Origin: an uncultured virus (IMG/VR IMGVR_UViG_3300024507_000487)
Lineage: Duplodnaviria > Heunggongvirae > Uroviricota > Caudoviricetes
Reading direction: 5' to 3' (one strand)
Length of the DNA stretch: 20,000 nt
Virus record (IMG/VR): IMGVR_UViG_3300024507_000487
Numbering within the stretch: position 1 is the first letter of the stretch; every line of letters starts with the position of its first letter. Shown here piece after piece: positions 1-20,000 of the stretch. Both the position numbers and the translations under genes were made by a program. Below the pieces are notes generated by a model, which saw only the letters and a list, made by a program, of their open reading frames with translations, was not told where the DNA came from and ran no database searches.

Positions 1-24
1 AACAAGAAGCATTTTTAAAAATTG

Positions 25-1266
25 CTAAATAGATATTTCTCCTGGTATTCTTATATCGTTTGATATTTTTAATAAGTCCGCTTTAACATATAAGATGTTG
101 TGAGTTTTATGCCATTCTGTTGGGAAGAAATTTTTAATTCTATTTAATTGAAATCTTACTGGTGTTCCAATATATTTTGCGGTTTCTGCTTTAGTATAAT
201 ACCAAAAACTATTACTATTCCAAAAACTTATATGAGTTGGATCTTGAAAAGCTCCTCTTCCGTCAGTTGATGGAGTTTGTGTTAAAAACCATCCCAAAGG
301 AGATAAGCAACGATAAGCTTCTTTCATAACATGGATTGGGTTTTTTAAATGCTCTAATGCATCGTGCGCCCTTATAACACCAACAGAATTGTCTTCAAAA
401 GGCCAAGGATTATTTAAATCGTGTACGATATTTCCGTTTTCTAGATCAACAGATTTATATCCAGCAGGACTATTAAAACCGCCACATAGATCTATTTTTA
501 AAAGACCGTTTAAGTCTGACCATTTTTCTGCTAATTGATATATATATCTATCGTGTATATTTAGTGTTTCCTCTTGAATAAAAGCGTTTTTCTCTCCATA
601 ACATGTATTTCCTTTATGCCTATAATATATATAAAGACATTTATCCAAGTGTTTTACATTTCCATGTATATATGTTCTGCAAAGAATGTCATGATCATCT
701 AAGACATCCATTTTTTCATTATGTCCACCGATTTTCTCATAAAAAGATTTCTTCCAAGCTCTAACATGATTTGGTGCAAACCATATTTTTGAAAAGCAAG
801 CTGCTGAAGGTTCAAAAGAAATCAATTCTAAAAGTTTTTTTCCATTATATTCAAATGGTCTATTTCTCCATCCATATACATCAGAATAAACAAATGGTTT
901 TCCATTAAAGTCTATCTCTGCACAATTTGAGTAAACAAAATCTATAGATTCAGATTCATTAAAACACTTATGCAACTCTTCTAAACAATCTGGAGTTAAT
1001 TCATCATCGTGATCAACTTCGACAATAACATGACCTTTCCCAGCCATTGACGCTTCTTTTTTAAATAAACCTATTAGTTTTGAATCTGGTTTGGATGAAT
1101 TTATAATTCTTGGTTTTAAACTTAAAGAATCCAAATCAATAGTAGCATTGCCATTTGGTAAAACTACCCATTCAAAATCTTTAAAAGCTTGATTTGCTAA
1201 AGACCTAGACAGTCTTGGCAAATATTGTCCATTATTCGTAGGTGTTACTATTGAAAAGTATGGCAT
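25..1266 (-). CDS. Glycosyltransferase family 2 fused to a C-terminal class I SAM-dependent methyltransferase-like domain
   Basis: N-terminal FSIVTPT...SLANQ...FEWVV, DxD-type VDHDDEL and DDHD are GT-A fold motifs. C-terminal IDLCGG...HDLNNPWPF...DALEHL...DPTH is methyltransferase-like. Start placed at ATG 1266 (TAATG overlap with upstream stop). Confidence 0.85.
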   Translation of the reverse strand: MPYFSIVTPTNNGQYLPRLSRSLANQAFKDFEWVVLPNGNATIDLDSLSLKPRIINSSKPDSKLIGLFKKEASMAGKGHVIVEVDHDDELTPDCLEELHKCFNESESIDFVYSNCAEIDFNGKPFVYSDVYGWRNRPFEYNGKKLLELISFEPSAACFSKIWFAPNHVRAWKKSFYEKIGGHNEKMDVLDDHDILCRTYIHGNVKHLDKCLYIYYRHKGNTCYGEKNAFIQEETLNIHDRYIYQLAEKWSDLNGLLKIDLCGGFNSPAGYKSVDLENGNIVHDLNNPWPFEDNSVGVIRAHDALEHLKNPIHVMKEAYRCLSPLGWFLTQTPSTDGRGAFQDPTHISFWNSNSFWYYTKAETAKYIGTPVRFQLNRIKNFFPTEWHKTHNILYVKADLLKISNDIRIPGEISI

Positions 1267-1880
1267 TAGTTCCAACTCCGTTCATCTAATATGTTTTCTT
1301 TTGGTTTTAAGTCGATTACTTTTGCTTCTTTTATTGAATCAAATGGTATAAAAATTAATATTTTTCCATATTCATTTGTATCTTTTCCTTCATCTATCTT
1401 AAAACAAACCTCAGACAAATTTGAATTTGATTTTAAAAATTTACTTTTTGTCGGTTTTAATTTAGCCTCTTTGTATATATTAGCAACGCTTTCTATTGTT
1501 TTTTCATTAATAGAATTTTTTGCTATTTCTTTAATCTTGCTCGTTTCTGCAACAATTATCTTTGTCTTAGATGAATTTAAACAAATATAAAAATCCGCTT
1601 TTGTCCTTACATCTCTACCAGGAACATTTTCAAATTGATTGTTTTCTCTTGGTATAAATTTCCAACATTCATAAATTATGTCAGATTGGTTATCACGACA
1701 TTTAAATTGAGCAGTTTTATTATATTTATCACACCTATAATCAATCATTGATTCTTTATCTTCTTGTAATCCCACTTTTTTAAAATTATATCCATATCTA
1801 TGATTCAGATACTTAGCTACATATTCTGCTAATTCATTTCCTTTTTTTATTCTATGCATTATTTTTTCTTTGTTAATCAT
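1266..1880 (-). CDS. Hypothetical protein, possible PD-(D/E)XK-like nuclease fold
   Basis: 204-aa ORF; E...IDY...AQFK(C)R resembles a D...QxK active-site variant; weak. Confidence 0.45.
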   Translation of the reverse strand: MINKEKIMHRIKKGNELAEYVAKYLNHRYGYNFKKVGLQEDKESMIDYRCDKYNKTAQFKCRDNQSDIIYECWKFIPRENNQFENVPGRDVRTKADFYICLNSSKTKIIVAETSKIKEIAKNSINEKTIESVANIYKEAKLKPTKSKFLKSNSNLSEVCFKIDEGKDTNEYGKILIFIPFDSIKEAKVIDLKPKENILDERSWN

Positions 1881-2289
1881 TTATATCCATCTTTTCTAAG
1901 TATTCGTTTCTAATATCTGTAAATGACTTAATCATTTCTTCGGTATTCATTTTTAATTCTTTTTTCTTACGCAAAGAAAATTCTTCTAATGTCTCTTCAT
2001 CCTTGTTTAAAAGTCTTACAAAGTCTTTAGATTCATTTTTTGGTGCTATTTGAATAACCGTATCATTTGTGCCGTCTGCATTTAAAGTAAATCTTTTTCT
2101 TACCTCTAAATTTACATATGGATTTATGTTTATAATATCTCCGCCGTTATCAATTATTTCAGATACAATTTCAAAATCTTCATCGTCTGAAAAACCTATT
2201 AGTTCTTGAAATTTTTCTAGAGGTATTAAAACCAAAGAACCGCTGGTTGTACTAATTTCGCTGTGTAGATCAGATCTTAGAGACTTCAT
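1873..2289 (-). CDS. Hypothetical protein
   Basis: 138-aa ORF with AGGAG/GAGG RBS upstream; overlaps the next gene. Confidence 0.7.
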   Translation of the reverse strand: MKSLRSDLHSEISTTSGSLVLIPLEKFQELIGFSDDEDFEIVSEIIDNGGDIININPYVNLEVRKRFTLNADGTNDTVIQIAPKNESKDFVRLLNKDEETLEEFSLRKKKELKMNTEEMIKSFTDIRNEYLEKMDIND

Positions 2290-2346
2290 ATTCCTCTCCT
2301 TAAAAATTTAATCATAAAATAAATAAACACACCAATAGAAATGCCT

Positions 2347-2922
2347 TTAATAATATTTACAATTAAGAGTATCATTAACTGCATTAATCGTTTCAGAAAG
2401 TATTTGCTCCATACTCTTTTCTTCGATTTTCCTACAAATATATTTACCGAGACACCATGCTTGATTTACTTTTAAATGATTTGGACTGTGCATTAAAAAC
2501 GGCTCTATAGTTTTTGATCTGTTTGTCAAAATTATAATCATTTTTAAGTTATCATTTGAATTTTTAGAATAATCAATTAATTCTTTTGCAACACTAATAC
2601 ATGTTTCATCATCAAAAAAAATATCATAATTATTCAATAATATTGCATGATCAAATCCATAATGACACGATTCTTTTATAATAGAAACAATATCTTCTAA
2701 TGATTTTTCCAAATTCAAACAAGTTTTTTTATTTTCAGTAATTATTAAATTCTTATTATTCAAAAACTTTTCGCATACATCTAAAAAATATTTTGATATT
2801 AAATAGTTATTTGATGTAATAAACAAAATTTTTGATTCAGTAATTTTTAATTCTGGTTTTAGTTTGCATTCATCGCTTTTGTTTTCTATAAATGTTTTTA
2901 ATTCATTTAAAAACTGAACCAT
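2347..2922 (-). CDS. Hypothetical protein
   Basis: 191-aa ORF in a tightly overlapping minus-strand run. Confidence 0.65.
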   Translation of the reverse strand: MVQFLNELKTFIENKSDECKLKPELKITESKILFITSNNYLISKYFLDVCEKFLNNKNLIITENKKTCLNLEKSLEDIVSIIKESCHYGFDHAILLNNYDIFFDDETCISVAKELIDYSKNSNDNLKMIIILTNRSKTIEPFLMHSPNHLKVNQAWCLGKYICRKIEEKSMEQILSETINAVNDTLNCKYY

Positions 2923-3331
2923 CGGTATTCTCCATACATGTAGGACAAAATATTCTTTTTATAAATCTGTAATCATCTACTCCGCTATCCATTAAAAAAG
3001 TATGCCCACATTCTAATTCCGCTATCCACTTACCAAATTTTTTTAATTTAAACTTTTTAACCTTTTCATTTGCTGTTACGACAAAAATTTTTTTATCTTT
3101 ATACATAATTGTCATTACAAAAAAAATTAACTCCTCAAAAAATGGTATTGTAACAATATGATTATTTTCTGTTTTTTCTGTCACCTTTTTTATATTTGGA
3201 AAATTTTCTTTACATAAAACACTAAGCAATGTTTTCCAAGAACACTTTAATTTTTCTTTTTCTCGTTTAGCTGTATCTCCAGCTATAACATAAAACTTTT
3301 CGTTATTTAATTTGAAAAAAACATTTTTCAT
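2903..3331 (-). CDS. Hypothetical protein with C-terminal Zn-binding motif (WIAELECGH...CPTC; DUF3565-like)
   Basis: CxH plus CxxC ligands in the translation. Confidence 0.6.
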   Translation of the reverse strand: MKNVFFKLNNEKFYVIAGDTAKREKEKLKCSWKTLLSVLCKENFPNIKKVTEKTENNHIVTIPFFEELIFFVMTIMYKDKKIFVVTANEKVKKFKLKKFGKWIAELECGHTFLMDSGVDDYRFIKRIFCPTCMENTDGSVFK

Positions 3332-3615
3332 TATTCACACAAAAGAAAAAACTTATCATTTTCAAACAATGGTTTTAGTCTCATGTCATTTCCAAATGTA
3401 TCCTCTAATATAACAATGCATTTTGGCATAAAAAGGTATTCTTTTATATACTCGCTTTCTAATAATAATGGTAAACAATCATTATAATCATTAATTTTTT
3501 TTAAAAACTTTCTTTTCTTTACATTATCACAACCGATGTATTCTATCCAAACATTAAAAAAATATGACATGGCTATTTCAGTTTTGGTATTTGTATGATG
3601 CTTTCCAAATCCCAC
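3331..3615 (-). CDS. Hypothetical protein (true start possibly downstream of 3615)
   Basis: 94-aa ORF; stop overlaps the next start (TAATG). Confidence 0.55.
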   Translation of the reverse strand: MGFGKHHTNTKTEIAMSYFFNVWIEYIGCDNVKKRKFLKKINDYNDCLPLLLESEYIKEYLFMPKCIVILEDTFGNDMRLKPLFENDKFFLLCE

Positions 3616-3923
3616 CCCATAATATATCTATTCTTAGCAAAGAAGTAATCAAGATTATTTTTTTTACAAAATTCAACGAATGTTATTATTTCGTCTTTGT
3701 ATTCTACCCATATTGTAGTTTCTTTATTAGCTTTGTTTTGTTTAATAACAGAGTCTTTTTTGTAACATCCACAACTTACAGTTCTTCCATTCATTATGTT
3801 GTTTAAATAAATAATTTTTTCTTTTCCACAATCACATAAAACTTTAACCATCTTGCAAATCTGTCCAGATGGCATTTTTTTAGATTCTACTTCTTCTAAT
3901 ATTGTAAGTCTCCCTACCTTCAT
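3573..3923 (-). CDS. Phage homing-endonuclease-associated protein (GRLT...CDCG...SCGC module), no nuclease core visible
   Basis: GRLTILEE...VLCDCGKEK...GRTVSCGC and C-terminal VEYKDEIITFVEFC...RYIMGW typical of phage HNH/AP2 proteins; GGAGGA RBS supports start at 3923. Confidence 0.65.
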   Translation of the reverse strand: MKVGRLTILEEVESKKMPSGQICKMVKVLCDCGKEKIIYLNNIMNGRTVSCGCYKKDSVIKQNKANKETTIWVEYKDEIITFVEFCKKNNLDYFFAKNRYIMGWDLESIIQIPKLK

Positions 3924-4134
3924 TAAATTCCTCCGCACAACTGTCACACATTTCTATCCAACTGTCACCTAATATACTATTCGCCTTATCTATCTTATTT
4001 ATATTTAAAATTTCATTGCATATTTCACATTTCATATTTTCTTTTAAAGAACAATCAAAACATTGCCATTCTATGGTACTTTCTTCTAAGTAAATATAGT
4101 CTGGAATTTCTTCATTGCATGTTTTGCAGTTCAT
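3880..4134 (-). CDS. Small Cys-rich protein with four CxxC motifs (two Zn fingers)
   Basis: CKTC, CFDC, CEIC, CDSC; AAGGAG RBS. Confidence 0.7.
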   Translation of the reverse strand: MNCKTCNEEIPDYIYLEESTIEWQCFDCSLKENMKCEICNEILNINKIDKANSILGDSWIEMCDSCAEEFNEGRETYNIRRSRI

Positions 4135-4147
4135 TATAGCTCCTTAA

Positions 4148-4174
4148 AAGCTTAAAGGGGGCTTTCGCCCCCTT
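4148..4174 (-). terminator. Probable intrinsic terminator
   Basis: Minus strand AAGGGGGC-GAAA-GCCCCCTT followed by TAAGCTTTT, 10 nt after the stop of 4185..4412. Confidence 0.75.
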
Positions 4175-4184
4175 CTTGCATTTA

Positions 4185-4412
4185 TTAACGACAACGAAGC
4201 TTAAAAGCACGATGCCTTGAACTGCATCCGCCAGAACCACAAGAGTTCTGAACTACTTCCTGCTTTGTTGAAGTTTCAGCCTTCTTTTCTACTACTGGAG
4301 CAGCAGCAACACCGCAACTTCCATTAGAGCAAGAAGAACCACCACGAAGCCTGATACCATCCAAAGTCTCAGAACTCGTAGCAATGGCAATAGCCATAAC
4401 AAAACTCAACAT
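4185..4412 (-). CDS. Small secreted Cys/Gly/Ser-rich peptide (75 aa)
   Basis: GGAGGA RBS before ATG 4412; hydrophobic N-terminus; two CxxGxC motifs; basic tail. Confidence 0.7.
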   Translation of the reverse strand: MLSFVMAIAIATSSETLDGIRLRGGSSCSNGSCGVAAAPVVEKKAETSTKQEVVQNSCGSGGCSSRHRAFKLRCR

Positions 4413-4468
4413 GATACTTCCTCCTAAAGAAAAAACAACGATTAGCAACACACTAACCATCTACTCTT

Positions 4469-4496
4469 TTATTCGACAACCAAGACAAAAAATTAA
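4469..4496 (-). promoter_or_regulatory. Putative promoter TTAA-N17-CGAATAA
   Basis: Recurrent motif; shares TCTGTTAAT with the copy at 19912-19939 at identical spacing. Confidence 0.65.
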
Positions 4497-4577
4497 CAGA
4501 TTTATTTTTTTTATCAATATCAGCTATGACTATTTTAAAAATAAAAATATTACACATCTTAACATTTGATAAGATAG

Positions 4578-4742
4578 TTAATCTTTTTCTTTTTTATATT
4601 TAGCAACTGATTTAATTTCTGCTGCTTTATTATACCTATCTTTACACTTAGGGCAAATTCTATAATAAATTGGATTTTGTGATAAAAATTCTTTATCGCA
4701 CCACCCTAAACACTTTGTCATCCTTGCATTTTTTTTAAGCAT
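4578..4742 (-). CDS. Small Zn-finger protein (54 aa; not in ORF track)
   Basis: Hand translation MLKKNARMTKCLGWCDKEFLSQNPIYYRICPKCKDRY...; AGGA RBS. Confidence 0.65.
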   Translation of the reverse strand: MLKKNARMTKCLGWCDKEFLSQNPIYYRICPKCKDRYNKAAEIKSVAKYKKEKD

Positions 4743-4752
4743 GATTGTTCCT

Positions 4753-6033
4753 TTAAAAGATATCTAGAGGTTTTCCTTCTGTAATAGCCATGGGTCGTCC
4801 AATGTTGTCTCTAATTTGAGCAGATAGATCCATATCTAAAGCTTTATAAACAGTAGCATATACATCGCCTATTGAGCATGGCTTATCCTTAATGTCTAAA
4901 CCATCTTTGCTAGTAGAACCATAAGCTTGTCCACCCTTAATGGAACCTCCGCCTACTACTATAGACCAACATCTTGCCCAATGATCTCGTCCACCATTTT
5001 GATTAATCTTAGGTGTACGACCAAATTCGCCCATCCATAAAACTACAGTATCTTTCCAAAGACCAATATCGTTTAGTTCTTTTACAAGGTTTCCAAAACC
5101 TTTATCAAGCCGAGGGCCATTACCATTCCTAATAGTAGAAAAGATATTATTATGATTATCCCATCCGCCGAGATCCACTTGAACACAACTAACTCCCTTC
5201 TCAATTAATTTTCTTGCAAGAAGGCATCCCATGCCAAACTGATTCATCCTACCGCCATAAGCATCTATAGTCGCTTGGCTTTCGTTCTTTATTTCAAATA
5301 CAGTTCTAAGTGGCGAAATAGTTAGATCAAATGCTTTACCATATATAGAAGCATGTGATTGTGCGACATTACCTAAACTTTCTCTGTCTTTTGCACCTTT
5401 TACATGAGGCATTATCTTTGCAGCAAACTCATCTTCTATTCCGTAGAATAATCTCTGCCTTCTTCTAAGACGCTCTTCTTCATTGCCAATTTCTGATGGT
5501 GGCTTTATATTTTCTGGAGGAACGCCAGGATTTTGCACAACAAAAGGAGTGTACATTGCGCCAAGGAATCCTGGCCCAATGCGTTGTGCAGTTCCACCAA
5601 TTCCAATAAAATTAGGTAATGGCAACTCTTTAGAGCCAATCATAGAAGATACAACTGCGCCCATAGCTGGATATTGCACTACTGGGTTTGGTTGCTTGGC
5701 CGTATTCATTAAGAATGTGCCACGCTCATGACTGCCTTCATTAGTAACCAAAGATCTAATAGCCACCAAGTGTTTGAACTGTTCAGCAACTGTTGGCAAT
5801 ACCTCACTAATCTGCACTCCGTTTGCAGAAGTTTTGATCTGTTTAAAGTCTCCACCAGTTGATTCTCCTGTCTTCAAATCCCATAAATCCATATGACTTG
5901 GGCCACCACTCATCCAAAGCACAATGAGTCTTTTTCCCTTTTTCTTTATGGTTTCTTGCTGTGCATATAGATTAGATACTAATGCAAGAGAAGCAAATTC
6001 TGTTGTATGCTGTAAAAAGTGTCGCCTGTTCAT
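4753..6033 (-). CDS. DUF1501 domain protein with twin-arginine (Tat) signal
   Basis: MNRRHFL Tat motif; LWMSGGPSHMDLWD, GCLLARKLIEKGV, GGWDNH, GEFGRTPKIN, GRDHW are DUF1501 hallmarks. Confidence 0.92.
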   Translation of the reverse strand: MNRRHFLQHTTEFASLALVSNLYAQQETIKKKGKRLIVLWMSGGPSHMDLWDLKTGESTGGDFKQIKTSANGVQISEVLPTVAEQFKHLVAIRSLVTNEGSHERGTFLMNTAKQPNPVVQYPAMGAVVSSMIGSKELPLPNFIGIGGTAQRIGPGFLGAMYTPFVVQNPGVPPENIKPPSEIGNEEERLRRRQRLFYGIEDEFAAKIMPHVKGAKDRESLGNVAQSHASIYGKAFDLTISPLRTVFEIKNESQATIDAYGGRMNQFGMGCLLARKLIEKGVSCVQVDLGGWDNHNNIFSTIRNGNGPRLDKGFGNLVKELNDIGLWKDTVVLWMGEFGRTPKINQNGGRDHWARCWSIVVGGGSIKGGQAYGSTSKDGLDIKDKPCSIGDVYATVYKALDMDLSAQIRDNIGRPMAITEGKPLDIF

Positions 6034-6224
6034 TTTTTATCCCTCGTTGTATTGATAATTTCATTTCTCATAATTTTAAAATCTTTTGGAGCATTTATTT
6101 TTACTTTTGCTTTATTTATGCTTATCTTATCTGCAAGAAGTGTTATTACTATGTTTCCAGATGGAGTGAAAATAGTAAAAGACTCTCCAAAATTTCTTGT
6201 AAAAACTAAATTCCCTGTTTCCAT
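6030..6224 (-). CDS. csrA: Carbon storage regulator CsrA/RsmA family RNA-binding protein
   Basis: LVFTRNFGESFTI...KVKINAPKDFKIMRNEI matches the CsrA pattern LxLxRkxgEsixI...vrigIxAPxxvxIxRxEi; AGGAG RBS supports start at 6224. Confidence 0.85.
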   Translation of the reverse strand: METGNLVFTRNFGESFTIFTPSGNIVITLLADKISINKAKVKINAPKDFKIMRNEIINTTRDKK

Positions 6225-6238
6225 TTTATCTCCTATCT

Positions 6239-6301
6239 TGGTGGGCGGTTTGATCAACAAGATCACGCAACTTATCCCACCACGGTAAATTGCTACCGCC
6301 C
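6239..6301 (-). ncRNA. Putative tRNA-like structured RNA, copy 1 (63 nt)
   Basis: GGGCGGU/ACCGCCC 7-bp closing stem + A-CCA; internal hairpins GCAAUUUA/UAAGUUGC and UGAUC-UUGUU-GAUCA. Confidence 0.65.
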
Positions 6302-6305
6302 ATAA

Positions 6306-6524
6306 TTATTTGTTAATAGAATCCAATATAATTTTAATTGAATCAAGCTTAATGTTTAGTTCTTTTATTCTATTAGTAAGTTCCTTATTTTCATCTTTTA
6401 AGTTATTATTTACTATTTCAAAATCCTTGTTATCTATTTCTAGATCTTGCAACTTTGTTTTTAATATAGCTAAATTGATTTGATCTTCAGACTTTACAAA
6501 TATATTCTTAAGAAACTTGAACAT
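6306..6524 (-). CDS. Hypothetical coiled-coil protein
   Basis: 72 aa, heptad pattern, AGGAGG RBS. Confidence 0.7.
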   Translation of the reverse strand: MFKFLKNIFVKSEDQINLAILKTKLQDLEIDNKDFEIVNNNLKDENKELTNRIKELNIKLDSIKIILDSINK

Positions 6525-6554
6525 AAATCCTCCTTGAGTTAGGGTTATATTAGT

Positions 6555-6582
6555 TTATTCGACAATAACTACTTTTCATTTA
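6555..6582 (-). promoter_or_regulatory. Putative promoter TAAA-N17-CGAATAA
   Basis: Intergenic copy of the recurrent motif, about 30 nt upstream of ATG 6524. Confidence 0.65.
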
Positions 6583-6684
6583 GAACTTCTTCCATAGAGT
6601 ACATAATTAAAAAATAAATTATATACCAAATCAACAGTTCTATATAAGGTCTATATTCCATAGCGTATATAAATACGCCATATA

Positions 6685-7326
6685 TTAAAAGCCATTAGTC
6701 CAAATATAAGAACGAAAATCACCATACGCCCAAATAAGTTTAAATCCTTCTAGTTCTTTTTCGCACAATGGATATTGTACACCGCTGAGAGAAAGTTCTT
6801 TGTATACAACTTGTTCAAGAGACTCGCCATTTTCTAATTTATTTCTCCAAGTAATACGATTTAAGGCAGTACCAAGATAGCCACCATGAGGCATCATTTT
6901 TTCTAAAATTAAAAATGCTCCACCATTCTTACATTTGTGTTTAAGTTTTTCTATAAAGTCAGTTCTTTTACTTGGATGAATAAAGCACAATGCTAAAATA
7001 CTTGTTGCGAAAGAAAACTCTCTTATACATATATCTAGCATGTCGCCTATTATTAGACTTTGATAATCACCAATATAGTACGGTTCCATTTCTTGACATT
7101 TTTCAATAGCATAAAACTCAATATTTCTTTCTTTTATTTTATCTCTTAATGCTAATCCAACATTGCCTGTACTTGCCCCAAAATCATATACCACACTATC
7201 TGGTTCCATATATACAGATGCAATTTCTGGCAAGAAATGTCTTAAAAAATCTTCATGCCAAAATAATTGACCTTTAATGTGTTCATTAAAAGTTGGCGCT
7301 GCTTTTGCAAAATCAAACATGATCAA
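6685..7326 (-). CDS. CmoA-like SAM-dependent enzyme (carboxy-SAM synthase-related class I methyltransferase fold)
   Basis: FDF...F.EHI..QL, VYDFGASTG, LCFI...R, GGAFLILEK, KLENGES..QV..K..SLSGV align by eye with E. coli CmoA along the full length. Confidence 0.75.
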   Translation of the reverse strand: MIMFDFAKAAPTFNEHIKGQLFWHEDFLRHFLPEIASVYMEPDSVVYDFGASTGNVGLALRDKIKERNIEFYAIEKCQEMEPYYIGDYQSLIIGDMLDICIREFSFATSILALCFIHPSKRTDFIEKLKHKCKNGGAFLILEKMMPHGGYLGTALNRITWRNKLENGESLEQVVYKELSLSGVQYPLCEKELEGFKLIWAYGDFRSYIWTNGF

Positions 7327-8231
7327 TCCTTAATAGTTTCCTTATGATATTTATTTAAGCATTCCGCAATATATTTAACTGAAGGAACATGCATTCCACA
7401 ATATTTATACTTATCTGTATCTGAGGCATTAGTTAAATGCCAATCATCGGGAAAACCCATCAGTCTAAGTCTTTCTGTTGGCGTTACTCTTCGTATATTT
7501 CCTTTAGACACTACTAAATCTGTAAAAGATTTATAATCTCTTTTAGTTAATGTGGAGGATACTCCGCATTCATCAAATTGATCACTTCTTTGGCGAGTAA
7601 AGTAGGCAAAGGCTTGTTCCCTTTTTTCGCTCTGCTCAAAATACCACTTAAAGCTTTTTTTGACAGACTGTACTTTTCGTTCACATTCTGTTGTACTACG
7701 CTCTCCAAGTTGGAAGATATCGGCGTTGGCGGAGATTCCATCACGGACTCCGAGAATGTAAACTCTGCGTCTTCTTTGTGGTGTTCCGCAGAATTGTGCA
7801 TCAATGGTCGTATAAGTCGCATCGTACCCGATTTTGGCAAGGTCTGAGAGAATTGTGTTAAGCCCTCTTCTAAGGAGCATAAAGACATTTTCAATGACAC
7901 AATATTTTGGTCTGACTTCTGTGACTGCTCTAAAGAATTCTTTCCAGAGAATAGATCTTTTTCCATAAATACCGTCCTTTGTTTTACTTGCTATAGAAAT
8001 GTCTGTGCAAGGAAATCCGCCCACGATCACATCAAACTGATTTGATTGATATGTTATTTTTGTAACATCGCCAAAGTTTGGTATAGATGGAAAATTCTTT
8101 TTTAATACTTCGCTAGGATATTTGTCTATTTCTGCGTTGGCTGTTATTTCGTAATTACCAGCTTGTTGAAAAGCCAGAGAAAAACCACCAATACCAGCAA
8201 ACATATCATAAACTTTTAAAGTTTCTTCCAT
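7323..8231 (-). CDS. DNA (cytosine-5) methyltransferase family protein
   Basis: Motif I DMFAGIGG, IV GGFPC, VI ENV, VIII PQRRRRVY, IX-like RRVTPTERLRLMGFP; motif X lacks the canonical GN. Confidence 0.93.
   Translation of the reverse strand: MEETLKVYDMFAGIGGFSLAFQQAGNYEITANAEIDKYPSEVLKKNFPSIPNFGDVTKITYQSNQFDVIVGGFPCTDISIASKTKDGIYGKRSILWKEFFRAVTEVRPKYCVIENVFMLLRRGLNTILSDLAKIGYDATYTTIDAQFCGTPQRRRRVYILGVRDGISANADIFQLGERSTTECERKVQSVKKSFKWYFEQSEKREQAFAYFTRQRSDQFDECGVSSTLTKRDYKSFTDLVVSKGNIRRVTPTERLRLMGFPDDWHLTNASDTDKYKYCGMHVPSVKYIAECLNKYHKETIKD
7547..7966 (-). CDS. Nested alternative-frame ORF, putative second (beta-like) polypeptide of the methyltransferase
   Basis: 139 codons open inside the MTase gene; AAGGA 8 nt upstream of the ATG; C-terminal KYSLSKKALSGILSRAKKGNKPLP. 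Confidence 0.6.
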   Translation of the reverse strand: MEKDLFSGKNSLEQSQKSDQNIVSLKMSLCSLEEGLTQFSQTLPKSGTMRLIRPLMHNSAEHHKEDAEFTFSESVMESPPTPISSNLESVVQQNVNEKYSLSKKALSGILSRAKKGNKPLPTLLAKEVINLMNAEYPPH

Positions 8232-8244
8232 GATAATCCTTGTT

Positions 8245-8315
8245 TGGTGGGCGGTTTAGCCAACAAGGCTAATTAGTAGAAGTTTCCCTGCCTAGTGAAT
8301 CAACTACTACCGCCC
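8245..8315 (-). ncRNA. Putative tRNA-like structured RNA, copy 2 (71 nt)
   Basis: Same GGGCGGU/ACCGCCC-A-CCA frame; hairpins AGUAG/CUACU and UUAGCC-UUGUU-GGCUAA. Confidence 0.65.
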
Positions 8316-8324
8316 ATATATTTA

Positions 8325-8651
8325 CTATACTTCTTCAGAAAATTTTTCTAGAGTAACAATCTTTTTTTCACCACTTATAATAACTTTATTCTTTAATACA
8401 TCCCATGTTAATAATCCATCTACACTATCATAATTTTGAAAATCATATTTATATATCGGTTCTACTATGTATGATTTATCACTATAAACATCATCGCCCC
8501 AATCAACAACATAACTTTGATCTTGCATGATAATTACATTACTTATTATTGATATTTCTTTATTTTCATAAGAAAACATTACATATACTTTTGATATGTG
8601 AATGTCATTTAATCTTTTGAATAACTCACTTTTTGTCATCTGTTTTTCCAC
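8325..8651 (-). CDS. Hypothetical protein
   Basis: 108-aa ORF in operon-like run. Confidence 0.65.
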   Translation of the reverse strand: MEKQMTKSELFKRLNDIHISKVYVMFSYENKEISIISNVIIMQDQSYVVDWGDDVYSDKSYIVEPIYKYDFQNYDSVDGLLTWDVLKNKVIISGEKKIVTLEKFSEEV

Positions 8652-8949
8652 TTAATTTATGACAAAATGCTTCAACAATTTCTTTATACATGTTTTTATC
8701 CAAAATAGTCTTTAGCCTATAAACTTCTTTCAAAAGCTTTTGTATATCTTCTATAGAATTAACTAAAAATTTTAAGTCTTCTTCCGTAGATACATCTGCA
8801 ATCCATTCTCCATGATAAAAATATGCTCGCTCCTTACTTTCTGAATATATGCTTGTTTTTCCATTTTCAGAATACGAAGAAACCCAAGGACCAGGAGTTG
8901 CTCTGTATAATCTATTTTCTATTTCACGCAATTCTTTTTCTGACAACAT
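8626..8949 (-). CDS. Phage protein with ATPGPW motif (Ead/Ea22-like)
   Basis: ELREIE...RATPGPW...D..F....EDIQKLLKEVYRL. Confidence 0.65.
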   Translation of the reverse strand: MLSEKELREIENRLYRATPGPWVSSYSENGKTSIYSESKERAYFYHGEWIADVSTEEDLKFLVNSIEDIQKLLKEVYRLKTILDKNMYKEIVEAFCHKLSGKTDDKK

Positions 8950-9080
8950 GGCTTAATAAGCCCTTTCAATCTTCTTATTTCTGCAATAAGCTTGGTAACA
9001 TTTTCATTAGAAACCCAATTTCCATTATTGGATTGCATGTCTTTTTCAATCTCTTGAATAAATTCTTCTGTTACTTCCAT
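8919..9080 (-). CDS. Small hypothetical protein (53 aa; not in ORF track)
   Basis: Hand translation MEVTEEFIQEIEKD...KLIAEIRRLKG...; GAGGAG RBS; fills the gap between neighbours. Confidence 0.6.
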   Translation of the reverse strand: MEVTEEFIQEIEKDMQSNNGNWVSNENVTKLIAEIRRLKGLIKPCCQKKNCVK

Positions 9081-9316
9081 AACTTAAACTCCTCATAAAT
9101 AAGTTGTTGGCACTCATGAATTACTTTTATCTTTATCATTTGTTTTTCTGAATAAGCAGGAACATCATTAATAGATTCGTCTGGTATAACTCTTTGTTCC
9201 ATCTCATAAAGGTTATTCATTAATTTTTCACCAATTTCCTTGTGATAAATATATTGTTTATAATAACTTCCAACCAATGCTAAAATCACTAATAAAAAAA
9301 CATTAATAGGTTTCAT
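9071..9316 (-). CDS. Hypothetical protein with N-terminal transmembrane segment
   Basis: VFLLVILALVG hydrophobic stretch. Confidence 0.65.
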   Translation of the reverse strand: MKPINVFLLVILALVGSYYKQYIYHKEIGEKLMNNLYEMEQRVIPDESINDVPAYSEKQMIKIKVIHECQQLIYEEFKLWK

Positions 9317-9632
9317 TTTTCATCATAAAATATTTAAAAAGCGTTTCTACTAAATCTTCTGCTGATTGATTTGCCAATATTGCATCTTGATCATTTAATT
9401 GCATTAGCTTTCCTGCTGGATCAATAATGGCTATTTCTGCATCACTTGATTTTAAAAATTTCTTATCTTCTTTGCCTAAATTTTCGCAGTAGTTTCTTAC
9501 TCCAAATCTTACTGACAAAGTATATCCATTCTTAAAACCAATTTTAAATCCATTGCCATCTTTTTTATTGCAGGAAAACATATTTTTCTCCTGCTTGCGT
9601 CCAAACATTCGGTGCATAGGATCTGTAGTCAT
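9303..9632 (-). CDS. Conserved phage hypothetical protein
   Basis: GFKIGFKNGYTLSV.FG..NYC...AEIAI pattern common in phage ORFs. Confidence 0.65.
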   Translation of the reverse strand: MTTDPMHRMFGRKQEKNMFSCNKKDGNGFKIGFKNGYTLSVRFGVRNYCENLGKEDKKFLKSSDAEIAIIDPAGKLMQLNDQDAILANQSAEDLVETLFKYFMMKNETY

Positions 9633-9762
9633 ATGCTTTTGCTTTTTCCAGTTCTAATCTTAGATTTTTAATCTCATCAACAAGAAGCAAACACAATCTT
9701 CTTGGATCTCCAAAAACATCTCTTGTTTCTATAACTAATTTAATTTTTTCTTCATCTGTCAT
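9565..9762 (-). CDS. Hypothetical protein
   Basis: 65-aa ORF; ATGA overlap with upstream gene. Confidence 0.6.
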   Translation of the reverse strand: MTDEEKIKLVIETRDVFGDPRRLCLLLVDEIKNLRLELEKAKAYDYRSYAPNVWTQAGEKYVFLQ

Positions 9763-9944
9763 TTTATTTTCCGTATTTTATTTTCTATTGAACAAATAAC
9801 TTTTAATATTTCTAAACCGCACTTTTCATCTATAATCTTATTCGCCTCTTCTTCAAAGATTTTTAGTATTTTTTGATTTTTTCTTATACTTTTTATCGTT
9901 AGAAAACTTAAAATTATTAGTAATAGAAAAAGTAAATATGTCAT
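9759..9944 (-). CDS. Small membrane protein
   Basis: N-terminal hydrophobic helix followed by basic residues. Confidence 0.6.
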   Translation of the reverse strand: MTYLLFLLLIILSFLTIKSIRKNQKILKIFEEEANKIIDEKCGLEILKVICSIENKIRKIK

Positions 9945-10140
9945 TTATGTCACCGAATACATCAGGATTTTTTTTAGATATTTGTTTTAAATGATAATCC
10001 CAAGGAAAATGTCTTAAAAGTCTTTTTGCTGAAAGTCTTATGTATTTTGGAACTTTTGGCGTTTTTTTGGGATTAATTAAATCTATTAAAAAATCTCTAG
10101 TTTGTATCACACTCCTTGTTCTTTCTTGTGGCAATGTCAT
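9853..10140 (-). CDS. BPSL0761-like protein
   Basis: MTLPQERTRSVIQTRDFL...PKVPK.IR..AKRLLRHFP. Confidence 0.65.
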   Translation of the reverse strand: MTLPQERTRSVIQTRDFLIDLINPKKTPKVPKYIRLSAKRLLRHFPWDYHLKQISKKNPDVFGDINDIFTFSITNNFKFSNDKKYKKKSKNTKNL

Positions 10141-10321
10141 TTTTTAGCCTTTCTATTTCTAGTAAAAGAAAATGTATTGCACATCTTGCATTTGCCAAAT
10201 AGCATTCTCCATAATGCTTATCTACTTTTGGTTTCCATGTTTCTTTTATTTTGTTTAACTGCTCATTGTTCATTATGATTTTCCAAAAATATAGGAGTGC
10301 CTTCGCCCATGTATGCACCAA
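10097..10321 (-). CDS. Hypothetical protein (true start probably at MNNEQ)
   Basis: ORF track; overlaps both neighbours. Confidence 0.55.
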   Translation of the reverse strand: MVHTWAKALLYFWKIIMNNEQLNKIKETWKPKVDKHYGECYLANARCAIHFLLLEIERLKNDIATRKNKECDTN

Positions 10322-10529
10322 CCATATTATATTCGTAAAACTCTATAGCTTCTTCAGTTGTCATGCCTTGTTCTTCTACCATTTTATGTAAAATCTTATT
10401 AGTGTCATAGATTATTTTATAATCATGAAATATTCTTCCAACTCCAATTATACAATCGTCATAACCATTTGCATACAAAGGGTTTGCTCCAATTTCTTCG
10501 CAATAAATTTCAGCTTCTTCTCTTGTCAT
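10263..10529 (-). CDS. Conserved phage hypothetical protein
   Basis: GYDDCIIG...YD..K......GMT.EEA.EF.EYN..GAY.GE.TPIF, a pattern widespread in aquatic phage genomes. Confidence 0.75.
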   Translation of the reverse strand: MTREEAEIYCEEIGANPLYANGYDDCIIGVGRIFHDYKIIYDTNKILHKMVEEQGMTTEEAIEFYEYNMVGAYMGEGTPIFLENHNEQ

Positions 10530-10872
10530 TTTTCTTCATCCTCTTAAATTTCTTTACGGCAGCTATTAACTTTTTAGTTCTTTCTTTAATAATAGCTTCA
10601 TCCTGTTTTAGTTTCTTGTCAAAAGACTGAATATTTTTAATCTCTATTTTTTGTTCTAGTTCATAATAATAAGAAAGCTTCGCTTTCTTTTTAAGACATT
10701 CATCGCATATATAAATTTCTATTCGTGCATTTTCTTCATATGGATCAAATATAGAACTTCCATATTTTCCATCTGATGAAAAAGATACAGCGTCATACGG
10801 AGGATCTTCTATATTAGTATATAAACCTTTGAGTTTTTTATTGCAGCAGAAGCAGTTTCTTTTAATTGCCAT
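10510..10872 (-). CDS. Hypothetical Zn-binding protein
   Basis: CFCC...G.YGSSIFD...ICDEC. Confidence 0.7.
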   Translation of the reverse strand: MAIKRNCFCCNKKLKGLYTNIEDPPYDAVSFSSDGKYGSSIFDPYEENARIEIYICDECLKKKAKLSYYYELEQKIEIKNIQSFDKKLKQDEAIIKERTKKLIAAVKKFKRMKKNDKRRS

Positions 10873-11023
10873 TTTTTATCTCTGTATTAAAAAATAACTT
10901 TGAAAAAACGATAGACCTTAAAACAGTTTGTTCTTCTACTGTTAGCTTCGCAAACAATTCTCCATTATTCCCACCAGACAACTGATACATCGCAAAAATT
11001 AAATTTATCATTTCCTTTTCCAT
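10862..11023 (-). CDS. Small hypothetical protein (53 aa; not in ORF track)
   Basis: Hand translation MEKEMINLIFAMYQLSGG...; AAGGA upstream; fills the gap. Confidence 0.5.
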   Translation of the reverse strand: MEKEMINLIFAMYQLSGGNNGELFAKLTVEEQTVLRSIVFSKLFFNTEIKNGN

Positions 11024-11024
11024 A

Positions 11025-11237
11025 TTAATCCTTCAAATTTTTTAGGTCACGAATATCTAAAGCTTCGGCTAAATCACAATGCAGACCAAATGAGAAAGGC
11101 ATTTTAACTACTATTTTATTGTTGTCTTCGTCATCAACGAAGTCAAACGCTCTTTGACATGCTTTACGCAGCTTTTTATTCTTTTCTTCAAGTTCTTGAA
11201 TTCTTTTTTTTAATTCCTCAATAATTAGTTCTGACAT
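11025..11237 (-). CDS. Hypothetical coiled-coil protein
   Basis: ELKKRIQELEEKNKKLRK heptads. Confidence 0.65.
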   Translation of the reverse strand: MSELIIEELKKRIQELEEKNKKLRKACQRAFDFVDDEDNNKIVVKMPFSFGLHCDLAEALDIRDLKNLKD

Positions 11238-11246
11238 AGCTCATTC

Positions 11247-11636
11247 CTAATTTTTCTTCTCACATAAAAAACAATGAACTTTATGATCTTTATCAATCGA
11301 ATCAACTGTTTCATCAATAATCGCTTTATGTCCACAATAAAGAGTTACTGACCATTTATTAGCTGCTACTGGCGTTAATTCTTTATAATTTCCTACGCAA
11401 TGTAACACAAAACAATTAATGTTTTCCTGAGTTTCAAAATCTAAAGCTTTTATATTTAAAATACTGACATTTGTATTCCCAACATTAACAATTGTACATG
11501 TGCCAGTTTTAGTAAAAGGTTTATTTTTATAAAGTTTTACTAAATCAAATATGGCTACCTTATTGCTTAAAAAAACACGCTTCACATTTTCACTTGCAAA
11601 AAGAAGATACTTTTCGCCATCCATTTCTATCTTCAT
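11247..11636 (-). CDS. Hypothetical protein with C-terminal W..TLYCGH...CFLC Zn-binding motif
   Basis: Same ligand pattern as 2903..3331; AAGGAG RBS. Confidence 0.65.
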   Translation of the reverse strand: MKIEMDGEKYLLFASENVKRVFLSNKVAIFDLVKLYKNKPFTKTGTCTIVNVGNTNVSILNIKALDFETQENINCFVLHCVGNYKELTPVAANKWSVTLYCGHKAIIDETVDSIDKDHKVHCFLCEKKN

Positions 11637-11662
11637 AATAAACTCCTTTTGTTGCTTAATAT

Positions 11663-11690
11663 TTATTCGCCAATTGTCAGTAATTATTTA
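11663..11690 (-). promoter_or_regulatory. Putative promoter TAAA-N17-CGAATAA
   Basis: Copy of the motif 26 nt upstream of ATG 11636. Confidence 0.65.
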
Positions 11691-12347
11691 CAGCAGTATA
11701 TTATAATCAGATAAATTTATATCTATTTTTTTTGCATTTTCATTAAATTTATTAGATATATTTTTTCCATGTATTAATTCTAGTGCTAAATTTTCTTTTA
11801 TTTTAAATATTTTATATTTACTTGAATAATTAACATGTTTATCTTCATAAATGTCTTTTTCAATATTATTTGTTTTTATACTTACAAAGTGAGAAGGATA
11901 AATATTTTTTTGACAAAATAAATTTTTTGATAAATCAAAAGATGAATAATTTATATCTATAAGATATTCGTCTTCATATACTGAAGAATTATTTTTTATT
12001 TCTTCTGTAAAATCATTTCTATAAATATCATCGCTGTCAAATCTAGAGAAAACAAATGGATGGTTTAAATTAGAAATTTCTTTTCTTATATTTAAATTTT
12101 CATCTTTATTAAAATAAATATGTATTCTATCATCTATTTTTATTTTGTTTAAGATTTCATTTGGTGTTTCTGAATCACATTTAATCATCCAAAAAAAGTT
12201 TTTGTTTTTTTGTCCTAAAACTGATGGGGCGCAGAATTTATTAAATAATTCTAATCTATAATTTAACCAATTTTCATTTAAATGCTTCTTATATTTTATA
12301 AAAGAATACTTTAAATTAAATCTAGTTTCGATAAAATGATTTATCAT
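11688..12347 (-). CDS. GT-A fold glycosyltransferase (putative rhamnosyltransferase-like family)
   Basis: HFIETRFNL...WLNYRLELF..FC.PSV.GQ...F.W...RFDSDD...HG.N. Confidence 0.8.
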   Translation of the reverse strand: MINHFIETRFNLKYSFIKYKKHLNENWLNYRLELFNKFCAPSVLGQKNKNFFWMIKCDSETPNEILNKIKIDDRIHIYFNKDENLNIRKEISNLNHPFVFSRFDSDDIYRNDFTEEIKNNSSVYEDEYLIDINYSSFDLSKNLFCQKNIYPSHFVSIKTNNIEKDIYEDKHVNYSSKYKIFKIKENLALELIHGKNISNKFNENAKKIDINLSDYNILL

Positions 12348-12367
12348 TCACATTCCAAAAAACAAGG

Positions 12368-12997
12368 ATGCATATGTCAAATTTAAGTTTTGGTTTTTCA
12401 GTAGCTTCATATTTAAACGATGAACCAAATAGAATCAATAAATTATACTGTTTAGTTTATTCATTTTTATCTCAATCTTATGAAAATTGGAAATTAAATA
12501 TAGTTCATGATGGAAAAATAACAGATGAAAAAATTAGAAAAAAATATTATGAACTGGAACTTTTATCGGAAAAAATAAAATGTTTTGAGTCTAATGAAAG
12601 ATTAAATCATTGGGGCCATGAATATAGAAGAGAATATGCACTTAAAACAGATTGTGACATACTTGGTTTTACAAATGAAGATAATTACTATAATCCAAAA
12701 ATATTAAACTTATTGAATAATATATTTTTAACAAAAGAGTGCAATGTAGTTATATCTGAATGCATACATAGAATAAAAAATGATCCTTATTTATACAAAA
12801 TATTAAAATCCACAAAACCAATTCCAAAAAATGGAACTATTGATTTATGTTGTTATTTTTTAAAAAGGGAATTAGTAAATAATACTGAATGGAAATCTTT
12901 TGGATATGGAGCAGACTTTTCATACATAACAAAAATTATAAAAGAAAATAAAACTAACATACATTTTATTAATTTTCCATTGATGTTCCATAATTAA
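12368..12997 (+). CDS. Glycosyltransferase family 2-like protein
   Basis: SFLSQSYENW.L.IVHDG...NHWGH..R...FTNEDNYY...GADF; only convincing plus-strand gene. Confidence 0.8.
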   Translation: MHMSNLSFGFSVASYLNDEPNRINKLYCLVYSFLSQSYENWKLNIVHDGKITDEKIRKKYYELELLSEKIKCFESNERLNHWGHEYRREYALKTDCDILGFTNEDNYYNPKILNLLNNIFLTKECNVVISECIHRIKNDPYLYKILKSTKPIPKNGTIDLCCYFLKRELVNNTEWKSFGYGADFSYITKIIKENKTNIHFINFPLMFHN

Positions 12998-13020
12998 AAA
13001 ATGCCCCAATTAAGGGGCAT
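12995..13020 (-). terminator. Intrinsic terminator between convergent genes (possibly bidirectional)
   Basis: ATGCCCC-6 nt-GGGGCAT hairpin (13001-13020) with a T-tract on the minus strand. Confidence 0.75.
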
Positions 13021-13036
13021 TAATTAACTTTATATT

Positions 13037-13468
13037 TTACTTTTCTTCAGCCAACCTCACAGGAACATCCTCTGTTTTAATAGAAGATGTTTTTATATTA
13101 TCTAGTGGCAATTTAGTATTAGCATTTGGAATTTCGTTATACCCAAACTGCTTGATTGCGTTGTGATATCCTTCTGCATAACTAGAGTTTTGATAAATCT
13201 TTGCAGCAGCAGTAAATCCATCGGTATAGGCTCCTGGGCTTGTTGGAGTACCCATTTTAATTACTGCATCACGATAACCACTTTCATAATCTGGCTTGTA
13301 TCTAACTTCATTTAGTTCGTCACGCAAAATCCTAGATTCTGCACTATAAATGCTTGCCATAAAGTTATATCGTGCATTTTGATACACAATATAAAATGTG
13401 CTTCCCATAATGTAAAAAGAACAAAGCAAAAGGCTAACTGGCATAATCTTCTTAAAACTTTCCATCAT
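13037..13468 (-). CDS. Membrane-anchored hypothetical protein with three YxxG(Y/F)xxA repeats
   Basis: N-terminal TM; YESGYRDA, YTDGFTAA, YAEGYHNA. Confidence 0.7.
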   Translation of the reverse strand: MMESFKKIMPVSLLLCSFYIMGSTFYIVYQNARYNFMASIYSAESRILRDELNEVRYKPDYESGYRDAVIKMGTPTSPGAYTDGFTAAAKIYQNSSYAEGYHNAIKQFGYNEIPNANTKLPLDNIKTSSIKTEDVPVRLAEEK

Positions 13469-13495
13469 TCTCTCCTTTGGGTTTGTGTTAAAAAT

Positions 13496-13681
13496 TCAAG
13501 CTACAATACTTACCAAATCATATCTTCGTGTCAATCTATCTGTTCCAAAAATAGAAAAATAATCTTCACGAATAGTGTCAGCATCGTCAAAACTTATGTT
13601 TTTTATCTTTCTTCCTAGTTGTCGAGCCATAACTTTAGCTATTTTTATTGCTGTCTTTTTAGCTTTCGCCTGTCTCGTCAT
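13496..13681 (-). CDS. Small basic hypothetical protein
   Basis: 61 aa; GGAGGG RBS. Confidence 0.65.
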   Translation of the reverse strand: MTRQAKAKKTAIKIAKVMARQLGRKIKNISFDDADTIREDYFSIFGTDRLTRRYDLVSIVA

Positions 13682-13855
13682 ATGCCCTCCATTGCAAATT
13701 TTGAAGTCCTGTATGCTCCTTTGTTTTTTCTACAACAATATCGGCATGAACCTCATTTAAACAATGAAATACGAATGCCTTGTTTTTGTCAATGCTAAAC
13801 TGAGTATTATCTTTTTTTGAAAAAACTTCTCCGTGTTCATTAACTACTACAACCG

Positions 13856-14071
13856 CTATTTTTTTAATAGTGTGTAGCCCATACTCCGCAATTTCTGTTC
13901 CGTTAATATGTCACCTCTTTTTCCTGCACCACCTTGTGCAAACATTAATTTCCTGTCTTTTCCGCATCTTTCAATCCAGATTTGTTCTGGCATTTTCCTA
14001 GAACAAACATGGATAACATACATTGTCCAGTTTGATCTAGGTAAAACCCACTTTTCAAAATTAGTCTTCAT
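13856..14071 (-). CDS. Hypothetical protein
   Basis: 71-aa ORF overlapping the upstream stop. Confidence 0.6.
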   Translation of the reverse strand: MKTNFEKWVLPRSNWTMYVIHVCSRKMPEQIWIERCGKDRKLMFAQGGAGKRGDILTEQKLRSMGYTLLKK

Positions 14072-14297
14072 ATTCGATTACCATAGTGTAAGTCCAAGAA
14101 GAACCGCTACCAGAAGAACTTCTAGTAATAGTCTGATATGAAGTAGAAACAAGTCTAGCATTTCTATAGCAATCAGTCATAGCTTCAGAAAGGCTTTTTC
14201 CAAAACCGCTAACAGTTTGCCTAACCTTCTTTTTTGCAAGAGCAAAGCCAGCTGTAAGAACAGACGCTACAGTTGTAATAAAGAACCTTCTATACAT
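14061..14297 (-). CDS. Small exported protein with Tat-like signal
   Basis: MYRRFF + hydrophobic stretch + ALA; AGGAG RBS. Confidence 0.6.
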   Translation of the reverse strand: MYRRFFITTVASVLTAGFALAKKKVRQTVSGFGKSLSEAMTDCYRNARLVSTSYQTITRSSSGSGSSWTYTMVIEYED

Positions 14298-14388
14298 ATC
14301 TATTACTCCTAAAAAGACCTATAACAAAAGTTAAGATACAACCAAAGATTAAAAAATAGTCAGCACCGGCAGTTGGCTTTAGTGGCAT
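14290..14388 (-). CDS. 32-aa single-TM peptide (not in ORF track)
   Basis: Hand translation MPLKPTAGADYFLIFGCILTFVIGLFRSNRYV; GAGGAG RBS; promoter motif directly upstream. Confidence 0.55.
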   Translation of the reverse strand: MPLKPTAGADYFLIFGCILTFVIGLFRSNRYV

Positions 14389-14403
14389 TTTAGTCTCCTC
14401 TAT

Positions 14404-14667
14404 TTATTTATTCGCCTTCTGAATGATTTTATTTAGCGAATCCACATCAAATCCCTGAGTTCCAAAAAATGGTTTGGCATTTTTCTTTTTTGTCACTAGG
14501 TTTACGCCAGATCTTTTTAAGGAGTACGCCCTGTTCTTTACAGAAGAAACACTAAGGCCAAAATATTCTGCCACTTCTTCAAAAGAATCCTTTTCGGTAA
14601 ATACCTTTACAAATTCTTCTGGAGTAATAGAGCGATTTTGTTTCCAGCTTTGTCCTTTGTTAGCCAT
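14404..14667 (-). CDS. Helix-turn-helix protein
   Basis: SFEEVAEYFGLSVSSVKNRAYSLKRSGV. Confidence 0.7.
   Translation of the reverse strand: MANKGQSWKQNRSITPEEFVKVFTEKDSFEEVAEYFGLSVSSVKNRAYSLKRSGVNLVTKKKNAKPFFGTQGFDVDSLNKIIQKANK
14408..14435 (-). promoter_or_regulatory. Putative promoter TAAA-N17-CGAATAA
   Basis: Motif at the 3' end of the HTH gene, upstream of ATG 14388. Confidence 0.55.
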
Positions 14668-14701
14668 TTAATTTTCAACCCTTCTAGTATGAGTAGTACA
14701 G

Positions 14702-14914
14702 TTATTTAGATAAAAGATTGTCATCCATTTCAAGAACTTTCATTACCGCCAATTTATTTTTATGATAAGTCCTGTAAACAGTCTTATGTTCATTGTAATG
14801 GTCAATAATTTTTAATGTTACAAGAGGAGTGCCATTTTTACTTTGCCACTCTTTTTCAAGAAGTCCGGCACGAATTTGGTTATCTTTATAACCATTAATA
14901 AGATACATTTTCAT
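14702..14914 (-). CDS. Hypothetical protein
   Basis: 70 aa; AGGAG RBS. Confidence 0.65.
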   Translation of the reverse strand: MKMYLINGYKDNQIRAGLLEKEWQSKNGTPLVTLKIIDHYNEHKTVYRTYHKNKLAVMKVLEMDDNLLSK

Positions 14915-14924
14915 TTTATTCTCC

Positions 14925-15080
14925 TTATTTTGGAAAAGTATAAGTATATCTAAAACTCACATTTACTTTTTCTATCTCTCTAGAATCATAGGGAGATATG
15001 CTGGTTGATACAGATTGCTCAACAGTTCCACACCCATTAAGCATCATAAGACACAAGATCAATGCAATCATCTTTAGCAT
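14925..15080 (-). CDS. Small lipoprotein
   Basis: MLKMIALILCLMMLNGC lipobox; C-terminal alternating beta strand; start trimmed to ATG 15080. Confidence 0.65.
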   Translation of the reverse strand: MLKMIALILCLMMLNGCGTVEQSVSTSISPYDSREIEKVNVSFRYTYTFPK

Positions 15081-15216
15081 TTTTATATACCTTTTCTTGT
15101 GCAATAGCTTCACGCTTAGTAATAAAAGCACCAATGATCTTATCTTCGTCTACTACAAGGTAATTTGCAGCAACAGCAAATATATGCCTAGACTGGTTAT
15201 CAATTTGTATAATCAT
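15037..15216 (-). CDS. Small hypothetical protein (59 aa; not in ORF track)
   Basis: Hand translation MIIQIDNQSRHIFAVAANYLVVDEDK...; AAGGAGG RBS. Confidence 0.6.
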   Translation of the reverse strand: MIIQIDNQSRHIFAVAANYLVVDEDKIIGAFITKREAIAQEKVYKNAKDDCIDLVSYDA

Positions 15217-15241
15217 TTTATATCCTCCTTCCTATATTATA

Positions 15242-15269
15242 TTATTCGTCTTACGAATGCCCAGATTTC
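15242..15269 (-). promoter_or_regulatory. Putative promoter GAAA-N17-CGAATAA
   Basis: Variant copy of the motif upstream of ATG 15216. Confidence 0.5.
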
Positions 15270-15457
15270 TTAAATTCTTCCCATTCAGAATCCCATTTCC
15301 AAGGTTTTTCAAAGAAGTAAATAAGCCTATCGGCTGGATTGTCCTCAACAGTTTGTCCATTTGGAAGTTCAATATCTCCAATATTTTCCCACTCTCCAAG
15401 TCCGGCCAGCCATCGTGCTAATGCACAAACATTGCTATGATCTTGAAACCATTTCAT
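15251..15457 (-). CDS. Hypothetical protein
   Basis: FFEKPWKWDSEW motif; AAGGAGG RBS. Confidence 0.7.
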   Translation of the reverse strand: MKWFQDHSNVCALARWLAGLGEWENIGDIELPNGQTVEDNPADRLIYFFEKPWKWDSEWEEFKKSGHS

Positions 15458-15695
15458 TGGATTCCTCCTTCATTTCTTTTGCTAAGTTATTACAAGCAGT
15501 TTCTAACTTTTTAAGTTTAATTGGATAAAACAAGATTTTCATTGCGTGTTTTGCTTTTAACAAAACAGTTAGATTGTCAACCTTTTTAATGGTTAAGCCA
15601 TCTGGAAACAGATCGTTGTTTATTTGAACTTCGTTTTTATAATTAGATGGGTCAACACAAAAATAATTTAAAAGCATTCCATGCGATTCAATCAT
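15435..15695 (-). CDS. Hypothetical protein
   Basis: 86-aa ORF with AAGGA RBS. Confidence 0.65.
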   Translation of the reverse strand: MIESHGMLLNYFCVDPSNYKNEVQINNDLFPDGLTIKKVDNLTVLLKAKHAMKILFYPIKLKKLETACNNLAKEMKEESNEMVSRS

Positions 15696-15705
15696 TGTAT
15701 TTCCT

Positions 15706-15966
15706 TTATTTAATTACTTTCACCTCTAGTTCGTCAGTAACAACCACAAAAAAACTTGCTACAATCTTTCCGGCTTTTGGCAGAAATGGATTGTTAATGC
15801 TTTGCCATACATTAACTCTATATCTATTATCAAAAACATTAACGACAGCAGTTTTGATTATGTCTTTAGGACGGCCACATTGAATAAAAACTTGAGTAAG
15901 AATATCCTCATCGGATAATCTTGGTTTCTTGTTTTTTGAATCTTTCTTGTTTTCCATGCTGGTCAT
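15706..15966 (-). CDS. Hypothetical protein resembling a planctomycete small-protein family
   Basis: GRP.D........VFDNRYRVNV...I..SFFV pattern (from recollection only); AAGGAG RBS. Confidence 0.65.
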   Translation of the reverse strand: MTSMENKKDSKNKKPRLSDEDILTQVFIQCGRPKDIIKTAVVNVFDNRYRVNVWQSINNPFLPKAGKIVASFFVVVTDELEVKVIK

Positions 15967-15993
15967 ATCAAACTCCTTTCTTGCTATATATAT

Positions 15994-16021
15994 TTATTCG
16001 TCAGCAACCTTTTTAAATTTA
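15994..16021 (-). promoter_or_regulatory. Putative promoter TAAA-N17-CGAATAA
   Basis: Motif overlapping the upstream stop, 27 nt before ATG 15966. Confidence 0.6.
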
Positions 16022-16212
16022 CTCCAAATATATTTTTTTGTATTTTTATCTACAAAACCCTTTGGTTGTACATATAAATACACTCTGTCAGAGTTTCTTT
16101 TTGCAAAACAAACCTCTGCTATTTTATTAGCTGTATCCCTTCTCCACGCTTGAACCATACCAACAATGCATGGTTTTTTATTTGAATGTTTAATTGCATA
16201 ATATGTATGCAT
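15994..16212 (-). CDS. Hypothetical protein
   Basis: 72 aa; TAATG coupling with upstream gene. Confidence 0.65.
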   Translation of the reverse strand: MHTYYAIKHSNKKPCIVGMVQAWRRDTANKIAEVCFAKRNSDRVYLYVQPKGFVDKNTKKYIWSKFKKVADE

Positions 16213-16439
16213 TACTTCTCCAGTTCATCTACGAGCAAATCAAATTGTTCTTTAGTAAATTTACCATATTCTAATACATGAGATTTTTTATTATCTGCTG
16301 TATGTAAACAAATAGAGTTTTTATCAAATCTTAAGAATACTTTATATTCTGTATAAGAATTGAAATTAACACTAGCTCTGTATTCATTACTGGCATTCAG
16401 GTATTTTAAAAAATCTTCTTTGATCATAGTAGTGGCCAA
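16212..16439 (-). CDS. Hypothetical protein
   Basis: 75 aa; weak similarity to upstream neighbour (L.FLDA/L.YLNA, YTE, EYGKFT..(E/Q)F). Confidence 0.65.
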   Translation of the reverse strand: MATTMIKEDFLKYLNASNEYRASVNFNSYTEYKVFLRFDKNSICLHTADNKKSHVLEYGKFTKEQFDLLVDELEK

Positions 16440-16750
16440 TCATATCCTTTCTCGGCATTTGTAAGACCATTCTCATCTTCTTTATTTGCCCAATCCCAGA
16501 TTATACTAGCCTGTCTTTCAATTTCTTGTATTGCATCTAGGAATTCATTTGCAGTAAATTTGCCATATTCAAATTCAAAATATTCAGTTCCATTTTCCGA
16601 TCCTTCAACAATTGAGCCAATTATAATACGATCATCCTTGAATTCAATGAACGCCCCGCACTCTGTATATCTAAACATATTTGATCTAGCTTCTATCTCT
16701 GTCTCTGCATCAAGAAATTCTAAAATTTGTTTCTTATGCATTTTTAGCAC
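16424..16750 (-). CDS. Hypothetical phage protein
   Basis: 108 aa; YTECGA...IGSIVEGS motif. Confidence 0.7.
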   Translation of the reverse strand: MLKMHKKQILEFLDAETEIEARSNMFRYTECGAFIEFKDDRIIIGSIVEGSENGTEYFEFEYGKFTANEFLDAIQEIERQASIIWDWANKEDENGLTNAEKGYDWPLL

Positions 16751-16982
16751 CTCTTACAGCATTAATAATCTCTTGTAATGCTTCGTGCGTATAACCCCAA
16801 TCCATATTTTTATCAATAAACTCAACCAAGTTTTTCCAAACTTCTCCTTCTTTATAACTCTTAGTAACTCCCTTGTCGTTTACTTTTGTAAATATATCTG
16901 CTGTCCAGAATGCAAAAATAATATTTTTATTCCCTTCCGCTTTTGCTTCCTGCAACATCTTAATAGCGTCATCAATTTTCAT
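16734..16982 (-). CDS. Hypothetical protein
   Basis: 82 aa; GGAGG RBS. Confidence 0.65.
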   Translation of the reverse strand: MKIDDAIKMLQEAKAEGNKNIIFAFWTADIFTKVNDKGVTKSYKEGEVWKNLVEFIDKNMDWGYTHEALQEIINAVRGAKNA

Positions 16983-17212
16983 AGCTTGACCTCCAGATTA
17001 ACTTGTTTAACTTCCCAACTTAAAGTTGTTTTACTTTTTAAAAGCTTTACAACTTCCTCTGCTTCTATATAGGTTTCAAAATATAATTTATTTACAATGC
17101 TCTTTATTTCTCTCCAGAAATTAACAACATCAACTTTGCACCAACCCACAAAGTAGTAACGATCTGAAAGTCTAACCACATAAACAAAATCATCCATAAT
17201 TAATCCTTTCAT
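16979..17212 (-). CDS. Hypothetical protein
   Basis: 77 aa; ATGA overlap with next gene. Confidence 0.6.
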   Translation of the reverse strand: MKGLIMDDFVYVVRLSDRYYFVGWCKVDVVNFWREIKSIVNKLYFETYIEAEEVVKLLKSKTTLSWEVKQVNLEVKL

Positions 17213-17221
17213 TTAATAGGA

Positions 17222-17294
17222 TAGGCGTGATGGGAGTCGAACCCATACTTGAAGGATTTTAAGTCCTTTGACTCTGCCATTGGTCTACACGCCC
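17222..17294 (-). tRNA. tRNA-Leu(UAA) with short variable loop; CCA not encoded
   Basis: GGGCGTG TA GACCAATGGCAGAGTC A AAGGA CTTAAAA TCCTT CAAGT ATGGG TTCGACT CCCAT CACGCCT A; anticodon at 17259-17261. Confidence 0.9.
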
Positions 17295-17530
17295 CTTTGT
17301 CTCTTTTCGTGATAGTGACCAAGAAAAAGAGTGTTAGTAACAATCCACTCAAATTTCGTTCTTCTCTCTAATAATATCTTCGCTGTATCTGCCTTTTCCT
17401 TTACTGAAAATTGAATTGGTGTTACTTTTTTTATATCATTCCACCATTTTTTCTTTTCTTGATATGATAGTTTATTCAAACACGAATTGTCTTTTAAGCT
17501 AACAGTCCAGCCATTACCCATCTCTATCAT
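17285..17530 (-). CDS. Hypothetical protein
   Basis: 81 aa; last 10 nt overlap the tRNA-Leu 5' end. Confidence 0.55.
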   Translation of the reverse strand: MIEMGNGWTVSLKDNSCLNKLSYQEKKKWWNDIKKVTPIQFSVKEKADTAKILLERRTKFEWIVTNTLFLGHYHEKRQRGV

Positions 17531-17696
17531 TTTCCCATTCCTTTGACTTCTTTAAATATGGATAACACTCATCTAGAACTCGCCTAATATCTTCTTCTGC
17601 AAGAGGAAGTCCAGCATTTATTCTTTCGCTGTTTGTCATCCTTGATCTATCTACCAGTTCTAAGAAATCTTTTCTTGTCATATTTTTATTCCACAT
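17514..17696 (-). CDS. Hypothetical protein
   Basis: 60-aa ORF overlapping both neighbours. Confidence 0.6.
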   Translation of the reverse strand: MWNKNMTRKDFLELVDRSRMTNSERINAGLPLAEEDIRRVLDECYPYLKKSKEWENDRDG

Positions 17697-17853
17697 GAAC
17701 TATTTCAAATTTAGTTTTTTCATCCCACAACATTTTATTTGCCAAAAGTTTAGCCTCATAATTAACCCAGCTTTCAACATTTAATTCTGGCATATTGTCA
17801 GGAACATCAACTTCGACAAATATTACAATCTTAGCTTGGAATGTTCTGGGCAT
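17686..17853 (-). CDS. Small hypothetical protein (55 aa; not in ORF track)
   Basis: Hand translation MPRTFQAKIVIFVEVDVPDNMPEL...; GGAG upstream. Confidence 0.55.
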   Translation of the reverse strand: MPRTFQAKIVIFVEVDVPDNMPELNVESWVNYEAKLLANKMLWDEKTKFEIVHVE

Positions 17854-17927
17854 TATTATTTATCTCCGTTGATAAAGAATGTTTATTTAATGGGTCTGTT
17901 CGGATTTGAACCGAAAACCTAGCGATT

Positions 17928-18678
17928 CATGTTTGTGGGTATTTCTACCCTCCATGGACTATATCATTATCCCATAAGGATATCGGACGCTAGTGCGGTT
18001 ATTAAGAGGGCTTTACCTCTCCGCTAGTCTCTGCACCTTCCATTGGTGTACCAATGGCTTGGCTCAATGTTGATGGCATAATTCCATATTGCTTAGCCCA
18101 TTTTCTTATCGTATTGTCTGAAACACCATACTTTTTACCAATTTTTACAAAAGACATTTTTTCAATATCTTCTTTTAATTGATTTTTTTCAGGTCTATTA
18201 ACAATACGAGTTCCTAAAGATTGACAATCAATACCACAAAATTTTGATTGTTTATCTTGTAGTGTCCGAAAACAAATTTTGCAAAATTTAGGTTCATTAT
18301 GTGACATTTTCATTGAATTCATCCGATTCTTTCTGGCAGTTTCCAAACCAGAAGCACCTGAGTCTATCCAAGCGTGAAGTTTAGCGTGTTGGCTTCTTTC
18401 GAGAACTAATAGATTTTGATGTCTATTATCATCTCTTTTGCCATTTAAATGATGCACAACTTCTTCATCTTTTAAGTTACGACCAACACATTCTTCAGCA
18501 ACTACGATATGTTCATAAACATATCCTTCCCAATTGCTATTTTTCATAGCTCTTGAGTGTTCTGGCAAAAATATAAGTCTATAACCATTTAAGATTCTTA
18601 CATCGCTTTTCATGTTGTCTCCTTATAGTGTAATACTGTAATTATATTACACCATTTGAACCAAGAAGACAACCTCAG
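17928..18678 (-). mobile_element. Group I self-splicing intron (751 nt), Azoarcus tRNA-Ile-like core with an added P7.1
   Basis: 5' exon ends in U, intron ends in G. P1 CAU^CUGAG/CUCAGGUG; P2 UUCUGG/CCAGAA; P3 CGGAUG/CGUCCG; P4 UCAAUG/CAUUGA; GAGCCAAGC; AAGGUGCAGAGACUA; P7 GACUA/UAGUC; P9 GGGUA-GAAA-UACCC. Confidence 0.93.
18002..18613 (-). CDS. Intron-encoded HNH homing endonuclease with C-terminal Zn finger and HTH
   Basis: YVYEH.VVAE...VHHLNG.RDDNR.QNL....SQHAKLH (HNH); CKIC...CGIDC; SFVKIGKKYGVSDNTIRKW; AAGGAG RBS. Confidence 0.9.
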   Translation of the reverse strand: MKSDVRILNGYRLIFLPEHSRAMKNSNWEGYVYEHIVVAEECVGRNLKDEEVVHHLNGKRDDNRHQNLLVLERSQHAKLHAWIDSGASGLETARKNRMNSMKMSHNEPKFCKICFRTLQDKQSKFCGIDCQSLGTRIVNRPEKNQLKEDIEKMSFVKIGKKYGVSDNTIRKWAKQYGIMPSTLSQAIGTPMEGAETSGEVKPS

Positions 18679-18726
18679 ATGAGTCGCTTGCTCTAACCTA
18701 TTGAGCTACAGACCCTAATTTTATTA

Positions 18727-18939
18727 TTAGTTTTTGTCAGATGATATACATTCTTCATCTAGCTGTTGAAGAAATGCTTTTATGTCATCTAGACAATCGC
18801 CGATGGAATAACCATTATCATCGTCATCTGAAATAGGGGATTCCAAAACATTGTCAAACCTTTTTAATGACTCAATTACATCAGCCACATTAAAAAAAGC
18901 GTTAGAAGCGTTTTCAGCATTGATAGAAACTTTAGCCAT
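18727..18939 (-). CDS. Small acidic hypothetical protein
   Basis: 70 aa; AAGGA RBS. Confidence 0.65.
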   Translation of the reverse strand: MAKVSINAENASNAFFNVADVIESLKRFDNVLESPISDDDDNGYSIGDCLDDIKAFLQQLDEECISSDKN

Positions 18940-18962
18940 GATACTATCCTTTTAAACTTTTA

Positions 18963-19202
18963 TTACTTACATTTTACACAAGCAAAACCGCCACCATGCG
19001 TGATGTTCTCAAGCTTATTGAGGTTTAATGCCCCAATAGCCTTATGTAGTTCGCCAACTACTTGATTTTGTCCACGGCAATGGTCTTCATCATGCTTATA
19101 GTGTTTAATGCTGACAACAAAGTTTTCACCAACTTTACTTACATCAGCCAAAAAATCACCATGAATTGCACCTTGGGCGATTTCATTCAAATTACTTTCC
19201 AT
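18963..19202 (-). CDS. Hypothetical protein
   Basis: 79 aa; AAGGAG RBS. Confidence 0.65.
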   Translation of the reverse strand: MESNLNEIAQGAIHGDFLADVSKVGENFVVSIKHYKHDEDHCRGQNQVVGELHKAIGALNLNKLENITHGGGFACVKCK

Positions 19203-19211
19203 GTTTGCTCC

Positions 19212-19382
19212 TTAAACTTTCAATTCATTAACTTTTTCAACTTTTACCCACTCTACATAATCACCAACTGTAGAAACAAAATCTGGTTTAAGTCCACGGA
19301 TGGAGTTCTCTTTATCGTCTTCGTATGTAGATATACAAACCCTAGCTGTTACATCTACATAGATATACTTAATTTCCTTCAT
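19212..19382 (-). CDS. Small hypothetical protein (56 aa; not in ORF track)
   Basis: Hand translation MKEIKYIYVDVTARVCISTYEDD...; AAGGA RBS. Confidence 0.55.
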   Translation of the reverse strand: MKEIKYIYVDVTARVCISTYEDDKENSIRGLKPDFVSTVGDYVEWVKVEKVNELKV

Positions 19383-19659
19383 TGGTATTTCCTTTTACAT
19401 GAATGTCAAAAAGTTCGCCCAACCTTTTCTTGCTATACCTTCTTGGATTTTCCAACATAATCGTTTTAGCATCATATGGTGTTGATTCTTCTATTTCATA
19501 TACGATGCCATCCAATATTTGTTTAATGATCTTTACTGAATTTTCTTGGAATAAATAACCTCGGTCTTTTATAAATACTACGCTTTTTCTATTAAATACA
19601 TTTGGATTTTCTGTTGGTATATATCCATATATCGCCCTGTCCGATACTTTGATTTTCAT
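19369..19659 (-). CDS. Hypothetical protein
   Basis: 96 aa; AAGGA RBS. Confidence 0.65.
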   Translation of the reverse strand: MKIKVSDRAIYGYIPTENPNVFNRKSVVFIKDRGYLFQENSVKIIKQILDGIVYEIEESTPYDAKTIMLENPRRYSKKRLGELFDIHVKGNTNEGN

Positions 19660-19684
19660 GATTGATTTCCTTCATGTATAGGTA

Positions 19685-19888
19685 CTAAACAATGTAGTAA
19701 TGTAGGCTTGCACACTTTGGGCAAACTACTTCAGCTTCTTCCAATCCTTCTACTTCAAACTCAGCATGAACTTGTCCTGTGAACTTGCAGTCAATACATT
19801 CTTGATGCTCATCGTCTGGTAAAATACCAACAAAGTTTAAAACCTTTCGTCCATCTAACCATTTCAAATCTTCTAGCTTTTCATTCAT
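19685..19888 (-). CDS. Small Zn-ribbon protein
   Basis: CIDC...CPKC. Confidence 0.65.
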   Translation of the reverse strand: MNEKLEDLKWLDGRKVLNFVGILPDDEHQECIDCKFTGQVHAEFEVEGLEEAEVVCPKCASLHYYIV

Positions 19889-19911
19889 TGCTAATCCCCT
19901 TTCCTATATAT

Positions 19912-19939
19912 TTATTCGCAGTTTACTAAAAAATATTAA
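19912..19939 (-). promoter_or_regulatory. Putative promoter TTAA-N17-CGAATAA
   Basis: Intergenic copy 23 nt upstream of ATG 19888. Confidence 0.65.
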
Positions 19940-20000
19940 CAGATTTTAAAATAATTATTATTTACATATTCAATGTCATCATCTTCATCTATATGAATTA

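Follow-up and report, generated by a model that had tools for sequence, protein, structure and literature searches.

An RNA element present twice in a window of 20,000 nucleotides from an uncultured virus (IMG/VR IMGVR_UViG_3300024507_000487) is, as judged by comparison of homologous sequences, a three-way-junction RNA that is conserved in a family of large freshwater phages. An earlier reading of the window made from its letters alone (the sequence-only reading) had suggested such a junction, and homologues with different stem sequences do retain the pairing. The element lies between a stop codon and the ribosome binding site (RBS) of csrA at all 44 csrA loci examined. Among the functions put forward in the sequence-only reading, regulation in cis is the best supported, given the constant position of the element ahead of csrA; we consider it possible, and offer tentatively, that the element is a cis-acting translational operator in phage mRNA, with the phage CsrA itself as its most likely ligand.

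The two copies in the window

Copy 1 (6239-6301) and copy 2 (8245-8315) both lie on the minus strand, with the ends that the sequence-only reading had given them, and the predicted fold of each agrees with the 7-bp closing stem and two arms described there. Copy 1 folds at -28.9 kcal/mol (z -4.80, none of 200 shuffles as good) and copy 2 at -28.3 kcal/mol (z -3.53, 1 of 200 shuffles as good). Their parts are as follows; the CsrA consensus used for site comparison is ACARGGA (PMC7652899).

6243..6301, minus strand: copy 1 core, in the csrA leader (fold; covariance-model match of 58.2 bits; pair counts)
6295-6301 paired with 6243-6249, minus strand: copy 1 closing stem P1, 7 bp (fold), with the P2 arm and, stacked on P1, the P3 arm
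6276..6281, minus strand: copy 1 P2-loop word GGUGGG, a conserved word, followed by A, which yields a GGA 53 nt 5' of the start codon (alignment)
6256..6260, minus strand: copy 1 P3 loop, family pattern NNGUU (alignment)
6239..6242, minus strand: copy 1 ACCA tail, confined to both copies of this phage
8249..8315, minus strand: copy 2 core, in the methyltransferase leader (fold; covariance-model match)
8287-8292, minus strand: copy 2 loop word GGCAGG
8262-8266, minus strand: copy 2 P3 loop
8229..8248, minus strand: copy 2 ACCA tail and methyltransferase RBS, holding an ACAAGGA word that fits the CsrA consensus

As had been reported, each copy occupies the space between a stop codon and an RBS, copy 1 before csrA (PF02599) and copy 2 before a C5 methyltransferase gene (PF00145). 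Two of the structural details needed adjustment. The compensatory change in the P3 stem is real, with the stem now placed at 6 bp in copy 2 and at 5 bp plus a mismatch in copy 1. The UUGUU loop is present in both copies, but it is not invariant, since the family pattern in our alignment of nine distinct cores is NNGUU.

The search for known families that had been recommended, by Rfam and ARAGORN, matched neither copy; for Rfam this holds at the gathering score, for the whole window and the isolated copies alike. ARAGORN output in mitochondrial mode was judged to be noise, and a terminator scan found no terminator role for the element.

Conservation and distribution

The nine-core alignment defines a P1 of 7 bp, a P2 of 4-11 bp with a large loop, and a P3 of 6 bp with a 5-nt loop that sits directly on P1. 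In all nine cores the first two G-C pairs (hence the 5' GG) and a junction U-A pair are invariant, as are two loop motifs, GG..GG of P2 and GUU of P3. These letters are shared by two clades that stand about one substitution per site apart, the second of which was found by searching with DUF1501 and CsrA. Pairing is kept in 95.2% of the cells of the alignment, with two-sided changes at 10 of 20 pairs; none of 500 shuffles reached this level, slid controls paired at 32-43%, and RNAalifold returned the same fold. Three to four independent lineages underlie these pair counts, so that the shuffle counts overstate the support, and we regard the covariation support for the element as good but not deep. 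The sense strand folds better than the antisense strand in 10 of 10 cases.

Among the 44 csrA loci, whose records are redundant, 36 have full elements (8 distinct cores) and 8 have reduced forms without the first arm (4 distinct), which retain a long hairpin with the P3 loop. In a tree the reduced forms nest within the second clade, four of five grouping with moderate support and one being unplaced. Because the arm-less forms fall inside that clade, the first arm appears to have been lost in them, rather than gained elsewhere.

A covariance-model search, which had also been recommended, found exactly one copy in each of seven related virus records that hold csrA (G001 alone of these is complete, and the copy stood at csrA where this was checked) and three copies in G000, the window's own contig. 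The third of these precedes a second csrA of the contig and is without CCA. At 20 of 20 other C5 methyltransferase loci the model found no element before the gene. A loose loop pattern picked out 113 stretches in viral contigs; among the 80 that were scored, 13 reached at least 52 bits, the next best had 20 bits, and no element was seen outside this phage family. The element was not found in 5 partial relatives, nor in 151 genomes of the phylum of record G004, a search that had no positive control and a phylum that is probably not that of the host.

The phage record and the putative csrA operon

G000 is a 206-kb virus record; among its gene products are a terminase, DNA polymerase III alpha, a primase, a helicase and a sigma-70-type factor (L271:4557-5042). 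Its first 59 kb repeat at 149-206 kb, as a 57-kb region of about 70-80% identity with a period of 149 kb, and other records show the same doubling. Because the complete relative is 142 kb and the contig ends repeat at 70-80% identity, G000 is probably a chimera of two sister phages. If it is, the third copy of the element would be an orthologue, unlike the inserted copy 2. The presence of DUF1501 and CsrA leads us to presume a planctomycete host. CsrA is common in the planctomycete phylum (PMC13443453). Between 19 and 70 kb G000 also carries a large glycosyltransferase, methyltransferase, acetyltransferase and sugar-nucleotide block, together with a peptide deformylase and an arginyl-transferase-like domain.

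The genes around the two copies are:

6030..6224, minus strand: phage csrA gene, 64 aa (Pfam PF02599, E 2.6e-09; profile matches solved CsrA/RsmE chains)
6306..6524, minus strand: small coiled-coil-like ORF; a comparable ORF lies 5' of the element in all four mapped relatives
6555..6561, minus strand: promoter-like word CGAATAA (putative promoter), heading the unit of coiled-coil ORF, element, csrA and DUF1501
4753..6033, minus strand: DUF1501 gene directly 3' of csrA (PF07394, E 2.2e-92)
6685..8324, minus strand: inserted cassette of copy 2, the C5 methyltransferase gene (7323-8231) and a second ORF (6685-7326), missing at the matching site of the sister region

The CGAATAA word stands in the same place in L096, L081 and L092, and inexactly in L094. 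Because this word precedes the upstream small ORF, and no promoter-like word was seen immediately 5' of the element, we place the element inside a putative operon of small ORF, element, csrA and DUF1501. Its core ends 17-27 nt 5' of the start codon and the element fills the space from the stop codon to there. More widely, the plus strand of G000 has 50 occurrences of CGAATAA(G), frequently preceded by TAAAT, against 27 expected; many stand before RBSs, and they are densest at 138-148 kb. The DUF1501 gene is 69-73% identical to its second-clade counterparts; neither the csrA nor the DUF1501 gene had a match among named phages.

The copy before the methyltransferase gene is, on this comparison of regions, a one-off duplication that arrived with the inserted cassette, both junctions of which carry the same 8-letter word. 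A short perfect inverted repeat (6660-6680, minus strand) lies at the insertion point and is kept in the sister region. Within the methyltransferase gene, in another frame, is a 139-aa ORF (7547-7966, minus strand) that has the same open length in L096, L081 and L094, and which we presume to recall the split beta subunit or overlapping ORF of some C5 methyltransferases. In the second clade (L288-L305) the methyltransferase travels, in several gene contexts, with a 9-bp hairpin of its own that ends at the RBS.

The tRNA-like end

One suggestion of the sequence-only reading was a tRNA mimic or decoy; such an RNA would have acceptor, D-like and T-like arms but lack an anticodon arm, and would be charged or bound via its CCA end. 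The resemblance to tRNA (RF00005) and tRNA-like domains lies in a 7-bp stem with G1 and G2, stacked on a short arm, and in both window copies having U at -1 and ACCA; the first 8 letters of the first arm at L135 also match the D arm of the tRNA-Leu that the phage itself encodes, a likeness noticed post hoc. As a family trait the suggestion fails. Discriminator A and CCA occur in two of the nine distinct cores, and CCA at 6 of 44 csrA loci, all of them from one phage. In the second clade the acceptor sequence that had been likened to tRNA-Val is swapped for other sequence, and P1 is lengthened by 5-6 A-U pairs in place of the CCA tail. With CCA in only two of nine cores and this A-U extension in the second clade, tRNA mimicry cannot be the family function; the tRNA-like end is, as far as the aligned sequences indicate, a lineage-specific feature, and the element as a family is not a tRNA mimic. 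Unlike tRNA, the element has no anticodon arm and no T-loop consensus. A test for a tRNA or decayed tRNA gene gave no RF00005 match and no ARAGORN call, even at a lowered threshold, and showed two arms only, with a 5-nt NNGUU loop. Among 122 ORFs of at least 110 aa (two very long ORFs and shorter ones left out) there was no Ro60, tRNA-type nucleotidyltransferase or RNA ligase. We therefore hold a tRNA decoy to be highly improbable. The ACCA tail is identical in the two window copies while their arms have diverged, so that the tail may have a local role in this phage. A T-box-like reading, in which the loop word would read tRNA ends, was dropped, as copy 2 breaks it.

The two real tRNA genes of the window do not encode CCA, as had been stated: tRNA-Leu(UAA) at 17222-17294 and an intron-split tRNA at 17891-18715 (minus strand). 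The anticodon loop of the latter is broken by a 751-nt intron with an HNH endonuclease ORF (18002-18613). ARAGORN calls it His; we take the junction letters to fit a CAU anticodon with a group I intron better. The Rfam scan of the window did not flag this intron.

A possible CsrA-bound operator

A fixed site before an RNA-binding regulator, together with turnover of the stems and retention of the loop words, points to a protein-bound operator. As a leader structure in phage mRNA the element would act on translation of the gene behind it, and the kept unpaired loop words would be protein contacts. One face of a phage CsrA dimer would bind the GGA of the P2 loop and the other the Shine-Dalgarno GGA, and by bridging both the dimer would repress its own synthesis; copy 2, in this one phage, would put the inserted DNA methyltransferase under the same control. 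In 8 of 10 full leaders the loop GGA lies 44-51 nt 5' of the Shine-Dalgarno GGA. A CsrA dimer bridges two sites that lie 10-63 nt from each other, and in E. coli the protein represses translation of its own mRNA (PMC7652899). All of 39 phage CsrA proteins retain the residues matching L2, R6 and R44, the R44-matching arginine being needed for binding. The site ACAAGGA of the methyltransferase, found over 2 of 88 leaders of this phage segment, also speaks for a CsrA operator. A GGA overlaps the Shine-Dalgarno sequence in 10 of 10 leaders, which is weak evidence given that most such sequences are expected to have one.

Several observations run against a CsrA operator. All 39 proteins have F at the position that matches L4, a residue critical in E. 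coli. ACARGGA is commoner in the leaders of G001 (14 of 177). The loop context is UGGGA, as against the consensus ACARGGA, except in copy 2, and the predicted probability that the loop GGA is unpaired is just 0.10-0.52. L134 and L138 are without a loop GGA, and the 8 reduced loci are without the whole P2 arm yet have an intact CsrA. Furthermore, neither the invariance of the GUU loop nor the constant 7+6 bp geometry is accounted for by CsrA binding. The CsrA/RsmE-repressed leaders described in PMC7652899 (E. coli glgC and csrA, P. fluorescens hcnA) likewise combine an upstream loop GGA with a Shine-Dalgarno GGA, here 44-51 nt apart and before csrA. They differ from the phage element in that the latter has a three-way junction and a second conserved loop rather than a simple hairpin, a loop context off the consensus, and some members without a loop GGA.

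Alternative explanations

The closest architectural parallel of the element is the C4 antisense RNA of phages P1 and P7 (RF01695; PMC5320573, PMC11143913). C4 has three stems, is freed from a longer transcript by RNase P at its GG start, and blocks an RBS with two loops (PMC5320573). An RNA of this type, in which host RNase P would cleave the tRNA-shaped helix of P1 and P3 at its 5' GG and the two loops would pair beside and over a target RBS in the methyltransferase and csrA leaders, is an explanation that we regard as unlikely, while giving it some weight. The element shares with C4 the three stems, the 5' GG of P1, two displayed loops and a place inside a longer phage transcript, having no promoter word of its own; its stacked helix is of 7+6 bp. 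It lies before csrA, not an antirepressor gene, and has neither a match to Rfam c4 nor a conserved target-site pair, no conserved complement being present within 400 nt of 7 elements. The loops of copy 1 rank the methyltransferase leader first and the csrA leader third of 88 in this phage segment, and the homologous methyltransferase leader ranks third of 177 in G001, but shuffled loops do as well as the best target in 8 of 30 trials here and in 25 of 30 with the sister segment. In G001 the figure is 1 of 30, and there the top-scoring target is a different ORF. The P2-loop site of G001 lies in a terminator-like hairpin; of 18 other methyltransferase leaders, 9 have this hairpin, 8 do not, and in 1 it is cut off. 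A hexamer compatible with P3 occurs in 23 of the 177 G001 leaders. Such pairing would account for the kept CCCACCA as the target of the loop word, not as a tRNA end; the 5-6 A-U pairs added to P1 in the second clade are unlike a pre-tRNA. A fuller version, in which an anticodon-less tRNA-shaped RNA, unrelated to C4 in sequence, is cut from the phage operon by host RNase P, its loops pair with the csrA and DNA methyltransferase leaders, and CCCACCA is kept as both loop target and RNase P determinant, seems to us quite unlikely; if true, a lytic-type large phage would control a global translational regulator by means of an RNA switch. Assembled contigs from four river metatranscriptome runs, searched with 5400-9000, cover all of copy 2 in three runs and each end of copy 1 in two, among the matches listed. 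No contig joint among these skips copy 1 or copy 2; the contigs give no ends, strand or level, and the libraries may hold DNA.

We are also doubtful that the element is a structural spacer that determines how much csrA is expressed by way of mRNA stability, cleavage by a nuclease or coupling to the ribosome terminating upstream, where in the last case an opened P1 would free a strand masking the Shine-Dalgarno sequence. In keeping with such a role, the element takes up the stretch between the stop codon and a point 17-27 nt short of the start codon, and the reduced forms preserve a long hairpin with the P3 loop. However, a plain spacer needs no G-rich loop word, and this word is kept across both clades. 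When the 5' strand of P1 is blocked, the Shine-Dalgarno core is predicted to become less accessible in 8 of 9 leaders, but in most leaders the drop does not exceed that given by scrambled P1 pairs (2 to 25 of 40 controls as low). Very unlikely, in our view, are a small-molecule riboswitch with docking of both loops and a DNA-level recombination site that moves gene cassettes. All three observed loop substitutions fit wobble pairing between the loops, but the loop-loop duplexes, copy 2 excepted, are no better than neighbouring sequence. Copy 2 does begin the inserted cassette, with its repeated 8-letter word, but the absence of model matches at the 20 other methyltransferase loci and of any integrase family among the 122 ORFs scanned argues against a recombination site, and junctions that differ in length and sequence argue against both. 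Three candidate mechanisms were tried and none beat controls: pairing between the loops, a switch dependent on P1, and antisense targets in cis.

Relation to catalogued RNAs and significance

The supplementary tables of PMC10690425 list DNAVirus_1649, an uncharacterised candidate structured RNA with 48 sequences, 18 of them within 25 bases upstream of CsrA. Like our element it derives from IMG/VR, comes from tailed phages of fresh water and coast, and is found upstream of csrA; unlike it, the table row is listed as 100 nt and holds no discussion of structure or function. Compared by table description, not by alignment, DNAVirus_1649 is probably the same RNA. Our search of the mainly open-access literature gave no description of the element beyond this row, and nothing on the control of phage csrA genes. 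Such genes are known from genome surveys, and their role awaits loss-of-function tests (PMC7366521). The element is a genuine RNA motif that covaries, belongs to one phage family and goes with csrA; its function is undescribed, and it has probably been catalogued once, without comment.

A defined covarying RNA element is now linked to the phage csrA gene. Nature has supplied variants in which the loop GGA is lost, the arm deleted, or a copy moved to a methyltransferase, and with these the question of control can be put to a direct test, using a 60-nt RNA and a 64-aa protein.

What the first reader, a model, noticed from the sequence alone, without database searches (positions are those of the whole stretch)
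17928..18678. Homing endonuclease ORF reads through the catalytic core of a tRNA group I intron, with its domains in two separate loops
Seen: the intron interrupts tRNA(CAU) right after the anticodon. The 203-aa ORF starts in L1 (18363-18673), which holds the HNH domain. It then continues in frame through the guide sequence (18355-18362), P2 (18331-18353), P3 5' (18320-18325), P4 5' (18311-18316) and P5 5', which translate as DSGASGLETARKNRMNSMKMSHN. A second insertion of about 210 nt in L5 (18083-18295) encodes a Zn finger plus HTH. The ORF then crosses P4 3' (18064-18069), P6/P6a and P7 5' (IMPSTLSQAIGTPMEGAETSG) and stops in P7.1. Established: Azoarcus has an ORF-less intron at this tRNA-Ile(CAU) position, and intron endonuclease genes normally sit in one peripheral loop, at most overlapping an edge of the core. 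Inference: ribozyme sequence here doubles as the linker between nuclease and DNA-binding domains, perhaps from two insertions fused into one frame, which would lock intron and endonuclease together.
Basis: partly seen in the sequence, partly recalled or inferred. Interest (0 to 1): 0.9.

Follow-up and report, generated by a model that had tools for sequence, protein, structure and literature searches.

The report
Endonuclease gene threaded through tRNA intron ribozyme
A self-splicing-type intron in a giant phage's tRNA gene carries an endonuclease gene whose reading frame runs straight through the ribozyme's core, so the same letters serve as RNA helices and as the protein's flexible linker, and the same layout recurs in many related phage sequences.

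Summary
On the minus strand a tRNA(CAU) gene (18715-17891) is split after the anticodon by a 751-nt group I intron (18678-17928; RF00028 53.9 bits, cut-off 50). A 203-aa ORF (18613-18002) puts its HNH domain in a 311-nt L1 insert. It then reads in frame through the guide sequence, P2 and the 5' strands of P3, P4 and P5. Its Zn-ribbon/HTH domain lies in a 213-nt L5 insert, and it continues through P5', P4', P6 and P7 to a stop in P7.1/7.2.

The layout is a family trait. I aligned 22 non-redundant introns at the same tRNA(CAU) site. 93.6% of base-pair cells are paired (74.5% shuffled, 0 of 500), and 46 of 60 pairs show compensatory changes. All 22 frames stay open through the 5' core. The overlap segments lose codon periodicity and are predicted disordered.

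Free-standing two-domain relatives sit in tRNA arrays, phiKZ included. This argues against two unrelated ORFs having fused, but the direction of evolution is unresolved. Splicing itself was not shown. I rate it a new variant of a known kind, and I found no published phage tRNA group I intron.

The parts
18679..18715 (-). tRNA(CAU) 5' exon, ending CTCAT (anticodon CAT 18681-18679)
   Evidence: Sequence.
17928..18678 (-). Group I intron, 751 nt, ending in omega-G at 17928
   Evidence: RF00028 at 53.9 bits, E 9.7e-13. Covariation in 22 homologues.
17891..17927 (-). tRNA(CAU) 3' exon (AATCGCT... through T arm and acceptor strand)
18674..18681 (-). P1 5' strand: exon CAU plus intron CUGAG; splice site after the U of the U.G pair
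   Evidence: Pairs with 18362-18355. C-G, A-U and U.G are present in 22 of 22 sequences. The fourth pair is kept in 21 of 22, with one A-U compensation. The four outer pairs are specific to this window.
18614..18673 (-). Leader hairpin in L1: an 11-bp outer stem (18673-18663 with 18624-18614) buries the Shine-Dalgarno AAGGAG (18624-18619) just before the ATG
   Evidence: strand folding: -24.7 kcal/mol, z -4.73, 0 of 200 shuffles as stable.
18002..18613 (-). 203-aa endonuclease ORF (stop codon 18004-18002)
   Evidence: the ORF listing. phrog_15471 E 9.7e-34 over aa 10-178. 395 homologues.
18383..18517 (-). HNH_3 nuclease domain coding (aa 33-77), inside the L1 insert (intron nt 6-316, window 18673-18363)
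   Evidence: Pfam PF13392 at 38.7 bits against cut-off 24.8. H54, H55, N63, N67 and H76 are invariant in 26 homologues. pLDDT above 90.
18355..18362 (-). Internal guide sequence / P1 3' strand (CUCAGGUG), read as part of D-S-G-A
   Evidence: GUG is invariant in 22 sequences and sits directly before P2, as in the ORF-less relative L002.
18331..18353 (-). P2 hairpin with GAAA loop, read as S-G-L-E-T-A-R-K
   Evidence: All 22 homologues fold into a hairpin here, 21 of them with a four-base loop (mostly GAAA), and the stem sequences differ.
18320..18326 (-). P3 5' strand (inside the ORF linker), pairs with 17989-17983
   Evidence: 96.8% of cells paired; 5 of 7 pairs have changes on both sides.
18311..18316 (-). 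P4 5' strand (inside the ORF linker), pairs with 18069-18064
   Evidence: 97.7% paired; 4 of 6 pairs compensatory. This window carries a double compensation, GG/CC to AU/AU.
18296..18307 (-). P5/P5a 5' strands; partners at 18082-18073
   Evidence: P5 pairs are 97.7% paired and both are compensatory. A closing helix flanks the L5 insert in most of the 22.
18083..18295 (-). L5 insert (213 nt) encoding the Zn ribbon (C111, C114, C126, C130) and the HTH
   Evidence: Infernal places the insertion in L5. The Cys residues are invariant or nearly so. pLDDT 81-93.
18040..18069 (-). P4 3' strand and the P6 hairpin, read as L-S-Q-A-I-G-T-P-M-E
   Evidence: P6 is 100% paired and 7 of 7 pairs are compensatory.
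17995..18030 (-). J6/7, P7 5' strand (18029-18025) and the P7.1/P7.2 hairpin that holds the stop codon
   Evidence: P7 is 100% paired. P7.1/7.2 are 96.6-97.7% paired with compensatory changes.
17929..17989 (-). Core outside the ORF: P3 3' (17989-17983), P8 (17982-17968), P7 3' (17961-17957), P9.0 (17955-17953 with 17931-17929), P9 with GAAA loop (17950-17937)

Best explanation
This is a group I intron of the bacterial tRNA type. It sits after anticodon nucleotide 36 of a tRNA(CAU) gene in a 206-kb phage genome. It carries a homing-endonuclease gene that is threaded through the ribozyme instead of being looped out of it.

Layout, 5' to 3':
- The HNH nuclease domain is encoded in a 311-nt insert in loop L1.
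- The guide sequence, P2 and the 5' strands of P3, P4 and P5 (about 70 nt) are translated as a 23-residue flexible linker.
- The Zn-ribbon/HTH DNA-binding domain is encoded in a 213-nt insert in L5.
- The frame then drifts on through P5', P4', P6, J6/7 and P7 until a conserved UAA in P7.1/7.2. This gives a disordered, dispensable tail.

Shown:
- The RNA helices are under selection for pairing.
- The two protein domains are under protein-level selection.
- The overlap segments evolve like RNA, with no third-position excess, and only have to stay open and in frame.

Inferred:
- The RNA self-splices to give a 74-nt tRNA. The exon-exon anticodon stem helps to align the exons.
- The protein cuts intron-less tRNA(CAU) genes and drives homing. 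A nuclease head tethered by a flexible linker to a DNA-binding domain would resemble I-TevI in design.
- A translating ribosome must unwind P1-P5, so translation and splicing exclude each other on one molecule. In this window the Shine-Dalgarno sequence is buried in an 11-bp stem, which would favour folding and splicing first.
For: Intron in this window:
- RF00028 gives a full-length match at 53.9 bits against cut-off 50, E 9.7e-13, with the L5 insertion.
- The split tRNA is called by ARAGORN with introns allowed.

Family of 22 non-redundant introns at CTCAT|...G|AA (alignment A2):
- 60 pairs, 93.6% of cells paired against 74.5% shuffled (0 of 500); slid controls 34-45%; 46 pairs changed on both sides.
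- All 22 P2 segments fold into a hairpin, 21 with a four-base loop, on different stems.
- 22 of 22 ORFs are open through guide sequence to P5 5', and 12 of 22 read on to P7.1/7.2.

Codon-position entropy in bits, positions 1/2/3:
- HNH 0.97/0.61/1.48
- Zn+HTH 1.20/1.01/1.58
- linker 1.06/0.96/1.10
- tail 0.67/0.62/0.55

AlphaFold2 model: ten-residue block means of pLDDT are 91-96 over aa 11-80 and 81-93 over aa 111-180. They are 64, 46 and 61 over aa 81-110 and below 50 after aa 181.

Protein:
- HNH_3 above cut-off. Catalytic His/Asn and the Zn cysteines are invariant or nearly invariant.
- 91 of the 120 best protein homologues carry my linker signature and 70 of 120 the tail signature.
- In an Rfam scan of 20 related viral loci, 12 have RF00028 spanning the ORF interior in the same way.

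Other:
- The ORF-less relative in Klebsiella phage OU509535.1 has a 5-nt L1 and a short L5 at the homologous places.
- Leader hairpin z -4.73.
Against: - No splicing was observed. Contigs from four RNA libraries show only the unspliced form and no exon-exon joint, and DNA carry-over in them cannot be excluded.
- This window's copy is the weakest Rfam match of the set: 53.9 bits, against 55.8-83.6 for 11 relatives and 42.2 for L013.
- Its P5 lacks the CCUAAG/UAUGG-type motif that most relatives keep. Calling that motif a tetraloop receptor is from my recall.
- P1 has to close a 311-nt loop. Only 4 of its 8 pairs are conserved in the family.
- Endonuclease activity, its target and the Met versus Ile2 identity of the tRNA are untested.
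- Alignment A2 was made by MAFFT, and I chose the structure from this window's sequence. That favours the unshifted register in the slid control.
Confidence: 0.85

Rival explanations
1. Dead intron. The ribozyme in this particular window no longer splices, the tRNA is a pseudogene, and the ORF is in effect a free-standing endonuclease sitting in intron debris.
For: - Second-lowest Rfam score of the 13 threaded copies scored.
- P5 motif altered.
- A clearly decayed example exists elsewhere. L118 keeps the ORF, but its exons and 3' core are deleted and its linker has diverged.
- No spliced joint in RNA-library contigs.
Against: - Every helix P1-P9.0 is intact in the window with standard pairs.
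- P4 and P5 differ from the consensus by compensated changes, which implies continued selection.
- J6/7, P7, J8/7, the U.G pair and omega-G match the family consensus.
- Three other viral contigs carry an identical ORF.
Confidence: 0.08
2. The continuity of the frame is incidental. The HNH part and the Zn/HTH part are made as two proteins, or only one is made, and the core is not really translated.
For: - The linker and tail carry no protein-level conservation signal.
- They are modelled as disordered.
Against: - 22 of 22 homologues keep the frame open with no stop across variable P2 sequences.
- 395 database proteins of the same length span both domains.
- Free-standing relatives are single two-domain proteins.
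- I saw no conserved internal start in alignment A2, though I did not search for one systematically.
Confidence: 0.04
3. Rival about origin. Two independent ORF insertions, a nuclease in L1 and a DNA binder in L5, later fused by read-through of the core. Free-standing two-domain genes are then escapees from such introns.
For: - The tree of 48 proteins intermixes threaded and free forms, with the free forms on long branches.
- L118 shows a threaded gene surviving the death of its intron.
- L119 and L124 are free-standing but keep a GAPG(L/I)(A/E)RFG peptide like the P2-encoded peptide of threaded members.
Against: - The HNH + Zn-ribbon + HTH architecture with unrelated linkers is widespread outside introns, in tRNA arrays of phages and bacteria.
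- I found no intron carrying only the L1 half or only the L5 half. The loci examined are the 22 threaded ones, the three ORF-less ones (L002, L027, L128) and the 40 loci scanned with Rfam.
- In L027 and L128 a free-standing relative lies just downstream of an ORF-less intron-bearing tRNA. The tRNA was called as tRNA(CAU) only in L027; in L128 I saw only the RF00028 match at 27-294. This is the arrangement proposed as a precursor to intron invasion (Bonocora and Shub 2009, recalled, not read here).
Confidence: 0.25

Closest known systems
Azoarcus-type group I intron in tRNA-Ile(CAU), class 'Ile2.5Ug', subgroup IC3
   Same: - Same insertion point, after the third anticodon base of a CAU tRNA, with U-1 and omega-G.
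- Guide sequence GUG pairs with CAU.
- GAAA-type loops on P2 and P9.
- Family consensus core GAAUUCAGGGAAACCUAAG...GGCAAUCCUGAGCCAAGCC, which I recall as close to the Azoarcus core. That comparison is from memory and was not tested.
- Class and subgroup as listed by Williams 2020.
   Different: - Azoarcus is about 205 nt and ORF-less (recalled).
- Here L1 and L5 carry 311-nt and 213-nt coding inserts.
- There is an extra P7.1/7.2-like hairpin between P7 and P3'.
- The host is a phage.
Synechocystis tRNA-fMet group I intron encoding I-Ssp6803I
   Same: [quoted passage not shown] Only titles were seen here, in reference lists; the details are recalled.
   Different: - The insertion point differs: 'fMet.2Ug', before the anticodon.
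- The enzyme is PD-(D/E)XK, not HNH.
- I did not read the primary paper, so I cannot say where its ORF lies relative to the core.
Phage T4 td intron / I-TevI and other introns whose ORF edges overlap the core
   Same: - The review PMC3984707 (passages read) states that ORFs usually sit in loops, that some extend into core sequences, and that expression is then tightly controlled so as not to disturb splicing.
- I-TevI is also a nuclease domain tethered by a flexible linker to a DNA-binding domain (recalled).
- I-TevI represses its own expression through an operator that resembles its homing site (PMC3943268, passage read).
   Different: - There the overlap is at one edge of a single loop. Here the frame crosses P1' to P5 and then P5' to P7, with one domain in each of two loops.
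- GIY-YIG versus HNH.
- Protein-coding host gene versus tRNA.
Mitochondrial group I introns with LAGLIDADG ORFs fused in frame to the upstream exon
   Same: Translation passes through 5' core elements before it reaches the functional domain (recalled; none of the papers listed was opened on this point).
   Different: There the core-encoded part is an N-terminal leader of one loop-encoded enzyme. It is not a linker between two functional domains in different loops.
Free-standing HNH endonucleases of tRNA gene arrays (phiKZ PHIKZ296; BRkr RVBP21_2480; cyanobacterial tRNA-array HNH gene all8564)
   Same: - phiKZ and BRkr encode the same protein family: 41-46% identity over aa 1-201 (BRkr) or aa 6-178 (phiKZ), with HNH + Zn ribbon + HTH, next to tRNA genes.
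- PMC8421152 (passages read) reports an HNH homing-endonuclease gene conserved beside tRNA arrays. I did not test whether all8564 is homologous to this family.
   Different: - No intron.
- Short unrelated linker (for example KRLGIDPKNYPTKLC in phiKZ).
- No core-derived tail.

Membership tests
Group I intron (Rfam RF00028) | Match to the covariance model at or above the gathering score | tested here: met
   53.9 bits against 50, E 9.7e-13, model 1-253. Missed by the default-filter scan of the whole window.
Group I intron (Rfam RF00028) | U.G wobble at the 5' splice site in P1, and a terminal G (omega-G) | tested here: met
   U.G in 22 of 22 sequences. The last intron base is an invariant G followed by AA.
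Group I intron (Rfam RF00028) | Core helices P3-P9, including the P3/P7 pseudoknot, supported by covariation | tested here: met
   P3 96.8%, P4 97.7%, P6 100%, P7 100%, P8 94.5%, P9 93.6% of cells paired; 46 of 60 pairs compensatory; 0 of 500 shuffles as good.
Group I intron (Rfam RF00028) | Guanosine-dependent self-splicing | not testable with these tools
   RNA-library contigs show no joint, which is inconclusive.
Bacterial tRNA intron class Ile2.5Ug / subgroup IC3 (Azoarcus type) | Insertion after the 5th anticodon-loop nucleotide of a CAU tRNA, with U-1 and omega-G | tested here: met
   CTCAT|intron...G|AA in the window and in the other 21 aligned sequences. Class definition from Williams 2020.
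Bacterial tRNA intron class Ile2.5Ug / subgroup IC3 (Azoarcus type) | The host tRNA is tRNA-Ile2 (lysidine) rather than tRNA-Met | tested here: inconclusive
   A 5'-exon search against E. coli genomes gave no match. No isotype model was available.
Bacterial tRNA intron class Ile2.5Ug / subgroup IC3 (Azoarcus type) | IC3 peripheral architecture (compact, without P7.1/P7.2) | tested here: inconclusive
   A 30-nt two-tier hairpin lies between P7 5' and P3 3' in 22 of 22 sequences. Such an element is recalled as typical of IA introns. No subgroup models were on hand.
HNH endonuclease (Pfam HNH_3, PF13392; phrog_15471) | Profile match above the cut-off, with conserved His/Asn metal-finger residues | tested here: met
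   38.7 bits against 24.8. phrog_15471 E 9.7e-34. H54, H55, N63, N67 and H76 are invariant in 26 sequences. The structural match to I-HmuI is only weak (E 0.2).
Homing endonuclease (functional class) | Cleaves the intron-less allele at or near the insertion site and drives intron homing | not testable with these tools
   Inferred from the intron location and from relatives lying beside tRNA genes.

The most novel reading that the evidence does not exclude
A whole lineage of large-phage tRNA(CAU) group I introns has fused ribozyme and endonuclease into one doubly read sequence. The catalytic core's 5' half is the enzyme's inter-domain tether, so ribosome passage and ribozyme folding are alternative fates of each transcript: a built-in switch between tRNA production and homing. 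On top of this, a T-arm-like box (GGTTCRARU) lies 16-17 nt into the intron. That is the same distance from the CAT as the real T arm in an uninterrupted tRNA gene. It could be a target-site mimic through which the endonuclease's DNA-binding domain senses or represses its own gene, as I-TevI does.
Probability: 0.3. Interest if true: 0.85.

Novelty: new variant of a known kind. Interest (0 to 1): 0.72.

Why it matters
Group I introns with homing endonuclease genes are textbook. The rule is that the ORF is looped out of the ribozyme, and at most an edge overlaps the core (PMC3984707; PMC11878797). This family breaks that rule. Here, about 135 nt of conserved core, including the guide sequence and both strands of P4, P5 and P6, is read as protein. 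This happens in at least 22 divergent introns and probably in about a hundred database proteins.

That gives a natural system for three questions:
- How one sequence can satisfy RNA-structure and coding constraints at once.
- How translation and ribozyme folding compete on one RNA.
- How endonuclease genes enter introns, since free-standing relatives sit beside ORF-less introns.

The 2014 review stated that all phage introns known to date lay in protein-coding genes. My literature searches found no report of a phage tRNA group I intron or of this two-loop threading.

Practically, default ARAGORN and the default Rfam scan both miss the feature. Such tRNAs therefore go unannotated, and the ORFs are filed as plain 'HNH endonuclease'.

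Tried and rejected
- One literature search failed on a too-short term and was re-sent without it.
- Nucleotide search of GenBank phages found only the 5' exon in Pseudomonas phage tRNA-Met genes and 89 nt of 3' core in one Klebsiella phage. There was no full-length relative.
- Protein search of the same collection found 33 records. I opened two (BRkr, phiKZ) and both are free-standing. The other 31 were not opened.
- Four RNA-library runs were laid on 17600-19000. Contigs cover the unspliced intron and there are no joints. One contig (17870-18718) nearly matches the pre-tRNA span, and two contigs end at 18665. None of this shows or excludes splicing or transcription.
- A PDB sequence search with the family profile gave 0 matches.
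- Foldseek against the PDB gave nothing at E <= 0.001. I-HmuI ranks second at E 0.2.
- The protein tree of 48 rows finished only in its quick form. Its backbone is unsupported, and the threaded/free label needs 7 changes while the starred branches force only 1. No direction can be read from it. Seven distant multi-domain rows were dropped before building.
- Several ARAGORN intron calls in distant loci (L036, L133, L137, L138, L150) lie in loci where Rfam found intact tRNAs and no RF00028, so they look like false joins of neighbouring tRNAs.
- A 5'-exon search against E. coli genomes, meant to tell Ile2 from Met, gave no match.
- An alternative P1 using GGUG at intron nt 27-30 was considered. 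It is specific to this window and is buried in the leader hairpin, so I rejected it in favour of the invariant GGUG directly before P2.
- P5a could not be scored by alignment column because the register shifts at the edge of the insert. It was checked sequence by sequence instead.
Full report
WHAT IS THERE

Read on the minus strand, the window holds a tRNA gene with anticodon CAT that is split directly after the anticodon.
- The 5' exon is 18715-18679 and ends CTCAT.
- The intervening sequence is 18678-17928, 751 nt, and ends in G.
- The 3' exon is 17927-17891 and begins AATCGCT.

Default ARAGORN sees only the neighbouring tRNA-Leu. With introns allowed it calls one split tRNA with a 751-nt intron.

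The default Rfam scan of the 20-kb window reports no intron. A permissive scan of 17850-18760 gives RF00028 over the full model at 53.9 bits (gathering 50), E 9.7e-13, with about 210 nt inserted in the P5 loop.

The window belongs to a 206-kb virus record rated complete, and this is its only RF00028 match.

THE ORF

A 203-aa ORF runs 18613-18002. Pfam finds HNH_3 at aa 33-77 (38.7 bits, cut-off 24.8), a PLATZ-like Zn motif at aa 98-131 and weak HTH matches at aa 138-180. PHROG family 15471 ('HNH endonuclease') matches aa 10-178 at E 9.7e-34.

The intron has only 65 nt before the start codon and 74 nt after the stop codon. That is too little for a group I core, so the core must overlap the ORF.

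THE ANATOMY

- P1 is CAU|CUGAG (18681-18674) paired with CUCAGGUG (18362-18355). It closes a 311-nt L1 that holds the HNH domain.
- Directly after the guide sequence come P2 (18353-18331, GAAA loop), P3 5' (18326-18320), P4 5' (18316-18311) and P5/P5a 5' (18307-18296). All of these lie in frame, as residues 84-106.
- L5 (18295-18083) encodes the Zn ribbon and the HTH.
- The frame then crosses P5a/P5 3', P4 3' (18069-18064), P6 (18057-18040), J6/7, P7 5' (18029-18025) and P7.1/7.2. It stops at 18004-18002.
- P3 3', P8, P7 3', P9.0, P9 and omega-G lie outside the ORF.

An ORF-less relative in the tRNA(CAU) gene of Klebsiella phage OU509535.1 is 228 nt long and scores 89.9 bits. It has a 5-nt L1 and a short L5 at the homologous places, and its guide sequence also lies directly before P2. 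The sizes add up: 228 + 311 + 213 is close to 751.

IT IS A FAMILY

The protein has 395 database homologues at E <= 0.001, nearly all 175-230 aa long. In an alignment of 26 of them the catalytic His/Asn residues and three of the four Zn cysteines are invariant (the fourth is nearly so). Many share a strikingly conserved C-terminal string, LSQAxGTPxEGAETSGEV(K/Q)SS. That string is the translation of P4'-P6-P7.

I fetched DNA for relatives from viral, genome and metagenome collections. In an Rfam scan of 20 viral loci, 12 show RF00028 starting about 225 nt inside the ORF and ending about 80 nt past it. ARAGORN with introns, plus my own exon checks, gave 22 non-redundant introns, all at CTCAT|...G|AA of a tRNA(CAU). 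I aligned them as A2.

COVARIATION

On A2, the structure taken from this window has 60 pairs.
- 93.6% of cells form standard pairs, against a shuffled mean of 74.5% (0 of 500 shuffles reach it).
- Partners slid by 1-3 columns give 34-45%.
- 46 pairs show changes on both sides.

Helices that tie in-ORF strands to their partners are well supported:

| Helix | Cells paired | Compensatory pairs |
|---|---|---|
| P3 | 96.8% | 5 of 7 |
| P4 | 97.7% | 4 of 6 |
| P5 | 97.7% | 2 of 2 |
| P6 | 100% | 7 of 7 |

P1's first three pairs (C-G, A-U, U.G) are invariant. The fourth is kept in 21 of 22, with one A-U compensation.

P2 is misregistered by column (67% paired). Folded one sequence at a time, all 22 segments form a hairpin, 21 of them with a four-base loop (mostly GAAA), on different stem sequences.

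Two caveats apply. The structure was derived from one of the aligned sequences, and the sequences are related to each other. Both inflate the controls somewhat, though not by this margin.

DUAL READING

All 22 ORFs stay open through guide sequence to P5 5'. 12 of 22 continue to the P7.1/7.2 stop, and 10 stop at or before P4 3'. The tail is therefore optional.

Variability by codon position shows the usual third-position excess in the two domains. It is flat in the linker, and flat and low in the tail.

| Segment | Entropy in bits, positions 1/2/3 |
|---|---|
| HNH | 0.97 / 0.61 / 1.48 |
| Zn+HTH | 1.20 / 1.01 / 1.58 |
| Linker | 1.06 / 0.96 / 1.10 |
| Tail | 0.67 / 0.62 / 0.55 |

The AlphaFold2 model gives ten-residue block means of pLDDT of 91-96 over aa 11-80 and 81-93 over aa 111-180. 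The means are 64, 46 and 61 over aa 81-110 and below 50 after aa 181.

So the core is selected as RNA. The protein only needs it to be open, in frame and flexible.

HOW IT PROBABLY WORKS (INFERRED)

- The precursor folds and splices with guanosine. The exon-exon anticodon stem helps to align the exons. A paper with that conclusion for the Anabaena pre-tRNA is cited in PMC3984707; I saw only its title.
- The protein is a modular homing endonuclease. By design it would bind DNA through the Zn/HTH domain and reach its cleavage site through the tether.
- A ribosome translating 18362-18025 must melt P1-P7, so one RNA molecule can be spliced or translated but not both at once.
- In this window the Shine-Dalgarno sequence lies inside an 11-bp stem (-24.7 kcal/mol, z -4.73). 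This would delay translation.
- Other family members have leaders as short as 2 nt (the L023 and L125 rows), so this control is not universal.
- The review PMC3984707 notes that where ORFs reach into the core, their expression is tightly controlled.

RELATIVES OUTSIDE INTRONS, AND ORIGIN

More distant relatives (30-46% identity) are free-standing genes between intact tRNAs, with unrelated linkers. They include phiKZ PHIKZ296 and BRkr RVBP21_2480.

In L027 and L128 such a gene lies just downstream of an ORF-less intron. The host tRNA was called as tRNA(CAU) in L027 only.

L118 is a decayed threaded intron that still keeps its ORF. L119 and L124 are free-standing but retain a peptide resembling the P2-encoded one.

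The tree is unresolved. A contiguous two-domain protein is therefore not peculiar to introns, which weakens the idea of two unrelated insertions. Whether threading came from a free-standing gene or the reverse remains open.

WHAT IS NOT SHOWN

Splicing, endonuclease activity, the target site and the tRNA's identity are all untested. RNA-library contigs hold only the unspliced form.

LITERATURE

- The Hausner/Hafez/Edgell 2014 review (PMC3984707; passages read) says three things. ORFs are usually entirely within loops. Some extend into the core. All phage introns known to date lay in protein-coding genes despite the many phage tRNA genes.
- PMC11878797 (passages read) repeats the loop rule.
- Williams 2020 (main text and passages read) catalogues bacterial tRNA introns, including the class at this position. 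Word searches of its text found no mention of 'ORF', 'open reading' or 'endonuclease'.
- Six searches found no description of a two-loop threaded ORF or of a phage tRNA group I intron. Subscription-only papers are outside the library, among them Bonocora and Shub 2001 on I-Ssp6803I.

VERDICT

The feature is real and well supported. It is a new variant of a known kind. The architecture is unusual enough to interest specialists, and it opens a testable question about competition between translation and ribozyme folding.

Noticed in passing
window 18662-18654 (minus strand; intron nt 17-25); also L007, L010, L014, L015, L019, L025, L033, L114, L115, L116, L122, L129: A T-arm-like box GGTTCRARU starts at intron nt 16-17 in 13 of 22 introns. 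My script printed 12, and I read a thirteenth (L019) by eye from its leader sequence. The real T-arm GGTTC starts at 3'-exon nt 16 in 22 of 22. The intron-bearing allele thus mimics the downstream half of the uninterrupted tRNA gene at the same spacing from CAT. The box matches its own T arm slightly better than other T arms (7.56 against 7.18 of 9; 158 of 5000 permutations reach this). It pairs strongly with the splice-site strand in only 6 of the 16 introns where the script found a box. Possible readings are an operator or target mimic, or a relic of how the gene entered.
   Followed up: partly
L027 863-1776; L128 27-1125; L002 1355-2099: ORF-less group I introns with an HNH endonuclease gene immediately downstream. 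The host was called as tRNA(CAU) in L027 and L002; for L128 I saw only the intron match. In L027 and L128 the downstream gene is a relative of this family. In the Klebsiella phage (L002) the HNH ORF did not surface in my family searches. This looks like an intron plus a free-standing endonuclease working together.
   Followed up: partly
L118 (metagenome contig), ORF 568-1128 and flanks: A decayed threaded intron. The 5' box and CCTGAGCCAA remain, and a tRNA 3' part directly follows. The exon and most of the 3' core are gone, the ORF is intact, and the linker sequence has diverged.
   Followed up: partly
L013 2034-2329: The same viral contig that carries a threaded tRNA(CAU) intron also has an ORF-less group I intron (RF00028 59.4 bits). 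ARAGORN calls the host a tRNA-Leu(UAA) with a 212-nt intron, the classical cyanobacterial/plastid position, here in a 170-kb viral contig.
   Followed up: no
L007 292-651; L010 511-853: tmRNA genes (RF00023, 99.5 and 79.1 bits) lie a few hundred bases upstream of the intron-bearing tRNA in two viral contigs.
   Followed up: no
L026/L029 1183-1323 and onward; L030 1252-1521: Relatives whose reading frame is broken by a stop, after which recognisable HNH sequence continues. These may be pseudogenes or shifted frames.
   Followed up: no
L023 1178-, L125 578- (intron 5' ends): In two introns an in-frame ATG sits at intron nt 3-5. The excised intron would then be a nearly leaderless mRNA, which hints that endonuclease translation could depend on the first splicing step.
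   Followed up: no
window 17222-17294 (minus strand): An intact tRNA-Leu(UAA) (60.1 bits) lies about 600 nt downstream of the split tRNA, with small ORFs between them. The region is a phage tRNA/small-gene cluster.
   Followed up: no
window 17870-18718: In one RNA-library run a single 849-nt contig spans almost exactly the unspliced pre-tRNA (18715-17891). Contigs of two other runs end at 18665, which is 13 nt inside the intron. The data are contigs only, so this is not evidence of transcript ends.
   Followed up: partly
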